Assembly (NCBI GenBank): GCA_965207225.1
Contig: CBDBLV010000005.1
Location: 96,001-160,000, forward strand
From: Dehalococcoidia bacterium
GTDB lineage: Bacteria > Chloroflexota > Dehalococcoidia > Plut-88900
DNA length: 64,000 bases
Reading direction: 5' to 3'
Under the pieces are notes generated by a model. That model did not search any database, was not told the origin of the DNA, and was given only the letters and a program-made list of their open reading frames with translations. Of the stretch, positions 1 to 64,000 are shown piece by piece; positions within the stretch are counted from its first letter, which is position 1; every line of letters begins with the position of its first letter. The translations under genes and the position numbers were made by a program.

Positions 1-1
1 T

Positions 2-367
2 CCTCCACCCCCCCGTCAAGATTGGATACAGCTCACCAACTATGAATATAGTCTTGGTCAGCCGTTAGTACTGCGGCTACCGGACGGTCAAGAGAAGGAG
101 CTCGGCCACTGGTACGAGATTGCTGGTAGCGTGGCCGAGTGGCTGATAAAGGAGAGGAAACTGACCACAAGTATGTGTCCGATAAGAGATATAGTCAGTT
201 CTGACCTTAAGAGTGAAGGGGGTGCACGTTTCCTTAGGTATCGTAGGTTAAGAAACGGCATCTTTATCAATACAAATAAAAGTGCTAAGGACCACTTGAG
301 AGGAACGAAAATACTCTTACAACACTGTAATCAAGACCCCGCCTCTATCCTCCTAAAGCCCAACTAA
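2..367 (+). CDS. 3' part of a hypothetical protein (truncated by window start)
   Basis: Frame is open from base 2 (PPPPRQDWIQL...LPDGQEKELGHWYEIAGSVAEWL...) to TAA at 367; lower GC than neighbours. Confidence 0.55.
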   Translation, partial: PPPPRQDWIQLTNYEYSLGQPLVLRLPDGQEKELGHWYEIAGSVAEWLIKERKLTTSMCPIRDIVSSDLKSEGGARFLRYRRLRNGIFINTNKSAKDHLRGTKILLQHCNQDPASILLKPN

Positions 368-395
368 TGCTTCCCCACCCCACCCCCTCTAACCC

Positions 396-1640
396 ATGAA
401 CCAGTGGCTCTGGATTCCGATTGCCATTGCGGCCGCTGTCCCGGGCCTTGCCCTATGGAGCGCCGGGGCCCACCCGCCCGCCGTGGTCGCTGCCTTCGTT
501 TACGGGCTGGCCATTGTCGGGAGCGCGTTTTTGCTGTCCTGGTCTATGGAAGTGGCCGAGATGGATATCCCAAGAGCCCTGGCCATCTCAGTGCTGGCGG
601 TGGTGGCCGTCCTGCCCGAGTACGCCATCGACGTATATCTCGCATGGACCGCCGCCTACATCCCCGAAAACGTAGGCCTTGCCACCGCCAATATGACCGG
701 CGCCAACCGACTCCTCATCGGCATCGGCTGGAGCCTGGTAGTCTTTCTCTACTGGTTCAAGACCCGAAAGAGGGACCTCGCCATCGGCGGTGCGGTATCT
801 CCTGCATTGGCCATTCTGCTCATCGCCACCCTGTACGCCTCCACCATAGTCCTTAGGGGCCAGCTTCACCTCGCCGACACCTTCGTCCTGGGCGCCCTCT
901 TCCTGCTCTTCGTATGGACCAACTTCAAGTCGGAGAAGGTGAAGGCCGAGCTAGTCGGGCCCTCGGCCCTTATAGGGGCGCTGCCTACGGAGAGGCGTCG
1001 CACGGTGGTGATAGTGCTGTTCGTAATCGCCGCGGGCACCATTTTGTTGATGGCCGAGCCCTTCGTCGAAAGCCTGAAAGAGACCGGCCACTCCCTCGGC
1101 CTCAGCGAATTCCTGCTCATCCAGTGGGTCGCGCCCCTGGCCTCGGAGGCCCCCGAGATACTGCTGGCGGTGATATTCGTGCTGAAGGGTCGGGGGGAAG
1201 ACGGAATCGGGATTTTGGTGTCGTCCAAGGTGAACCAGTGGACGCTGCTGGTTGCCACTCTGCCCGCCGCCTACAACATTTCAGCGGGGTCCCTGGACGG
1301 CCTGCACATGGACAACAGGCAGGTCATTGAGGTCTTCCTGACGGCGGGGCAATCGCTGTTCGCAGTAGTCCTGATACTGAGGCACCACATCTCGGGGAGG
1401 GGGGCCATCGCGCTGTTCGGCCTGTTTACGGTCCAGCTCATACAGCAGCTGGTTATGGAGGAGTTGGGCCTACCATACGATCTAGAAATCCGCCTGGGCT
1501 TCTCGATACTCTACGTGGTCCTGAGCGTCGGCATCCTGGTCATAGACCGACATCGGGTAGAGGAGCTGCCGGGCATATTCCGCTCCCTAATGGTTGGGGG
1601 CAGGGATGAGGGGACGGAATCCGGCTCCAGGTCTGAGTGA
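396..1640 (+). CDS. Na+/Ca2+ (cation:H+) exchanger family membrane protein
   Basis: About 11 hydrophobic helices; two alpha-repeat motifs (AVLPEY...ANMTGAN and ASEAPE...SSKVNQ). Confidence 0.8.
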   Translation: MNQWLWIPIAIAAAVPGLALWSAGAHPPAVVAAFVYGLAIVGSAFLLSWSMEVAEMDIPRALAISVLAVVAVLPEYAIDVYLAWTAAYIPENVGLATANMTGANRLLIGIGWSLVVFLYWFKTRKRDLAIGGAVSPALAILLIATLYASTIVLRGQLHLADTFVLGALFLLFVWTNFKSEKVKAELVGPSALIGALPTERRRTVVIVLFVIAAGTILLMAEPFVESLKETGHSLGLSEFLLIQWVAPLASEAPEILLAVIFVLKGRGEDGIGILVSSKVNQWTLLVATLPAAYNISAGSLDGLHMDNRQVIEVFLTAGQSLFAVVLILRHHISGRGAIALFGLFTVQLIQQLVMEELGLPYDLEIRLGFSILYVVLSVGILVIDRHRVEELPGIFRSLMVGGRDEGTESGSRSE

Positions 1641-1655
1641 CCCGGGCAGGGCGGG

Positions 1656-2231
1656 TTAACCGCCCTCGTAGGCCTCCCAGGGCTTGCGGGACATCACCCT
1701 CTTCACGATGGGTTCGAAGAACTCCAGGGGCTTGGTCGGGTAGTCCTGCGCGAAGGCGTTCTGGTCGTACTTGTAGCACCAGTCTATGCAGTCCTGGTAG
1801 TAGGGGCTGTCCTTGTACTTCTCCCTGGCATAGCGGTCCTTGCCCGTCATGTGCCAGAAGTAGTAGCCTTGGAACTCCCCGTGATGCTGGACTATCCAGT
1901 GGTTCTTCTTAGAGATGTAGGGCCTGAGGATGGCCGCCGCCACCTCCGAGTGGTTGTCCTGTGACACTATCTGCCCGACATCGTGGAACAGGGCGACGAA
2001 TACGGTCTCTTCGTCGGCGCCGTCCTCGTAGGCCCGGGTCGCCGACTGTAGAGAATGTTCAAGGCCGTTGACCGGCCCGCCGTCGTCGGAGAACTCCATC
2101 TGCTTGAGCATGTTCATCAGGGAGTCGTAGACCCTCTCCCGACGCTGTCCGGCGTACTGCTTGATGATGTCCCAGTCCTCCTGGGTGCTGGTCTCCATGC
2201 TGGAATAGGTGGCGCGCTCTTGGATGGTCAT
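1656..2231 (-). CDS. HD-domain metalloprotein (PhnZ-like subfamily)
   Basis: LEHSLQSATRA...ALFHDVG...NH...QHH metal-ligand pattern. Confidence 0.75.
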   Translation of the reverse strand: MTIQERATYSSMETSTQEDWDIIKQYAGQRRERVYDSLMNMLKQMEFSDDGGPVNGLEHSLQSATRAYEDGADEETVFVALFHDVGQIVSQDNHSEVAAAILRPYISKKNHWIVQHHGEFQGYYFWHMTGKDRYAREKYKDSPYYQDCIDWCYKYDQNAFAQDYPTKPLEFFEPIVKRVMSRKPWEAYEGG

Positions 2232-2298
2232 GGCATTCGGCTCCGGTGGTTTGGTTGGGCCAGTGTATTACGTATCCGGTGAGGGCACAACACGGGTG

Positions 2299-3237
2299 TC
2301 AGGAACCCAGACCAAGCAACCTCGCCGCATTCCCGTGCATCATGGCGTCGACTTCCTCACGAGCGAAGGACGCCCTTTCCGTGGGGTTGTCAGGCAGGTC
2401 GCGGATGAGGTCGACCCACCACTTGCGGAAGTACCAGCGGGTCCAGACCGGGCCGTCGCAGCCGAACATCACTCGGTCCGCCCCTAGCCCGTCCATGACC
2501 CGACGCAGTACCAGGCAGAACCGGCCGTAGTTGGTCGCGGCCTCGTGCTGGAAGGCCGAGAAGTCGGTGACCAGGTTCGGCCTGTCTTGCGCCACCTCGA
2601 TCAGTTCCCGCCATGAGGCTATGCCCATGTGCGCGGCAATGACCTTGAGGTCGGGGAAGTCCGTGAGGACCTGGACCAGCTCCTTGGGCTGGCTGAACTT
2701 CGGGTTCAGCGGCTGGAACATCTGCCCTGTGTGGAAGAGGACGGGGAGGCCGAGGGCCTGCAACCGCTCGTAGATCGGGTACGCCGCCTGGTGCCACGGG
2801 AACAGGCCGCTCATATTGGGGTGGAACTTGAACCCTTTGGCGTTCCACTCCTCCACCGACCTTTCCACGAACTCCAGCGCCCCCTCCGCCCGGGGGTCGA
2901 TACATGAGAAGAAGATGTACCGGTCTGGGTGGGCGGCGCATATCTCGGCCAGCTCCCGGTTCTGGTCCTCGACGGATTTGGGCGCCACGCCCAGAGCGCA
3001 TGACCCGTCGATGGCGGTGTTGATGGTCAGGTGGATGCCGGCTTCATCCATCTCGGCGATGCAGTCCGAGCCGTCGGGGTCGAAGCACTTGGCGAAGAGG
3101 TTGCGATCGATCTCCTCGGGGGTGCCGGAGAAGGGGGAGTCGGTGATGTAGGTGGAGAAGAAGTTGGCGTAGATATCCCACCAGTGGTCGGAGAGGTACT
3201 CCCGGGTCCAGATGTGGTTATGGATGTCTATGGTCAT
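2299..3237 (-). CDS. Amidohydrolase family protein (Amidohydro_2)
   Basis: N-terminal IDIHNH, GFKFHP, VLFHTG, AAHMG and FGCDGP motifs. Confidence 0.85.
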   Translation of the reverse strand: MTIDIHNHIWTREYLSDHWWDIYANFFSTYITDSPFSGTPEEIDRNLFAKCFDPDGSDCIAEMDEAGIHLTINTAIDGSCALGVAPKSVEDQNRELAEICAAHPDRYIFFSCIDPRAEGALEFVERSVEEWNAKGFKFHPNMSGLFPWHQAAYPIYERLQALGLPVLFHTGQMFQPLNPKFSQPKELVQVLTDFPDLKVIAAHMGIASWRELIEVAQDRPNLVTDFSAFQHEAATNYGRFCLVLRRVMDGLGADRVMFGCDGPVWTRWYFRKWWVDLIRDLPDNPTERASFAREEVDAMMHGNAARLLGLGS

Positions 3238-3384
3238 GGTGATGCTCCGTTAGGCATGAATCACCGTTAGATCCGCTGAGAAAGCGCGGTAAACATACCA
3301 TATTAGCTGCGCCATGTGGCAAACGAGGCCGACCCTTGATACCATGCACATTAGGCCCGTCCCCCGACTACCGGCAGAGACAGC

Positions 3385-4518
3385 ATGAGATTCGACAGCA
3401 CGCCTTACTATCACCTCGGGACTCCCTACCCTTGGGACACGATGGTCGATGAGATGCGGCAGGAGGCCCAGCTCCTCGAGCAGGGCGGCTTCACGGGCGT
3501 CTGGATCGCCGAGCACCACTTTGCATGGGACGGCTGGCTCGCCACCTCCCCCAACCCCCTCATGCTCGGGCAAGACCTGGCGGCCCACACCGACAGCCTC
3601 CGCATCGGCCAGTGCGGGGTCATCCTCCCCGACTGGCATCCCCTCCGCGTCGCCGAGGATGTGGCTCTGCTGGACCATTTCACCAAGGGTCGGGTGGACT
3701 TCGGGGTGGCGCGGGGGCTGAACGGCCGGGCCTCGATCCAGTTCCACCCGGACGCCGACCGCCGGGACCCGGACCGAAGCTATGCCCTGTTCTCAGAATC
3801 GCTGGACATAGTGAGAAAGGCGTGGACTGAAGATGCGTTCACCTACTCGGGCGAGTTCTACCGGTTCCCGGAACCCGGCTGGATAGAGCAATCAGAGTTT
3901 ATCCGTGACAGCCGCTTCCACGCCCCCGACGGCGAGCTTATAGCCCTGGGCGTACACCCAAAGCCCTACCAGAAGCCGCATCCACCCATGTGGCAGATGG
4001 GCGACTCACTCCAGTCGCATCGGTTCTCTGCCAGCCGGGGAATGGGGAACATCTGCCTGGCCCTCTCATACGAGAAGATCAGGGAGGCGTGGGGGATATA
4101 CAACGAGGTTGCGCTGGACGCCGAGGGTCGAGAGCTGCAAGTTGGGGAGGGGGTGGCCGTCATGCGACCTACCTTCCTCGCCGACACATACGAGGAGGCC
4201 GTGAGCGCCGTTCGGGACAACTTCAATATGTTCGGGGAATGGGCCAAACACGACCCTCGAAAAATCCGCACCAAGATGGCCTTCGCGCACGAGATGGCCG
4301 ACGAGGACTACAACCTGAGCTACTTCGACTTCAACCAGAAGCACGATTTGATACTGGTCGGGTCACCGGAGACGGTCAGGGAGCAGATCGAAGAGCTAGC
4401 AGCAGAGACCGGGTGCCGGCACCTGGCGCTGTTCCTGAACTTCCCGGGGCTCAGCTTCGAGCAGGTTATGCACAGCCTGGACCTGTTCGCCTCCGAGGTT
4501 ATCCCGCACTTCAACTAG
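3385..4518 (+). CDS. LLM-class (luciferase-like) flavin-dependent monooxygenase
   Basis: WIAEHHF, HPLRVAEDVALLD, PKPYQKPHPPMW and VGSPETV motifs. Confidence 0.9.
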   Translation: MRFDSTPYYHLGTPYPWDTMVDEMRQEAQLLEQGGFTGVWIAEHHFAWDGWLATSPNPLMLGQDLAAHTDSLRIGQCGVILPDWHPLRVAEDVALLDHFTKGRVDFGVARGLNGRASIQFHPDADRRDPDRSYALFSESLDIVRKAWTEDAFTYSGEFYRFPEPGWIEQSEFIRDSRFHAPDGELIALGVHPKPYQKPHPPMWQMGDSLQSHRFSASRGMGNICLALSYEKIREAWGIYNEVALDAEGRELQVGEGVAVMRPTFLADTYEEAVSAVRDNFNMFGEWAKHDPRKIRTKMAFAHEMADEDYNLSYFDFNQKHDLILVGSPETVREQIEELAAETGCRHLALFLNFPGLSFEQVMHSLDLFASEVIPHFN

Positions 4519-4522
4519 GGGC

Positions 4523-5161
4523 TCAGGACTCGTCGGGGGAGGCGAGTTCGGCCCACAGGCCCCGGGCGGTCTTTGAGGCTGTACCGTACCCGAACCCCCG
4601 ACGCCCCAGGTGGTCTACGAGCTTCTTGAAGAAGGAGTCGAAGTCATCCGTTGGCAGGGTGCGGGCACGACGCTGGGCGGCCCGGTAGGCCTCGGCCTCA
4701 TCGTCCATATCCAGGGTCACGTCCTCAATCGCCGAGCCGTTGATCCCCTTCTGACGGAGTTCCATCTCCAGCATCCTGCGGCTGCGTGGCCGGAAGGTTA
4801 CCCGCTGGTCGACCCAGTACTGGGCGAAGGTGAAGTCGTCAAGCAGGCCGAGCGTCTTTAGCTGCTCGACAGTGCGGTCGATTACCGCCTCTCCGAGTTT
4901 TCGCTGGCGCAGGCGGGTACGGAGTTCGCGTTCGCTGCGGGGCCGGGCCGAAAGGTATCGGAGGGCCACGGAGAGGGCGGAGTCGAGGCCTGCCTTTTCG
5001 AGCAACTCGGAGAGCCGGTCTTCGGAGACTTCCTGGCCGATTTCGAGACGGGCATCGTGGGCGGAGAGCCGGTCCAGGGCGAAGGCGTAGCGGCCATCGA
5101 TGAAGATATTGACCCGGTCCTGGCGCTTCTTCTGGGGGTGGATATCGGTGATTTGGGGCAT
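4523..5161 (-). CDS. recX: Regulatory protein RecX
   Basis: ALRYLSARPRSERELRTRL, LLDDFTFA, LRQKGI, LGRRGF; lies near recA. Confidence 0.92.
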   Translation of the reverse strand: MPQITDIHPQKKRQDRVNIFIDGRYAFALDRLSAHDARLEIGQEVSEDRLSELLEKAGLDSALSVALRYLSARPRSERELRTRLRQRKLGEAVIDRTVEQLKTLGLLDDFTFAQYWVDQRVTFRPRSRRMLEMELRQKGINGSAIEDVTLDMDDEAEAYRAAQRRARTLPTDDFDSFFKKLVDHLGRRGFGYGTASKTARGLWAELASPDES

Positions 5162-5271
5162 GGGAGAAGATTCTAGATGTTAGCAGGTGGTTCTTCAAAC
5201 CAACTGCACGCTTGACACCCGACTCCTCCCATTCCTACCCTTCCACAATCTTTCAGCGGGAGGGATGCGTT

Positions 5272-6831
5272 TTGGCTAGCGAATTGGATGCCGTAATCAT
5301 CGGGGGCGGGCATAACGGGTTGGTGGCGGCGTGCTATCTGGCCAAGGCAGGGCTGAAGGTGACGGTGCTAGAGCGTCGGGGGGTGGTGGGCGGGGCCTCA
5401 GTGACCGAAGAGGACACGTTCCCCGGGTTCCGGGTATCGACGGCGGCGATGGTCGGGGGTCTGCTGAAGCCGAAGATTGCTGCGGAGCTCGAGCTGCACA
5501 AGTTCGGGTACGGTCCCCTGGTTTCGTACGATCCCGTCAGCCTCCAGCTGTTCCCCGACGGCCGGTATCTGCTGGCATGGAACGACCCCGTCAAGACCAT
5601 GGACGAGTTCGCCAAGTTCTCCCGCAAGGATGGCGAGGCTTTCCTGGACCTGCGCATGCGGATGGACAGGCTGGTGTCGGTGCTGAAGCCGCTGGAGCTC
5701 AGGCCTCCCATGAGCATCGAGGAGGTCTGCAGGCAGTTCCCGGACCCCGAGGATGCCTATTTCTTCCAGGAAGTGTTGACCAGTCCCATGAAGGACTTCC
5801 TGGACGCCAGGTTTGAGACGGAAGAGGTGAAGGCGAACGTGGTATCCAACGGGGTGGTGGGGTTGGCAGGAGGGCCCTATTCGCCGGGGAGTGTCTACAT
5901 GGTGCTCCACTATTGGCCCGAGCTCGGCGTTCCCATAGGCACGGTTCCAGGGGGCATGGGGGCGATAACACAGGCCCTTGCGGCCTGCGCCCGCAGCCAC
6001 GGGGCCGAGGTCCGGACCGGGGCGGAGGTTGCCCGTGTCATTGTCAAAGAAGAAAGGGCCACGGGGGTGGAGTTGATGAACGGCGAGGTGCTGAACGCGC
6101 GGGTCGTGCTATCCAATGCCGACCCGAAGCGGAGCCTGCTGGGCCTCGTCGAAACGGAGCACCTGGACGAGAGTTTTCGTCGGAGGGTGGAGTCGGTGAG
6201 GAGCGAGGGGGTGGTGTTCAAGGCCAACCTGGCCCTGAGCGAGCTGCCGGACTTCACGGCGATTCCGGGCAAGGAGGTCGGGCCGCAGCACATTGCGCCC
6301 TTCAGGATATGCTCCTCGGTGGACTACCTGGAAAGAGCATGGGACGACGCCAAGTTCGGTGAGACGTCCCGGGAGCCGTACATGTACTGCGTCATTCACT
6401 CGGCGACGGACCCGACCGCCGCGCCGGAGGGCAAGCACCTGATGGGGGTGTTCGTGCAGTATGCGCCTTACCATCTCCGGGACACGGACTGGGACACCGA
6501 GCGGGACGTCTTCGGGAAGCGCTGCATCGACACCCTGGCCCAGTACGCTCCGAACATTCCCGACGCCATCATCGACTACCAGTTCCTCTCACCCAGGGAC
6601 CTGGAGGAGAAGCTGTACCTGACCCACGGGCACATGTTCCACGCCGAGAACGCCTTCGCCCAGCTCTTCAACGCCCGGCCCGTCCGGGGGATGAGCGACT
6701 ACCGAACGCCAATACCCGGCTACTACCTCTGCGGCGCGGGCACGCACCCCGGCGGCACGGTGAGAGGGGCCCCGGGCCATAACGCCGCCCATGAGGTGAT
6801 CAAGGACCTGGGGGAGGGGGTGGTGGGATGA
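5272..6831 (+). CDS. Phytoene dehydrogenase-like (PYROXD2-type) FAD oxidoreductase
   Basis: GGGHNGL FAD motif and C-terminal YLCGAGTHPGG. TTG start at 5272 follows a GGGAGG RBS; TTGACA at 5212. Confidence 0.88.
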   Translation: MASELDAVIIGGGHNGLVAACYLAKAGLKVTVLERRGVVGGASVTEEDTFPGFRVSTAAMVGGLLKPKIAAELELHKFGYGPLVSYDPVSLQLFPDGRYLLAWNDPVKTMDEFAKFSRKDGEAFLDLRMRMDRLVSVLKPLELRPPMSIEEVCRQFPDPEDAYFFQEVLTSPMKDFLDARFETEEVKANVVSNGVVGLAGGPYSPGSVYMVLHYWPELGVPIGTVPGGMGAITQALAACARSHGAEVRTGAEVARVIVKEERATGVELMNGEVLNARVVLSNADPKRSLLGLVETEHLDESFRRRVESVRSEGVVFKANLALSELPDFTAIPGKEVGPQHIAPFRICSSVDYLERAWDDAKFGETSREPYMYCVIHSATDPTAAPEGKHLMGVFVQYAPYHLRDTDWDTERDVFGKRCIDTLAQYAPNIPDAIIDYQFLSPRDLEEKLYLTHGHMFHAENAFAQLFNARPVRGMSDYRTPIPGYYLCGAGTHPGGTVRGAPGHNAAHEVIKDLGEGVVG

Positions 6832-7430
6832 ATGCACGGGGTGGAGATTACGGCTTGATGACCAAGCTGAAGAGGCCTTCGCTTTGGGCATTCATCGGCT
6901 TTCTGGTGGTCACGGCTATCGTGGCGATCGTGGCGGTGGTGAGCGGGGACTTCGGGGATTTCGAAGCCAAGGTGCTGATAACGAGCCTGATCATCTCCGG
7001 CGCGAGCGTGTGCGTGATGGCCTACGCCATCTTTGCCGAGAGGAGCGGCCGGGTGAGGGTAGGCCAGGTCGGGGTGGCGCTTACAGTCGTGGCGGCGGGG
7101 CTGCTGCTGGTGGGCATGTGGTCCGAGAGGGGCGAGGATGAGTTCTGGAAGGCGACCTTGACCTTGTTGATTCTCGCGGTTGGGCTGGCCTACGCCCTGC
7201 TCCTGCTGCTGCCCGATCTCAAGGGCAAGCAGAGATGGGTTCACACAACCTCCTCGGTCTCGATAGGGGCGCTGGCGGCCATGATGATACTTGCCATCTG
7301 GGTGGAGTTTTCCGAGGGCTGGTACATCCGCCTATTAGCGGTGGTTGCGATACTGGTCGCCCTGCAGACGCTGATAATCCCGGTGTTGATGTGGCTACGC
7401 AAGATGTCGGAGCGGGAGGGTGGAGGCTAG
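6828..7430 (+). CDS. Hypothetical membrane protein (~6 TM)
   Basis: Six hydrophobic segments; ATGA overlap with the upstream gene. Confidence 0.7.
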
Positions 7431-8467
7431 AAGAGCTCGCCGTCGCCGCCGTTGAGGGATGGGGGGATGGGGAGTTGGGGGAGCTCGGCTTTTTCGCGGA
7501 TGCGGTTTTCGAGGGAGAAGGCCATTTCGGGATTGCTCCGGAGGTACTCCTTGGCGTTCTCGCGACCCTGGCCCAGGCGGGTCTCGTCCCAGGAGTAGAA
7601 GGCGCCGCTTTTCCTGAGGATGCCGTACTCGACGCCGAGGTCCACTAGGTCTCCTTCGCGGCTGATGCCCCGGTTGAACATGATGTCGAACTCTGCGATG
7701 CGGAAGGGGGCGGCGACCTTGTTCTTGACGACCTTGGCCCGCACCCGGTTCCCGACCACGACCGACTGCTGCTTTATGGCTTCGATCCTTCGCAAGTCGA
7801 TGCGGACGGAGCTGTAGAACTTCAGGGCCCGACCGCCGGGGGTGACCTCCGGGTTGCCGAACATGATGCCGACCTTCTCCCGGAGCTGGTTGATGAAGAC
7901 GACGGCGCAGTGGGAGCGGCTGGTGGCGGCGGTGAGCTTGCGGAGGGCCTGGGACATGAGGCGTGCCTGGAGGCCGACATGGGTGTCGCCCATCTCGCCT
8001 TCGATCTCGGCGCGGGGTACGAGGGCGGCTACGGAGTCGATGACGACGATATCGACGGCGTTGGAGCGGATGAGGGCCTCGGCGATTTCGAGGGCCTGCT
8101 CGCCGGTGTCGGGTTGGGAGATGAGGAGGTCTTCGATTTTGATGCCGCAGTTGCCGGCGTAGGAGGGGTCGAGGGCGTGCTCGGCGTCAATGTAGGCAGC
8201 CATGCCGCCGTTGGCTTGGGCCTGGGCGATGAGGTGCTGGGCGAGGGTGGACTTGCCTGCGGACTCAGCGCCGAAGACCTCGATGATGCGGCCCTTAGGG
8301 ATGCCGCCGATGCCGAGGGCGATGTCGAGGCCGAGGGAGCCGGTAGGGATGGCTTCGACGGTGAGGGCTCGGGAAGCGTCGCCGAGGCGCATGATGGAGC
8401 CCTGGCCAAATTGCTTTTCTATGTGTCCAAGGGCCAGTTCGAGGGCTTTGGTTTTCTCGGTTGTCAT
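7427..8467 (-). CDS. recA: Recombinase RecA
   Basis: GAESAGKST Walker [31 protein letters not shown]. Start trimmed to MTTEK (8467). Confidence 0.98.
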
Positions 8468-8474
8468 GATTGGC

Positions 8475-8503
8475 ATGATAGCACAAATGGGGCGGGTATT
8501 TAA
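8475..8503 (-). promoter_or_regulatory. recA promoter (extended -10), probably leaderless transcript
   Basis: TTAAAT-N17-TATCAT with TG extension; the -10 ends 7 nt before the ATG and there is no SD. Confidence 0.55.
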
Positions 8504-8562
8504 TTGAACTTTGATTGAAGATTGATTGATCGTTGATTGAACTCGTAGCTGTTTTGATTGAA
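8500..8562. repeat. 11-bp-phased TTGATTGAA direct repeats (copy A)
   Basis: Units at 8500, 8511, 8522, 8533 and 8554; homologous to 32514-32554. Confidence 0.85.
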
Positions 8563-8596
8563 TGACGCCTGAACAGTCGGAGTGAGGAAAACCCAT

Positions 8597-8868
8597 CCCC
8601 AGATTCCTCGCGGGGCATCGGAATGACAGAGAGAAAGAGGGTAGGGTGGGGGAGCCGTACGAGACGAGTTGGCAAGGCGTGGGCCACCCTCCGCTCATAC
8701 TTCGAGAGCCTCAGCACGAGCGGCCCAGCACCCGGGGATGGATTCCGGCTCGGGGGCCGGAATGACGGCAAGTGGGGGGAAGGGTGAGTTGCGGGGTTGT
8801 GGGTGACTTTCTCGGAGGGATGGATTCCCCCCCGACTTCTCGGGGGCAGGCTTTCCTCGGGAATGACG
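8597..8868. repeat. Cluster of REP-like palindromes (GATTCC...GGAATGAC)
   Basis: 33-bp CCCCAGATTCCTCGCGGGGCATCGGAATGACAG is identical at 8597, 32591 and 33701; related units near 8733 and 8818. Confidence 0.8.
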
Positions 8869-8899
8869 ATATAAAGAGCGGGGATGATGGTGGGGGAGG

Positions 8900-9563
8900 T
8901 CGGGTTGTTCGGTTGTGGGGTCTGGGTTTGCATTTTGGTCTGTCTGTTGGGTTTTGGGTGGGCGATGGAAGGTCCGGGACTCTCACGCAGGATCTCTTTG
9001 GCACCTACGCCGACGCTTGTGGCATCGGCGGCTGTCCTGCCATTCCCTACACGCATGCCTTGGGAGACTTGCCGGTGTCGAGGGCGTCTCTGCGCGGGGC
9101 CTTCTGTTCTCCGCATCAACGCTCGACCGCTATGCGGAGCAGCATTCGACTCGAAGCCGTCACGGGGGAACTGTGTCCTCCGATGGCGGCAATTATGGAG
9201 CCGCGTAGGGGCTCTAGGGCCCTAATCCCGGTAACGCCGGGCCGTACACTTTCGCGGGCAAGTCAATGCCAGCGACATAGGCGTCCCAAGATAGGGAGCA
9301 CCGATTCGGCTGGGCCCCTGGAAGGGGGTGTGCCGCTTAGAGCTGATGGACCTTCCATCGCCTGGATGGATGGGGAAGGGGCACGGGACCCGTAGTGAGG
9401 GGATTACGTTCCTGGCTTGTGCCTCGGGCCTGCGCGAGGGCCGTTGGTATTGGCCAGGGCGTTTAGTTCCCCGATTGCTCGGGGACGATGCCTCTGGTCG
9501 GGTCTCGGGGGGTTTCCCCGGGTTTTTGGTTCCTCCTTCGATTATCAGATATTTGTTCGATCG
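8900..9563 (-). ncRNA. Candidate large structured ncRNA / long leader (copy A)
   Basis: Own promoter; 15-bp long-range helix 8961-8975/9348-9362; covarying stems versus copy B; no credible ORF. Confidence 0.6.
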
Positions 9564-9569
9564 CAGGGT

Positions 9570-9598
9570 ATGATAGTACAGTCGGACAGGTGTGTCAA
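9570..9598 (-). promoter_or_regulatory. Near-consensus sigma70 promoter of the candidate ncRNA (copy A)
   Basis: TTGACA-N17-TATCAT; conserved in copy B. Confidence 0.8.
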
Positions 9599-9662
9599 GA
9601 GCAAATGTCCCATTTTTGGGGGGAGATGACGGGGTTGGCGGGGAGGGCGGGGAGGTTGCAGG

Positions 9663-10037
9663 TTAGCAGGTTCCGTTGGTGCGATGCCTGCCGAGCGCGT
9701 TTATCAATTCCTCCGCGCCACTGAGACCCGCATCGACCATCTCCCTTGTCCAACCGCCTTCGTAGAAGTTCTGGTGCAATCCCTGCACCAAGCCCAGCAG
9801 CTCGACGTAGCGCGATGCAGGGGGAGGGTTGCCGAGGATCAGCGCGGCATTCCTAAGAACCTTGCCGTGATGGTTGTGTTCCCACCCGCGCTCCTCCGAT
9901 ATGGCCTTGATATAGTGCGCAACGGCACCCCATGCCTTTTCAGAGGACTGAGCCAGGTCACCGCGATTGAACTCTTCCCGCGCCTGGGACAGGAACCTGC
10001 GGCTGGTCTCTTCGTGGTATTCGGTGGTGGTGACCAT
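9663..10037 (-). CDS. PaREP1/HEPN-like protein
   Basis: AREEFNRGDLAQSSEKAWGA and LHQNFYE motifs. Confidence 0.7.
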   Translation of the reverse strand: MVTTTEYHEETSRRFLSQAREEFNRGDLAQSSEKAWGAVAHYIKAISEERGWEHNHHGKVLRNAALILGNPPPASRYVELLGLVQGLHQNFYEGGWTREMVDAGLSGAEELINALGRHRTNGTC

Positions 10038-10203
10038 ATTCGGACTCTTCTGCATCTCTGGGTTATGGGATGTGATACACATTATAGCCTACGCTTGCTA
10101 GTCAAGCTCTGGCCGAGGGGTTTGCGAGCCGGGCGGGGTCCGATAGGATGTGGGACCATTTTTTGACCGGCCTCGGAGGACGGGGCTGGGGAGGGAGTAG
10201 TCA

Positions 10204-10497
10204 ATGGGGCTGGATGTCTGGGTGGTGAAGATGGAGCATGTGGATTCGCCGACGGGGTTGCTGAAAGACTTCCTGTTTGACTTAACAGAAAATCTCGATT
10301 GGGGCTATGAGGGGTGGGGTGGGGGATGGGAGGGGAACGCCTTTATTGAAGTATTGAAAGAGGACTTGGGAGGTAGAGCGTGGGACTATGCGTCAGAGAA
10401 GCGGCTTTCGCAGGAAGACAGGACATATCTGCTGTCGTGGGTTGAAAACCTGCCCTGGAACCCGGGAGACGATCTTACGCTGACGTTGAATTGGTGA
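10204..10497 (+). CDS. Hypothetical protein
   Basis: GGGAG RBS before ATG; acidic 97-aa ORF. Confidence 0.6.
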   Translation: MGLDVWVVKMEHVDSPTGLLKDFLFDLTENLDWGYEGWGGGWEGNAFIEVLKEDLGGRAWDYASEKRLSQEDRTYLLSWVENLPWNPGDDLTLTLNW

Positions 10498-10585
10498 GGG
10501 TTGAATCGTTCATTACATTGAAGGTGTGCTGTACCACATGCCTTAGTGCCGGTGAGAAGTCAAAAAGCATAGGGAGGGAAACTCC

Positions 10586-11620
10586 GTGGAAATTAGCCCA
10601 CATGATTATTTGGTGAATGAACTTGGGCGCAAATATCCATTGCCGCCTCGCACCTGCGTGTATTGTGAAATGACCATTGCGTTTCCTGAGGGGAATGCGG
10701 CAACTGAAAGATCGGTTGACTCTTTTCGACCCGATATCTCAATACGAAGCCAAGGTAATCTGATCGCGGTAATCGAAGTCATCGACAAGCATCCACCTGA
10801 TGAAGCTAAACTGTCGGCCCAGGAGAAGCTTCCCGACGCCTATTATTTCCATGTAAATGGGCATTTCTGGTGCACTCCTTGGTGTTGGAAGAACCAAGAC
10901 AATCCTCGCCTCTGCCCGATGCCGGTCTGTGAAGCCTGTGGCACATTAATCTACACTGTAGGATTTGGGACTCACGGTTTGGTGGATTGGGAGAGTCCAG
11001 GCGGAGAGTTGTGTCTCGAATGTGCCGCTCGAATATCCGACGGCCAGTGGAGAAGTCCCGGCGAATTAGCCTTAGGGGACCCAGAAGACAGGTTGCCAGA
11101 TTCAGATGCAACACCGGTTGAACTTTTCTTGTCATTTTCTGATGCTGATTTCTGGGCAATGGTCTGGACTAAACGCACCGCGACCTTGACACAAGCACGG
11201 ACGCCTGAAACTGAAACAGCCGCTAGATTGGATTTGGTGGAAGCGGCGTTCGAAAGTGGTGACTGGAACAGCGGGCAAAGGCTACTTCAGCCCATTGGTG
11301 CACCTGCCTGGGACAGGTCGGCTGAGGGCCCAATCTTGTTTGCCTGGGAACATGAAAATTGCGTGCGGACAGCGATGGCTTGGCGTAAGTTACGTGCATA
11401 CAGATTGCAATGTCTCCCGATGTCCATTCAAGTTTGCATTCGGTCACGACCTGCACTAGACAATGTAGTGACAGAGGTTGGACAAATCGTTATCACACAT
11501 AGGGGCTTCCCCGATGGGAGATACACAGCCTGTGGAATAGATCGGCAAAGAAACCGCGGTTTCTTAAGAACTTCCATGGATGGAGAGCCGACATGTCCCG
11601 AATGTAGACTCTTGAGTTGA
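10586..11620 (+). CDS. Hypothetical Cys-rich protein with a putative PD-(D/E)XK (CoiA-like) motif
   Basis: RPDISI...IEVIDKH motif and several CxxC pairs; lower GC. Confidence 0.55.
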   Translation: MEISPHDYLVNELGRKYPLPPRTCVYCEMTIAFPEGNAATERSVDSFRPDISIRSQGNLIAVIEVIDKHPPDEAKLSAQEKLPDAYYFHVNGHFWCTPWCWKNQDNPRLCPMPVCEACGTLIYTVGFGTHGLVDWESPGGELCLECAARISDGQWRSPGELALGDPEDRLPDSDATPVELFLSFSDADFWAMVWTKRTATLTQARTPETETAARLDLVEAAFESGDWNSGQRLLQPIGAPAWDRSAEGPILFAWEHENCVRTAMAWRKLRAYRLQCLPMSIQVCIRSRPALDNVVTEVGQIVITHRGFPDGRYTACGIDRQRNRGFLRTSMDGEPTCPECRLLS

Positions 11621-11913
11621 GAATTGAGGGCTGCTAATTCCAAGAGCTACTGACGGTCATTGGCAACTAACTCACCCACCCCAACCATATAAGTTAACAT
11701 GGAGGCCCTGCTATCCTCCGTACATGATCACGCAGTGATTCGTTGATGTCCGCTAGAAACCCCTTCCCCTTGCGAGCGTTGGCCTTGAATCAGGCTATGA
11801 TGTCAGCATCCCGCTTCACTGTAATCCGCCGCTTCACAGGCAGGTAGAAGACACCTAGCCGGAAGTTGGGGATGGTGGGGAGAGGCGTTACAGTCCATCA
11901 CGCGCCACCCCCA

Positions 11914-11947
11914 GGGATGGATTCCCGACCCCGTTCGGGAATGACGG
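11914..11947. repeat. REP-like palindrome
   Basis: GGATTCCCGA...TCGGGAATGAC; same family as the 8733 and 8818 units. Confidence 0.7.
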
Positions 11948-12026
11948 ATGGAGGTGGGTGGGGGCGATGGGAGGGGGAGGATGGATTCGGGGTCGGGGGG
12001 GTGATGGGAGGGAGAGGGGTGGGGGG

Positions 12027-12233
12027 CTAGACGAATAGTTTGACCAGGATTCCGACCATGCCGGCAATGAGCGCTGCACCGAAGCCGAACATGGTGAAGA
12101 TTACTCGGTCAAGCCGATGTTCGAGGCTGCTGAATCTTTGCTCCAGGTTGCCGACCCGGGTGTCGAGACTCGCCACTCTGCCTTCAAGCTGGCCAAGGGT
12201 GCGGGATATGTCTTCAGCGCTGGCGGTGGTCAT
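12027..12233 (-). CDS. Small coiled-coil protein with C-terminal TM helix
   Basis: Heptad stretch LEGRVASLDTRVGNLEQRFSSLEHRL followed by a hydrophobic tail. Confidence 0.6.
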   Translation of the reverse strand: MTTASAEDISRTLGQLEGRVASLDTRVGNLEQRFSSLEHRLDRVIFTMFGFGAALIAGMVGILVKLFV

Positions 12234-12309
12234 TGGTTCAAATTCTCGCGCCTAAGCCTGAACGTCCGGGGGTGTTTACGGTCCAGGAATGGGAGGCGTT
12301 GCGACCCAA

Positions 12310-12765
12310 TCAATCGTCTATCGCTCGCAACATCTTTTCGTAGGCGGCTATGACGCGGGCATCCTCGCCGTTTCGTTGGGCTTCTTCGAGGGCGGATTCC
12401 AAATCGGTGCGCATCTCGGCACGGGCCTCGGCGCGGCCCTCGGCCAACCGCTTTTCTCGCAGGTGTCGTAAATATCTCTCAGCTAATACCATAATGCGAC
12501 TCCATATAAAGCTCAGGCTAACGACCATTATATCCGCAACTATCATGGCTATGACCGCCGAGCCGATGGCTATTGACCCGGCGTGGTCGAAGGTGGCCGT
12601 TATCAGGTTAAGGGTGGATTTTCCGTTACCCCCTTCCACTACTTCGTAGGAAGCCACAAGCCCCATGCCGGTTAGGAACAGGGCGAAGAAGGCAAGGAAG
12701 TACCATTTCTTGGCTTCCTGAGTTACTGTCCAGATGGACTCTCGGTAATTATTTTGTGGAGACAC
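12310..12765 (-). CDS. Hypothetical membrane protein
   Basis: Two TM segments followed by an EGRAE-type helical tail. Confidence 0.55.
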   Translation of the reverse strand: MSPQNNYRESIWTVTQEAKKWYFLAFFALFLTGMGLVASYEVVEGGNGKSTLNLITATFDHAGSIAIGSAVIAMIVADIMVVSLSFIWSRIMVLAERYLRHLREKRLAEGRAEARAEMRTDLESALEEAQRNGEDARVIAAYEKMLRAIDD

Positions 12766-12903
12766 TCAGCCATCCCCCCCGGATATGCCGATGGGGGCGC
12801 ATGTCTTGGATATAGTAGACAGGGCATCCTGTGTCATGTAGTGCACTATACCCTATAATACAGGAGTGTGCCATCAAGAGAACAGGCCGAGTTTTCTTCT
12901 CCC

Positions 12904-14532
12904 TTAAAAGCCGCGGTAGTGGTTGACTATGGGCATGCGGCGGTCCCGTCCGAAGTTTCTCGGGGTGATCTTTACGCCGGGGGCGGCCTGGCGACGTTTG
13001 TATTCGTTGCGGTCGACGGTCTTGATGACACGCTTGACCATGTCCTCGTCGAAGCCCATGTTGACGATTTCGGCGAGGGACCTGTCCTGCTCGACGTAGG
13101 CCTCCAGGACGGGGTCGAGGATGTCGTAGGGGGGCAGGGAGTCGGTGTCCTTCTGGTCGGGGCGTAACTCGGCGCTGGGGGGTTTGTCGAGGACGCTCTG
13201 GGGGATGACGGGGGCCGGGCCCCGGGCGTTGCGGGTCTCGGCGAGCTGGTAGACCAGGACCTTGGGCACGTCCTTGATAACGGCGAAGCCGCCGGCCATG
13301 TCGCCGTAGAGGGTGCCGTAGCCCATGGCCATCTCGCTCTTGTTGCCGGTAGTGAGCACCAGCCAGCCGAACTTGTTGGAGATGGCCATGAGGAGGATGC
13401 CCCTCATGCGGGCCTGGAGGTTTTCCTCGGCGATGCCGGAGCCTGTGCCAGCGAAGTGGGGCGCGAGGGAGTCGAGGCTGGACTGGAACATGTCCTCGAT
13501 GGTGATGTTCCAAAGCTCGATGCCGAGGTTTCTGGCGAGGATGTCGGAGTCGGCGACGGAGCCCTCCGAGGAGTAACGGGAGGGCATGGTCACGACGGTC
13601 ACGTTCTCGGGGCCGAGGGCGTCGGCGGCGACGGTAGCGGTGAGGGTGGAGTCGATGCCGCCGGAGAGGCCGATGACGACCTTACTGAAGCCGTTCTTGC
13701 GCACGTAGTCCCGGGTGCCGATGGTGAGGGCCTGGTAGACCTCCTCTAGGTCGGGGAGGGGGTCAGGGAGGAGAGGGGCGGGAGGGTGGGAGAGGTCGGG
13801 GTCGATGTCGATAACCAGTAGGTCTTCGTCGAACTGCTTGCCTCGGGCGAGGACGGCCCCCGAGGGTGAGAAGACACAGCTGCCGCCGTCGAATACTAGC
13901 TCGTCCTGACCGCCTACCATGTTGGCGTAGCAGACGTAGACGCCGTTGTCTCGGGCGCGGTCGGCGAGCATTTCCTCCCGTTCACGGCCCTTGCCCCGGT
14001 GGTAGGGCGAGCCGTTGATGTTCATGATGACCCGGGCGCCGGCCGAGGCCTGGAGGTTGGTCGGGCCATGCTCGAACCAGATGTCCTCGCAGACGTTGAC
14101 GCCCACGGGGGTGTCGTTTATTTGGAAGACGGGGGAGTCGGTGCCGGGGAGGAAATAGCGCTTTTCATCGAAGACGCCGTAGTTGGGGAGGTGGACCTTG
14201 TGGTAGATGCCGAGGAGGCGTCGATCCCGGATGACGGCGGCGGAGTTGAAGAGGCCGCCCTGGTCGTCCGAGTCGACGAACCCGACTACGACCGCTATGC
14301 CCTGGGAATGGTCGATGATCCGGTCTAGGCAGGCGCGGTTCTCGGCGATGAGGTGTGGCTTGTAGAGCAGGTCCTCGGGGGGGTAGCCGGTGATGGTGAG
14401 CTCGGGGAAGGCGACGAGGTGGGCGCCGCGGGCTCGGGCTTGGTCGATGTAGTCGAGGACCTTGGCCGTGTTGCCCCGCAAATCGCCGACGGTGGTGTTG
14501 ATCTGGGCGAGGGCTGCTCGGAGTTTCGTCAT
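12904..14532 (-). CDS. nadE: Glutamine-dependent NAD+ synthetase
   Basis: Nitrilase domain (FPEL, YHK, VCEDIW) plus SGGIDS, TGNKSE and PPSAELRPDQKD. Confidence 0.95.
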   Translation of the reverse strand: MTKLRAALAQINTTVGDLRGNTAKVLDYIDQARARGAHLVAFPELTITGYPPEDLLYKPHLIAENRACLDRIIDHSQGIAVVVGFVDSDDQGGLFNSAAVIRDRRLLGIYHKVHLPNYGVFDEKRYFLPGTDSPVFQINDTPVGVNVCEDIWFEHGPTNLQASAGARVIMNINGSPYHRGKGREREEMLADRARDNGVYVCYANMVGGQDELVFDGGSCVFSPSGAVLARGKQFDEDLLVIDIDPDLSHPPAPLLPDPLPDLEEVYQALTIGTRDYVRKNGFSKVVIGLSGGIDSTLTATVAADALGPENVTVVTMPSRYSSEGSVADSDILARNLGIELWNITIEDMFQSSLDSLAPHFAGTGSGIAEENLQARMRGILLMAISNKFGWLVLTTGNKSEMAMGYGTLYGDMAGGFAVIKDVPKVLVYQLAETRNARGPAPVIPQSVLDKPPSAELRPDQKDTDSLPPYDILDPVLEAYVEQDRSLAEIVNMGFDEDMVKRVIKTVDRNEYKRRQAAPGVKITPRNFGRDRRMPIVNHYRGF

Positions 14533-14593
14533 GGCGCAACGGGGCGGGTCGGGCGTCCGTTGGCAGTAGAGTATAGCACGGGGGTGGGGGAGC

Positions 14594-15862
14594 TCAGGTG
14601 AGGAGGTTTGCCACCTCCCTCATCCCCACCTCTTCCTGGGTGCGGTCAGACATGTTGCGGAGGGTGACTGTTCCGGACTCAGCTTCTCTTTCGCCGATGA
14701 TGGCGGTGTAGGGGACACCCAAGCTTCCGGCCTGGCGGAGCTGGGCCTTGAGGCTCTTGGAGGCGGGCCCGAGCATGTTCGTTACGCCCGACCTGACCAG
14801 CTCTGCGGAAAGGACGACGGCCCGCTGACGGGCTTTTTCGCCGACGTAGGCTACGAAGACAGTCGGGATGGGGGAGTCGGGGGGGTGGATGGACTGGCGT
14901 TCCAAGTTGAGGATGATGCGCTCGATGCCCATAGCAAAGCCGACGCCGGGGGTCGGGTTCCCGCCGATCTCCTGTATCAGGCCGTCGTAGCGGCCGCCTC
15001 CTCCGAGGGCGTTCTGGGCGCCTTCCTCGGTGGTCTGTACCTCAAAGACAGTGCGGGTGTAGTAGTCGAGGCCACGGACGAGTCGGTGGTCGAGGGCGAA
15101 GGGAACGCCCATGCCCTCCAGGAAGCCTACAAGGTCGGCGAAGTGGGACTCGCAGTCGGGGCAGAGGTGGTCTCGGCTGCGGGGTGCGTCCTCAATGAAG
15201 GGCTGGCACGGGGCATTCTTGCAGTCGAGGAGTCGGAGGGGGGCGCGATCGAGTCGGGCGGTGCAGTCGCGGCAGAGGCTTTCGACGTGGCCGCCGTAAT
15301 AGGACTTCAGGGCCTGCACGTAGGCTGGTCGGCAGGCCGGGTCGCCGATGCTGTTCAGCTGAAGGGTGAGGTCTTGCAGGCCGAGCTCCACAAAGACCTG
15401 CCAGCAGAGGCCGAGGATCTCGGCGTCAACGGTGGCGTCGGGGTCACCTATGGCCTCGACATTGAGCTGGTGGAACTGGCGGAGCCGGCCGGACTGAGGC
15501 CTGGAGTAGCGGAACATGGGGGCCATGACGGTGTAGAGGCGGACGGGCTGGGGCCGGGCGTGGAGCCCATGCTGGAGGTAGGCCCGGCAGACCGCGGCAG
15601 TGGCCTCGGGGCGGAGGGCGAGGGTGTCGCCGCCCGACTTGTCGGGGATGAGGTACATCTCCTTCTCGACGATGTCGGTGACCTCACCGACACCCCTGAC
15701 GAAGAGGTTGTAATCCTCGAAGATGGGGGTGTCGATCTGGCCGTAAGAGTAGCGCTCGCAGACGGAGACCATGGTGTCGCGGACGCTGCACCAGCGGGGC
15801 TGGGCGTCGGGAAGGATGTCTTCGGCGCCGCGGACGGAGCGATAGCGGGTCTGCCTGGGCAA
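14594..15862 (-). CDS. hisS: Histidine--tRNA ligase
   Basis: LRPEATA, RPQSGRLRQFHQ, RGLDYY, GGRYDGL, GFAMGIER. Confidence 0.97.
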   Translation of the reverse strand: MPRQTRYRSVRGAEDILPDAQPRWCSVRDTMVSVCERYSYGQIDTPIFEDYNLFVRGVGEVTDIVEKEMYLIPDKSGGDTLALRPEATAAVCRAYLQHGLHARPQPVRLYTVMAPMFRYSRPQSGRLRQFHQLNVEAIGDPDATVDAEILGLCWQVFVELGLQDLTLQLNSIGDPACRPAYVQALKSYYGGHVESLCRDCTARLDRAPLRLLDCKNAPCQPFIEDAPRSRDHLCPDCESHFADLVGFLEGMGVPFALDHRLVRGLDYYTRTVFEVQTTEEGAQNALGGGGRYDGLIQEIGGNPTPGVGFAMGIERIILNLERQSIHPPDSPIPTVFVAYVGEKARQRAVVLSAELVRSGVTNMLGPASKSLKAQLRQAGSLGVPYTAIIGEREAESGTVTLRNMSDRTQEEVGMREVANLLT

Positions 15863-15926
15863 GGTCGGTCTCCTATGGGTCGGGGTGAAGGATAGCGCGG
15901 AGGGGGGAGGGGGGCAAATGGGGGTG
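15846..15926 (-). repeat. hisS promoter + RBS + first codons (direct repeat, copy 1)
   Basis: Near-identical to 16660-16741; TTGCCC...TATCCT, AGGAGA, TTG. Confidence 0.85.
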
Positions 15927-16017
15927 GGGGAGGGGGGTGGGGTTATTGCCGCTCGGGAAGCCGATCAGTGGGCAGTTGTTGGGGAAAGTATGACGTCGGG
16001 GCACATTGCAGTTGCAT

Positions 16018-16620
16018 TTACCAGGGCTGGCGGCCCATATAGCCGAGCATTTTTTCCTGCAGGCCGGCAGTGTCAGGCACCGGGACTTCCGGGCCGATAA
16101 AACCGCCGTTTCGCCCCATTTCGGCAAAGCCGGACCTGAGCATCGGGTAGACCACAGCGACCAAGCCTGGGTCCAAGGTTGAATCCTGCCCCGTGGCTTT
16201 GGCCAAGTCCCAGGTGTGAATGAACTGGTCTGTCGCAATAGCCATCAGAAATTGTGCCATGGGCATGTCGCCAAACCTGGTGGGGACCACCCGTTCGAGT
16301 GCCCCGGGTCGCCCAGCAGCAGCAAGAACCGCATCGGACTCTGTCTGGTAGGCCTTAGAGAGTTTATCGGCGTCGATTTCAGCGATATAGGAGCTTTCAG
16401 TAGTTCCCGGGGCAAATTCAAAAGCATTGCCAAGCAACCCGGCAGTAGTAAGCTCGGCGCCGCCGATGAGATGGTTGATCACGGCGTGTACGTTCCATTC
16501 AGTGCAAGGAGTCGGAGCGTCTATCTGTTCCTGCTTTATGTGGGCCACCACCTCTTTTGCACGATCAATCGATAGTTGGTATAGGTCAACCGGGTCTGGC
16601 ATCGCCGCTTCTTGAGTCAT
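16018..16620 (-). CDS. TIGR03086/MDMPI-family (DinB-like) metal-binding protein
   Basis: PTPCTEWNVHAVINHL and IHTWDLAKATGQ motifs; GAGGAG RBS. Confidence 0.85.
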   Translation of the reverse strand: MTQEAAMPDPVDLYQLSIDRAKEVVAHIKQEQIDAPTPCTEWNVHAVINHLIGGAELTTAGLLGNAFEFAPGTTESSYIAEIDADKLSKAYQTESDAVLAAAGRPGALERVVPTRFGDMPMAQFLMAIATDQFIHTWDLAKATGQDSTLDPGLVAVVYPMLRSGFAEMGRNGGFIGPEVPVPDTAGLQEKMLGYMGRQPW

Positions 16621-16659
16621 AACTCCTCTTATTCCTGTGATGTGAACTTGCCGAAATGC

Positions 16660-16741
16660 CGGGTCTGCCTGGACAAGGCGGTCTCCTATGGGTCGGGGGT
16701 GAAGGATAGCGCGGAGGGGGGAGGGGGGCAAATGGGGGGTG
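16660..16741 (-). repeat. Duplicated hisS promoter/5' end (direct repeat, copy 2)
   Basis: Near-identical to 15846-15926. Confidence 0.85.
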
Positions 16742-16764
16742 AAGGAAGGGAGGGGCGGATGGGA

Positions 16765-16977
16765 TCATGATCCCAGAAACTCTTTCCAGTCCAGACCCAA
16801 CTGTCTGATTGCCGAGCGCAGGGTCCCGATTTTCAAATCACGACTGCCCCAGTCCGGCAATGGAACGCTTTTTCGCGTTTGAGGGTTGAACCACCTTCTA
16901 TGGGACCCTCCGCTTCGCGTCGGAATCTCGTAACAACCCAACTCTGTGAGCTTGCGTGCGGCTTCCCGGTACCTCAC
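16765..16977 (-). CDS. hicA: HicA toxin
   Basis: 70 aa; GGSHRRW, DLKIGTLRSAIRQLGL; GTGA overlap with hicB. Confidence 0.85.
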   Translation of the reverse strand: MRYREAARKLTELGCYEIPTRSGGSHRRWFNPQTRKSVPLPDWGSRDLKIGTLRSAIRQLGLDWKEFLGS

Positions 16978-17219
16978 CTCACGGAGACGAAAGCCTCAAC
17001 GGACACCGAGCCGGCGGCATCGTCCACGTAGATGCTCGGCGGCAATGGGCGCCCCTCGTCCTCATAGATCTCCATCACCACGGCAAAGGCGTCCTCGACA
17101 TTGACCAGGCACTCCGAGATGGTGTCTCCCTCGGTTATCAACTCCGGCAGCAATGGAGAGGTAACGGTGTAGCCCCCTTCTGGCTGAGGCTCCAGAACCA
17201 AGGGTATCCTTGCTAACAT
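16974..17219 (-). CDS. hicB: HicB antitoxin (short form)
   Basis: EGGYTVTSPLLPELITEGDTISECL motif. Confidence 0.85.
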   Translation of the reverse strand: MLARIPLVLEPQPEGGYTVTSPLLPELITEGDTISECLVNVEDAFAVVMEIYEDEGRPLPPSIYVDDAAGSVSVEAFVSVR

Positions 17220-17322
17220 GCGCTCTCGTCAACCACCTTTCACAAGGCACTATAAGACAGTAGCCATGCTACCACCAACGCGGATGAACCAGCAAAGAAA
17301 GCGGCCACAATCGGGCGTAAAA

Positions 17323-17351
17323 TTGCCCCACCCCACCCCCCGTGCTAGAAT
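17323..17351 (+). promoter_or_regulatory. metG promoter
   Basis: TTGCCC-N17-TAGAAT with TG extension. Confidence 0.6.
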
Positions 17352-17378
17352 CCTTCAGCTTAGCCGGGGGCTTGCCCA

Positions 17379-19049
17379 TTGTCCGAACGCATTCTAGTCG
17401 CAGTCGCCTGGCCCTATGCCAACGGGCCTCTGCACCTGGGCCACCTGGCCGGGGCCTACCTCCCCGCCGACATCTTCGCCCGATACCATCGCGCCAAGGG
17501 GAACGAGGTGATCATGGTGTCGGGGTCCGACCAGCACGGCACGCCCATAACCCTCCGCGCCGAGAAGGAAGGCGTCTCGCCGCAGGTGGTGGTGGACCGG
17601 TTCCAGGCCCTGTTCCTGGAGTCCTGGGACCGGATGGGCATCTCCTTCGACCTGTTCACTACCACGGGCACCGACAACCATCGCGAGGTCGTCCAGGACA
17701 TCTTCCTGAAGCTGCTTTCCATGGACTACATCTACAAGGGCGACATGATGCTGCCGCACTGCGAGAGCTGCGGCCGCTACCTGCCCGACCGCTATGTCGA
17801 AGGGACCTGCCCTCATTGCGGGAACGCCGGGGCCCGGGGCGACCAGTGCGACAACTGCGGCAAGCCCCTGAATCCGACAGACCTGCTGGACCTGAGGTGT
17901 CGGGTGTGCGGGTCTGCCCCGGAGATCAAGCGCTCCGAGCACTACTTCCTGAAGCTAAGCGCCTTCCAGGACCAGCTGATCGAGTGGGTGGAGAAGCAGG
18001 ACCACTGGCGCCCCAACGTCCAGAACTTCACGCTGCAGATGCTGAAGGACGGGTTGCATGACAGGGCCATCACCCGGGACATCGATTGGGGGATACCGAT
18101 TCCCCTGCCGGACGTCGAGGACAAGCGGATATACGTCTGGTTCGAGGCTGTGATTGGATACCTGTCGGCGAGTATTGAGTGGGCCAAGAACAACGGGACG
18201 CCGGAGAAGTGGCGGGACTTCTGGGGAGACGGGGCGAAGGGGTACTACTTCATCGGGAAGGACAACATCCCGTTCCACACCATCATCTGGCCGGCGATCC
18301 TGCTCGGGTACGGGGGCAGGGCCATTCCCTACGACGTGCCCGCCAACGAGTTCCTGAACATCGACGGGCAGCAGCTTTCCACCAGCCGGAACTGGGCGGT
18401 GTGGCTGCACGACTACCTGGATAACTTCCCTCCCGACCTGATCCGCTACTATTTGTCCGCCAACATGCCCGACACGTCGGACTCCGACTTCACTTGGGGC
18501 GAGTTCGTGCGGAGGAACAACGGCGAACTGGTCGGGACGTACGGGAACCTGGTGCATAGGGTGCTCACCATGAGTTACCGCAACTTCGAGGGTCGGGTGC
18601 CGACGCCCGGGCCTCTATCCGATGATGAAAACGAGATGCTGGAGAAGATCAGGCAGACTTTCGAAGAGGTGGACGGGCTGATGTACCGGTGCCGGTTTAA
18701 AGAGGCGGTCAGGCAGGCGATGGGGCTGGCCCAGGAGGGGAACCGCTACCTGGACAGGAAAGCGCCCTGGAAGCAGGTCAAGGAGGACAGGGACGCCGCG
18801 GCCACGACGCTGTGGTGCGCCCTTTCCATAGTGGAAGGCCTGAAGACCATGCTTTACCCGTTCCTGCCCTTCAGCTCGCGCAAGCTGCACGGGTATCTCG
18901 GGCTTGGGGAGCTGGACGAAGGGGCCGAGTGGAAGGTCGGGGCGCCGGTGGAAGGTCGGGAGCTGCAGAAGCCGTCGCCGCTGTTTGCGAAGCTGGAGGA
19001 CGAGGTGGCCGAGGCCGAGACCGCCAGGCTCGGGCAGGCGTCGGGCTGA
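17379..19049 (+). CDS. metG: Methionine--tRNA ligase
   Basis: PYANGPLHLGH, Zn knuckles, YVWFEA, GKDNIPFH; no C-terminal tRNA-binding domain. Confidence 0.97.
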   Translation: MSERILVAVAWPYANGPLHLGHLAGAYLPADIFARYHRAKGNEVIMVSGSDQHGTPITLRAEKEGVSPQVVVDRFQALFLESWDRMGISFDLFTTTGTDNHREVVQDIFLKLLSMDYIYKGDMMLPHCESCGRYLPDRYVEGTCPHCGNAGARGDQCDNCGKPLNPTDLLDLRCRVCGSAPEIKRSEHYFLKLSAFQDQLIEWVEKQDHWRPNVQNFTLQMLKDGLHDRAITRDIDWGIPIPLPDVEDKRIYVWFEAVIGYLSASIEWAKNNGTPEKWRDFWGDGAKGYYFIGKDNIPFHTIIWPAILLGYGGRAIPYDVPANEFLNIDGQQLSTSRNWAVWLHDYLDNFPPDLIRYYLSANMPDTSDSDFTWGEFVRRNNGELVGTYGNLVHRVLTMSYRNFEGRVPTPGPLSDDENEMLEKIRQTFEEVDGLMYRCRFKEAVRQAMGLAQEGNRYLDRKAPWKQVKEDRDAAATTLWCALSIVEGLKTMLYPFLPFSSRKLHGYLGLGELDEGAEWKVGAPVEGRELQKPSPLFAKLEDEVAEAETARLGQASG

Positions 19050-19063
19050 GGGAAGCGCCTCCG

Positions 19064-20038
19064 ATGCCCGCATCCAAGGCCCTTTCCATCTACGAACCGA
19101 TCAAGGAAGAGCTGGCACTGGTCCGCTCAGACCTGGCAGCGATTTCCGAAGAGGACTTCCCGGGCCTCTCCGCCATGCTGGCCCAGGCGCTGAAGAGCAT
19201 CGGCAAGGGGACACGACCCGCGATAACCATCCTCTCCTCCAAGTTCCATGACCACGACCCCGCGGTTCCCAGGCTGATGGCCTGCGCCGTCGAGTTGCTG
19301 CACATCGCCACGCTGGTACACGATGACACGATAGACAAGGCGGCGCTGCGTCGGGGGCAGGCGACCATCAGCCACCTGTGGGGCGATCACGCTGCCGTCC
19401 TGGTCGGGGACTACCTGTTCGCCAAGTCGGCTACCTTCGTCTGCGCCACGGAGAACGTGCGGGTGATCCGGCTCTTCTCTGAAACGATCATGCACCTCTC
19501 CCGGGGGGAGCTGCAGGAGCGGATCGGGGCATACGACTGGACCACAGGGCTGGAGGACTATTACCAGAGGATCCAGCAGAAGACGGCCTCACTGTTCACC
19601 ACGGCTGCGGAGTCGGGGGCGATATTGAGCGGAGCGCCGGAGGAGACGGTGCAGCGTTTCCACACATTCGGGCACTGCCTGGGGATGGCGTTCCAGATCG
19701 TCGACGACATCCTGGACTTCCAGGGCACGGAGTCGGAGGTGGGGAAGCCGGTCGGGGCGGACCTGGCGCAGGGAGTCCTGACGCTCCCGGCGCTGCTACT
19801 GCAGGAACGATACCCGGATGACGACCCGGTGAAGGCGATATTCGAAGGGCCGGAAGACGAGGGGCACCTGAAGCGGGCGCTGGAGATGATCAACAATTCG
19901 TCGGTCATAGAGGACTCGTTCGCCGTCGCCACGGACTTTTGCCGGAGGGCGGAAGAGGCCCTGGCCCCTCTCCCCGACACACAGTACAGTCGGGCGCTGA
20001 TGGAGCTGCCTCCGTACGTGCTGGTGAGGAAGAGCTAG
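19064..20038 (+). CDS. Polyprenyl diphosphate synthase
   Basis: LVHDDTID and FQIVDDILD aspartate-rich motifs; start trimmed to ATG 19064. Confidence 0.93.
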   Translation: MPASKALSIYEPIKEELALVRSDLAAISEEDFPGLSAMLAQALKSIGKGTRPAITILSSKFHDHDPAVPRLMACAVELLHIATLVHDDTIDKAALRRGQATISHLWGDHAAVLVGDYLFAKSATFVCATENVRVIRLFSETIMHLSRGELQERIGAYDWTTGLEDYYQRIQQKTASLFTTAAESGAILSGAPEETVQRFHTFGHCLGMAFQIVDDILDFQGTESEVGKPVGADLAQGVLTLPALLLQERYPDDDPVKAIFEGPEDEGHLKRALEMINNSSVIEDSFAVATDFCRRAEEALAPLPDTQYSRALMELPPYVLVRKS

Positions 20039-20088
20039 CTCGACACCCTGCGGATTCCGCTCATCAAGTCGGGAGAAAGGACTACTAA

Positions 20089-21324
20089 ATGGAAACGGTA
20101 GTTCCGTTGATTATTGGCCTTGCAGCCGGGCTCCTGGTAGGAGGGGCGGCAATATGGCTGGTGCAGGGGTCTCGGGCGAGGGAGCGTCTGGCACGCATGG
20201 AAAATCAGTACAGCGCCCACGTCGCAGGCCTGGAGGGACAACTCAAGCAGACTGAAGCCGCTTCACATATCCTGGATACGGCCAAGGAGCAGTTGAGCGA
20301 GGCGTTTCGGGCCACGGCTAGCCGGGCATTACAGAGCAACAACGAGCTTTTTATGAACGTCGCCCAACAAAAGCTGGGCACGACGCTGGAGGCGGCAAAA
20401 GGGGAATTCAGGGAGCGCCACGAGCAATTCCAGGCCCTGGTCAAACCCCTGAGCCAGAGCTACGAGAGGCTGAACCCGAACATCGAGAGCCTGATCCAGC
20501 AGAATCGAGCCCTTGCCACGGAAACAGGCAAGCTTTCCAGCGCCTTGACTGACAGCCAGCAAGTCGGGAGTTGGGGGGAGGTGCAGCTGCGCCGGGTGGT
20601 GGAAATGGCCGGGATGATGGAGCATTGCGACTTCGTAGAGCAGACCAGCATAGAGGACTCGCAAGACAGACCCGATTTGATGGTCAGGCTGCCGGAAAAG
20701 CGCACCATCGTGGTGGACTCAAAGGCTTCCACAAAGGCATACATGGAAGCGCAGCAGACGAAAGACGAGACCGCGAAGGCAGAAATCCTAGAACATCATG
20801 CTGGCGCCCTGAGGACACAGGTCGATGACCTGGCCCGGAAGAATTATTCCCGCATGGAGGGGTCTCTGGACTTCGTGGTCATGTTCGTACCCGCGGACCA
20901 GTTCCTGGTAGCCGCACTGAGCGCCAACCCGGGGTTGATCGAATATGCTTTCGGGAAGCGAATAGCCATAGCCACGCCGGCCACCCTAATCTCTTTGCTC
21001 TGGGCGGTGGCAAACGGGTGGCAGCAACACCGCATGGCTGAAAACGCCGAAGCCATCCGTGCCGCTGCGGAAGAGATGCACAGCCGTATGTTGACCTTCA
21101 TAAATCACTATCAGAGCGTCGGGAAGCAGCTGCAGGCGGCGGTGAATGCCTACAATCAGTCCGTCGGCTCCTTTGACAGCCGGATAGTGCCCCAGGGGCG
21201 AAGGTTCGCCGAACTTGCCGCCAAGGGCGAGGACAGCATCCCTTCACCCCCGCAATTGGAGCAAATGGTCCGCACATCGCGGCACGCCGGATTGCTGGGC
21301 TCTGCGTCTGATCTCGAAGATTAG
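20089..21324 (+). CDS. rmuC: DNA recombination protein RmuC
   Basis: GSWGEVQLRRVVE, RPDLMVRLP, VVDSK, DFVVMFVP. Confidence 0.92.
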   Translation: METVVPLIIGLAAGLLVGGAAIWLVQGSRARERLARMENQYSAHVAGLEGQLKQTEAASHILDTAKEQLSEAFRATASRALQSNNELFMNVAQQKLGTTLEAAKGEFRERHEQFQALVKPLSQSYERLNPNIESLIQQNRALATETGKLSSALTDSQQVGSWGEVQLRRVVEMAGMMEHCDFVEQTSIEDSQDRPDLMVRLPEKRTIVVDSKASTKAYMEAQQTKDETAKAEILEHHAGALRTQVDDLARKNYSRMEGSLDFVVMFVPADQFLVAALSANPGLIEYAFGKRIAIATPATLISLLWAVANGWQQHRMAENAEAIRAAAEEMHSRMLTFINHYQSVGKQLQAAVNAYNQSVGSFDSRIVPQGRRFAELAAKGEDSIPSPPQLEQMVRTSRHAGLLGSASDLED

Positions 21325-21397
21325 GCTCCCGCCCCCGGCACGCGGTGAGGTTGGGAGTTGGGGGTCGGGGCAACACAGAGAGCAAAGGGATAGCAAG

Positions 21398-21733
21398 ATG
21401 AGCAGATTTATAGTCCTTTACCGCTCACCGGTGGCCGCGCTGGAGATGCTGCAGAGCGTGAGCCCCGAGGAGATGCGGGAAGGAATGGAACAGTTTCAGG
21501 CGTGGATGACGAAACTCGGGGATGGGCTGGTGGAGATGGGGTCGCCGCTGGGGGCGGGGGTGACGTCGTCGAGGCTGGGGAATGCCCCGACGTCTACGGA
21601 GGGCGGGATAACGGGGTATTCGATTATCGAGGCAGGGAGCATGGAGGAGGCGCTGGCGATGCTGGAGGGGCACCCGCATCTCGGGTGGGATGAGTCTTGT
21701 GAGATCGAAGTGCACGAGTTTCTGGAGGGCTGA
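21398..21733 (+). CDS. YciI-like protein
   Basis: ITGYSIIEAGSMEEA...HPHL...IEVHE motif. Confidence 0.7.
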   Translation: MSRFIVLYRSPVAALEMLQSVSPEEMREGMEQFQAWMTKLGDGLVEMGSPLGAGVTSSRLGNAPTSTEGGITGYSIIEAGSMEEALAMLEGHPHLGWDESCEIEVHEFLEG

Positions 21734-21971
21734 GGGGCATCCCTCCGAGGGGGAGAACCCTCACCCCCTTGATCCCCCTCTCCCTTAGGGCCTATAAGGG
21801 AGAGGGGGATATATGAACAGAGGCATGCGCATATGCGTTGCACATGCGCAAGCCTCTAGTTCGGTACTGGGGAAGGGGACAGGACACCACCCACCCACGG
21901 AATGGATTCCTGAGTAGGGGGTGGGTTAGAATGCCGCGGCGATACGCTACACAGTCCCCCGGAGGTGCTCC

Positions 21972-22841
21972 TTGTCCTACGACACCCTTCTCTACGAAAA
22001 GACTGGCCAGATAGTCAAGGTGACGCTGAACAGGCCCGAGGTGCTCAACGCCATCAGCGACGAGATGGTGAAGGAGATACGCCTGGCCGTTGACGAGGCA
22101 GACGCGGACCCCGACGTGCGGGTGGTGATTCTCACGGGTGCGGGGCGGTCATTCTCTGCGGGGTACGACATCAAGCCTCGGGAGGACGGCCGGCCGGCGG
22201 CGGACCCGGCGGGGCTGGAGATCGGGGACTACATCAAGCACTGGTGGGACCGGGACGCCTACGATACGGACCAGTTCACCCATTTCTGGAAGCTAGGCGT
22301 GCCCATAATCGCGGCAGTGCGGGGCTACTGCTTCGGGGGAGGGTTCTGGTACAGCATGGCCTGCGACATCACGATCGCAGCGGACAACTCGGTGTTTGGG
22401 CAGCCGGAGGTGCGGCACATCTCCAACACGTCGTTCATGCTGGCGGCCCTTTCGAACTGGAAGCAGGCGCATCGGTGGGCTTTGACAGGCGACCACATGG
22501 GGGCAGAGGAGGCGCTGCGCATAGGCGTAGTGACGAAGGTGGTGCCAGAGGCCGACCTGGACGCCGAGGTATGGGCCCTGGCAGAGCGAATAGCGCTGGT
22601 GCCGGAGGCCTCGGTGCGGGTGAACAAGGCGGTAACGTGGATGGGGCTGGAGGCGATGGGTCTCGGGGCGGCGATGCAGGTCAATGCGGCGCTGTCCAGC
22701 ATAGCCCACAGCTCCCACGGCGGGCACCGGGAGGCGCTTTGGGTGGCCCAGGCCGAGGGCGGGCTGAAGGGCTTCCTCGAGGCCAGGGACGGGCCATTCC
22801 TGCCCGAGCCTTTCGGGCCGAAGTCGAGGAAGAAGGAATGA
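21972..22841 (+). CDS. Enoyl-CoA hydratase/isomerase family protein
   Basis: LNRPEVLNAI, SFSAGYD, CFGGG, FGQPE. Confidence 0.9.
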   Translation: MSYDTLLYEKTGQIVKVTLNRPEVLNAISDEMVKEIRLAVDEADADPDVRVVILTGAGRSFSAGYDIKPREDGRPAADPAGLEIGDYIKHWWDRDAYDTDQFTHFWKLGVPIIAAVRGYCFGGGFWYSMACDITIAADNSVFGQPEVRHISNTSFMLAALSNWKQAHRWALTGDHMGAEEALRIGVVTKVVPEADLDAEVWALAERIALVPEASVRVNKAVTWMGLEAMGLGAAMQVNAALSSIAHSSHGGHREALWVAQAEGGLKGFLEARDGPFLPEPFGPKSRKKE

Positions 22842-24385
22842 TCGCGAACACTCACGACGTCATCGTTATCGGCGGGGGCCACAACGGGCTGACGTGCGCC
22901 GCCTACCTGGCGAGGGCGGGGCTGAAGGCGCTGGTGCTGGAGCGTCGGGAGATGGTCGGGGGTGCGTGCATTACTGAGGAGCTGATCCCCGGGCACCGGT
23001 TCCCGACCTGCGCCTACCACTGCCACATGCTCCAGGCGAAGGTAATCGATGACCTGGAGCTCAGGAGGCACGGGTTCGACGTGTTTCCACTGAACCCGGT
23101 GAGATTCCTGCCCTTCCCGGACGGCTCCTACATCAACCTGTGGCGGGACACGGACAGGATGATCAAGGAGATTGCGGCAATCTCGCCGAGGGACGCTGAG
23201 GCATATCCGGCTTGGGACAGGTTCTGGGAGAAGGCGGCACGGCTGGTGCAGGACTACGTGCTGGCCCCGGCGCCGACCCTGTCCGAGTTGTTCGACAGGG
23301 CCCGGGCCACGGGGGACGAGGACGTGCTTTCGACCATGCTGACGGTCAGCATGAAGGACCTGGTGGAAGAGTACTTCGAGTCGGAGCAGGTGCGGGGCGC
23401 ATTTATCGGGGCGGCGGAGACGGGGGACCCGGGCGAGGTGGGTTCTGCGTTTGCCATTGCATACTTCCACATAGACCGGTTCACAGACCCGAAGAACATG
23501 GGCCTGGCCAAGGGGAGCATGGGGGCGATTACGCAGGCCATGGCGAGATCGGCGGAGGCGTTCGGGGCGGAGGTCAGGACGGATTCTCCGGTGTCCCGGA
23601 TCGTCGTGGAGGGTGGTCGGGCGGTAGGGGTGGCATTAGACGATGGGTCGGAGTTCTACGCGCCGACAATCGTGTCCAACGCCGACCCCAAGCGCACCTT
23701 CCTGGACTTGCTGGACCCGAGCCACCTGGACTACGACTTCAGGCGTCGGGTGAGGCAGCTGAAGACTCGGTTCTCCAGCGTGAAGCTGCACTGCACGCTG
23801 ACGGGGATCCCGGACTTCAGCCGGTACCTGGGCGAGGGTTTCGACCCGAAGATGCTGGCGATGATCAAGATCTGTCCCTCGGTGGAGTACTTCGAGGCGA
23901 ACCTGCGGGATGCACTGGCCGGTCGGTTCACGACGAGTCCCCAGATGTACGTCCAGATACCGTCGGTCTATGACGACACGCTGGCGCCCGAGGGTCGGCA
24001 CGTGATGTCCATGTGGATGCAGCTGCAGCCGGTGACGCTGTCCAATGGGGACTGGGACCATTCGCACCAGGAGGTCTTCGACGTGTTGATGGACACGATG
24101 TCGGTGTACGCGCCCAACATCCGGGAGGTGGTGGACCAGTGGGAGGTGCTGACACCGGCCGACATCGAGAGGCGGGTGGGGCTGACCGACGGGAATATAC
24201 GGCAGCTGGACACCATCCCGTCGCAGCTGTTTTCGAGGCGACCTCTACCAGGGTGGTCGGACTACCGGACGCCGGTGGAGGGGCTGTACCTGTGCGGGGG
24301 CGGGACGCATCCGGGCGGGGAGGTGACGGGGGCGCCGGGACACAATGCGGCGCATGCGATTTTGACGGACTTGGACCGGGGTTAG
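22838..24385 (+). CDS. Phytoene dehydrogenase-like FAD oxidoreductase (paralog of 5272-6831)
   Basis: GGGHNGL and LYLCGGGTHPGG; ATGA overlap at 22838. Confidence 0.88.
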   Translation: MIANTHDVIVIGGGHNGLTCAAYLARAGLKALVLERREMVGGACITEELIPGHRFPTCAYHCHMLQAKVIDDLELRRHGFDVFPLNPVRFLPFPDGSYINLWRDTDRMIKEIAAISPRDAEAYPAWDRFWEKAARLVQDYVLAPAPTLSELFDRARATGDEDVLSTMLTVSMKDLVEEYFESEQVRGAFIGAAETGDPGEVGSAFAIAYFHIDRFTDPKNMGLAKGSMGAITQAMARSAEAFGAEVRTDSPVSRIVVEGGRAVGVALDDGSEFYAPTIVSNADPKRTFLDLLDPSHLDYDFRRRVRQLKTRFSSVKLHCTLTGIPDFSRYLGEGFDPKMLAMIKICPSVEYFEANLRDALAGRFTTSPQMYVQIPSVYDDTLAPEGRHVMSMWMQLQPVTLSNGDWDHSHQEVFDVLMDTMSVYAPNIREVVDQWEVLTPADIERRVGLTDGNIRQLDTIPSQLFSRRPLPGWSDYRTPVEGLYLCGGGTHPGGEVTGAPGHNAAHAILTDLDRG

Positions 24386-24882
24386 TTGCCGAACGAGCCC
24401 CACAGCACCGATACACCACCTCCCCAATCCAGCCACTTTGTACCCTCAAAAGGCTCACGCCAACTGTGCGTGCCACCTTCATCTATTACGACTAGATGTC
24501 CTACCCGTGCTCTCCCCCATTCCACTCGACCCCGAACCTTTTCTTCATCTTTCTCTACGGCACTCCATGGAACAACGGGAAACTTTGTCCGCCAAATGTC
24601 GCCACCCCAATCAGATCTCCTGTCTTTAGAAGGCTCATATTTGAATTCGATAACCACGGCTACAGGTTCATCGCAGTTCAGGATCACCAAATCTGCCTGT
24701 ATCCCGGGTTCCATTGTGTGCTCATGGAACACACGGTACTGCAGTTCTTTCTCCTGCATCTCCCTATGAAGCTGCAACTGCAATGTCCAAACGATGTCCC
24801 GCTCTGTGAAAAACCGGTACTCGGAGTAGTGTTCGCGTAACCATTCCATCGCACCCTCAAAAAGTTCAGTTGCCGTAGTCAT
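24382..24882 (-). CDS. Hypothetical PD-(D/E)XK-like protein
   Basis: TERD...QADLVI...IEFKY motif; lower GC. Confidence 0.55.
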   Translation of the reverse strand: MTTATELFEGAMEWLREHYSEYRFFTERDIVWTLQLQLHREMQEKELQYRVFHEHTMEPGIQADLVILNCDEPVAVVIEFKYEPSKDRRSDWGGDIWRTKFPVVPWSAVEKDEEKVRGRVEWGRARVGHLVVIDEGGTHSWREPFEGTKWLDWGGGVSVLWGSFGN

Positions 24883-24915
24883 TTCGTCTTAGGTCTCCTT
24901 ATTCGCAAAATCTTA

Positions 24916-25866
24916 TTACCCGAGAACGGCTCCCACAAAATCAGGGTGGCCGAGGAGGAAGGCGGTGATGTCCATGGGGCGTCGGCCCTCGGGTTGGACG
25001 GTTTTGAGGGCGAGGTGGCCTCTGCCAGTCTGGACCAGGATTTCACCCGGGCCACGGAATACGAGGCCCGGCTTGCCTGTCTCATCTCCAATCGGAGCAG
25101 CATCGATGATCTTCAGCCGGCGGCCCGACCAGGCAGTGAAGGACCCGGGCCACGGGTGGTAGGCGCGGATGCGGCGGTCGATCACTTCGGCGGGAAGAGT
25201 CCAATCAATCTTTCCGTCGGCTTTTGCGGCCTTGCGGCTAAAGGTGGCGAGGGAGTGGTCCTGGGGTTGGGGGTCAATCAAACCAGACGTCCAGTCCCGG
25301 AGGGTTTCGACCAGCAGTTGGCCGCCGATCTTCGACAGTCTTTCAGTCAACCGGCCGGTGGTCTCGGTTGGGCCTATCGGCACCTTGGCTGTGCGGAGGA
25401 TGGGGCCGGAGTCGACCTCCGGCTCTACCAGCATTATGGTAACTCCGGTCTCCTCGTCGCTTTCCAGGATGGCGTTGGCAACGGGGGCAGGGCCGCGGTG
25501 GCGGGGTAGTAGGGAAGGGTGGACGTTGAGGGCGCCTTGGCTCGGGAGGGCGAGGGTCCAGCCGGGGAGGATGAGGCCGTAGGCGGCAATGACGATGGCG
25601 TCAGGGCGGAGGGATTCCAGCTCAGTCCGGGCTTCGGTGGTGGAAAGGGTGGCTGGTTGGAAGATGGGGAGGCCGAGGTATTCGGCGAGGATTTTGACGG
25701 GAGACCTGGTGGTCTTCTTGCCGCGGCCGGATGGGCGGTCGGGCTGGGTGTAGACGCCTGCGATATTCGCCCCGTAGTCGGCGAGGCATTGGAGGGTCGG
25801 GACTGCGAAGTCGGGGGTGCCCATGAAGACGCAGCGGAGATCATTGAGCTGTGAAGAAGCGTTGAA
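24916..25866 (-). CDS. fmt: Methionyl-tRNA formyltransferase (start uncertain)
   Basis: LRCVFMGTPDF, TQPDRP, NVHPSLLPRHRG; homology extends upstream of ATG 25824. Confidence 0.93.
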   Translation of the reverse strand, partial: FNASSQLNDLRCVFMGTPDFAVPTLQCLADYGANIAGVYTQPDRPSGRGKKTTRSPVKILAEYLGLPIFQPATLSTTEARTELESLRPDAIVIAAYGLILPGWTLALPSQGALNVHPSLLPRHRGPAPVANAILESDEETGVTIMLVEPEVDSGPILRTAKVPIGPTETTGRLTERLSKIGGQLLVETLRDWTSGLIDPQPQDHSLATFSRKAAKADGKIDWTLPAEVIDRRIRAYHPWPGSFTAWSGRRLKIIDAAPIGDETGKPGLVFRGPGEILVQTGRGHLALKTVQPEGRRPMDITAFLLGHPDFVGAVLG

Positions 25867-26048
25867 ATGTCACCCCCGCGGGCTGGGATTTGGTGGCATT
25901 ATAGGGGCGGGTTGCGGGGTGGGGCAAAGGGAGTTTCGGTCGGGTGAAGGGGTCACGCCTAGCACCTAAAATCTCGCGGAAATTTCCTCAAAAATCCGCC
26001 CTTCTATTCATTGACATGGCCTTGAGTAGGGCATGTTATCCTCTTTCC

Positions 26049-26196
26049 GTTGGTGGAGGACCAACTCTTTTTGCGGCCCCTGCAGCTGAGGTTTTTCCGG
26101 TGGCGGAACTGGGTTAACCAGACCCCTCAGAAGGCAGGGCGGCAAGCGGGCTTAGCCCGGCGCACAGGTCTAAGCCTGACGGTCCGACTCCCCAGC
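26049..26196 (+). ncRNA. Candidate structured RNA upstream of dnaA (6S-like rod or cis-regulatory leader)
   Basis: Nested stems GTTGG/CCAGC, GGACC/GGTCC, CCCTGC/GCAGGG, CTGAGG/CCTCAG; TTGACA at 26011 and TGnTATCCT at 26034. Confidence 0.4.
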
Positions 26197-26252
26197 CCCG
26201 TTCGAACAAAGGTACGCCTAGACCTTATGGAAACGCGCCCGGATTTCGGGCC

Positions 26253-27656
26253 TTGACAGACTTGGAGGAGATGGAAGAAGCAAACGCAAAAGACGTCTGG
26301 CGTGCGGCGCTGGGTGAGTTGGAACTGCAAGTCACAAAGCCCTATTTCGAGACGTACCTGAAGGGCACGTCGGGGTTGTCGCTGGAGGAGAACACGTTTG
26401 CCGTGGCGGCGCCCAACTCCTTCGTCACCGAATGGCTTCGGCTGAAGATGAAGCCCCGGGTGGAGGAGACGCTGTCGGGACTGTTGGGAAGGTCGGTGGC
26501 TGTGGAGTTCATGGTGTCGAGCCCGCCCGGTACCCGGCAGGAAACCTTTACTCCCGTGAGGTCCGTGGAAGGCGACGGGGACGAGGGCTTCTACTCACGG
26601 TGGGAGGAGGGCTATTCCGACACCGGGTCGCCGGTATTGCTGAACCGGCGCTACACCTTCGACTCAATAGTTGTTGCGAGGTTCAACAGGGTGGCCTATG
26701 CGGCGGCGCAGGCGGTGTCGGAGAACAAGGAATGTCATTTCAACCCGCTGTTCATATATGGCGAGGCAGGCTTGGGCAAGACGCACCTGCTACACGCGAT
26801 AGGCCACCTGGCGAAGTCCCGGCGGCGTTCGATGTTGTATGTCGGGGCTGAACAGTTCACGACGGACTATGCGGAGGCGGCCCGGGACCGCAACTTCGGT
26901 GCGTTCCGGCACAAGTACCGGGGAGTCGATCTGCTGATGGTGGACGACATCCAGTTCATCGGGGGGAAGAGGCAGACGCAGGAAGGATTCTTCCACGTCT
27001 TCAACCACCTGCACGAGACGAACCGCCACCTAGTGCTGGCGGGTGACCGACATCCGAGGGAGATCGAGGGCCTCGACCCGAGGCTGGTGTCGCGGTTCGA
27101 GGGCGGCCTGCTGGCGGATGTGAAGATGCCGGGTCTGGGGTCACGGGTGAAGATACTGAAGCTGAAATGCTCGATTATGGAGGTCGAGGTTCCAAACTCG
27201 GCGCTGGAGATGATAGCTCGGGTAGCGGATGGAAGTGTGAGGAGGCTGGAGGGGGCGTTGCACAGGGTGCTGGCACTGGCGAAAGCCGAAGAGAAGACCG
27301 TAACTCCCGCACTCGTGACGGAGGCGCTGGTCGGGGATGCGGAGCTATCCGAGGCTCACACAAGCCCAGAGGAGATCATCCAGTCAACGGCGGCGCACTT
27401 CGGTCTTTCAGTCCAGGACATCACAGGCAGCCGACGGCTAAAGAACTACGTCCACGCGCGAAGCATAGCCATGTACCTGATCCGGGAGGAGCTACGCCTG
27501 CCTCCGATGAGGATCGGAGCGTTGTTCGGAGACAGGACGCCGTCAGGGGTCAGCGCCTCCTGCAGGAAGATTGCCGAGCACGTGCCCACCAGCAAGTCAC
27601 TAAAGCGGGACCTGGCGACAATAAGGGACATGCTTTTCGCCGGGCCCCGGGTCTAA
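26253..27656 (+). CDS. dnaA: Chromosomal replication initiator DnaA (divergent domain IV)
   Basis: YTFD, FNPLFIYGEAGLGKTHLL, LLMVDDIQF, VRRLEGAL. Confidence 0.92.
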   Translation: MTDLEEMEEANAKDVWRAALGELELQVTKPYFETYLKGTSGLSLEENTFAVAAPNSFVTEWLRLKMKPRVEETLSGLLGRSVAVEFMVSSPPGTRQETFTPVRSVEGDGDEGFYSRWEEGYSDTGSPVLLNRRYTFDSIVVARFNRVAYAAAQAVSENKECHFNPLFIYGEAGLGKTHLLHAIGHLAKSRRRSMLYVGAEQFTTDYAEAARDRNFGAFRHKYRGVDLLMVDDIQFIGGKRQTQEGFFHVFNHLHETNRHLVLAGDRHPREIEGLDPRLVSRFEGGLLADVKMPGLGSRVKILKLKCSIMEVEVPNSALEMIARVADGSVRRLEGALHRVLALAKAEEKTVTPALVTEALVGDAELSEAHTSPEEIIQSTAAHFGLSVQDITGSRRLKNYVHARSIAMYLIREELRLPPMRIGALFGDRTPSGVSASCRKIAEHVPTSKSLKRDLATIRDMLFAGPRV

Positions 27657-28035
27657 GTCTTCATCTTCATCAACTAACTTTCATATCTCCCGTTGATCCC
27701 TTCAACTATTCGTCAATTCTCCATCCTTGCCACTCAGGCCTTCACCCATCCCGCTGTAGAACCCCATCAGGTCCCACCGACTTCCTTTAATCTATTTGTC
27801 ATTTTCTGACAACATACTCAGCAGTTGACCTACATGTCTTGCCATTGGTCCTCACCAACATCCAAATCACAGATTAAAACTTCGGCGGAAGGAGTCCATT
27901 CAAACCTGAGTTACACATCATCAACTTACTATTCGGATATTCACCCGGACTCCTATTATTCCCGTTAGAATTCTCTATAACCTTCTGTTATAAGTTAGGA
28001 AATTAAAGAGTAGAAAGGACAGTTAGTCCTAATCC
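27657..28035. other. AT-rich intergenic region downstream of dnaA (possible origin)
   Basis: Marked AT enrichment next to dnaA; no perfect TTATCCACA boxes seen. Confidence 0.3.
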
Positions 28036-29288
28036 ATGTTGATAGATGAGGTAAGTCTGGTTTGTGCAGGGGGTATGGGAGGCAGAGGCGCGGTTACCTT
28101 CAGGAAAGAAAAATTCGTGCCATTCGGGGGGCCGGATGGAGGGGATGGGGGAGTCGGGGGCAGTGTGTTGCTTCTGTCTACCCATGACGTGCTGTCACTG
28201 GGTCACCTGGCTATGACTCCTCGGTTACAGGCGGACTCCGGGGAGGATGGGAGAAGGGCGAAGAAGATAGGGAGGGCCGGCGCCGATCTCATAATTGAGG
28301 TGCCGGTTGGAACTGTGGCCCGAGTAGGAGGGGGTTCGAGCGATGTCGTGTTGGACCTGATAGAAGCCGTTCAGAGAGAGACGGTATGCCTAGGAGGAGT
28401 CGGGGGGAGAGGCAACAAGGCCTTTGCCACCTCGACTATGAAGGTTCCCAGGATGGCCGAGGTGGGAGAGCCCGGCGAGGAGCGGCATGTCACGCTGATG
28501 TACAAGATGATGGCCGACGCAGCGCTGGTGGGGATGCCGAATAGCGGAAAGTCGGTGCTGTTGAACAGGCTGACGGGCGCCGGGGCCCGGGTGGCAGATT
28601 ACTGGATGACTACGACCGACCCGGTGATAGGGGTGCTGAACCACGAATGGAGGCAGTACAAGGTGGTGGAGATCCCTGCGATGTGGACAGGGTCCGGTGA
28701 GGGCAAGAGTGGGCCGCTGAAACATGCGCACAGGTCGGCGGTTGTGGCGGTGGTGCTGGATGGGACGGTTGATGATGTGCCAGGTGAGTATGGGCGGATA
28801 GTACAGGCGCTGGAGGAGGCGGATGAATTGGTGGCGGGCAAGCCGAGAGTTGTGGTGGTGAACAAGACTGACCTGGTGCATGGAGGTGTGGGCTGCCCTG
28901 ATTTCAAGCCAGAAGACTTCCCTGGGGCCGAGGAGGTCCACTGGGTATCCGCGGTTACGGGAGAGGGGCTGGAGGATCTCAAGGACAGTCTAGTGGGGAT
29001 GGTGAACTCAACGGACAGGGAGGAGGAGGCCGGGGAGCAGGGGGAGGTGACGGTGCTGAGGCCCAAGCCCATCGGGCACAGGATCTCGGTGAAGAAGGAT
29101 GCGGAGGCATATATTGTCCACGCAGGGCCCCTGGAGAGGCTTGTACGGGGCACGGATATCAACGACTGGGAGGCGAGGATGCAGGTGATGTCTCTGCTGG
29201 AGAAGGCGGGGGTGCACCAGGAGCTGCAGAAGGCGGGGGTGAAGGAGGGGGATACGGTGAGGATAGGCAACGCGGAGCTGGAGTGGGC

Positions 29289-29292
<4 letters not shown>
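28036..29292 (+). CDS. obg: GTPase Obg/CgtA with C-terminal domain
   Basis: FRKEKFVPFGGPDGGDGG, GMPNSGKS, NKTD, GVKEGDTVRIG. Confidence 0.9.
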
Positions 29293-32425
<3,133 letters not shown>

Positions 32426-32446
32426 TTACAAAACCTCGACCAAAAA

Positions 32447-32472
32447 CATTGTATCACAAACGGCGGTTATTT
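32447..32472 (-). promoter_or_regulatory. Extended -10 promoter toward gyrB, similar to the recA promoter
   Basis: AAATAACCGCCGTTTGTGATACAATG versus recA AAATACCCGCCCCATTTGTGCTATCATG. Confidence 0.5.
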
Positions 32473-32513
32473 TGTAGCCAGGGGGTGTGCGTACCACAAG
32501 ATGTTGCGGAGCT

Positions 32514-32554
32514 TTGATTGAACATTGATTGAACTCGTGGCTGTTTTGATTGAA
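32514..32554. repeat. 11-bp-phased TTGATTGAA repeats (copy B)
   Basis: Units at 32514, 32525 and 32546. Confidence 0.85.
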
Positions 32555-32754
32555 TGACGCCTGGAGGGATTGCATGGGAGGGAAACACCACCCCAGATTC
32601 CTCGCGGGGCATCGGAATGACAGTGTGAAGGGCATTGGTTGGTGGTTGCAGCCCCGCACGCCGGGGAGGGGACACCACCCCGTTCCGCTCTTGAGACCCT
32701 TCGACTCCGCTCAGGGCGAGCGGAACCCCACCCATGGATTCCGGCTCGGGCGTG

Positions 32755-33438
32755 GGGTTGTTTGGTTGTGGGGTCTGGGTTTTCATGTTGTTCTGGCTGT
32801 TGGGTTTTGGGTCGGCGATGGAAGGTCCGGGACTCTGGTGCAGGATGACTATGACACCTACGCCGACGCTGGCAGCATCGGCGGTGTCCTGCCGTATCCC
32901 CACTCATGCCATTGGGGACTTGCCGGTGTCGAGGGCGTCCCTGGGTGGGGCATTCCGTCCTGCATCAGCGCTCGACCGCTGCGCAGGACAGCATTCGGCT
33001 CGAACCGTCATGGGCGGAACGGAATCCGCCGATAGTGACGGCAGTGGAGCCGCGTAGGGGCTCTAGGGCCCTAATCCCGGAAGCGCCGGGCCGTAGAATT
33101 TCGCCGACGAGTCAATGCCAGCGACATAGGCGTCCCAATACAGGGAGCACCGATTCGGCAGAGGCCCCTGGAAAGGGGTGTACCGCGTAGAGCAGATGGA
33201 CCTTCCATCGCCTGGGATCAGGGAAGGGGCACGGGACCCGTGGTGAGGGGGTGACGCTCTTGGCTTGGGCCTCGGGCCTGCGCGAGAGCCTTTGGGGTGG
33301 GCTGGGGCGTTGAGTCCCCCGACCCCCGACTGCTCGGGGGCAGGCTTTCTCGGGGGCGGTGCCTTGGGTCGGGTCTCGGGGGCTTCCCCGGGTTTTTGGT
33401 TCCTCCTTTGATGATGTGAGTTAGTGTTCGATCGGACG
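32755..33438 (-). ncRNA. Candidate large structured ncRNA / long leader (copy B)
   Basis: 15-bp helix 32814-32828/33198-33212; colinear with 8900-9563, with compensatory changes. Confidence 0.6.
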
Positions 33439-33444
33439 GAGGAT

Positions 33445-33473
33445 ATGATAGTACGGTCGGACAGGTGTGTCAA
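33445..33473 (-). promoter_or_regulatory. Near-consensus sigma70 promoter of the candidate ncRNA (copy B)
   Basis: TTGACA-N17-TATCAT. Confidence 0.8.
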
Positions 33474-33556
33474 GAGCAAATGTGCGGCTTTGGGGGGGAA
33501 TATCTGAACTGTGATTCGTGGGATTGATGGATTGGTCTGATTTGTTGGGGGGAGGG

Positions 33557-34001
33557 ATGCAAGTCTTGGCGTGGTTGGCGGGCGGGGTACCCACGAGGGG
33601 CACCCCTACAGGGGAGGGAGAGAAGAACAGAGGCCGACGTGGGTATGTCGCACCCACGTCGGCCTCTGGTTTGGTACTGGGGGAGGAGGAGGGAATCCCA
33701 CCCCAGATTCCTCGCGGGGCATCGGAATGACAGTTGCCTTTAGTTCGGTACTGGGTCGGTACTGGGGAGGAGGATGGTAGGGTTTTGGGGACATGCAAGT
33801 CTTAGCGTGGGTGGGGGGCAGGGCACCCACAAGGGGCACCCCGCCCCATTCCGCTCTTGAGACTCCCTCGAGGGACTCGGGACAGGCTCTTCGACTCCGC
33901 TCAGGGCGAGCGGAACCCCACACCGGGGATGGATTCCTCCGACCCCCGACTGCTCGAGGGCATGCTTTTATCGAGGGGCAGGCTTTAGTCGGGAATGAGG
34001 G
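33557..34001. repeat. Mosaic REP/BIME-like palindrome cluster
   Basis: GTAG-type REP (33585-33609), GCCGACGTGGGT...ACCCACGTCGGC hairpin, 33-bp unit at 33701, and a CTTCGACTCCGCTCAGGGCGAGCGGAACCCCA unit shared with ~32700. Confidence 0.75.
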
Positions 34002-34018
34002 GTTGAGGGTCGGCTTGG

Positions 34019-34047
34019 TTGACAGTGCAGGGGGGTGGAATTACCAT
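34019..34047 (+). promoter_or_regulatory. tRNA operon promoter
   Basis: TTGACA-N17-TACCAT. Confidence 0.7.
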
Positions 34048-34085
34048 TTGGGTTCGCCAAGGGTGAGCCTTTGGCGCTCGGGGCG

Positions 34086-34162
34086 GGGCGGTTAGCTCAG
34101 TTGGTGAGAGCGCCTGCTTCACACGCAGGAGGTCGCTGGTTCGAGTCCAGCATCGCCCACCA
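34086..34162 (+). tRNA. tRNA-Val(CAC)
   Basis: Cloverleaf; CCTGC-TTCACAC-GCAGG anticodon arm; GGTTCGAGTCC; CCA end. Confidence 0.97.
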
Positions 34163-34200
34163 TGAGAGCGGGAGGAGCCGGGCCCCGGGTGGGTGCATAG

Positions 34201-34287
34201 GCCGAAGTGGCGGAACGGCAGACGCGCTGCGTTCAGGGCGCAGTGTCCCTTGAGGACGTGTGGGTTCAAATCCCACCTTCGGCACCA
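34201..34287 (+). tRNA. tRNA-Leu(CAG)
   Basis: GCCGAAG/CTTCGGC acceptor stem, long variable arm, CTGCG-TTCAGGG-CGCAG, CCA end. Confidence 0.97.
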
Positions 34288-34327
34288 ATACTTGAGATTA
34301 CGGCTATAATCTGTTCCTGGCGATGAA

Positions 34328-34404
34328 GCGCTTGTAGCTCAGATGGATAGAGCGCGGCCCTGCGGAGGCCGAGGTCGTGGGTTCGAGCCCCGCCAAGCGC
34401 GCCA
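34328..34404 (+). tRNA. tRNA-Arg(GCG)
   Basis: GCGCTTG/CAAGCGC acceptor stem, CGGCC-CTGCGGA-GGCCG, CCA end. Confidence 0.95.
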
Positions 34405-36081
34405 GACTTTTCTAATTCTCGGGAGTGGGGCGGTTAGCTCAGTTGGTGAGAGCGCTTGCCTTACAAGCAAGAGGTCACTGGTTCGAGTCCAGTACCGCCC
34501 ACCAGCGACTCCCATACTGCGAACTCCCCTGCCCAGGGCGACCTCCGCCAGGTCTGCCCCGCCTATGGGAGAGTCCTCCGGGGTAGGGATTGAGTAGTGG
34601 ATCGTCGCCCTGCCGGGCCTGACCTCGATCTCGTTGACGAAGGACCGGATGAAGGCCCGCGACTCGGTAATCTCGCTCTCCCTTAGGAACCTGCTCATGT
34701 CCAGGGCGAAGGCCGCTATGGTTTCCACCTTGTCCAGGGTCACCCTGCGCTTCGACAGCATGGCCCTGGCATCCTCGGCGGCGGCCTCCAGCTTCTCCTT
34801 GCGCTCCCGGTGCTCCTTGATGCGGTCCGTGGCGTCGGACATCTCGATCTCGGTGGTCTCGATGACCTGCCAGATGCGCCCCAGCCGCCGCTTCACCTCC
34901 TCCAGCTCCTCCTCGATGACCTTCAGCCGCTGGCGCTGCTCCCTGGCCACCCCGTCCATCTCCTCGTCCACGATCTTGACCAGTTCGGTGATGTTGGACT
35001 CGGTGAGGATGTTGTCCCGGATGTTTTCAACTATCAGGCCCTCGAACCGCTTGGCGTTGAGCCTGGGGGTGGTGCAGGTCCCGCTGCCCTTCTTGAGCAG
35101 GGAGTGGCAGACGTAGTAGGTGTACTTGCCGCCCTTGGCCTCGGCGGCGGTGAGGGCCTTCCTGCACCTCTGGCACTTGACCAGCCCGCTGAGCAGGTAG
35201 GGGCTGGAGGCCCGGCGGGGGTGGACGGCCTTGGGCGCTCGTGAGCGCAGCAGCCGTCTCACCTGGCGGTACTTGCTCTTGGAGATCAGGGCGGGGAACG
35301 CCTTCTCCACCCGCACCGGCTCCGCGCCGTCCCTGGCCTTGGTTCCCCACACCAGAACCCCCGTATAGGCTTCGTTGGTGAGCATGGTGTGGACGGCGCT
35401 CTTGAGCCACTGCTTGCCCCTGGGAGAGGGAACGCCCTCGGCGTTGAGGGTCTTGGTGATGTCCAGGGAGCTATGGCCCTTCAGCGCCATGTCGAAGACG
35501 CGCTTGACCACGGCGTCGGCGGGCGGGTCGGGCTCCAGCTTGGGGCGCTTCTTGGCCCCGTCCTGGACGTAGACCTTGCGGTAGCCGTAGGGGGCGAAGG
35601 TGGCGACCCAGAAGCCTCTCGACGCCGCCTCCCGCATTCCACGGGAGACCTCCTCTGCAAGATTGGCGCTGTAGAACTCGTCCACCGACTCGATGATGGC
35701 CTCCATGAGCTTGCCGGTGGGGGAGTCGTCGGCGTGCTCGGTGATGGAGGTGACGCGGATGCCCCTGCGTCTGAGCATGGACTTGAAGGCGACGGCGTGC
35801 TCCCGCTTGCGGGTGAATCTCGAGAATTTCCAGACCAAGATTTCCTGGAACGGGGCCTCGGGCTTGCCCGCCTCGTCCAGCATCTTCTGGAACTGGGGAC
35901 GGTCGGCGATGCGGCCACTCTCGGCTTCGTCCACGTACTCCCTTGCCACGACGTAGCCGTTCTTCTGGGCGTAGTCCCTGAGCGCCCGCATCTGGGCGGC
36001 CACGGACAGGTCCACGTCCTGGCGGTCGCTGGAGACCCTGGCGTAGAGGGCGACGGGTATCAACTCGGTTCGTTCACTCAT
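34339..36081 (-). CDS. Large serine recombinase/integrase
   Basis: ALYARVSS...Q, WKFSRFTR, PYGY, recombinase domain, LLSGLVKCQRC zinc ribbon, coiled coil; AAGGAG RBS before ATG 36081. Confidence 0.93.
   Translation of the reverse strand: MSERTELIPVALYARVSSDRQDVDLSVAAQMRALRDYAQKNGYVVAREYVDEAESGRIADRPQFQKMLDEAGKPEAPFQEILVWKFSRFTRKREHAVAFKSMLRRRGIRVTSITEHADDSPTGKLMEAIIESVDEFYSANLAEEVSRGMREAASRGFWVATFAPYGYRKVYVQDGAKKRPKLEPDPPADAVVKRVFDMALKGHSSLDITKTLNAEGVPSPRGKQWLKSAVHTMLTNEAYTGVLVWGTKARDGAEPVRVEKAFPALISKSKYRQVRRLLRSRAPKAVHPRRASSPYLLSGLVKCQRCRKALTAAEAKGGKYTYYVCHSLLKKGSGTCTTPRLNAKRFEGLIVENIRDNILTESNITELVKIVDEEMDGVAREQRQRLKVIEEELEEVKRRLGRIWQVIETTEIEMSDATDRIKEHRERKEKLEAAAEDARAMLSKRRVTLDKVETIAAFALDMSRFLRESEITESRAFIRSFVNEIEVRPGRATIHYSIPTPEDSPIGGADLAEVALGRGVRSMGVAGGRYWTRTSDLLLVRQALSPTELTAPLPRIRKVWRAWRGSNPRPRPPQGRALSI
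34428..34504 (+). tRNA. tRNA-Val(TAC); probable integration site
   Basis: GGGCGGT/ACCGCCC acceptor stem, CTTGC-CTTACAA-GCAAG, CCA end. Confidence 0.97.
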
Positions 36082-36136
36082 TGGTTTCTCCTTGCTATCG
36101 ATCATACTATTCGGCGTCTCGAAGAGCAGAGGCTCC

Positions 36137-37231
36137 TCACCCCGCTGGACTGGCCCCCCAGCACTCCGTCAGGCCCTGTTCGGCGTCGATGGACGGCACC
36201 CCGGCGACCGGCTCCGCACTCACCAACGCCACGCCCGTATCGTGGAAGTCGAGCCCGGTTGGGGCCTGCGGCTTCTGTCCGGTCCGGACGTACTCAACCA
36301 CGGCCTCGACGCCAAGGGATGCCATGCGAACCGGATACTGCATCGCGGTGGCTCCGAGCTCACCGCTGGCGACCCTGCGCACGCCGGAACAGGCTCCGTC
36401 GATGGTGACGATCAGCACCTCGCGCTCCAGCCCCATGGAACGGAGCGCCGTGTATGCTCCCGCCGCCGCGGGTTCATTGATGGCGTACACCAGTCGGATC
36501 GACGGGTCCATGCGCATCAGGCGCTCCATCGCGCTGCGCCCGCCAGCTTCCGAGCCCATGGTCAATGCGCTGCCGGCGATGCGCGGGTCATCCTCGTCGT
36601 ACTTTCTTCCCGGGTCCTTGATATCGATGCCGAAGCCATGGAGGAAGCCCTGGTTGCGCATCACATCAACGGTGACCGGCATCTCGTAGCCGTCCAGCGT
36701 CACGATCCGCGTCCGGGCTGCCAGCGGCCCCAGCCTTTGCCGCGCCCAGAGGCCGATCAGTTCACCGGCCCGGAAGTTGTCGGTGGCGAAGGTTGCGTCA
36801 ACCGTGTCCGGCGGATCGAAGGGCGTGTCGAGGGCGATCACCAGCAGGCCCTCTGCACGCGCTTGCGCGACCGCCGGCTCTAGAGCCAGCGGGTCCGACG
36901 GGGTGATGAGGATGCCCTTCGCCCCCGCCGCGACCAGTTCTTCGATGGCCGCTATCTGCGCCTGTGCATCCCCGTCGTAGGCGCCGCTGTACGTGCGCAG
37001 CTCTACGTCAAGCTCCTCGGCGCGCTGAAGCGCCGCCTCGGCCATGGTGACGAAGAAGGGGTTGCCTTCGGTCTTGGTAATCAGTCCCACGAGCACAGGC
37101 TCGGACTCGTTGGAGCCGGATTCCTGGGCGCAACCGGCAAGAATCACGACGGCGAGGCAGAACAACACGGCGACGAGGGACGGCACCCTGGTGTACAGGG
37201 CCACTGGAGTGCAGCCATTCGTCTGACTCAT
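36137..37231 (-). CDS. Sugar ABC transporter substrate-binding lipoprotein (FrcB/fructose-like), orphan
   Basis: LAGC lipobox, LITKTEGNPFFV, FATDNFRAG, VYAINEPAAAGA, ATAMQYP; no permease or ATPase nearby. Confidence 0.85.
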   Translation of the reverse strand: MSQTNGCTPVALYTRVPSLVAVLFCLAVVILAGCAQESGSNESEPVLVGLITKTEGNPFFVTMAEAALQRAEELDVELRTYSGAYDGDAQAQIAAIEELVAAGAKGILITPSDPLALEPAVAQARAEGLLVIALDTPFDPPDTVDATFATDNFRAGELIGLWARQRLGPLAARTRIVTLDGYEMPVTVDVMRNQGFLHGFGIDIKDPGRKYDEDDPRIAGSALTMGSEAGGRSAMERLMRMDPSIRLVYAINEPAAAGAYTALRSMGLEREVLIVTIDGACSGVRRVASGELGATAMQYPVRMASLGVEAVVEYVRTGQKPQAPTGLDFHDTGVALVSAEPVAGVPSIDAEQGLTECWGASPAG

Positions 37232-37233
37232 CT

Positions 37234-37449
37234 TTATCCTTCCCTGTCCTGTCTCGTTTGGCGTGAACGCCGTCGCTGCATCCGCTCCGTGATGCGCCAC
37301 TCCCGTTCCTCCATGTAGAGGCGGATGGCCTCCCGGAGAACCTCGCTCACGGTGCGCTGTTCATCCGTCGCCACGTCCCGAAGCACCTGCGCCGTCTCGG
37401 GCGGCAGGGAGAAGGTGATGGTGTCGGTGTTCCTGGGTTTGACGGGCAT
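37234..37449 (-). CDS. Ribbon-helix-helix (CopG-like) DNA-binding protein
   Basis: TITFSLPPE...RTVSEVLREAIRLY. Confidence 0.8.
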   Translation of the reverse strand: MPVKPRNTDTITFSLPPETAQVLRDVATDEQRTVSEVLREAIRLYMEEREWRITERMQRRRSRQTRQDREG

Positions 37450-38302
37450 GGCTCTCTTCTTGATATGGCACTGCGTCTTACTCTCTATCATCTCGCAACC
37501 GCACTCCTTTCGTCAAGGGAGAAGTGGCGGGAATCGGTCCGGGCTACACCGCAGCGAGCAATCCGGCGGGGCCGGTTGAGGCGGTCGATACCCTTTCTGA
37601 AGCCTCCGGGAGCGCCTTCGGAGGCCGGTTTTGATGTCGTGGGGGTGTACAGGGATTTGCGTCAGTTGCAGAAATGCAAGTCGGGGGCACTTCCAAGCTG
37701 AAATCGAGCGAAAGGGAGGGGTGGTTGGCAAGTGAGCAAGCAATGTTTGGTCGGGGCGTGTTCCACGGATTCCGGCGGAGTTGCAGAAATGCAAGTCAGC
37801 AAGACAGCCACATGGGAGCCACGTCGCAGCAAGCGATGCCGATGCCCTCTGGGACTGCGACAATGTGATTGGTGACCGGTCACCCCGTCCAGAACATCGA
37901 AAAGGACGAGCATGAGGTTGTCGGCGATCCCGCCGGTTCTGCAACGAATTGTACTTTCGGGAGCTGTTGGAGGCTGACACGGTAAGTAGTGGGAATGGCC
38001 TTTTGTCCCCTATAGGAAGTCCTGGGAACGGCTCGGTGGGACAAGTCGCAGCATGTTGCGCAGTCTTCGGCGTCCGTGTGTGGGACGCAGTGGCCGGGCG
38101 GCTGTAGGCAGGAATCGTAGCTGAGGGATGACGGTGACGGGGGGTGTGATGCAGCGGGGAAGACGGCCTGACCGGTCGGTTCTGCAACGGATTGTACTTC
38201 TGAGGGCGGTAGCGGAGATGCGCGACCGGTCACGTGGGCAAGTTGTCCCAGCAAGGCTGCTGGGACAGCCCCTATTGGAAGGGTTCGGAACGGAAAAGGC
38301 GG

Positions 38303-40348
38303 TCATTGCGCAGGCTGATACGTCAGGGCCAGGGGCCTTCTGTGGAGGGAATACGGCGGGGGCAGTATCCATGCATCGCCCAGGACGCCATGCTCGGCAA
38401 GGTCCACAGTGTTCGATGTGACGATGGGCGCGTCGTCCTCTGTGTCGGCGATGTCGAGGAAGGCGGTCTCGCTGTCGGGGGACTCGAAGACGAAGAGCAC
38501 GTGGGGCAGGTGTCCCTCGTGATCCCGCTTTGCCCAGCCGCTCCGGAAGTAGCGCCGGTAGGACCTCAGGCGTTTGGGGATGCGTTTCGGCGTGGTGGCC
38601 CTCCGCTCGAACTCCAGCAGGTAGGGACGCCAATCGCCCTTGTACTCCAGGGTGAAGGAGGCGTCGGAGTGGATGGCGTAGGTGGTCTGGTCGTGGCGGT
38701 ATCCGATGCTGGAGCGGTGGGTGGGAAGCAGGTCGAACAGGTCGTGGTCCGGGGAGTTGGCGACCTCGGCGGAGAGGGCTGAAGCGAAGCCGACGACGCC
38801 GGCGTGGTGGCGCAGCTGGGCGGCCAGGGCGCGCAGGGCTGTCCCGACGTAGACGGAGGGCTTCCTGAGGGTGAGTTCTGGGCTCCAGCGGTCGAGGGTG
38901 AGGCCGACGGCGGCCCGGTCCCGTCGGGCCAGGTGTGTCAGCCCCTCGTCGGTGAGAACGAGCAGGGAGCCGTCCTCCCGCACGAGGCCGTGGTCACGGA
39001 GGGCGCGGAGCACCTGGTTGACCCGGCGCAGGGTGACGCCGCCCATGAGTCCCGCAAGCTGCTCACGGGTGCACAGGGGCCATGCCGACAGCAGGTCCAG
39101 GGCGTCCTTCCCGGCGCGGGTGAGTTGCGCCGAGAGAGATGACGTGAGTTGCTCGCCAGGCTCCGGCATGACGGCCTTCACACGGGAGGAGTAGAGGTCT
39201 TCGAGATCGGGCCTCGGGTTGTCGCGGAAGGACGAATGGGACGAGTCCAGCAGCCGATCCATCCACGCCAGGATGCTTCTCAGGGACGCGCCGGGGTCGA
39301 TAGGCACGGGCGGGTCATTGTCCCGTCCGTCTCCGCACTGTTGCCAGACGGTGCCGGTGTGGGCAAGGGCCAGAAGCTCCCCCTCCGTCGCTGCGAAGGT
39401 CCTGCGGTGCTCCGACGGGTCTCCCAGTGAGCGTATCGCCCTGCGGGTGGCCTGGTCGGCATGGGTCAGGACCAGGGTGACGAAGGGCCTCTGACGACTG
39501 GGGAGGCGCTCCATGCTCCTCAGGCGGTAGCGGAGTTTGGAGGTGGGCAGGGTCTGACCCTGGCGGATGATGCCGATGGAGCGGCCACCTGATAGCGTCA
39601 CCAGCATGTCGTAGGGGCCGCTGCGGTAGTGGTCTACCCGCACGAGCTTCTCATGCTGATCTGCGTCGGCGATCATGGCGGCGACGCGGTAAAGGACGGC
39701 CACGGCGTCCATGCGCTCGGCCAGCAGCCGGAACCACTGCTTGGACACCGGGTACTCGCTGAGGAAGTGATCCGTGCCGTGCTCGATCCGCCCTCCGGTG
39801 AGGATCCCCTGCTTCGTGGGGAAGTAGCGGCGCTGCGGGCGGGAGCCGAGAACGCTCAGGTGGTGCGGGACGGAACCCACCAGGCCCCGCTTGGCGAGGT
39901 TGCTCAGCCGGTCACGCAACGTGGAGGCGGGAACGCGCCCGAAGCGGGCCAACTCGTCCACGGTGGCCAGTGGCGCTGCGCACAGCAGCCGGAGGGCGTC
40001 CTCCAGGGCCTCGGACAGAGGACGCGTGCGCCGCTCGGCGACCGGACCGCCGTCGTCCTTCAGCCGCCTGGCCTGCGCCTGGAGTATCAGCCGCTCTTCG
40101 GCGTCCTCCAACGCCTCTGCGCTCTTGCCCACGCGCTCCAGCACCGCCCGGGGTATGGCCCGTCCCGTGTGGCCCCGGTCGAGGAAGCGCCACAGGGTGT
40201 GACGGGACACGCCGAGGGTCTCGGCCGCCTTGGGCCTGCCATGCAGCACGGCGTAGGTGCGCACGTAGTCCCGGACCGCCTCGTCGAGGTCCGCTCCGGC
40301 CTGCGCCGCGCCGTTCGATGCTTGTGTTCGTGTATCTGTGGCTACCAA
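38303..40348 (-). CDS. Replication-relaxation-like protein (N-terminal HTH + two wHTH/PD-(D/E)XK-type units)
   Basis: LCTREQLA...LTDEG...SDA...LLEFER...Y..YF...PHVLFV, typical of Replic_Relax; paralog of 57732-59429. Confidence 0.65.
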   Translation of the reverse strand: MVATDTRTQASNGAAQAGADLDEAVRDYVRTYAVLHGRPKAAETLGVSRHTLWRFLDRGHTGRAIPRAVLERVGKSAEALEDAEERLILQAQARRLKDDGGPVAERRTRPLSEALEDALRLLCAAPLATVDELARFGRVPASTLRDRLSNLAKRGLVGSVPHHLSVLGSRPQRRYFPTKQGILTGGRIEHGTDHFLSEYPVSKQWFRLLAERMDAVAVLYRVAAMIADADQHEKLVRVDHYRSGPYDMLVTLSGGRSIGIIRQGQTLPTSKLRYRLRSMERLPSRQRPFVTLVLTHADQATRRAIRSLGDPSEHRRTFAATEGELLALAHTGTVWQQCGDGRDNDPPVPIDPGASLRSILAWMDRLLDSSHSSFRDNPRPDLEDLYSSRVKAVMPEPGEQLTSSLSAQLTRAGKDALDLLSAWPLCTREQLAGLMGGVTLRRVNQVLRALRDHGLVREDGSLLVLTDEGLTHLARRDRAAVGLTLDRWSPELTLRKPSVYVGTALRALAAQLRHHAGVVGFASALSAEVANSPDHDLFDLLPTHRSSIGYRHDQTTYAIHSDASFTLEYKGDWRPYLLEFERRATTPKRIPKRLRSYRRYFRSGWAKRDHEGHLPHVLFVFESPDSETAFLDIADTEDDAPIVTSNTVDLAEHGVLGDAWILPPPYSLHRRPLALTYQPAQ

Positions 40349-40533
40349 TCCGACGCCTCAACTTCCTCATGTCCCAACATCCCATCTTGAACGGGAAACT
40401 GCTCGCATGTAATGCCTTGCAAGCCGTTGTTATGGAGCGGGATTTGTGGTAGCGGTGGGGCCGTGATCACGATGCCCTGAGCCGCCGCCAGGGTGACGCG
40501 GCATTGAGGATGCGGGGCTTGCTTGATGGCGGT

Positions 40534-40773
40534 TCATCCGCGGGACCCCTTCTCTGACGGCGGCTTCGTGGACGTCGACGCTGCCTTGGGTATCTCACCC
40601 CGCAGATGGGCGCGGACGATCATCCGGGCCAGGATGCGCAGCCCGCGCTGGAGCTGAGCTCGCTGCTCGGCGGTGTAGGGCTTCATCGGCCTGTCGATGG
40701 AGGGATCGGGAGCGTCTCCTCCGCTCCTCTTCCTTTGCCCGTTCCTTGTATCTTCCCTATTGCTGTCTCTCAT
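40534..40773 (-). CDS. Small basic protein, candidate recombination directionality factor
   Basis: QLQRGLRILARMIVRAHL helix; a degenerate copy lies near 41700-41760. Confidence 0.5.
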   Translation of the reverse strand: MRDSNREDTRNGQRKRSGGDAPDPSIDRPMKPYTAEQRAQLQRGLRILARMIVRAHLRGEIPKAASTSTKPPSEKGSRG

Positions 40774-41169
40774 GGGTCACAGTCGCAGCGGCGGTTCGTC
40801 GGGCCGCTGGCCTCTCGTCTACAGGTGTCCTGGGTGGCCGCCGGGCACAGACGGACCGGCTGGCGGGCTACCGCCCGGTCTTTACGTCAGTGTGGGCGAC
40901 CGGAATGGCGAGCGTTATCCCCTGGAAGGGACTACATCGGTGTAGTCCCCTGGAAGCCATTACGCCGATGTAGCCAGTGCTGGTGAGCCGCAATGAGCCT
41001 CGGGCTGAGGCTGGGGAGGCCGCGGCGTCACTGGGGTTGTCGCTCTCCCTGTCGAACTCAGCGCCAAGATGTTCACCTCCTGCGGTTTGCGTCGCCCTTG
41101 CCAGAGAGTGTGAACGACCGGGACGCCGAAGAAGACCTCACGCATGGTGGCGCCACGGAGGGTCTCCAA

Positions 41170-41433
41170 TCGGGGAGCCGTTTCTTGCAGTGTTGGGGTG
41201 TACAGGAAATGGAGTTTGGTGACGAAGTGGTCGAAGTCGTGATGTCGTAGCTGAATCAGGGGTAAATCGGCCCCTATGGGCTGTAACCGGCAAGCAATCT
41301 GTTGAAAGGCCCCAGTTCGGTCTCCGATGACAAAGGAGGGCTTGAGGCGGGGGTGTCTACACCGGAGAAAATCGACGGTCCGATGACAAAAGCTGCCCAA
41401 AAATGAGCTTGAGGCGGGGGTGCATTACGCTGG
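41170..41433 (+). repeat. ~265-bp non-coding island repeat (inverted relative to 63718-63985)
   Basis: Shared blocks GGGGTGTACAGGAAATGGAGT, TCGTAGCTGAA.CAGGGGTAAATC, GAAAATCGACGGTCCGATGACA, GCTTGAGG.GGGGGTG. Confidence 0.85.
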
Positions 41434-42370
41434 GATGGACGCCGGACGGGACCGGGTGCGGTTCCCGGCGGGATGAGCCGCCCAGGCGGCTGGAGCTTCG
41501 ATGTCAGCGCCAACTCGTTTACCTCCCTGCGATTTGCCGCGAACCGTTGGATCGCAGCGCCTGCAAGAGAGTGTGAACAATGGACATGCGATTCGGAACC
41601 TCCCACGGGCAGGTGCGGAAATGCACCTGTCCGTATGCAGGTGCGAACATGCACCGCCTCCCGAGGGCTTGCGAAGCCTAGGACACCTCCCGCCGCAGGA
41701 AGGGCGAATGGACATGCGGGTCAGGATGCGCAGCGTCTCTCGCCGCTTTACGGTGTGCGCCGCCGTCGATCCATTCGAGGACGTGGCGACCCTCTTTGAT
41801 GGCTTCCTTCTATCGGCCCCTCTCATCCCGCTCCTCCGTGTCGGTCTCCGGCGGGATTGCAGACTGGCCTCGCCGCCGCTGACACCGGACTTCCGGCGTG
41901 CTTTAAGCCAGTCTGCGGGCCTGAAAGAGCGAGCGGTATCACTCGGAGGGGAGTACATCGGTGTAACGGGCGGCAGCCCGCTGATGCGTCAGCGCATGAG
42001 CGTGAGATTGGCAGAGGTGATGTCAGGGGGCAGTACAGGGAAACGAACCCGTGTACATGTTGTACATCTGGGCGGTTTTCAAAGCTGACGCGGAGCGAAT
42101 CCAACAGGTTAAGGACGACAGCGGCGAACACTTTTTGTCAGGGGCCGGTTGCGACGGGGTGGTTCATGCACCCTAGCTGAAGCTGTACATGTTGTACACA
42201 GGGAAGGTAGGGACGCCGGTACATCAGCGGTACATCTTGGGCCAAGAGGTGAGACAGACGATGGATGAGAGGCCCTATCGTCGAAGATGGAGGCGATGCC
42301 GGAGCATTGAAGCCATTTCTGTGTATGTCATATAATGCCGATAGTGCAACTCTCTTGAAGGGGGAACATC

Positions 42371-42673
42371 ATGGAAGTCAAGAAGAAGAGGCTCACGCTG
42401 GACTTGGAGGCAACGTTCCAGCGCAGACTGAAGGTGGTTGCCGCCCTGAAGGGAGTGACCATGCGCCAGTACTGCTTTACCGCTATAGACAGGGAACTGG
42501 CGCAGGACGAGGCGCTGGGCATCGCCGGTCCTGTGTCCGGTTGGTCTGACGCCGAGCGGTTCGAGGAACTCCAGAAGAAGTACTTCGGGGACAGGGTGCT
42601 CCCCGGCAACGGAGCCGACTTCATTCGGGAAGCGCGGGAGGCCAGGGATGCCCGGATGGAGGGACTAGGGTGA
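42371..42673 (+). CDS. Antitoxin (RHH-like), VapB-type
   Basis: KRLTLDL...RRLKVVAALKGVTMRQY; GTGA overlap with the PIN gene. Confidence 0.75.
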   Translation: MEVKKKRLTLDLEATFQRRLKVVAALKGVTMRQYCFTAIDRELAQDEALGIAGPVSGWSDAERFEELQKKYFGDRVLPGNGADFIREAREARDARMEGLG

Positions 42674-43113
42674 GCACATTCGTGGTCGTGGACGCCAGCC
42701 TTGCCTTCAAGTGGCTGGTACGAGAAGAGCACACCGACAAGGCTCTGGCGATGCTTCGGGCCTGGCAACACGAGGAGATTAGACCGGCCGCTCCCCACCT
42801 GCTGCCCTTCGAGGTGGCGAACGCCCTTCACAAGCGGGTGAACCGGGGCGAGTTGAGCGTCGAGGGGGCGGTTGACCTAATCGGAAACCTGCTCACCTCC
42901 CAGGTCGAGTTGCATCAGCCGTGGAATCTCCACGGAAGGGCGTTGGAGATGGCAAGCAGATATGGTCAGGCCGCCGCCTACGACGCTCACTACCTGGCGC
43001 TCGCGGAGAGTCTTGGCTGCGACTTGTGGACCGCCGACGAGAGGTTCCGTCAATCCGTCGAGGACGCCGACGGGCGCGTACATTGGATTGGAGAGTTCGT
43101 TGTCCCAGAGTAG
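42670..43113 (+). CDS. vapC: VapC PIN-domain toxin
   Basis: VVDASLAFKW, EVANAL, YDAHYLALAE, LWTADE. Confidence 0.9.
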   Translation: MSTFVVVDASLAFKWLVREEHTDKALAMLRAWQHEEIRPAAPHLLPFEVANALHKRVNRGELSVEGAVDLIGNLLTSQVELHQPWNLHGRALEMASRYGQAAAYDAHYLALAESLGCDLWTADERFRQSVEDADGRVHWIGEFVVPE

Positions 43114-43167
43114 CCGAATGGGAGTTGCCGTCCTTCTGCCTAGTCCTTCGGTAGGGCGCAGACACAA

Positions 43168-44484
43168 ATGAGATTCGTCGACCTATTTGCGGGTCTTGGA
43201 GGATTCCGTATCGCGCTTGAGCGACTCGGACATGAGTGCGTCTTTGCCTCTGAGATAGACAGTCAGCTTCAGGAGGTATACAACCGCAACTTCTCCGTAG
43301 GCCCTGCCATCCAAGGAGACATTCGACGCTTCAAGAGCCATGTGCCAACTCATGACATCCTGTGCGCCGGGTTTCCTTGTCAACCGTTTTCCAAATCAGG
43401 TACTCAAGCCGGACTGAAGGACAAGACTTCTGGGACGCTATTCCATGAGATTCTAGAGATACTCCGAACCCAGAACCCTACGTATGTGATCCTAGAGAAT
43501 GTTGGTAATTTTGAGCGCCATGACGACGGGCGAACATGGCGCATTGTCAAGACCAGCTTGGAGGGTCTTGGCTATGAGGTCAGGGGAACAGAGCACATGG
43601 CCAGTGGGGGTCAAGGACTACTTTCCCCACACCATCTTGGCTTTCCTCATCACCGAGAGCGCTTCTTTGCAGTCGCCTCCCTTGAGGGCCTTCCAAAGGA
43701 GGTCTTCCCTCCAAGAAACCGAGATGCGCTGACCTCAATATCCGATATCGTTCAACATAGAGACGAGATGTCCGAGTCCGAATATAACGAAACACTGATC
43801 GCAGACCAGCACCGCCGCTGCATAGATCACTGGAACACCTTCCTTGATGCATTATCAGAAGAGAAGGTTGACATGCCCTCGTTTCCTATATGGGGAGACG
43901 AGGTTGATGCGGTCTATCCCTATGAGGAGACTACACCCTGGGCTCAACTGAATGGGAAGGCTTCAGCTAGGAAAGCCTTCAATACTCTGCCGAGCTACGC
44001 ACGGAGAGAGGTCACAGCGTTTCCAGATTGGAAAGTGCGGTTCATCAGGTCAAACCGTGATTGGTTCTCATTGATTCGCGATGACCTTTCGCAAGAGTGG
44101 CTCAATAGCCTTCGCGAGTTCCCTCCGTCTCTGCGAAAGCTCGAGTGGAACTGCCAAGGTGAAGACAGGGACCTCTGGCAGCACATCTTGCAGTTCAGGC
44201 CCTCCGGGCTACGTGTCAAGAGGTACGAAAACAGCCCGTCGCTAGTCGCCATGACAAGCACACAGATTCCCATCCTCGGCCCTGAGCGACGACACTTATC
44301 CAGAGTTGAGGGGCTCAGGCTACAGGGCTTTCAGGACGATTTCTGTGTTCCGGAGTCTAGGACGGAGATATTCAAGGCACTTGGGAACGCGGTGCACGTG
44401 GATGTTGTATACGAGATTGCCAAGAGACTCCTGCGCGTCGGAGAGGACAGCGTGCGAGGTGCTGTAGCTGTAGGTGCGATCTAG
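43168..44484 (+). CDS. DNA (cytosine-5) methyltransferase
   Basis: DLFAGLGG, AGFPCQPFS, ILENV, RERFF, RLQGF, LGNAV. Confidence 0.95.
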   Translation: MRFVDLFAGLGGFRIALERLGHECVFASEIDSQLQEVYNRNFSVGPAIQGDIRRFKSHVPTHDILCAGFPCQPFSKSGTQAGLKDKTSGTLFHEILEILRTQNPTYVILENVGNFERHDDGRTWRIVKTSLEGLGYEVRGTEHMASGGQGLLSPHHLGFPHHRERFFAVASLEGLPKEVFPPRNRDALTSISDIVQHRDEMSESEYNETLIADQHRRCIDHWNTFLDALSEEKVDMPSFPIWGDEVDAVYPYEETTPWAQLNGKASARKAFNTLPSYARREVTAFPDWKVRFIRSNRDWFSLIRDDLSQEWLNSLREFPPSLRKLEWNCQGEDRDLWQHILQFRPSGLRVKRYENSPSLVAMTSTQIPILGPERRHLSRVEGLRLQGFQDDFCVPESRTEIFKALGNAVHVDVVYEIAKRLLRVGEDSVRGAVAVGAI

Positions 44485-44497
44485 AGGAGGTCGGATA

Positions 44498-46066
44498 GTG
44501 GCTTCTGAGAGTCAGATAACGATAGATATTCGGCCAGCTGTTAGTGTCTACGCGACCTACAGGCGACTGAGCTACAAGCCGTGGTACGCCATCGCTGAGT
44601 TTGTAGACAACTCCACTCAGAGCTACTACGACCATAGAGCCGAACTGATTGGGACATACAAACTCGATGGAGGCCCCGGCAACTTGCGTGTCGAGGTGGC
44701 CTATGACAGCGAGAGAAACGCGCTCACCATCGTGGACAATGCGCATGGCATGGAGATGGAGGAACTCACCAGAGCTGTTGTACTTGACAGACCACCTCCA
44801 GACCCTACAGGGCGCTGTGAGTACGGAATGGGTCTAAAGACGGCGGCCTGCTGGTTCGGTACGACGTGGACGATCCGGACTACCAAACTTGGCTCCGAAA
44901 ACGAGTACACGGCTCGTGTACATGTACCGGAGCTTGTAGACAGTAATCTGGAGAGTATTGCAGTCGAGGTGGGTGCCGCCAAGCCTAACGCTCACTACAC
45001 GTCTATCACGATAGAGGGACTCTATAAGCCAATTCGGGGAAGAACGCAGGGCCGCGTGAAAGACCAGCTTGGCAGCATGTACCGAGAGGACCTCCGTTCG
45101 GGAGAGATCGAGATCCTGTGGAATGGCGAGCCCATCTCATACGATGAGCCTAGTTTCCTTGACGAGGACTTGGGCAACGGCGTCAACAACGTGTGGAGGA
45201 AGAACTTCACCATCAATGTGCCGTGGGACTCTGAAGGGAGTACACTCTACGCCACAGGGTGGGTCGGAGTGAGGACGCCGGGGAGCCAGCGAGATGCCGG
45301 GTTTGCCCTACTCAGGCGTGGTCGGGTCATCGTGGGCGGGCCGGGAGAAGGCTACAAACCGGCCGCGATATTCGGCCAAGGCAATACATTTCGCTCTCAG
45401 CGCCTCGTTGGTGAGATCACGATGGATGCTTGGCCAGTCACCCAAGCCAAGGACGCCTTTGACTGGTCCGGCGGCTTAGAGGATGACTTCATTGAGCAGC
45501 TAAAGCGGGTATGCCAAGACTACATGGACAAGGCTGAGGGCTATAGAGAGCGGGGCAAGCCTATCACGCAACCCGTCATGGAGGTCATATCCGAGCCGCT
45601 CAGAAGGGTCTTCTCTGACCAGAGGTTCGGCTACACTGTGCATGAAGAGATCAGGCTGCCTGACCCACCAAAGACCGAGGAGGCGGATCGGACCGACACC
45701 GATATGATACGGGCTGCTAGCAGCGGTCCCGTATCATATCGCCTTGAGGTCGGGGCAGAGGTCTGGCTCTTTAGACTCCACTGGCAAGACCAACTCAGTG
45801 ACGCCCATTGGATGCAGGTGAGTGTTCCCCGCGAGAACGAGATAGACGTCTTTCTCAACACTGCCCATCCCTTTCTCGCACCCTATCTAGACAACAGAGA
45901 TTCTCTTGCCTTACTTCAGAAGTTCGTGTTATCCCTGGCGCTGGCCGAGCGGATGGCCCTTCAAATCTCTTCTAATGGCCTCGTGAGTCCGAGTGACTTC
46001 CGCATGTATATGAACAAGGTGCTGAGGCGGGCTGGAGAGATCGAGGTCGAGTATGGTCGAGTCTAG
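44498..46066 (+). CDS. GHKL/MORC-type ATPase (HATPase_c_3)
   Basis: AEFVDNS, DNAHGM, YGMGLKTA, HYTSI; GAGGAGG RBS before GTG. Confidence 0.85.
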   Translation: MASESQITIDIRPAVSVYATYRRLSYKPWYAIAEFVDNSTQSYYDHRAELIGTYKLDGGPGNLRVEVAYDSERNALTIVDNAHGMEMEELTRAVVLDRPPPDPTGRCEYGMGLKTAACWFGTTWTIRTTKLGSENEYTARVHVPELVDSNLESIAVEVGAAKPNAHYTSITIEGLYKPIRGRTQGRVKDQLGSMYREDLRSGEIEILWNGEPISYDEPSFLDEDLGNGVNNVWRKNFTINVPWDSEGSTLYATGWVGVRTPGSQRDAGFALLRRGRVIVGGPGEGYKPAAIFGQGNTFRSQRLVGEITMDAWPVTQAKDAFDWSGGLEDDFIEQLKRVCQDYMDKAEGYRERGKPITQPVMEVISEPLRRVFSDQRFGYTVHEEIRLPDPPKTEEADRTDTDMIRAASSGPVSYRLEVGAEVWLFRLHWQDQLSDAHWMQVSVPRENEIDVFLNTAHPFLAPYLDNRDSLALLQKFVLSLALAERMALQISSNGLVSPSDFRMYMNKVLRRAGEIEVEYGRV

Positions 46067-48203
46067 TCAGCCTTTCGGTATTGATCCTCTGTCGTCTGCG
46101 TTGGAATTGTGGGGGCCGTCCATCGATGGTGAGGAGATACGACGCCTCAGGAGCCGATACCAAGAGCGTGTGAGTGACGATGAGTGGGATGACATTGTAC
46201 AGACAGCCGCGTCGATTCTGGGGCGATGTCCGATTCCAACCGATAACGACCGGAGAGTCACTGGACTTGCCCTCGGCAAGGTCCAGAGCGGTAAGACCCT
46301 CTCCTACACTTCGCTTATCGCCCTAGGCATAGACAATGGCTACAGAGTGACAGTGGTGCTAGCCGGCACGAAGAACCCGCTGCTGGAGCAGAACTTCACA
46401 CGGCTGTACAACGACCTGGAAGTTAACCGACCGAACCTAACCCCATTCAGGAATCCAGTTCCTCAAGATGCTGAGGTCATTAGAAGCGTGCTCCACAGCG
46501 GTGGTCATGCCCTAATTGTAGTGCTGAAGAACCGCAAGCGGCTCGAAGACGCCCGGCGTGTCCTGGCTACCCCAGAAGTCAGAGGTTTTCCAACACTCGT
46601 CATTGATGACGAAGGAGACGAAGCATCCCTCAACACCCAGTTCCGCCGCGGGAGACGGTCTGCGATTTATGAAAGCATCCTTCGGCTAAGGCATGCGCTC
46701 CGAGTCCATGCCTATGTGGCATACACCGCAACTCCCCAGGCGAACCTTCTCATATCGGGAATTGATGGTCTATCGCCTGACTTCGGCGTCCTAGTCGAGC
46801 CGGGACAGGGATACTGTGGCGGGGCGACCTTCTTCGGCTCAGATCGCGATCGATATGTGAGAGCCGTGCCTTTGGCGGAGTCCGAGGAGGAACGGGTCTG
46901 GGGAATACCAAGTGGCCTTAGGGAGGCCATCGCAACCTTCCTTGTCGGGGGTGCTATCCGACACTTGCGCCAGTCCAATGCATGGCACTCGATGCTTATC
47001 CACAACAGCAACCTCCGTGCCGACCATGAGAGACTTCAGATAGCAATCCGAAATCTGGTTGAGCTTTGGCGCGAAAGCCTTGGCCTGCTGGATGATGATC
47101 CTGCCACGCATGAGTTGATGGCACTAATGCGGGCGGCCTACGATGACTTGTGCTCCACAGTGCATCATCCCCCAACTTGGGAAGAGGTCCGTCAGCAATT
47201 GCGTGATGAGATCTGGCTCGTCGAGGTGTGGATGGTCAACAGCTTGCCGTTAGGCCGAGACCCAATCGGGACACCGTTCAGGCTAAAGAACAATATCCTC
47301 GTCGGTGGCAACATGCTTGGACGAGGAGTAACAATCGAGGGTCTGGCGGTGACCTACATAACTCGCCGTGCAAGGAACGAGACGAACGCCGACACCATGG
47401 AGCAGCGTGCGCGGTGGTTTGGTTACAAGAGAGACTATCTTGATGTATGCCGTATATTCGTAACGGCGCAGCTTCGAGACGACTACACCGAGCTCCTGAG
47501 ACATGAGGACGACTTTTGGGAAGCTCTCCGCCGTAACCAACGACAGCGATTGTCTATCCGTGAGTGGCCTCGTATGCTTTCGCTGGATATGAACATGGGT
47601 CTCAAGCCGACCAGATCGAACGTAGCGAGCTATCGTCGGTTCAGAAGCGGCGGCTGGGATATACAGAACCGCCCAGTAGAAGATCAGACAGTTGCCGAGC
47701 GTAACCTTCGGAGTGTTAGGGCGTTCTTTGCCCAGCGCGAGGGGGCTACCGTCAAGCGGTTTGGAAACGTTGAGCACCTTGTCGTCAATGACTGTCCGAC
47801 TGAGGAGGCCATATCACAACTGCTAGCCAACATCGAAGCAGACGGGACCGACTGGGACTCATCCTATACGAGTGAGTACTTGGCACGCCTGCTTCTAGCT
47901 GGGGTGCTTCCTTCTCTCGACGTTGTGTTCATGTCGAGCGGTCAGACCCGAATTCGGACAAAGCGACAGGGGAGAATCAATCCCATGCAGGGTCGTACGC
48001 CAGGTCGGGACCCATCTGATCCAGCCTACTACCCAGGGGACGAGAATATTCACGAGGGGCGGGTACAACTTCAGACACACATGATTAGAGTTCTTGGGGA
48101 TGGATCAGATCACCCCGTCGAGACCACCGCTCTAGCCCTCTTTGTACTGAGTGACGATCCGCATTTTGACCTCCGATATGTTGTCCGGGATGACGGTCCA
48201 TGA
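46053..48203 (+). CDS. Z1-domain protein (SF2-like ATPase + Z1)
   Basis: GKVQSGKT, IDDEGDEASLN, YTATPQAN, SMLIH, GGNMLGRGVTIEGL, DTMEQRARWFGY. Confidence 0.9.
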   Translation: MVESSQPFGIDPLSSALELWGPSIDGEEIRRLRSRYQERVSDDEWDDIVQTAASILGRCPIPTDNDRRVTGLALGKVQSGKTLSYTSLIALGIDNGYRVTVVLAGTKNPLLEQNFTRLYNDLEVNRPNLTPFRNPVPQDAEVIRSVLHSGGHALIVVLKNRKRLEDARRVLATPEVRGFPTLVIDDEGDEASLNTQFRRGRRSAIYESILRLRHALRVHAYVAYTATPQANLLISGIDGLSPDFGVLVEPGQGYCGGATFFGSDRDRYVRAVPLAESEEERVWGIPSGLREAIATFLVGGAIRHLRQSNAWHSMLIHNSNLRADHERLQIAIRNLVELWRESLGLLDDDPATHELMALMRAAYDDLCSTVHHPPTWEEVRQQLRDEIWLVEVWMVNSLPLGRDPIGTPFRLKNNILVGGNMLGRGVTIEGLAVTYITRRARNETNADTMEQRARWFGYKRDYLDVCRIFVTAQLRDDYTELLRHEDDFWEALRRNQRQRLSIREWPRMLSLDMNMGLKPTRSNVASYRRFRSGGWDIQNRPVEDQTVAERNLRSVRAFFAQREGATVKRFGNVEHLVVNDCPTEEAISQLLANIEADGTDWDSSYTSEYLARLLLAGVLPSLDVVFMSSGQTRIRTKRQGRINPMQGRTPGRDPSDPAYYPGDENIHEGRVQLQTHMIRVLGDGSDHPVETTALALFVLSDDPHFDLRYVVRDDGP

Positions 48204-49195
48204 GCCTCACCGCGCTTTTTTCGGAGTTGAAGGACAGGCCGTCCGGCCATGCCTTTACTGTAGCTACAGTACCAGGACATCAGGATGCCCTCCTTGGGGT
48301 CGATACATCGGGGCACCCAGTTCTCTTTATGTCGGCTGAATCAGGTGATGTCGAGCCTCCGCTACGCACAGACAAAGTCTCGCTTCATATTGGGCAAAGC
48401 TACAGCTTGGCGGGTATTGATGACTCCCGCAGCATTGAGTTGCTGCACGCTCTGCGCTGTGAGACTTCTGCGGCGCCAGATGTGGAGACCTTTCTACTAC
48501 TTGCAGAAGCCTTCCTAACGCGCCAGGAGGCTGGCGGGTCGCCCCGACAGTCTTTGACGTCGTTCTTTCGATCTATTGTCCGACTATTCGCAGTTACGCC
48601 AGCCAAAGACCTCCAGGCAGAGCGACGCGGCCTGTGGGGTGAGTTATTCATGATGAGCCATGTGCGAGGATTTCTGTTCTGGGCACCCTTCTGGCATAGC
48701 GAAGTCACGCGACGCTTCGACTTTTCTTGCGGGCGCAATCGCGTCGAAGTGAAGGTCACGACACGACCAGAGCGCACGCATCATTTCTCCCATAGGCAGA
48801 TATATGCCACCGAAGGCGAAGAGATCGTTGTCGCATCCATACTCGCGACTGAGGACGACTCTGGCCTTAGCTTGAGGCAACTCATTGAAGCATGTAGGAG
48901 TGCTCTACTCGGAACGCCGAATTATCTGAAGCTGGAGAAAGCAGTACGTCGGGCCGGCATGGAGTCCGCAACAGAACTCGGTCCGGTAATGGCCGCCGCT
49001 GAAGCGGGGGGAAGTCTTGCGTGGTTCCGTTCGTGGGCCGTCCCCCATTTTCTGGTGCCGGAGCCCCCAGGCGTCACGGAGACCCGCTATAGGGTGAACC
49101 TATCTACAGCGCCACGGATTACGACGGTGGAGCTTGATGAGTGGCTGTGTCTGTGGTCGCCAGAGCTATTGCCCATGGCAGTGAGCAATTCATAG
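48200..49195 (+). CDS. DUF4420 PD-(D/E)XK nuclease
   Basis: RGLWGEL, RFDF...VEVKVTT, HHFSHRQ; ATGA overlap with the Z1 gene. Confidence 0.85.
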   Translation: MSLTALFSELKDRPSGHAFTVATVPGHQDALLGVDTSGHPVLFMSAESGDVEPPLRTDKVSLHIGQSYSLAGIDDSRSIELLHALRCETSAAPDVETFLLLAEAFLTRQEAGGSPRQSLTSFFRSIVRLFAVTPAKDLQAERRGLWGELFMMSHVRGFLFWAPFWHSEVTRRFDFSCGRNRVEVKVTTRPERTHHFSHRQIYATEGEEIVVASILATEDDSGLSLRQLIEACRSALLGTPNYLKLEKAVRRAGMESATELGPVMAAAEAGGSLAWFRSWAVPHFLVPEPPGVTETRYRVNLSTAPRITTVELDEWLCLWSPELLPMAVSNS

Positions 49196-49481
49196 TCCCA
49201 TCTACAACTCAAAGATAGTTCTGCCTATCGTCAACTGAGGCCGGGCAAAATGAGTGTCTAGACACACTCGTCACAGCCTGACCTCCCATCGGAAAGTTCG
49301 CAGTACGGTATGCCCCGGCCCACCAGACTTGATAAAATCAAGAACCTTTAGCTTGAGGCTCAGGTTGGCACTATAGCGTGCCCTAAGTGGCAAGTCTGCT
49401 GACCTGTACCCAATTGTAGTGCGAACGAGTTCCAATGAAATGACTCGGCAATCCAAAGGGTAGGCTAAGAGGCACTAGGCC

Positions 49482-50207
49482 ATGTCACTGAGAGTGCTCA
49501 CATGGAACGTCGAGTGGGCCACACCCAGCTCACGACGAACTCCGGAAATCTTGAGGCGTATTAGCCGACGTGGCCCGGAAGTCATCTGTCTCACTGAGAC
49601 GCATGTCCGGCTGCTGCCTCAAGATGGGCACACCATCTGCTCTCAGCCAGACTACGGATACACGATCAAGGAGGACCGCCGAAAGGTTATACTCTGGTCG
49701 AGGGAGCCTTGGGATCGGGTTGATTACGTAGGAATCAATTCAATGCCTCCCGGACGCTTCGTGTCCGGCGTCACGAAGACATCTCTGGGTCCGGTCACAG
49801 TCATTGGAATCTGTATCCCATGGTTCGGGTCGCGGACGGAGGCCAGACGGAAGTTGGAACGGAAGATGCGATGGGAAGACCATGAGCAGTTTCTGGTTGA
49901 CCTGACCAAGGTTCTCGCATGTGGTCCTGCGAATCGGCTGATAGTGATCGGGGACTTTAATCAGATTGTCGGGCCTGGCAGCCGCGCACGCCCTGAACTT
50001 CAATTGGAACTTCAGAGGGCCTTCCCATCAAACATGACAATCGTTACCTCGGCACTTGCCCTCAATGGACGCAAGAGCATAGACCACATCGCTCTGAGTG
50101 AGGACTTGGCAGTTGAATCGCTGGACGTAATCAGCAACCTCCACGACGGGCGGGAACTTTCAGACCACTTCGGAGTCATTGCCGACCTGTCTCTCAGAGC
50201 CAGTTGA
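49482..50207 (+). CDS. Endonuclease/exonuclease/phosphatase (EEP) protein
   Basis: LTWNV, CLTE, GDFNQ, IDHI, SDH. Confidence 0.9.
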   Translation: MSLRVLTWNVEWATPSSRRTPEILRRISRRGPEVICLTETHVRLLPQDGHTICSQPDYGYTIKEDRRKVILWSREPWDRVDYVGINSMPPGRFVSGVTKTSLGPVTVIGICIPWFGSRTEARRKLERKMRWEDHEQFLVDLTKVLACGPANRLIVIGDFNQIVGPGSRARPELQLELQRAFPSNMTIVTSALALNGRKSIDHIALSEDLAVESLDVISNLHDGRELSDHFGVIADLSLRAS

Positions 50208-50228
50208 AAAATCTAGTAGCTTAGTTTC

Positions 50229-51836
50229 ATGGAACAAGTGCTCATCGACAGCATCGAATCATACGAGCGAACTCAGCGCGGGCTTAGTCACCTTCTGAGC
50301 AAGAGGGGCTCTGAGAGAACGGCAGTAGCTCTTGCCGAAGCTCTGGTACCGGGTCAAGGTCAAGAGCCAAATGTCAGACACTTGCGCGCATGCGTTTACA
50401 CTGACGCGGGCATTACGCTCAAGGACCCTGCTTTAGTGCAAGAAGGAGTCCGAATATGGGGTGAAATGGAACCTCATAGCTCAGTGACGATCTCATATAA
50501 CCTAGCCAGCGCTCATCTGCATCTCTGGCAACTTGCTGTCGAGCAATCAGGTCTGGGTGATGCTTGGCTAGACAAGCGCAGCCACCTCCGCAAGGCTCGC
50601 AGATTATTCAGTCTAGTGGCGCAATGCAAAGATGCGGACACCGAGTTGCGCCTTAAGGCCCTTACTGATTGCGGCAACTCCTTTGATAACATTGGACGGT
50701 ATCTCGACGCTCTCGACTGCTACGACCAGGCGCTCAATCTGGATTCATCGTTTGGGATGGCATCGGGCAACCGGGGAATTACACTTCTCAATGTCGCACC
50801 ACTCATGGGAGGCCATGAATCCCACGTGCTGCTACAAGCTGCCTCTGACCTGGATGTCGCCATCAGCGATCAAGATCGAGTATTGCGCTGCGGTGGGCAA
50901 TCAGCGCTCGAGACTTTCAAGCGACGACGTGCTGGATTATCAGTCCAGGAGGACTTACATCACAACTCCACTGATGCTTCCCCTCAGCTTGGAGACTCGC
51001 ATCTCGACTGGTGCCTACGCAATCAACTCTTCCTACACATTTCGCCGGATTGCATCAGGGCCGAGACTGAAACCCTCGATACCCTCACCTTCGGAAACTT
51101 CAGCTTGAGTCTTGCTGAAGATTCGGTGCTGAACCGCGCGAATGAAATCGTTGATGGCTTCAATGCCATAAAACAAGACTATGTCGCCGCTCGGTATCTT
51201 GTTTGGCTCGCCACAGCTGAGGACAGTTCGATTCGGGGACAAGCCGAACCGATCACGAGACGGACGTCGTTCTGGGATACATCTAGCTACGCTGACTGGG
51301 GCGTGAAACCAGGTATTGGCGTGCAAGCACTTAAGGTTGCCATCGACACTTTAGATACGGTTGCAGCGTTCGTACACCTCTACTTTCGTACTGGACGCAA
51401 GGCCCGCAATGTTGATTTTCGCACCCTTCCTTATACCAATAGATCGAAGAAGGAGCTCGCGGCATCACTCTCGGAGGCACTGAAGCAAACGGAGCACAAC
51501 AGAGGATTGGCGTCACTGTTTGACATTAGCGATGAGGTGGAAGAAAACTCGCTCTTGGGATTACTCTTCGAGCATCGCCATGCTGCCACGCATCGCTTTT
51601 TCTCTGTTCATAACGAGAAGGCCCCTGAGTCGTCCGATTGGATCGAACGACTTAGTTGGCATGAACTAACCAAAGAGTCGCTTGACTCGCTCCGAATCGT
51701 ACGAGGCGCGATCATGTATCTGGCCCAGATGATCCACATTCATGAGAAGACGACAGAAATGCGGGATTCACCGGGCTCAATGATCATGCCATTGCCTTTC
51801 GAGCGAACCGATGCTGACCTCATGGAGCCCGGGTAG
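50229..51836 (+). CDS. TPR + LA2681-like HEPN domain protein
   Basis: TPR (GNSFDNIGRYLDALDCYDQAL), WCLRNQLFL, FNAIKQDYVAARYL, RHAATH (RxxxxH). Confidence 0.8.
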   Translation: MEQVLIDSIESYERTQRGLSHLLSKRGSERTAVALAEALVPGQGQEPNVRHLRACVYTDAGITLKDPALVQEGVRIWGEMEPHSSVTISYNLASAHLHLWQLAVEQSGLGDAWLDKRSHLRKARRLFSLVAQCKDADTELRLKALTDCGNSFDNIGRYLDALDCYDQALNLDSSFGMASGNRGITLLNVAPLMGGHESHVLLQAASDLDVAISDQDRVLRCGGQSALETFKRRRAGLSVQEDLHHNSTDASPQLGDSHLDWCLRNQLFLHISPDCIRAETETLDTLTFGNFSLSLAEDSVLNRANEIVDGFNAIKQDYVAARYLVWLATAEDSSIRGQAEPITRRTSFWDTSSYADWGVKPGIGVQALKVAIDTLDTVAAFVHLYFRTGRKARNVDFRTLPYTNRSKKELAASLSEALKQTEHNRGLASLFDISDEVEENSLLGLLFEHRHAATHRFFSVHNEKAPESSDWIERLSWHELTKESLDSLRIVRGAIMYLAQMIHIHEKTTEMRDSPGSMIMPLPFERTDADLMEPG

Positions 51837-51952
51837 CCGCTAGCTGCTGACACTTGCTCACGTAAACGGGACAAGAGCCCGCCGTGATTGACTTCAGCCC
51901 CGGTGTGACGGATAATGTCTTCCGTACGCATAACACCGCACAGAGGGTCAGT

Positions 51953-52204
51953 ATGACGAATCGTTTGGACGTCCGGCTGGACGTTGAACATCGACGGCGG
52001 CTTGAGGAGTTGGCCGAAGAGAAGGGAGCGGCCATCTCCGACGTTGTGCGAAGTCTCATTGACGGGGCCTACGAAGATATTATGCGCATGCGCCGCAAGG
52101 GGGCCATTGAACGGCTGATTGCATTGAATGTAGAAGTCCCGCCGGACCCGGCAACTCTCTCACGCGAGTTGGAGGTCGCCCATGAGCCCGGCGGTCTTCC
52201 TTGA
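51953..52204 (+). CDS. RHH antitoxin
   Basis: RLDVRLD...LEELAEEKGAAISDVVRSLID; overlaps the PIN gene. Confidence 0.75.
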   Translation: MTNRLDVRLDVEHRRRLEELAEEKGAAISDVVRSLIDGAYEDIMRMRRKGAIERLIALNVEVPPDPATLSRELEVAHEPGGLP

Positions 52205-52637
52205 CGCTAACGTCCCCATCTACGCAGCTGGCGGGGACCATCCCCTCAAGGAGCCATGCGCCCAGATTCTCCGCACGGTGGCCGAGGACCCGAGGCCCTT
52301 CGTAACCGACTCTGAGGTCCTCCAGGAACTGCTGCACCGCTACTTGGCCTTAAGTCGCTGGGAGTTGGGCCGGGAGGTTCTTAGGGCCTTCGCCGAGGCC
52401 ATGCAGGGCCGGATCGAACCTGTCCATTCGGAAGACATACTTGATGCATCTAAGCTAGCGGATCGTCATCCTACTGTCAGTGCCCGCGACCTGGTGCACG
52501 CCGCGGTGATGCAACGGGTGGGAGCCGACCGCATCATTTCGGCTGACACCGACTTTGACCAATTGGAGGGTATTGACAGACTTGACCCTACAAGTGTTAG
52601 TCAAATGGAGACACCAAGTAAGGAGAAACAGCAATGA
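52182..52637 (+). CDS. vapC: VapC PIN-domain toxin
   Basis: FLDANVPIYA, EVLQE, ARDLVHAA, SADTDFD. Confidence 0.9.
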   Translation: MSPAVFLDANVPIYAAGGDHPLKEPCAQILRTVAEDPRPFVTDSEVLQELLHRYLALSRWELGREVLRAFAEAMQGRIEPVHSEDILDASKLADRHPTVSARDLVHAAVMQRVGADRIISADTDFDQLEGIDRLDPTSVSQMETPSKEKQQ

Positions 52638-52828
52638 CGGCCGAAGACAGAATGGCGCGGCTTGAAGGGATAGTCAACGAGTTGCAGAATCGAGTCACTG
52701 AGCTAGAGGAGCTTCTTGGGGTTGGTCCCTCAGGCTTCAACCCGAATCTCGATGAAATAGTCTACGAGGCGCTTCTACTCGGTAATAGACGTGGCATGGA
52801 ACTCCCTCCGCATGAGCACAGACGGTAG
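52634..52828 (+). CDS. Small hypothetical protein
   Basis: AAGGAG RBS, ATGA overlap, N-terminal coiled coil. Confidence 0.5.
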   Translation: MTAEDRMARLEGIVNELQNRVTELEELLGVGPSGFNPNLDEIVYEALLLGNRRGMELPPHEHRR

Positions 52829-53608
52829 GAAGAGGCTTTACGTCTTGTTCATCACTGTACGGAGAGGATGAGTCCGATAGAGCCGATGAGTGCACGAGGT
52901 TGTGTAGGGTGAGCCATGCCCAACAGCTCCCAACTGTTTGCTTCATCCGCTCTGCACATTCGTGATCGACGGTTCTCTAGCCAGCTCCCGGCGAACGGCG
53001 GCAACCCATTCCCGGTCAACACTCAGAGCCTCTCCTACCGCATTATCGATTCGTTGACGCACCGGGTCCTCGTGCACATGCGGGAATGGCAGAAGCACTT
53101 TCTCGCTCTCCTCGTCGAATCGGCTGTTTAGCAACTCTGCCTCAGCCTTCCCCAGGTCGGAGAAGTCAGGCACGGGCAAAGACCGCAAGGTGTCCAGGGA
53201 GAAGGACGGATACGACGGCACGCGATTGTCGCGTTCTCCGAGCAAGGCCAGGATGCCAAGCGTGGAGTTGAGCCACATGCACAGTGCCTTGGCGATGTCA
53301 GGATCTTTGGGTCTGCATGGCGTCCAGATAGACCCCACCGCCCGTTCCGGGAGCATCACCGCGGCCACCCGCGCGAGGTTCAGCCTAAGCCTATGTGCGA
53401 GCAGCAGGTCGCTCCGCTGTTCCCAGTAGCTATCGGCTAGATGGCGGCGTGGAGCTTTCGGCTCAATGTACACGTCGGTTTCTGTGCGCATGGACTGCGT
53501 TACGCCCGTCTTGTGATGCCAGAGCGCACGACGGCCTTGGGCAGTTGGCATGGACTGATAAGTGTAAGCGTCACGTATTCGTTGTCCGGCAGGGCCTACC
53601 TCCGCTAG

Positions 53609-54832
53609 CAGGGCAATCGCATCTTATTGAGCAAGGACCTTGAGTAGGTAGTCATTGTCCCAGGCGGCGTCTTTTCGCTTACCTGCGAGGCTGCGCTTTG
53701 TGGACTTTTCGGCCTTGAGCAGATTCAGAGCCATGCGGCGCAGCACGGAGAAGTTCTCGGCCCCGTTCCCGCTACGCACCCGGCTCCCGTCCTCATTGAA
53801 CGTCACGTCCAGCGACCAGTGCAACTGGTTTTCTATACTCCAGTGACTGCGCACCGCGCTGAGTAAGGCACTCGCATCGTTGGGCAGGCTCGATATGTAG
53901 TAGCGCGACTCCATCGTCGTCTTGTCTCCTATGCGTCGCTCACCTTCCACCATCGCCAGCGTAGTCAGCCCCGGCCATCGCCTGTACTCATCGACGTATC
54001 TGACGTTGCCGAGGTCAGACACCGTCCAGCAGCGGCGCGTCTCGACTCGTCCATGACCAGCATCCACCGTCTCGTGGTAGTCGTGGTCTATGTCGTCGAA
54101 GCAGGAGTTGCGGATGAGGTCGAAGACATCGACCACTCCCTCGTGCAGGAGTACCTGGTTTCTCTTGACCGCCAGCACGTAGTCGGCTTCCTCCTCCAGT
54201 ATCTTCGATGCAATCTCCCTCTGGCAGCCCATGGCATCTATCGTCACGATGCATCCCTCGACCGCGAGCATCTCAAGCAACCGGGGTATCGCCGTGATCT
54301 CGTTGGAGCGTCGGTCCACACTGGTCTGCCCGAGCGTCACGCCGCTCGCACAGGCCCAAGCACTGACCATGTGGATAGCGCCCTTCCCTACGTATCGATC
54401 GTGCGAGCGTCGCACCGCCTTGCCGTCTATGGCCACCACATCACCTTGCAGAACCTCACTGACTGCCAGCACCCACTCGGTGAAACAGCGCTCGAACTGC
54501 TCAGCGTCCAGCTTGGCGAACACCCTGCCGAAGGTGTCGTGCGAGGGAATGCCGTTGGGCAGTTCCAGCATACTGCGCAACCATCCTTCCTTGCGCCTGC
54601 CGAACGCTTCCACGTCTACCCAACTGTCCGCTCCCGCTATGGCGCCGCAGAGCGCAATAGTAAGAATGTCGATCAACTCGTGGCGTTTGGTTCGGTCTAT
54701 ACGCGGGTCATCGAGGCTGCTAAAATGCTCCGTAAGCGAAGCAGGGCTACTATTGTCCATCGGCCAATCTCCTCACTGAGACTGACCCCAATTTTATACT
54801 CTGCCTAAACTAATTTAGATGCAATTGCCCTG
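53609..54832 (-). mobile_element. ISAs1-family insertion sequence, 1224 bp
   Basis: TIRs CAGGGCAATCGCATCT / AGATGCAATTGCCCTG; 10-bp TSD CCTCCGCTAG (53599-53608, 54833-54842). Confidence 0.95.
53624..54760 (-). CDS. ISAs1 transposase
   Basis: DPR, PSHDTFGRV, AIDGK, TIDAMGCQ, HWSIENQLHW. Confidence 0.95.
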   Translation of the reverse strand: MDNSSPASLTEHFSSLDDPRIDRTKRHELIDILTIALCGAIAGADSWVDVEAFGRRKEGWLRSMLELPNGIPSHDTFGRVFAKLDAEQFERCFTEWVLAVSEVLQGDVVAIDGKAVRRSHDRYVGKGAIHMVSAWACASGVTLGQTSVDRRSNEITAIPRLLEMLAVEGCIVTIDAMGCQREIASKILEEEADYVLAVKRNQVLLHEGVVDVFDLIRNSCFDDIDHDYHETVDAGHGRVETRRCWTVSDLGNVRYVDEYRRWPGLTTLAMVEGERRIGDKTTMESRYYISSLPNDASALLSAVRSHWSIENQLHWSLDVTFNEDGSRVRSGNGAENFSVLRRMALNLLKAEKSTKRSLAGKRKDAAWDNDYLLKVLAQ

Positions 54833-56913
54833 CCTCCGCTAGTTTGCTCAGTGGCACGATGGGGACCCCGCCGATGGACTCCCCTTCGCTGAGCGTTCGG
54901 TAGCCTTCCACCAAGAACGGCGAGAGGAAGTTGACAGCGAACCAGTCGCCTCGGCCGATGCGTTCGGAATCGACCCGCTGGACGGTGAAGTCGTAGGAGT
55001 CTTGGCTGCCAGCATCGTCTGTGCGTTCAATCCTCGCGGCGGTGTCTAGGGCCGCCAAGGGAGTCGCCGGATTCCGGGCCAGATTGACCACCCGCGTCCG
55101 TGGCTTAGGCGCGTCCTGCTTCCACCGGCGGCAGACCAGGAGAATCTCCCCGATGCTGGTGTTCTCGGAGAAGAAGATGCGGCTCGGGTCATGGGAGGAG
55201 ACGATGGTGTCAATGTGGAAGCGCCGGGCGAGGTACTGGCGTGTCTGCCGCGCCGCCGGATTTGTTGCCATGACTGTGGGCAGAATAGTGGCAAACGTCG
55301 TCGCTTCTGAATCGCTGCGCAGCAGCTTGTCTCCTAGAACCATAAACGCATTAGCAGAACCTGAGAGACGGGCAGCTTCCCTGTAGGGTTGGCCTTCCAT
55401 GATTTCCTTCTCCCGCCGTTTGATGGTCTGTTCGTCCTTACGGGTGAATTGGTCATGGCGCAGGCTGTCGCGGGTGAAGGGCGGGTTCATGATCACCAGG
55501 TCCATGGGCGGCGGAGGTTCCACCATGCCCACTTCACTCTCCACCTGCTGTGTGACGGACGGCCAGGCGGCGAGACGAGCCTGACTGTGAAGGAAATCCA
55601 GCGAGCCCAGATAGGGCTGACCGTCAAACACGCCCAACAGCGCCCGGTGGATGTTCATGCGGCTGAACTGGGTAGTGGGAGAAAGCATCCCAAGCGTGCT
55701 GGCGGCCATGTGGGTAGCCGTCAGGTTGACGTCGTAGCCCCAAAGGACATCTTCGACCAATAGCAGACCAAGAGCTTCCTCATCCTCAGCGTCGCCACGC
55801 CCTGAGGCAATTCGCAGGTCTCGAATCCGTTCTGAGACCGCCATGAGCAGGGTTCCGGTGCCGCAGGCGGGATCACAGATGCGCAGGGAAGCAACGTAGT
55901 TTGGGTCCGACCAGTCCCCGTCCGTGTCCCGTAGGGCAAGTGAGGAAAGGAGTGCTGCTGCTGCGGTGGATGTGTAGAAGGAGCCGTCGTACCGGGCGGT
56001 GTCCAGCACCCGGTGGAAGATGCGGCCCAGCAAGTCATGGCGCAGACCGGCGACCTGTTCAGAGATTCTCGCGACCGTCCTCGCCAGACCGCTTACCGCC
56101 TGGCCCATGTCAGGGTCCGACGATAGTGCCGAAAGTGCTGTCCTGCCCGTCTCGAACACGGGGCGGTAGTCCACGGCCAGGATGCCGCGCCAAGCTTCAT
56201 GAAAAGCGCTCAGGGGCGATTCCTGGTCCGCGCAAGCCGCCGCGCTGTCCGGCGGCCATGCCCCATCGAAGCCCTCCGGTGGTTTGGCAGGAAGATGGTT
56301 CTGGACCCGGTGGTGAAACAGCATGGCAGTTGCGACAACGAGCATGCCGCGCTTTGCAGCTACGAAATAGCTCTCACCGTCGCCGCGACCCTGTGCCTTG
56401 GTGGGAGGAAGGTCAAGTGCATAGGCCAATGCCCGGCGCACAGGAGATCTCATCCTCTGGACGACCGAGTCCAGGCCCTCGGAGAGCAGTTGCGCAGCAG
56501 CGTCCGCTCCACTGAGGGACCGTGGAGCCTGCCGGACCGCCTGCGCAAGCTGCGTTACATCGCCGGTAGCCCACTCACCCGGAGGTGCGCCCGGCGTCAG
56601 CCGGAGAGTCCAGGTGAGCGTTGCACTCGGCAGGTTCGCCTCGGTCACATCGTCGGGATAACAGACGGCAAACACCACCGTCGTCAGCTTCTGACGCAGA
56701 CGGGCATCGGCGTCCTTGATGGCCTGTGCTTTGCGGTGAAATCCGGTCTCCGCTTCGAGCACGACCCTTAGCCCATCCACATTCGCCACCACATCGATTC
56801 GCCTGCGCCCGGCGCGACGCTCGAAGTCCGACGGAACCCCCAAGCCGGTGAGGAGGTGGGCTAAGGCTCTGTTCTGGAAGTCCTCCTGCTTCTGCATAGC
56901 ACTCAACTCTGAG

Positions 56914-57324
56914 TTACCTATCCACTTCGAAGGGGTTGAGCAAGCCCACACCGAACTCCGCGAAATCACTGACGTTGCGGGTGACCACCACGAGCCTGTG
57001 GACCGTTGCCGTTGCCGCAATCATGGCGTCCTCGCTCAAGGTTTCCGACCTGTGGTGCATGAGCCGCGCCCATTCACGAAAGGCGGCTGCGTCCATCGGC
57101 AATACGCCGTAGGAGCCCAGGACCTTGTCCAGCCACGCTTCCAACTCCACGGCCTTTGCGTCATCCTGTTCACGGGTGATTTCGATGCCTACCTGAATCT
57201 CTCCAATCGTGACGGCGGACAAGAAGAGATTCTCCGCCGGCACGTCTGCGAGCCAGTCCAAGACGCCGCCGTGTGGACGGGGACGGCGCAACTCGGAGAC
57301 CACGTTGGTGTCGAGAAGGTACAT
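56914..57324 (-). CDS. vapC: VapC PIN-domain toxin
   Basis: MYLLDTNVVSELRR, DAMIAATA, VTRNVSDF. Confidence 0.92.
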   Translation of the reverse strand: MYLLDTNVVSELRRPRPHGGVLDWLADVPAENLFLSAVTIGEIQVGIEITREQDDAKAVELEAWLDKVLGSYGVLPMDAAAFREWARLMHHRSETLSEDAMIAATATVHRLVVVTRNVSDFAEFGVGLLNPFEVDR

Positions 57325-57329
57325 GGCAC

Positions 57330-57590
57330 TCACTCCATCGCCAAGGGTGCGCGGCGTCGGCGATGCTGACGAGGTGGAGTGAGGCTGTCGGTGCGTGCTT
57401 CGGATGCGAGAAGGAGTTCCTTCAGATCGGGCTTGCTCATGCGCTCCATCCTGCGCCACTGCGCGATGGGGAGGAGCACGGCTGTCTCGACACCACGTTT
57501 GGTGACGATCTGTGGCCCCTCGGCAAGGGCAGTATCCAGGAGTTCGCTGAACCGCATCTTGGCGTCATGGACAGGCCATTTCTTGCTCAT
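57330..57590 (-). CDS. Phd/YefM antitoxin
   Basis: WPVHDAKMRFSELL...GPQIVTKRG. Confidence 0.9.
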   Translation of the reverse strand: MSKKWPVHDAKMRFSELLDTALAEGPQIVTKRGVETAVLLPIAQWRRMERMSKPDLKELLLASEARTDSLTPPRQHRRRRAPLAME

Positions 57591-57731
57591 GTCCGACCTC
57601 CTCCGTTATGCTAATGACTAGCTATAAGTCTAGGTATAGTGACTGGGAACGTCAACCCGTCCTCGGTGGTGATCATCTGTACTGCCATGTGCCGGTTACC
57701 CACCAGGGTGCTGAATCGTTACGCTCGTACT

Positions 57732-59429
57732 ATGGCCCTTACCGACCAACAGCTACTCGAAGCCCTCAGCCGGATGCCCTTCGTCGACTCGACGGAGCTG
57801 GCGCTCATCCTGGGCGAGCCGCACGCGACCGTCCACCGCCGGCTATCCGAGTTGCTGGATGACGGCATCGTGGGGAGAGTCACCCACGGCACCGTGCACC
57901 TGCCGTCGAGCGGGAGACACTGCCTGACGGCCAGTGGCATCAGAGAGGCCGCCGACTTCCTGGACTTCGACACGCCCTCGGACTTCGTGCGGGCCTACCC
58001 CATGTCCAGGGAGTGGCTTGCGCTGCTCATTCGCCGGATGGACGCGGTGGCCACCGTCTACCGCCTGGCCGCCACCATGTCCCCCGGCATCGGCGGGCAA
58101 CGCTCCCGCGTGGAGTTTCACCGCAGGGGGCGCTTCGACGCCACCATCACCCTTCACGACGGCCGAGACTTCGGCATCGTGCGCCAGGGTCTTGCGCTAC
58201 GGCGCCGTTCTCTCTACGACCGGCTGAGGGCCATAGCGCAGTACGACTACGAGCGACGCCCCGGAACCGTCCTGATCCTAGTGCCCAGCGCATGGGAGCT
58301 GCGGAGGACGGGGAGGTTCTGCATCGTCAACGGTCTGCATGACTGCTACGTCGCCGTGGAGTCCCGGGACACGCTGGAGAGCCGTGACCTGCGCCTCTGG
58401 TGCGAACTATCGGGGCTGACCGGACTCACCTATCACACGCTGGAGGGCACCATCGCTCAGGCCAGCCCCGGCGGAGGGGCTGCCGCCCAGTCGCCGGACC
58501 GCAAACGGGCGTCCATACCCAACCCCGAGCGGATGGCGCAGGATGCCCCGGCCTTCGGCCTCAGCCCTGCCGAGAAGCGGACGCTGGACCTCGTCACCGA
58601 CCACCCGATGATCCCCCGCGAGCACCTTGCCGTCTGGCTCAGCGTCTCCGAGGGAAGACTCAGCCAGATGATGCGCAGCCTGGTGAAGACCTGGGGCCTC
58701 GTGGAACAGCAAGGAAAGCGTAGCGACAGGCGTTACACCCTGTCCGCCGAGGGCATTCGCTACGTCACGCACAGGGACCGCGCCGAGCTTCCCACCACGC
58801 GAGGCATCTGGAGCACGGAGTTGACGACGGACAAAGAGGGACGCACCCGTCACGTGGGACACCGCATCGAGACGTGGGCGAGGCAGACGAGGCACGCCGA
58901 CGGCATCACCTGGTTCCTCTCGAAGCTGGCAGCGGAGGCCCGCACCGACCCCGACAGCAAGCTTCTGTGGTCCGTACCTACGGCCCGTTCCGACCGCACC
59001 TACAACTGGGGGGCTTCGGCCATCGCCCCCGACGCAATCGGGCGGATGACCACAGACGGCATTCGGATACCCTTCTACTTCGAGTACGAGTTGCGCGCCC
59101 GCCACCCCAGGGGAGTCCGTGCCCGCCTGAGACCCTACACGATGTACTACCACTCTCAGGAGCCTGGTGACGACCTGCCGCCGTTCCCCTTCACGCTGTT
59201 CGTCGTTGACACCGAGGAGGTCGAGACAACCTACGCCCGCACCGCCGCCGGCATGACCCTGATGACCGTGCCGGTCCTGGTGTCCTGCATGTCCGTCCTG
59301 TCAACCAACGGAATACTCGGCCCGTCATGGCGTCCGTTGTGGGAGCCTGAGTCTCCCCGACTGCCTCTGTCAGCCCTGCGCAACTACCAGTGGGATTCCC
59401 TGCACCACACGATGCGCCCTGTCCGATAG
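57732..59429 (+). CDS. Replication-relaxation-like protein (tandem wHTH/nuclease-like units)
   Basis: PMIPREHLA...YTLSAEG...APDAIG...YFEYELRA; YPMSREW..LLIRRMDAVA matches YPVSKQW..LLAERMDAVA of the 38303 paralog. Confidence 0.65.
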   Translation: MALTDQQLLEALSRMPFVDSTELALILGEPHATVHRRLSELLDDGIVGRVTHGTVHLPSSGRHCLTASGIREAADFLDFDTPSDFVRAYPMSREWLALLIRRMDAVATVYRLAATMSPGIGGQRSRVEFHRRGRFDATITLHDGRDFGIVRQGLALRRRSLYDRLRAIAQYDYERRPGTVLILVPSAWELRRTGRFCIVNGLHDCYVAVESRDTLESRDLRLWCELSGLTGLTYHTLEGTIAQASPGGGAAAQSPDRKRASIPNPERMAQDAPAFGLSPAEKRTLDLVTDHPMIPREHLAVWLSVSEGRLSQMMRSLVKTWGLVEQQGKRSDRRYTLSAEGIRYVTHRDRAELPTTRGIWSTELTTDKEGRTRHVGHRIETWARQTRHADGITWFLSKLAAEARTDPDSKLLWSVPTARSDRTYNWGASAIAPDAIGRMTTDGIRIPFYFEYELRARHPRGVRARLRPYTMYYHSQEPGDDLPPFPFTLFVVDTEEVETTYARTAAGMTLMTVPVLVSCMSVLSTNGILGPSWRPLWEPESPRLPLSALRNYQWDSLHHTMRPVR

Positions 59430-59713
59430 GGGGACTATCCTGTAGGGGAATAGATTAGCGACGATACGTCGCTATCTGCCCTCCGTGCGGTCTGGGGGTA
59501 CAAAACTGGCATATCCGGCCTGATTTCGAGGGGATTCGGGGGGATTTCAGGGGCCGACTCACCTCTGATTCAGCTACAAAATGGGGTTTGACGTGTCGCC
59601 TGACCGGTCAGGGACACAAATGAGACTATGCGCTAAAATAACGGGCAGCGGAATTGCACTCTTATCACCCCTTGTCCAGGGGTGACGTATCAGCCGATTA
59701 GAGGTGAAAACCG

Positions 59714-60178
59714 ATGGACGAACCCGTTAGGTGGGTGACGAAGGCGGAGGCCGCGGAGGAACTGGAGATATCCCTCTCTACCCTTGACCGGATGATCCGG
59801 CGAGGAGAGGTCGAGGTTCGCAGGGAGGGTCGTCGGGTCTACGTGCGGATGCACGGTCCGGAGTACCTGAGCGACGAGGAGCTGCTGCATCGGTCCATCG
59901 CCAGGGAGAGAGAGCTTGAGCGGACCGTGCGGGAGTTGGATCAGAGCGTGTCGGAGTGGAAGCTCAGAGCCTCCGAGCTGGAGCGTGAGCGGGACGAGGC
60001 CAGGGAGTCGGCGGCCACCGCCAGAGGGCCGTACGTGAAGCTTCAAATAGAGCACCGGAAAGAGGTCTCCGCCCACAGGACGACGAAATGGATGCTCAAC
60101 GTCTTCAGTTTGGTCGCCTTCGTGCTGCTGGCGCTGCTGATCGGCAGCAACCTCCTGTGGTGGTTCGTGCTGAGGTAG
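59714..60178 (+). CDS. Excisionase-like HTH + coiled coil + C-terminal TM protein
   Basis: WVTKAEAAEELEISLSTLDRMIRRGEV; GAGGTG RBS. Confidence 0.7.
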   Translation: MDEPVRWVTKAEAAEELEISLSTLDRMIRRGEVEVRREGRRVYVRMHGPEYLSDEELLHRSIARERELERTVRELDQSVSEWKLRASELERERDEARESAATARGPYVKLQIEHRKEVSAHRTTKWMLNVFSLVAFVLLALLIGSNLLWWFVLR

Positions 60179-60853
60179 GGTCAGAGGCGCTCCCCGCAGT
60201 GTGGCCCAGTTTTGCATCTAGGGCCTGTTTCTCGCCGGAACACGGCCTTTCATCGAAGTGTTCACTGGAGTTGCCCGGCACGCCCCGAAATCGGCCACTT
60301 TGCATAGCTGAAGTGGCGTAGGATGTCCGCTTCTCCCCCAGGTCCCGTTTTCGCGTACTCCCCCGCCACTTCGGTCGGCGCCAAATGAATGGGCCAACCT
60401 GGGCCATCGTCCCCGGCGGTCAGGAGGCCACGGGAGACAGGCTTCAAGACCCCGAGCCACCGCCAGCGTACCCCGCCGCGCGGTTGACTTGTCACCGTAC
60501 AGAGGTCCCGGCCAGCACCGCGTCAGCACCCCTTCCGAGGGACAGAGAGCGCCGTTCGCGCCGCGTCCTGCACCCCCCGTCCATCGCCTTATGCGCCCCG
60601 TCTTCCGTCGCTACCACCGATTTCCCGTCCTATCGTGCCCCCCACCGTTGAGCGGATTTTGAGCCGGATGACCTGAACGCACTCTTTCAACGAAGTGTTC
60701 ACCGGTTACGTCCTATAGAGGGTCTTTTGCGCCTATTTCAGCTTTGCCGCGACCGGCTTGTCGTTACCCAAGATCTTTGAGCCAGGTTACCCACGAACAT
60801 TGAGCCACCCTGAACGCCGATGATACGGATTATGACAGGATGCTATCGGCGGT

Positions 60854-61648
60854 TCAATCACCTCCCTTCTTGCCGAGGATTTTGGCCACTTTGCCCAGTA
60901 GGGCGCGGTGAGGAGAGAGCCTCTCCCGGTAGCTGGTGCCCTCGATGACGATCTGGTAGCTGGTGTTGGCCAGACGGTCCAGGGCGCTGTTGCCCAGGAT
61001 GGGATCGTTGAAGAGGCCGAGCCACTCCTCGATGGCGCGGTTGGAGGTGATGACGAAGCTGGAGGCCCGATGCTTGCCGACGATGAGCTGGTAGAGGTCC
61101 GATGACTGTTGTGCGTTGAGACGGTGCAGGCCCAGGTCGTCGAGGATGAGCAGGTCGGGGGAGAGGAAGGAGCGGAAGGCTTTGTCCACCGAGTTGTCCA
61201 CCCTGGCTTGGGACATGGCTTTGAAGAAGTCGTATGCGTGGATGAAGCGGACGGAGTATCCGGCTCTGACGGCGGCGTAGCCGAGGGCCTGGGCCAGGAA
61301 GCTCTTGCCGACGCCCGCCGGTCCCATGAGCAGGACGTGCTCGTGCCTGGGGATGAAGTCCAGGGAGAAGGCGGCGTCAAGGAGGCGGCGGTCCAGGGTG
61401 ATTTCGGACGTCCAGTCGAAGTCCTCCAGGCGGCAGGTCTCCTCGAAGCCGGCCCGGTTCAGGCGGGTCTCGATGCGCCGGTTCTCCCTGCGGCTGACCT
61501 CGTCGGCTAGGATGATCTCCAGGAAGGCGGCATAGTCCAACTGGTCCCTTCGGGCCAGGGCGATGCGCTCGGGCAGGGTGTCCAGCATGCCGCTGAGCTT
61601 GAGGGTCTTGAGCAGCGGGGCCAGATCGACGTTGCGGTTGCGGGTCAT
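60854..61648 (-). CDS. istB: IS21 helper ATPase IstB
   Basis: GPAGVGKS, LLILDDLG, ITSNR, LDRL. Confidence 0.95.
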   Translation of the reverse strand: MTRNRNVDLAPLLKTLKLSGMLDTLPERIALARRDQLDYAAFLEIILADEVSRRENRRIETRLNRAGFEETCRLEDFDWTSEITLDRRLLDAAFSLDFIPRHEHVLLMGPAGVGKSFLAQALGYAAVRAGYSVRFIHAYDFFKAMSQARVDNSVDKAFRSFLSPDLLILDDLGLHRLNAQQSSDLYQLIVGKHRASSFVITSNRAIEEWLGLFNDPILGNSALDRLANTSYQIVIEGTSYRERLSPHRALLGKVAKILGKKGGD

Positions 61649-63225
61649 AGCGTAACTCCTTCGGTTGGGTGATGGCCGTTGACCAGGGCGAAGACGGAGC
61701 CGGGCCTGGCGAAGCGCCCCGGCGGTATGAGGTCGGCAAGGGGCGGCGCATCCTGCTGCTCCAGGGCTTCAACCAGGATGCGCTCGACGCGGTGCACGTC
61801 GATGAGGTCCACGTCCAAGGCCTTGCGGCAGGCGTCGTTCAGCCGGTCGGGGGTGTAGCGCTGGGCGAGGCGGAGCAGCTTGTGTCCCTGCCGCACCTTG
61901 GCCCAAGGCGTGGGGCCTTCGAAGAGCCGGTCGGCGAAGGCGGCCACCGCCTCTCCCAGCTCCGCCGCGCTCTGCTTGATCTTGTCGGGCCCTCGCAGGG
62001 TGTAGGCGATGAACTCCTTTGGGTAGTCGTCGGTGTCGGTGGAGCGTTTGCCCCTGGGCTGACGGGGATGGACCTTGATCAGCTTGCCCCGGTGGTAGAT
62101 GCGCACCAGCTTGCTGTCCAGCGCGATCTCCACCTGCTGCCCCGGAGGGCACAGGGCCGACGGCACCGAGTAGAGGGCGTGCTGGCAGGTCACGTGGTGG
62201 TCGCGCTGCACCTTGGCGTTGCGCCAGCGGGTAACCTCGTAGGGATCGCCGTCCCAGGGCAGCAACGTCTGGCGCTCCTCTGTGTCGAAGACCTCCACGG
62301 GCTTGCGCCTGGTGGTGCCGTGCACCCGCTGTCCGGCCACCTCACGGCACCAGTGGAGCGCTTCCTTCCGCATGTGAGGCAGGTCCCTGAAGGAGGCTCC
62401 CTTGAAGAAGCGCTCTCTCACGTACTGGACTCCCCGCTCCACCTTGGGCTTATCCCTGGGGTGGCGCACCCGGGCCGGGTCGGTGATGAAGCCCCGGCGC
62501 TGCGAGTACTCCAGGAAGCCCCTGGTCAGCCTGGGGTGCAGGGCGTCGGCCCCGGCCACCGCCGCCGGGAAGTTGTCGATGACCAGGTACTTGGGTATGC
62601 CGTCGAAGAAAGCCCAGGCCGCCTCCAGTCCGGCGACCACGTCCTCCAGCTTCTGCCCGTGGGTGGGCCAGACGAAGCTGTGCCGCGAGTAGGCCAGCAC
62701 CACGATCAGCGCCCACACCGTCCGGCGGCGTCCCGTCTCCGGGTCCTCCAGCGGCCCCAGCCGACCGAAGTCCAGCTCCGCCACCTCGCCCGGAGGACTC
62801 TCCTCCATCCGCACCGTCCGAAGACTGCGGCCTCGCCAGTTGCGGCGGGCCACGAAGCGCTGTAACGACGAATAGGGCACATCGCAGCCCCGCTCCAAGA
62901 GCAACTCCCGGATGCGGGTCAGTTGCAGCCGGTCCCCGATGAGCCACTGCTGAATCTGGTCGGCCCAGGGGGACAGCCTCTCCTCTATGGGCATCTTGGT
63001 CTGCCGCGGTCCCGCACGGCCGATGGCCGCCAGCTTGCTCAGCTGCTCCTCGCTGGGACCCGGTCCGTCCCGGGACAGCCCCAACCTCTCCGCCGAGGAG
63101 ATGTATTTGACCACCGTGTTCCGGGACAGGCCCGTCCCAGTCGCTATGTGGCGCTGGCTCTCTCCAGCCTGCCAGCGCCGGATGACTTCTTCTATCTCCA
63201 CTCTGAGTACCTCCTTGTAGGCCAT
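61645..63225 (-). CDS. istA: IS21 transposase IstA
   Basis: PGEVAELDFG, IDN, PRDKPKVERGV, HGTTRRKP. Confidence 0.95.
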   Translation of the reverse strand: MAYKEVLRVEIEEVIRRWQAGESQRHIATGTGLSRNTVVKYISSAERLGLSRDGPGPSEEQLSKLAAIGRAGPRQTKMPIEERLSPWADQIQQWLIGDRLQLTRIRELLLERGCDVPYSSLQRFVARRNWRGRSLRTVRMEESPPGEVAELDFGRLGPLEDPETGRRRTVWALIVVLAYSRHSFVWPTHGQKLEDVVAGLEAAWAFFDGIPKYLVIDNFPAAVAGADALHPRLTRGFLEYSQRRGFITDPARVRHPRDKPKVERGVQYVRERFFKGASFRDLPHMRKEALHWCREVAGQRVHGTTRRKPVEVFDTEERQTLLPWDGDPYEVTRWRNAKVQRDHHVTCQHALYSVPSALCPPGQQVEIALDSKLVRIYHRGKLIKVHPRQPRGKRSTDTDDYPKEFIAYTLRGPDKIKQSAAELGEAVAAFADRLFEGPTPWAKVRQGHKLLRLAQRYTPDRLNDACRKALDVDLIDVHRVERILVEALEQQDAPPLADLIPPGRFARPGSVFALVNGHHPTEGVTL

Positions 63226-63717
63226 CGCGGCACCTCCTTATCAAGTGCTGCAATGGTCTAAGCTGGGGCGCTCAGGGTGGCTCAAAGACCCTGGTTATCT
63301 GGCTCAATGTTAGTGGGTATTGTGGCTCAATGTTCCTGGGTATTGACACGGCTGACACGCCACCCACGAAACTCAATCTCCTGTACAGCCCCATTACTTC
63401 CAAAGGCAGTCCGTTTTCAGACGACCTCGGAGGGTGCATCACGAGCGATGCACGCTATGGATAGTATCCAGCCATTTTTCGCTTGTTCACACTCCCCTGC
63501 GTGCACTGCTGTCCGGTGAACCGTGCTCCAGCGCTTATCTTTGCCCGGCTTCCACACCAGCTCTTTCCGGCGGGCCATGAGTCTCATGAGGTACATAATC
63601 CCCACGTCCCAGCTGTCCTCGATGCCGTGTTCGGTCGTCTTGATTGCCCTCGGTTCCTCACCGGAAACTCGTTCCAGACCCTGAGCCCGTCAAGTCCGTG
63701 TTTGTCGTGACCTCTCG

Positions 63718-63985
63718 CCCGGCGTAACGCACCCCCACCTCAAGCGCGCTCTTTGGCCGCCTATGTCATCGGACCGTCGATTTTCGCCCGTGCACACACC
63801 CCCACCTCAAGCCTCTTTCTGCCATTGCCGACCGAACTCCGCCCTTTCAACAAATTGGTCACCGTTCACCTCCTGTAGAGGGGGATTTACCCCTGTTTCA
63901 GCTACGAAACCCCGACTCAGACCGCTTCGTAACCAGACTCCATTTCCTGTACACCCCCAATACTGCACGAAACGGGCCTCCGATA
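63718..63985 (-). repeat. Second full copy of the island non-coding repeat
   Basis: Reverse complement aligns colinearly with 41170-41433. Confidence 0.85.
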
Positions 63986-64000
63986 AGTGGGTATGGAAGG

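Follow-up and report, generated by a model that had tools for sequence, protein, structure and literature searches.

The window—a stretch of 64,000 nt (C5:96-160 kb) from the genome of a Dehalococcoidia bacterium—carries two intergenic units of similar build, here called copy A and copy B (Table 1). This genome is 92.3% complete, and all hosts of related elements are uncultured MAGs of a single genus. Copy A is followed on its own strand by recA—as the original prediction had placed it—and copy B by gyrB. The true start of recA probably lies inside the annotated ORF because its orthologues match from residue 37-72 onward.

Table 1. Coordinates of copies A and B and of the genes downstream of them (window numbering)
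Feature	Position	Strand	Description
Copy A promoter	9570..9598	-	TTGACA 9598-9593, spacer 17, TATCAT 9575-9570; predicted TSS ~9563
Copy A 5' module	9363..9569	-	between -10 and closing helix
Copy A SD-like motif	9538-9529	-	AAGGAGGAAC; inside 5' module, after promoter-type-specific leader
Copy A A-tract and small G/C hairpin	9528-9504	-	3' of SD-like motif
Copy A core, type II	8961..9362	-	14 predicted helices
Copy A closing-helix arms	9362-9348 (RNA 5' arm), 8975-8961 (3' arm)	-	from inverted-repeat search
Copy A complementary hairpin loops	9077..9127	-	GUCGAG 9127-9122, CUCGAC 9082-9077
Copy A 3' tail	8902..8960	-	C/A-rich, G-poor; terminates in CCCCACAACCGAACAACCC
Copy B promoter	33445..33473	-	TTGACA 33473-33468, spacer 17, TATCAT 33450-33445; predicted TSS ~33438
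Copy B 5' module	33213..33444	-	SD-like AAGGAGGAAC at 33408-33399
Copy B core, type II	32814..33212	-	closing-helix arms 33212-33198 and 32828-32814
Copy B 3' tail	32755..32813	-	C/A-rich; from alignment and tail comparison
recA	7427..8698	-	Pfam RecA 4.9e-132; next gene downstream of copy A, same strand
gyrB	29897..32407	-	Pfam DNA_gyraseB 1.9e-58, Toprim, HATPase_c; next gene downstream of copy B, same strand

The original prediction had described 8900-9600 and 32755-33480 as colinear homologues that both start at a TTGACA-N17-TATCAT promoter on the minus strand, share a perfect 15-bp helix around some 370 nt, and carry a CUA(C/A)GCGG module twice each. All of this was recovered. Copy A (8902-9620) and copy B (32755-33495) align on the minus strand over 775 columns with a mean column identity of 89%. 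The promoter of copy A is the sole sigma-70-type site in 8400-9900, with 11/12 matches and an average of 0.4 sites in shuffled sequences, and the same hexamers recur in copy B. The 5' module ends in optional nested small repeats followed by a CACGGGUCCCGUG hairpin directly before the closing helix; compared with copy A, copy B has an additional repeat piece of 23 nt in this module. The perfect 15-nt inverted repeats that bound the core are 372 nt apart in copy A and 369 nt apart in copy B. Inside the core, the CUAnGCGGC...GnCGAAU module forms helices 3 and 7 of the predicted fold. A further stem, proposed to differ by compensation between the copies, reads TCCGC/GCGGA (9110/9134) in copy A and CCTGC/GCAGG (32959/32983) in copy B: two positions differ on both sides, and the pairing is kept.

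The fold of the core was derived from 31 type-II cores of nine genomes. A misaligned row (L011:5741-6172) enters none of the counts given here. The consensus comprises 80 pairs, and 98.7% of its cells are paired. Twelve pairs are changed on both sides, compared with 5.8 ± 1.3 in 500 shuffles (0/500 reach 12) and one to six in slid controls—figures that come from a consensus structure derived from the same alignment on which the pairs were counted, and from a shuffle control that overstates the significance because the copies are recombining paralogues. The covariation score is 0.132, compared with 0.097 in the same kind of shuffles (0/500). On a tree built from the unpaired columns only, single pairs change state five to seven times with the pairing kept. 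Most pairs never vary, and in the closing helix 10 of 14 are invariant. Positional orthologues upstream of gyrB keep 79/80, 71/80, and 67/75 pairs at 70, 62, and 64% identity, with four to eight compensatory pairs each; slid controls are paired at 36-40%. The type-II core hence carries the conserved multi-helix fold with compensatory changes that is expected of a large structured noncoding RNA (ncRNA), as had been predicted.

A conserved pseudoknot had been proposed between the hairpin loops GUCGAG and CUCGAC. Both loops are present, and because 30-31 of the 31 type-II copies carry them unchanged, they provide no covariation for or against their pairing. The orthologues at the gyrB site carry either CUCGGC, in which a U-G pair keeps the pairing, or CUCGAA/CUCGCC, which allows five of six pairs. 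Pairing of the two loops could be intramolecular, as a pseudoknot, or intermolecular, as a kissing contact.

The strand of the putative RNA was judged from the promoter, which is directed along the minus strand, and from wobble pairs. The raw ratio of G-U to A-C was discarded as circular, since the prediction for each strand yields a large G-U excess of its own; therefore, only helices predicted on both strands were used. In these, wobble pairs favor the minus strand by 27:6 in type II (45 copies), 5:0 in type I, 9:4 in type Ib, and 5:1 in type III, or 46:11 overall. At three covarying pairs, the intermediates are G-U nine times and A-C never. Folding energy proved indecisive as a guide: the type-II consensus differs little between the minus strand (-94.3) and the opposite strand (-91.4), and in types I, Ib, and III it is the opposite, G-rich strand that has the lower energy. 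It is very improbable that the functional RNA is that opposite strand—window plus, G/U-rich, antisense to the promoter-driven strand and ending at a terminator at 9504-9530. Such a transcript would account for the lower energies of types I, Ib, and III and for the hairpin at 9504-9522 with its T-run, which has the form of an intrinsic terminator on the plus strand and whose complement is conserved in the 40 listed 5' modules. The wobble pairs speak against it, the promoter scan gave no plus-strand promoter in 8400-9900, and the sequence past the tail is not conserved between loci, so that there is no shared start for an opposite-strand transcript.

Coding capacity is absent from the type-II units, in agreement with the predicted lack of a conserved long ORF. 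The three frames contain 6, 1, and 4 stops in copy A and 2, 2, and 5 in copy B; 25 of the 31 type-II copies have stops in all three frames. Variable columns are spread evenly over the codon phases (94, 97, and 93; p=0.96), that is, without periodicity. The SD-like GGAGG was considered as a ribosome-binding site of a coding sequence, and this reading was rejected: an ATG, GTG, or TTG 3-12 nt after the motif occurs at 0/41 promoter-bearing loci. Type II is neither a protein-coding gene nor a small-ORF cassette.

Copies A and B do not constitute a two-copy RNA gene, as had been supposed; they belong to one subtype (10/56 loci) of a dispersed modular repeat family. An nhmmer search found 58 loci in the own genome, two of which are the parent genes discussed below, leaving 56 family loci. 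All eight other genomes of the genus contain many loci as well, and none was found in the three other genera of the bacterial family that were searched. The unit is 600-900 nt long, and its inverted repeat closes an internal domain of 280-550 nt. Both arms of this closing repeat were found at 46/56 loci, and its sequence is conserved, not its pairing alone. A recognizable promoter is present at 41/56 loci, with the same hexamers and spacing under three unrelated spacers (18, 11, and 12 loci)—which supports the predicted own promoter at a fixed end—and GGAGG follows 29-36 nt after the -10 at 41/41 of them. The 40 listed 5' modules are mosaics in which the A-tract and hairpin are conserved; promoter types, 5' inserts, and cores are freely recombined among the 56 loci. 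The first 70 nt of 48 tails consist of 35% A, 41% C, 13% G, and 10% T. An intrinsic-terminator repeat unit lies within 220 nt downstream at 10/56 loci, and copies A and B are without it. An inversion switch at the inverted repeats was ruled out, as none of the nhmmer loci has its core inverted relative to the flanks and none of the listed joints changes strand.

The original prediction had recognized no hallmarks of known RNAs and had suggested a search of Rfam, which agrees with it. Rfam 15 (4227 models, including OLE, GOLLD, ROOL, raiA, HEARO, group I/II introns, RNase P, tmRNA, and 6S) gave only four tRNAs at 34086-34501 for the whole window at the gathering threshold, and zero matches for ten further loci, namely eight more copies and both parent genes. 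In E-value mode, copies A and B gave chance-level matches only (E 0.28-5.7, scores far below threshold). As judged from abstracts, no description of such an element was found in the literature.

The genes downstream of the family loci bear on a role in cis. Within 1.3 kb, a co-oriented downstream gene is found at 40/55 loci, and the neighbor faces the wrong way at 15/55, as counted from crude ORF calls with gyrB corrected after the Pfam search. The gap to the next gene ranges from 39 to 1174 nt. Thirty-eight downstream genes were scanned: 33 have a Pfam family and five do not. Many stand first in housekeeping operons—UvrA, PNPase, RpoB, NusA, ribosomal protein S2, LeuS, Glu/Gln-tRNA synthetase, RecA, and GyrB—and the remainder encode amidohydrolases, CoA-transferases, luciferase-like oxidoreductases, peptidases, and others. 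A common function of these genes was rejected in view of the mixed families. An element with a promoter is present upstream of gyrB in 9/9 genomes of the genus, with the fold kept at a divergence down to 53-70% identity. At the recA site, an element is found in 3/9 genomes, each with a different promoter and core type, and whether or not they carry the element, all relatives have an extended -10 (TGTGCTATCAT) ~7 nt ahead of the recA ATG.

With these neighbors, the unit could be pictured as a strong promoter that is portable and joined to a long structured leader, driving or tuning the downstream gene, for instance, through Rho termination that is regulated in the tail. The share of co-oriented loci is explained better by such a cis role, and it would also suit the many housekeeping operons, the G-poor, C-rich tail, and the absence of a recognizable terminator between copies A and B and recA or gyrB. 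The consistent orientation and coherent function of riboswitches and other cis-regulatory leaders are missing, however: the wrongly oriented loci, the lack of a common pathway, the variable distance to the next gene, the proximal extended -10 of recA itself, the six of nine genomes without an element at this site, and the intrinsic terminator directly after the tail at 10 loci make a cis module quite unlikely.

Mobility was assessed from the architecture and from candidate enzymes. Terminal inverted repeats, as in MITEs or Correia-type elements, are absent. The sole long inverted repeat is internal, with a conserved 5' module of ~200-380 nt and a tail of ~60 nt outside of it. No direct repeat is evident at 34 listed junctions, where the boundaries of the element are not sharp, and no alignment gave a clean empty site. 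A Y1/HUH transposase (PF01797), the cognate enzyme expected for a REP/RAYT or IS200/IS605 system, has zero matches in the own genome (92.3% complete), and control genomes respond to the same model. RVT_1 matches occur only at C2:158 kb and at C5:1.548, 1.554, and 1.671 Mb: none of these four reverse transcriptase genes lies in the window or near an examined copy, as it would in a retron. These searches gave no link of the family to a reverse transcriptase or a Y1 transposase.

A selfish non-autonomous repeat is an unlikely alternative. Its copies would have been spread and homogenized as DNA, with the promoter and the fold as by-products or copying aids—single-strand DNA structure, for example—and with an RNA that the cell leaves unused. 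Several features are those of such a repeat: 56 dispersed mosaic loci with freely recombined modules; a recA site filled by three different promoter/core types; a closing repeat conserved in sequence, like a recombination or binding site; and 14 type-I cores that are 94% alike on average, which indicates recent spread or gene conversion. These are opposed by the internal position of the inverted repeat, the absence of any visible target-site duplication and of a Y1/IS200-type transposase, and the location of all reverse transcriptase genes away from the copies. Further points against it are the elements kept at gyrB with their fold at such low identity, the promoter hexamers kept under three unrelated spacers, and the strand-asymmetric wobble pairs.

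The type-II core was traced to a protein-coding gene and is not an RNA of independent origin. Copy A alone matches a terminase-like gene in sense (nhmmer, E 1.6e-24), the profile of the core subtype matches nt ~825-1229 of this gene (E 3.4e-26), and the core of copy B aligns to it at 76.7% over 60 nt (blastn, E 2.5e-8). The source segment is internal to the parent gene, at the start of the nuclease domain, and both hexamers of the complementary loops are present in the parent gene. The cores of types III, IV, VI, VII, VIII, and X have no similarity to it, and no source genes for them were found in the genome except for one type-VI match: 74 nt at C3:216515-216588, which is not a tRNA.

The terminase-like gene is conserved across Dehalococcoidia. 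Used as a query, the parent protein has no Pfam match and weak matches to PHROG large terminases (7.5e-5 and 1.5e-4); Terminase_6C was detected in 9/17 of its homologues. PDB sequence searches gave nothing useful with either the single sequence or a profile. All five PDB fold matches with E <= 0.001 to its structural model are large terminases, the model having a mean pLDDT of 53.5 and being good only for residues ~250-410. The adjoining gene encodes a portal protein (SPP1_portal 2.7e-17; phrog_64 2.6e-30). As judged by sequence and modeled fold together with this packaging neighbor, the parent gene probably encodes a terminase large subunit.

Within the genus, the parent genes themselves form 60-65 of the 80 type-II pairs (75-81%). 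Those of 15 other genera form 42-57% of the pairs, compared with 36-48% in slid controls; a 16th was aligned at just 12 pairs. The closing repeat is present in 6/6 parent genes of the genus versus 0/16 from other genera. Some family loci of subtypes other than type II (for example, G000 C4:456528-456934 and C5:1617286-1617696) still retain the parent frame at 64-70% amino acid identity, and in some other members the coding segment is duplicated internally. Both observations would fit duplicated terminase genes decaying into functionless pieces, or the leftovers of a small cassette that once encoded a protein. This origin is most improbable: in type-II cores every frame is interrupted by stops and periodicity is absent, 98.7% of their pairs are nevertheless kept, the fold survives at 62% identity, and pseudogenes retain neither promoters nor a fixed scaffold nor compensatory changes through nine genomes.

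Sequencing runs give a hint of an RNA. A single metatranscriptome run has contigs (71-141 nt, 3-11 differences) that are confined to 8942-9365, that is, to the closed core, at a depth of 32-137 on the core and 0 on the 5' module (9416-9559); these contigs are assembled, come from relatives, are strandless and without ends, and may include DNA carry-over. Three runs not labeled as RNA (one marked 'DNA?') cover the 5' module as deeply as the core. The recA side and, in run X24, 9848-11700 are without RNA cover, and nothing is concluded from them. Small word shares appear in sequencing runs with various labels, and no habitat claim rests on them.

Copies A and B are probably, judging from sequence comparison, members of core type II of a genus-specific family of about 56 promoter-driven structured ncRNA genes per genome that derive from coding sequence. 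Of the two earlier options, the large functional RNA is upheld in its conserved fold and has to be given up in its two copies; the other, the RNA core of a non-autonomous element, may still apply. Each unit would be transcribed from its own sigma-70-type promoter, on the minus strand in the window. The SD-like GGAGG, ~24 nt into the transcript and without a start codon, may act with the small hairpin as a 5' stabilizer. The core of ~400 nt is predicted to fold into about 14 helices closed by a stem of 14+4 bp, and the C/A-rich, G-poor tail resembles a rut site for Rho entry, a role that an intrinsic terminator may take over at some loci. The core was copied long ago, in sense, from the terminase-like gene, with the parent genes of the genus already carrying most of the fold and the closing repeat. 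RNase III is encoded in the own genome (G000 C4:260228-260614), and a double-strand RNase of this kind could excise the closed core at the long stem as the stable product. Any read-through into a downstream gene on the same strand would be incidental.

The free core RNA may act in trans by imitating the folded domain that the parent mRNAs also contain, or by competing with it; that it is an RNA mimic of this domain is a guess. A more elaborate picture, which is improbable, has one fold in two forms: embedded in the mRNAs of two to five terminase-like genes, and free in the ~56 genes with promoters of their own. Whatever reads this domain would be the target of the free forms in trans. They could divert a nuclease or regulator as decoys, self-assemble into RNA particles via the invariant GUCGAG/CUCGAC loops, or be dispersed marks recognized by a domesticated terminase-portal packaging module that resembles a gene-transfer agent and is conserved across Dehalococcoidia.

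The family can be set beside several known systems. The GOLLD and ROOL RNAs are phage-linked, and the core of the family descends from a phage-type packaging gene. With these two, OLE, raiA, and HEARO/omega RNA it shares a multi-helix architecture of several hundred nucleotides, conserved loops, the lack of coding capacity, and its detection by comparison. GOLLD, ROOL, and OLE have been described as forming homo-oligomers (PMC12286853). By analogy, and speculatively, the invariant complementary loops might mediate such oligomers here. Unlike these RNAs, which have one or a few copies in a genome, the family has ~56, no Rfam match, and a promoter, 5' module, and tail of its own around an exchangeable core in each copy; its core comes demonstrably from protein-coding sequence that shares the fold, and it is restricted to one genus.

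Correia elements of Neisseria, pneumococcal BOX, and enterobacterial REP/BIME and ERIC are dispersed mosaics, often 5' of genes, that form RNA stem-loops, and some of these repeats carry promoters or RNase III sites. The family resembles them—by their general descriptions, not by their sequences—in being multicopy, intergenic, and modular. It differs in a unit that is five to seven times larger, in an inverted repeat that closes an internal domain and does not form the ends, in an interior with a complex fold and compensatory changes, and in the complete promoter at a fixed end. Retron msr-msd RNA is a structured ncRNA closed by the inverted repeat a1/a2, and the guide RNAs of TnpB and IscB (reRNA, omega RNA) overlap or derive from the coding sequence of a mobile element. 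Closure by an inverted repeat and derivation from coding sequence recur here; unlike in retrons, no reverse transcriptase gene lies near any examined copy, and unlike for TnpB/IscB RNAs, there is no HEARO or IS605-orfB match in Rfam. In the RNase III stems flanking 16S and 23S rRNA, distant sequences pair around a folded RNA in the primary transcript. The family shares with them the long stem around a folded RNA and an encoded RNase III, and the RNA contigs are found only on the enclosed part; cleavage at the stem is predicted here.

If transcribed as predicted, the family would form a new class among the large structured RNAs of bacteria, one with dozens of promoter-bearing copies per genome, in which a fixed scaffold—promoter, SD-like stabilizer, closing stem, and C/A tail—holds exchangeable cores. 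Its origin would then be traceable stepwise from a protein-coding gene via frame-keeping intermediates to a purely structural RNA, with the parent gene reshaped to carry the fold: a rare, datable case of a structured RNA born from coding sequence. If the fold acts in trans, a coding sequence would have given rise to a network of regulatory RNAs with control over its own parent. A further lead is the terminase-portal module, unstudied so far, whose conservation extends through the whole bacterial class.

Copies A and B belong to a lineage-specific family that probably consists of promoter-driven, structured, non-coding RNA genes taken from coding sequence. The original prediction described a two-copy gene; G000, the genome that contains the window, holds 56 elements. 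BLAST yields 83 pieces in this genome, and two rounds of nhmmer yield 69, which merge to 58 loci: two lie within intact genes of ~460 aa (the parent genes) and the other 56 are the elements. Every element, read on its own strand, features one common plan: ~45 nt shared among the loci precede the -35, and behind the promoter a short leader runs to AAGGAGGAAC-CAAAAACCC-small hairpin. Small repeats are nested next in some elements, ahead of a CACGGGUCCCGUG hairpin; the stretch between promoter and 5' arm is the 5' module. The 5' arm GGCGAUGGAAGGUCC then adjoins a core 280-550 nt long, which is followed by the 3' arm and a tail rich in C and A. The closing repeat has both arms in 46/56 loci, and a promoter fitting a strict pattern occurs in 41/56. 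The promoters are of three types (18, 11 and 12 loci, the third with a TG-extended -10), whose spacers are unrelated and whose hexamers and spacing are constant—as selection on promoter function would predict. About ten core types occur: type I (308 nt), whose 14 copies are 94% alike and which has 5 longer variants; type II, to which copies A and B belong, whose 10 copies are 82% alike; and the remaining types with 1-5 copies each. Other small repeat families, such as hairpins of the GTCATTCC...GGAATCC type, crowd the intergenic DNA at many loci. Certain of them are nested within the 5' modules, and a terminator-bearing unit, CCAGTAYTGAACTAGAGGC...GCCTCTGTTYTT, follows 10/56 elements.

The two copies are colinear homologues on the minus strand, as predicted, with 89% column identity over 775 columns. 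Both carry TTGACA, a 17-nt spacer and TATCAT; the promoter of copy A has 11/12 matches in a scan in which shuffles give 0.4 sites. A perfect 15-nt inverted repeat is found in each, with arms 372 nt (A) and 369 nt (B) apart, and the stem with compensatory pairs, the loops with complementary hexamers and the module that occurs twice were all located where they had been placed. No Rfam model matches, in agreement with the earlier failure to recognise a known RNA family. Copy A does lie upstream of recA and copy B lies upstream of gyrB, each on the strand of its gene as identified by Pfam. A plus-strand ORF of 344 aa was rejected as recA: it is without a Pfam family, has no match at E <= 1e-50 in the genus's 8 other genomes, and the RecA match lies elsewhere. 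Probably it is either confined to this strain or no gene at all. A 139-aa PaREP1/HEPN-domain protein, encoded just upstream of copy A, may be a toxin-antitoxin or defence component. Four tRNA genes stand beside a large serine recombinase of 588 aa, and the ORF called for it runs into the final tRNA genes; this locus may be the integration site of a mobile element.

Coordinates of the elements, their parent genes and neighbouring features (C1-C5, contigs of G000; L011 and L012, extracted stretches)
Feature	Location	Strand
Copy A	window 8902-9620	-
Copy B	window 32755-33495	-
Aligned homologous stretches	window 8880-9620 and 32735-33500	-
Promoter of copy A	window 9598-9570	-
Span of metatranscriptome pieces (closed core)	window 8942-9365
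5' module of copy A	window 9416-9559
recA	window 7427-8698	-
gyrB	window 29897-32407	-
ORF rejected as recA	window 10586-11620	+
PaREP1/HEPN-domain protein	window 9663-10082	-
tRNA genes Val-CAC, Leu-CAG, Arg-GCG, Val-TAC with recombinase	window 34086-36105
Serine recombinase	window 34339-36105	-
Small repeats	window 8700-8900, 32550-32750
Parent paralogue 1	L011:5270-6664 = C5:241269-242744
Parent paralogue 2	L012:5188-6576 = C1:233552-235075
Match to type-VI core	C3:216515-216588
Long-open family loci (among others)	C4:456249-457421, C5:1617003-1618475, C3:315299-316777, C5:1307607-1309424
Reverse-transcriptase genes	C2:158087-158773, C5:1548409-1549095, C5:1553608-1554405, C5:1671488-1672288

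The fold was derived from 31 type-II cores—10 from G000 and 21 from its 8 congeners, after removal of duplicate loci. RNAalifold gives 80 pairs in 14 helices, with standard pairs in 98.7% of 2474 cells at a mean column identity of 79%. Changes on both sides occur at 12 pairs, compared with 5.8 +/- 1.3 in 500 shuffles (12 is reached in 0/500); displacing the partners by 1-3 columns leaves 1-6 such pairs. The score for covariation stands at 0.132, versus 0.097 in shuffles. On a tree built from unpaired columns only, pairs 302-326, 44-72, 185-240 and 249-285 undergo 5-7 state changes with pairing kept. These values come from an alignment in which most pairs are invariant, the structure is derived from the same sequences and the copies recombine, so that the shuffle control is generous. 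An independent test is provided by the positional orthologues at gyrB, where a promoter-bearing element occurs in 9/9 genomes of the genus, added without altering the alignment columns. The orthologue of G007 keeps 79/80 pairs at 70% identity to copy B, with 4 compensatory pairs; that of G003 keeps 71/80 at 62%, with 8; and that of G004 keeps 67/75 at 64%, with 5. Pairing falls to 48-55 pairs in three copies that are more distant, and to 37/66 in a copy whose core is of another kind; slid controls give 36-40%.

The predicted promoter is oriented along the minus strand. Folding energy is not decisive for strand in type II (-94.3 versus -91.4 on the opposite strand); for types I, Ib and III it is lower on the opposite strand, which is rich in G. 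Wobble pairs, counted in helices predicted on both strands only, favour the promoter strand by 27:6, 5:0, 9:4 and 5:1 in four core types, and three covarying pairs show G-U intermediates in nine cases and A-C intermediates in none. An RNA from the opposite strand is highly improbable: read in the plus orientation, a conserved A-tract and hairpin behind the SD-like motif does look like an intrinsic terminator, but no shared promoter was found for such an RNA. The hairpin is interpreted here as belonging to the 5' part of the RNA, or as a barrier against antisense polymerases. Expression data are contigs of one metatranscriptome run, which give neither strand nor ends: seven pieces of 71-141 nt with 3-11 differences, at a depth of 32-137, all within the closed core. 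In this run no piece falls on the 5' module, and three runs not labelled RNA (one marked 'DNA?') cover the module and the core to equal depth. This hints weakly that the stable species is the enclosed core. The type-II cores are non-coding: most copies have stops in all frames, and variable columns show no codon-phase bias (94, 97, 93), in line with the reported lack of a conserved long ORF. GGAGG lies 29-36 nt after the -10 in 41/41 promoter-bearing loci, none of which has a start codon after it. The motif is taken to be a putative non-translating, ribosome-binding stabiliser; the STAB-SD of Bacillus mRNAs is an analogue.

The cores match, in sense, nt ~825-1229 of the parent gene, the start of its nuclease domain. 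Copy A alone matches with E 1.6e-24, copy B with E 2.5e-8 (blastn), and profiles of core types I, Ib, II, V and IX with E 1.9e-6 to 3.4e-26. Of the predicted large functional RNA, the structure, the compensatory changes and the non-coding character hold, but its core derives from a coding gene and it belongs to a many-copy family. Core types III, IV, VI, VII, VIII and X resemble neither the parent gene nor anything else in G000, type VI excepted: 74 nt outside the family loci, not a tRNA, match the middle of its core (E 1.7e-13). That the elements are functionless debris of this gene is barely credible beside the pairing kept at gyrB. Several family loci with their repeat-rich surroundings have one frame open for 390-600 codons; two elements keep the parent reading frame at 64-70% amino-acid identity to the nuclease domain, and further loci carry internal duplications of this segment.

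The parent gene looks like the large terminase type of phages. Its protein has weak matches to PHROG terminase families, Terminase_6C is found in 9/17 homologues, and large terminases account for each of the five PDB fold matches at E <= 0.001, the model being confident only in the nuclease domain. The two loci in G000 are paralogues with 78% identity over 2.2 kb, two small upstream ORFs included, and an SPP1-type portal gene adjoins one of them. A sample of 41 genomes from across the class contains full-length matches to the gene in 33 (40-59% identical when outside the genus), as a rule one per genome but 2-5 in this genus; the homologues are named only hypothetical proteins. Together with the portal the gene may form a packaging module that was domesticated (gene-transfer-agent-like), or else belong to a prophage of very wide occurrence.

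The 80 type-II pairs were mapped to terminase-like genes via a codon alignment. Six genes of the genus reach 60-65/80 pairs (75-81%). In other genera the range is 42-57% for fifteen orthologues, with a sixteenth aligned at only 12 pairs; slid controls give 36-48%. In the genus 6/6 genes carry the closing repeat, GACGATGGA(A)GGTTCC / GGAACCTCCATCGTC, which departs from that of the elements by a single compensatory change; 0/16 genes from other genera carry it, and their amino acids differ at both sites. Either the genus gene acquired the fold first and gave rise to the elements later, or it was converted by them; under both routes something would select for structure within the coding region. 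Because the parent mRNAs share the fold and closing stem, the favoured proposal is that the RNA would act in trans as a mimic or competitor of the parent mRNA domain. The core may be cut out at the long stem; RNase III is encoded in G000.

A DNA search detects the elements in 8/8 further genomes of the genus and in none of the 3 additional genera of the same taxonomic family that it covered; one of 29 other families of the class has a single marginal match (E 5e-4). A 20-nt closing-arm pattern occurs in 60 stretches of a 185,579-species genome collection and in 0 viral contigs. Eight MAG assemblies of Dehalococcoidia account for 59 of the stretches; the other belongs to a Proteobacteria MAG and contains no element by HMM. 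The family resembles large ornate non-coding RNAs in size and complexity but differs in that no Rfam model matches. Like Correia, BOX and BIME repeats it is dispersed and modular; it is set apart by an internal inverted repeat and a promoter of its own. It belongs to neither group, and a full-text literature search, at the level of listings and abstracts, returned no description of it. A selfish DNA repeat, to which this dispersal would be suited, is unlikely. No Y1 transposase was found in G000, and its four reverse-transcriptase genes are far from every checked copy. Two of these genes have identical scores and 586-aa frames, which suggests a duplicated retroelement (group II intron?).

A co-oriented gene lies <=1.3 kb downstream of 39/55 loci by crude ORF calls and of 40/55 after correction for gyrB, which had been missed because a spurious antisense ORF hid it. 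Pfam families were assigned to 33 of 38 such genes scanned, among them UvrA, PNPase, RpoB, NusA, ribosomal protein S2, LeuS, Glu/Gln-tRNA synthetase, KatG-type peroxidase, FolD, RibF, MoaA, Lgt and many catabolic enzymes. Several head housekeeping operons, and no single pathway is common to them. A portable promoter plus leader acting in cis on these genes would fit the shared orientation and is quite unlikely; at recA, the gene's own extended -10 near the ATG is kept everywhere. The gyrB-site element is, by its distribution, as old as the genus; the recA site carries an element in only 3/9 genomes, with promoter and core type different in each. A site can thus stay occupied for a long time, with whole elements or cores swapped for those of other family members. 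In four relatives (G008, G007, G005 and G001; stretches L043-L046), tandem TTCAATCAA-type repeats lie upstream of recA, and the extended -10 (TGTGCTATCAT) stands only ~7 nt before the ATG, which suggests a leaderless recA mRNA.

Follow-up and report, generated by a model that had tools for sequence, protein, structure and literature searches.

The DNA that precedes gyrB and recA in the window (the whole 64,000-nt stretch of a Dehalococcoidia contig analysed here) is probably a chain of four independent promoter-proximal repeat families, at the heart of which, judging from sequence, stand structured RNA genes that are specific to the genus, carry their own promoter, lack an open reading frame (ORF) and are propagated as DNA. 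On this reading, recA and gyrB are incidental neighbours of the unit. The preliminary description of the window knew of two copies; genome-wide mapping makes this an undercount by a factor of >20, with 38 full copies (both 5′ and 3′ modules present), 2 whose core is a variant, 1 interrupted by a 2.6-kb insertion sequence and 7 from a sister family, roughly 48 in all.

Results

The ~680 nt upstream of gyrB and of recA are 81% identical to each other. With the gyrB copy as query, 692 of 701 bases were matched in the recA copy (81% identity, E = 4.7e-189), and the aligned span, on the minus strand, begins with the -35 box and takes in the whole of an A/C-rich tail (33473 to ~32760 on the gyrB side, 9598 to ~8905 on the recA side), the two copies being separated by 1-nt indels and by changes that preserve helices. 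The preliminary description had reported a shared architecture upstream of both genes in the same orientation, and all of its parts are found in that order: on the gene's strand, each copy has a promoter followed by a folded RNA, palindromes, the TTCAATCAA array and the gene.

On the gyrB side, where all features lie on the minus strand, the promoter of the RNA unit (TTGACA-17-TATCAT, 33445..33473) agrees with the consensus at 11 of 12 positions and belongs to "type A", a module with 18 matches genome-wide that is common to 18 copies. It is the sole sigma-70-like site in 32250-33700; in both copies the RNA-unit promoter is the only such site in its region, where shuffled sequences lead one to expect 0.3-0.4. 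The RNA unit itself (32755..33438, with a start inferred ~7 nt past the -10 box and an approximate 3′ boundary) comprises a leader, the motif AAGGAGGA (33408-33401), helices P2 and P3 with an A-domain insert, helix P4 with a type-2 cargo and the A/C-rich tail. The P4 arms, which read GGCGATGGAAGGTCC (5′ arm, 33198..33212) and GGACCTTCCATCGCC (3′ arm, 32814..32828) on the RNA strand, are 15 nt each and 100% complementary, with 369 nt between them. REP-type palindromes fill 32591..32750 (e.g., GTCATTCCGATGCCCCGCGAGGAATCTGGGG at 32621-32591) between the RNA unit and the TTCAATCAA array, and are independent repeat families, with 35-76 genome matches per 20-nt bin. The array (the "tca" module, with an 11-nt period) occupies 32514..32562 and is followed by gyrB (29897..32305; Pfam HATPase_c and DNA_gyraseB).

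The recA side repeats this layout, again on the minus strand, with a TTGACA-17-TATCAT promoter at 9570..9598 (11 of 12 consensus positions), an RNA unit at 8905..9563 with AAGGAGGA at 9538-9531, a type-2 cargo and the A/C-rich tail, P4 arms at 9348-9362 and 8961-8975, REP-type palindromes at 8575..8900, the TTCAATCAA array at 8522..8570 and recA at 7427..8467 (Pfam RecA, E = 2.6e-132). The "ATG stub" noted earlier after the RNA fold is present in both window copies (32786-32784 and 8933-8931, minus strand) but is not a conserved start, an ATG occurring within the first 45 nt of the tail in 33 of 72 copies.

The second promoter, which had been counted as part of the composite, does not belong to it. 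To judge by comparison between genomes, the "second promoters" are the ancestral promoters of recA and gyrB and lie outside the repeat. The extended -10 promoter of gyrB (TGTGATACAAT, 32448..32458, minus strand), followed by a conserved leader as far as the ATG at 32305, is kept in all eight other genomes of the genus and is recognisable in two other genera (G010 and G011); promoter and leader are 100% identical between the genome studied here (G000) and its congener G008. That of recA (TGTGCTATCAT, 8475..8485, minus strand) is likewise kept in all eight, element-free genomes included. The recA mRNA is probably leaderless, because the ATG at 8467 lies 7 nt past the -10 box. Both extended -10 boxes were assigned by eye, and a simple consensus scan does not report them.

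Across the family the units measure 345-790 nt and have no ORF. Among 72 collected copies, 59 have a TTGAC-N16-18-TAnnnT promoter that ends 29-36 nt ahead of AAGGAGG, so that the SD-like motif AAGGAGGA stands 29-36 nt past the -10 box in these 59. Three promoter types are seen, each with its own conserved spacer, and -10 boxes in the family read TATCAT, TAAACT or TATATT. Type-1 cargo is found with all three promoter types, which shows mosaicism. A short palindrome, GTTCGAAC or GTCTAGAC, was noted by eye after the -10 box in most units. The core is invariant in sequence and consists of P2 (CAGGGAAG:CTTCCCTG) and P3 (GACCC:GGGTC), the P3 loop carrying optional inserts. P4 is a 15-bp helix that closes the cargo domain, of which the 72 copies contain at least 11 types, each 200-545 nt long and internally structured. 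P4-flanked cargo occurs in two 5′ contexts, those of the main and the sister family, and P4 arm pairs genome-wide all lie inside one of these two scaffolds, save for a 12-nt pair at G000:C5:4737-4941, a chance match within a coding gene. Among the 39 matches to the 5′ core in the genome, none is an empty scaffold. The first 55 nt of the tail average 46% A, 38% C, 11% G and 5% T over the 72 copies, a composition of the rut type (C-rich, G-poor and untranslated over ~60-80 nt).

The other modules occur in their own right. The TTCAATCAA array has 40 long matches genome-wide, 33 of them co-oriented with the next gene; it follows 17 of the 38 RNA units, and 23 of the 40 long matches lie away from any RNA unit. 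A module made of the tail end plus a hairpin has 16 matches, all 16 co-oriented with the next gene and ending exactly at its TTGAMC -35 box.

The predicted fold of the gyrB copy has a minimum free energy of -291.4 kcal/mol (z = -7.6), and none of 20 shuffled sequences folds as well. The 83 pairs of a cargo alignment (A2) are 98.9% paired, 10 of them show compensatory changes, and none of 500 shuffles attains its covariation score. In the variant core (CAGGGGAA:TTCCCCTG), P2 pairing survives two double changes. The gyrB unit is ~88% identical overall between G000 and G008, near the neutral rate (fourfold-degenerate sites of gyrB differ at 0.099); 6 of 166 sites in predicted stems differ, all six changes preserving the pair, against 32 of 230 non-stem sites, a contrast with some circularity in it, since conserved columns are favoured in the consensus structure. 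Counts of G:U versus A:C in helices common to both strands (4 vs. 5, 12 vs. 6 and 4 vs. 2) cannot tell the strand. The reverse complement of the most conserved 5′ core resembles an intrinsic terminator, and AAGGAGGA is able to pair with the leader in some copies. Two longer-range pairings were rejected. A leader-to-tail pairing that would close the whole RNA gave duplexes of -9.3 kcal/mol with the unit's own tail and -9.1 kcal/mol with the tails of other units, and for a pairing of the 5′ AAGGAGGA with a downstream TCTCCTC the partner is absent from short-form units, an internal GAGGA fitting better.

We take the units to be non-coding because 1-nt indels separate the copies and because no frame finds a protein match: none of 72 open frames from 11 cargo types and none of 7 sister-family frames matched Pfam or PHROGs beyond noise, the best E-values (0.011-0.091) failing the cut-offs. 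In a search of the whole window with Rfam 15, 4 tRNAs alone reached the gathering threshold and the gyrB and recA units had no match. Eleven loci representing the 11 cargo types, run against 4227 Rfam models at E up to 0.1, and the gyrB copy at E up to 10, returned hairpin-level noise far below gathering scores, and no cargo type showed likeness to rRNA. No blastn match was found in 50,697 phage records. A search for mobile genes in the genome yielded Y1_Tnp 0, TnpB 0, RVT_1 4, IS21-like 1 and IS481-like 1, none of them linked to units.

Judged with crude in-house gene calls, 34 of 37 units share the orientation of the gene that follows; they lie in tandem intergenic regions 17 times in co-orientation versus 2 times against the gene, in divergent regions 17 times and in a convergent region once. 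A Pfam scan covered and named 26 of the 37 downstream genes, and RecA and GyrB are the only repair or topology genes among the 26. The other 24 include rpoB, nusA, S15, deformylase, two tRNA synthetases, MnmA and a MoaA-like gene as well as amidohydrolases, a CoA-transferase, transporters and an IS481 transposase. The preliminary description had set against a regulon the picture of many copies beside random genes in random orientation; copies are many and the genes are functionally unrelated, but orientation is non-random. Nor does one RNA type go with one pathway, as in riboswitches: type-1 cargo lies upstream of rpoB, nusA, leuS, deformylase, a MoaA-like gene, FBP phosphatase, amidohydrolases and others, and cargo varies between species at the same gene. 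A crude scan found no intrinsic-terminator-like site before the next gene in 22 of 37 units, with spacers of 61-198 nt in these cases, and terminator-like hairpins after the other 15, of which ~10 are long and perfect and carry a T-run. The genome encodes both Rho and RNase J.

The core model (R1) has matches in eight of nine genomes of the genus and in none of three other genera of the family; among 151 genomes from 110 genera of the class, matches are confined to the genus. A weak match outside it (G036, E = 6e-4) proved to be a shared REP palindrome and not the RNA core. Upstream of recA, G000, G008 and G007 have the unit and G001, G002, G003, G004, G005 and G006 lack it; it is missing there in six of the eight other genomes, and presence/absence polymorphism is confirmed. 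The recA units of the three species differ in promoter variant and in cargo, which is of types 2, 1 and 4. The TTCAATCAA array on the recA side is also found in G008, G007, G005 and G001 and is absent in G002, G003, G004 and G006. Where the unit sits here, relatives have an older distal recA promoter that precedes the leaderless one by 45-190 nt. At sites shared between species the cargo is the same at 5/5 loci against the closer record and at 0/4 against the more distant one; sites are often kept, but the unit or its cargo is swapped. The REP zone upstream of gyrB cannot be aligned between G000 and G008. Inspection by eye revealed no target-site duplication, either at the ends of units or around P4, in flanks whose boundaries are blurred by REP turnover. 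Short-read contigs of 4 runs over 31800-33900 break at the repeats, and none spans the region.

Discussion

The explanation that we consider probable would work as follows. Each unit would give rise to a discrete non-coding transcript, as its promoter suggests, whose 5′ end would be shielded by the SD-like motif in the manner of STAB-SD and whose transcription would stop by Rho loading on the C-rich, G-poor tail or, where one is present, at a terminator module. Units would multiply and exchange as DNA, through duplication together with gene conversion or whole-unit replacement between copies. Propagation at the DNA level is suggested because the promoter travels with the RNA; for the same reason retro-transposition of whole units was set aside despite the four RVT_1 genes in the genome, since a promoter upstream of the start site is not copied via an RNA intermediate. 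The only units to persist would be those immediately ahead of a gene promoter and in the direction of the gene, because read-through elsewhere would produce antisense RNA or transcription collision. The invariant core and the slowly evolving predicted stems point to a role that would need the folded RNA, either as an RNA that binds protein or self-assembles and acts in trans, or as a structure required for the spread of the unit itself.

Unlikely, in our view, is a cassette acting in cis, in which a strong distal promoter and a long nuclease-resistant leader, read through past the gene's own promoter, enable a slow-growing symbiont to express its housekeeping and catabolic genes more strongly or more stably, and in which the right end may supply or abut a proximal -35 box. 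Such a cassette would account for the co-orientation of 34 of 37 units, for the tail-end-plus-hairpin module that stops at a TTGAMC -35 box in 16 of 16 co-oriented cases, for the placing of the recA unit at the older distal promoter of the relatives and for the many highly expressed core genes among the neighbours (rpoB, nusA, S15, deformylase and tRNA synthetases). Read-through into the gene may occur, since the crude scan left 22 of 37 units with no terminator-like site within spacers of 61-198 nt. However, a stabilising leader needs neither at least 11 alternative domains of 200-545 nt nor an invariant core, the cargo at the same gene is swapped between species, and the genes keep conserved promoters of their own. 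The terminator-like hairpins after 15 of 37 units, ~10 of them long and perfect with a T-run, and the untranslated tail of a Rho-loading type in a genome that encodes Rho also speak against it.

A more elaborate version of the trans-acting role, which we put forward tentatively and hold to be unlikely, is a scaffold-and-cargo system. The sites upstream of core genes would be fixed docking sites with a promoter and an invariant three-helix scaffold, into which at least 11 large structured domains would be shuffled by recombination across the core and the 15-bp P4 arms; the RNAs, freed at the P4 stalk, would act in trans, for example in RNA-protein or RNA-only assemblies for symbiosis or defence. 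We know of no described counterpart of a cassette-exchange system for RNAs.

The preliminary description had offered a mobile element that prefers promoter regions as one of two readings, and this was nearer the mark in that the family is multicopy, mosaic and polymorphic, but the element lacks outer terminal inverted repeats and, among the transposase families covered, a linked transposase. In its stricter form, a non-autonomous DNA transposon (MITE) in which a transposase supplied in trans moves the whole unit, or the cargo with its P4 arms, and the RNA folds only incidentally, it seems to us quite improbable. Copy number, the absence of ORFs, a length of 345-790 nt and the polymorphism at recA are what a MITE would show, and the P4 arms are perfect 15-bp inverted repeats around segments of 200-545 nt that occur in the 5′ contexts of both the main and the sister family. 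Yet in both window copies the outer ends have no inverted repeats, the sole long inverted repeat that they share being the internal P4; direct repeats flanking P4 or the unit were not seen by eye; arm pairs are confined to the two scaffolds bar the one chance coding match, with no empty scaffold among the 39 5′-core matches; Y1 transposase and TnpB were not found in the genome; and stem pairing has been kept through compensatory changes.

The other earlier reading, in which recA and gyrB would be controlled together by an RNA-linked regulon for DNA damage or supercoiling, is highly implausible despite the unit's presence at both genes in the same orientation and the palindrome (GTTCGAAC or GTCTAGAC, by eye) after the -10 box as a possible operator, given that repair or topology accounts for only 2 of the 26 neighbours that Pfam named, with no enrichment for repair or replication of the LexA/SOS or Deinococcus RDR type, that the unit is absent at recA in six of eight other genomes of the genus and differs in cargo among the three species that have it, and that the promoters of the genes themselves predate it.

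Parallels for parts of the system exist. BIMEs of E. coli and BOX elements of Streptococcus pneumoniae are mosaic interspersed repeats of 40-300 nt that are not known to carry a promoter of their own. Like them, the present elements are intergenic and multicopy, often lie near gene starts, can fold as RNA and join modules in varying combinations, with REP palindromes, terminator hairpins, the TTCAATCAA array, the tail-end module and the RNA unit combining freely; in these respects they are mosaic interspersed repeats. They differ in the size of the unit (345-790 nt), the near-consensus promoter, the invariant core, the cargo domains numbering at least 11 and the compensatory changes. Correia elements of Neisseria are MITEs with outward promoters, and insertion sequences create hybrid promoters. 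The units share with these that they are non-coding, multicopy, polymorphic and promoter-adjacent, with possible effects on neighbours and a right-end module that stops at a -35 box, but they show no outer terminal inverted repeats and no visible target duplication, and their promoter points inward, into their own RNA.

Large "ornate" ncRNAs such as OLE, GOLLD, ROOL, raiA and HEARO/omega RNA form Rfam families; two papers deal with RNAs of this kind (PMC5737381, PMC12286853). The likeness lies in a length of several hundred nt, many conserved helices, the lack of an ORF, a narrow taxonomic range and a function not evident from context. The family described here differs in having ~48 copies per genome with exchangeable domains and no Rfam match. 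OLE, GOLLD, ROOL and raiA are known as single-copy RNAs, HEARO being the exception. HEARO travels with IscB or IS605-type genes, whereas no associated protein gene was found here, and Y1 transposase and TnpB are absent.

For the putative fate of the transcript there are two models. STAB-SD is a 5′ stabiliser of the Bacillus thuringiensis cryIIIA mRNA, and the units may resemble it in placing a strong SD-like AAGGAGGA near the predicted 5′ end with no start codon after it, in an organism that encodes RNase J; here, however, the motif would protect a non-coding RNA, and it can pair with the leader in some copies. The processing stalks of rRNA are cut by RNase III. P4 (at least 15 bp) may be comparable as a long perfect helix formed by sequences that flank a large structured RNA, but the cargo has no likeness to rRNA. 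No paper on such a family in Dehalococcoidia or in sponge symbionts was found in the part of the literature that was accessible, which does not show that none exists. We are not aware of a described class of bacterial RNA that is at once so large, so numerous and so modular.

From the DNA that the two loci share, nothing specific follows as to how recA or gyrB is controlled. For the annotation of symbiont metagenome-assembled genomes the family is a warning, as short-read assemblies break at intergenic blocks of this kind, which also tempt one into false "regulon" readings. Provided that the RNAs are produced as predicted, the genus would devote ~0.7% of its genome to the family (~48 units of ~600 nt in 4.03 Mb) and would produce, each from a near-consensus promoter, large folded RNAs with a constant core and interchangeable domains from sites near core genes such as rpoB, nusA, recA and gyrB. 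The family would then give work on RNA structure a new object and would allow the spread and recombination of genes for structured RNAs to be studied.

Composition of the shared block

The element upstream of gyrB and recA is a promoter-bearing, non-coding, structured and modular unit that occurs in many copies, lies close to promoters in the orientation of the next gene, is exchanged between copies and, among the genomes searched, is restricted to one genus. On the minus strand, the stretches upstream of gyrB (window ~33473 to 32440) and recA (window ~9598 to 8475) have one block in common, which begins with a TTGACA-17-TATCAT promoter and extends through an A/C-rich tail. With the gyrB copy as query, 692 of 701 bases are matched by the recA copy (81% identity, E 4.7e-189), and the single-base indels and helix-preserving replacements between them form an RNA-like, not a coding-like, pattern. 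The unit promoter is the sole sigma-70-like site in either region (shuffles expect 0.3-0.4), and the gyrB copy has a fold of -291.4 kcal/mol (z -7.6), with none of 20 shuffles as good. Beyond the 3′ end of the unit follow REP-type palindromes, the TTCAATCAA array and the gene's extended -10 box, in this order on both sides. The anatomy given in the preliminary description was thus right, since promoter, fold, REP palindromes, array and -10 box were all found at both genes.

The surroundings of the gyrB copy hold further features. Compared with the recA copy, an extra REP-like hairpin of ~23 nt (AGCCTGCCCCCGAGCAGTCGGGGG) sits in its P3-loop insert (window ~33324-33346, minus strand), so REP palindromes land inside RNA units too. 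A cluster of four tRNAs (window 34086-34501, plus strand; Rfam tRNA, 52.9-77.9 bits) adjoins the unit on the opposite strand and, judged by eye, the same cluster flanks the unit in two relatives, G007 and G005. Upstream of the unit promoter lies an 18-bp perfect hairpin followed by TTCTTCTCTC (window 33628-33668, minus strand), a member of a repeated terminator-like family ("...CTAGAGGCA...TGCCTCTGTTCTTCTC") that is also found 3′ of about 10 of 37 RNA units.

Anatomy of the unit

Ahead of the units stand promoters of three types, every type having its own conserved spacer and near-consensus -35 and -10 boxes; a TTGAC-N16-18-TAnnnT promoter ends 29-36 nt 5′ of AAGGAGGA in 59 of 72 collected copies. 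The core, nearly invariant in sequence over these 72 copies from several species, is read as two helices, P2 (CAGGGAAG with CTTCCCTG) and P3 (GACCC with GGGTC), the loop of P3 taking optional inserts, REP palindromes among them. Natural short forms of 83-107 nt consist of the core without inserts, and a variant core (CAGGGGAA with TTCCCCTG) has two positions altered on both sides with pairing intact. P4, a perfect 15-bp helix (GGCGATGGAAGGTCC with GGACCTTCCATCGCC), closes an interchangeable cargo of ~200-545 nt. Clustering of the cargo from the 72 copies gave at least 11 unrelated types, and every type sampled more than once occurs in more than one species. Because all three promoter types are found ahead of type-1 cargo, the units are mosaics. 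The first 55 nt of the tail consist of 46% A, 38% C, 11% G and 5% T; the ATG recorded in the preliminary description is present in the tail of 33 of the 72 copies and absent from it in the rest.

By eye, a short palindrome stands just after the -10 box in nearly every unit (e.g. window 33431-33424 and 9553-9546, minus strand), reading GTTCGAAC or GATCGAAC with promoter types A and B and GTCTAGAC with type C, and might serve as the operator of a common regulator. CGAACAC also occurs in the spacer of an older distal recA promoter in the relatives G001 and G005.

Evidence for a structured non-coding RNA

In an alignment of 20 sequences of the cargo type common to the recA and gyrB copies, the consensus fold comprises 83 pairs with 98.9% of cells paired and two-sided changes in 10 pairs. 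Its covariation score and compensated-cell count were reached by none of 500 column shuffles, and sliding the partners by 1-3 columns lowers pairing to 34-39%. Between two sub-types of this cargo, several hairpins are swapped for different hairpins at the same position. When the gyrB-side copies of the source genome and its relative G008 are compared, changes fall at 6 of 166 sites in predicted stems, with the pair kept in all six, and at 32 of the 230 remaining sites. Set against the differences at fourfold-degenerate sites (0.099 in gyrB, 0.073 in recA), the stems are slower than neutral sites and the other unit sites change at about the neutral rate, though this contrast is to some extent circular, conserved columns being favoured by the consensus fold.

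No Rfam family matched the core or any of the 11 cargo types. Searches of Pfam and PHROGs matched none of the 72 open frames of at least 60 residues from these types and none of seven frames from a sister family (best E values of 0.011-0.091 miss the cut-offs), and blastn against 50,697 phage records gave no match to the unit. The presumed strand of the unit is assigned from its promoters; in helices common to both strands, G:U against A:C counts are 4 vs 5, 12 vs 6 and 4 vs 2. The reverse complement of the 5′ core (GAACCAAAAACCCGGGGAAGCCCCCGAG; window 33375-33392 and 9504-9522, plus strand) is scored as an intrinsic terminator, consisting of a GC hairpin with TTTTTGGTT after it, which may block antisense transcription into the promoter or, alternatively, may mean that the functional strand is other than assumed.

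Copies, repeat modules and gene context

Profile searches of the 4.03-Mb source genome found 39 5′-core, 48 "mid", 41 3′ and 43 TTCAATCAA modules. The element is not the pair known to the preliminary description: 38 units of 345-788 nt have both ends, one more is split and two have the variant core, and a sister family adds seven copies. In the split unit, a 2.6-kb insertion (G000:C1:67080-69660) separates the 5′ core from P2/P4, and we read this insertion as putatively IS21-like from its two long IstA/IstB-like frames (530 and 304 residues) on the opposite strand. The sister family (G000:C5:1736900-1737480; C2:179523, C3:167692, C3:256165, C5:1005067, C5:1190364, C5:1331083) has P4 and related cargo in common with the main units and differs in promoter (TTGCAC...TGCTATAAT or TGCTATACT) and leader, the latter being purine-rich with AAGGAG and ATG (ACG in place of ATG in one copy) and its frame broken by 1-nt indels. 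Public short-read contigs break at the repeats. Among the sequencing runs listed as containing the source sequence, the DNA runs include sponge metagenomes and none is an RNA run. The genome also carries four RVT_1 reverse-transcriptase genes, two in 586-residue frames with identical scores and two in frames of 641-652 residues (G000:C2:158087-158773, C5:1548409-1549095, C5:1553608-1554405, C5:1671488-1672288), and these four genes showed no link to the RNA units.

The TTCAATCAA array is a tandem repeat with a period of 11 nt and 3 to ~12 repeats, and 33 of its 40 long matches are co-oriented with the next gene; it lies 3′ of 17 of 38 RNA units, the other 23 long matches being away from any unit. 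A "tail-end plus hairpin" module (CCCCACAACTGAATA ... CCGAACGAGTACAC ...; n=16) is co-oriented with the next gene every time and stops exactly at a TTGAMC -35 box, with no similarity beyond. In a crude scan, a terminator-like hairpin with a T-run stands between unit and next gene in 15 of 37 cases, about 10 of them long perfect hairpins of one repeat family, and is absent in 22, the gyrB copy included. The composite thus amounts to a series of separable repeat families, all residing just upstream of promoters.

With genes from our own crude caller (3326 genes, 84.5% coding), the unit is co-oriented with the next gene in 34 of 37 cases, for which simple arithmetic gives a coin-toss chance of ~6e-8; on the upstream side, the neighbouring gene has the unit's orientation in 18 of 38 cases and the opposite one in 20. 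By intergenic type, 17 units are tandem and co-oriented vs 2 anti-oriented, 17 are divergent and one is convergent. Pfam naming covers 26 of the 37 downstream genes, the other 11 lying outside the scan: RecA, GyrB, RpoB, NusA, ribosomal protein S15, peptide deformylase, Glu/Gln-type and Leu-type tRNA synthetases, MnmA, a MoaA-like and another radical-SAM enzyme, FBPase_3, three amidohydrolases, CoA-transferase III, MmgE/PrpD, a Rieske protein, a thiolase-like protein, a ChsH2-like OB-fold protein, ATP-grasp_5, a 2-hydroxyacid dehydrogenase, Peptidase_S58, an MFS transporter, an ABC transporter and an IS481 transposase.

Distribution and turnover within the genus

Many copies were found by blastn in all 8 other genomes of the genus and none in three other genera of the family; the sole weak match in the rest of the class traces to a shared REP palindrome and not to the unit. 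A covariance model built on the natural short forms of the core matched 39 times in the source genome and 34 (G008), 46 (G005), 27 (G007), 10 (G001), 8 (G002), 10 (G006), 5 (G003) and 0 (G004) times in its relatives, with no match in the three other genera, and in a class sample of 151 genomes from 110 genera the match was confined to this genus.

All 8 other genomes retain the leaderless extended -10 promoter of recA, in which the ATG follows TATCAT by 7 nt. Only the source genome, G008 and G007 have the RNA unit at this gene, with cargo types 2, 1 and 4 and differing promoter variants; G005 and G001 have the TTCAATCAA array alone, and G002, G003, G004 and G006 have neither. The older distal TTGACA promoter occupies the place of the unit in unit-less species. 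Upstream of gyrB, a unit occurs in the source genome, G008, G007 and G005, the last with different cargo. At the unit's position in the recA locus of G005 (L075), ~190 nt upstream of the gene, we noted by eye a TTGACA-17-TATACT promoter driving ~60 nt with AAAAAACCCAGG and GAGTCCC that end in a hairpin and TTTTT; this could be what a deletion left of the unit or else a minimal version of it.

The gyrB promoter and leader are conserved through the genus and can still be recognised in two other genera. Weak 3′-module or "mid" matches in G003 and G004 and, by eye, a P4-arm-like stretch in G002 suggest that these genomes hold diverged units at gyrB. Between the source genome and G008, identity is ~97% in the gyrB coding sequence, 100% in the leader and ~88% in the RNA unit, and the REP zone is unalignable. 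The gyrB promoter with the first part of the leader (TACAATnTTTTTGGTCGAGGTTTTGTA; window 32305-32458, minus strand) is 100% identical between the two although fourfold sites differ by 10%; it is itself a candidate region for gyrB control. In a tblastn search of source-genome downstream proteins against 34 loci of relatives, at least 11 loci have the same neighbour gene. All 5 loci of the closer record (L046, L051, L054, L055, L073) agree with the source genome in cargo, against none of 4 in the more distant one (L052, L053, L059, L070), so sites are often kept while unit or cargo is replaced.

Proposed working and alternatives

The reading that we prefer, and hold to be reasonably probable, is that the unit makes its own discrete RNA, spreads and is exchanged at the DNA level and owes its orientation bias to selection. 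Its own promoter would transcribe it, and an SD-like motif close to the 5′ end would shield the RNA from 5′-exonuclease, as in the STAB-SD element, where such a motif near the 5′ end gives this protection; RNase J is encoded in the genome. The untranslated C-rich, G-poor tail would load Rho, which is likewise encoded, and elsewhere the terminator module would end the transcript. Since the promoter is situated 5′ of the transcript and yet travels and recombines with the RNA, spread and exchange probably occur on DNA. The orientation bias would reflect selection against antisense or head-on transcription, perhaps with some benefit from read-through.

The main competitor, though an unlikely one, is a cassette acting in cis that supplies a strong promoter and a stable leader to the next gene: it accounts for the orientation, for the lack of a terminator in many copies and for the position of the right end at a -35 box, but leaves unexplained why the core is invariant, why there are many large cargo domains and why these are exchanged at a fixed gene. 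A classical MITE is more doubtful still, as MITEs are defined by outer TIRs and neither window copy has any. A damage or supercoiling regulon is highly improbable: the observation of the composite holds, its reading as a regulon does not. Of the outcome named as refuting in the preliminary description, genome-wide mapping gave the many copies next to genes without enrichment for repair or topology (2 of the 26 named), but not the random orientation.

In its modular, promoter-proximal spread the unit resembles BIME and BOX mosaic intergenic repeats, and in size and fold the large ornate RNAs OLE, GOLLD, ROOL and raiA, although by Rfam comparison it is a member of none of these four. The titles and abstract openings reached by a literature search contained no description of the family. 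Judged from sequence, what lies beneath the recA/gyrB composite appears to be an undescribed and unusual RNA gene family.
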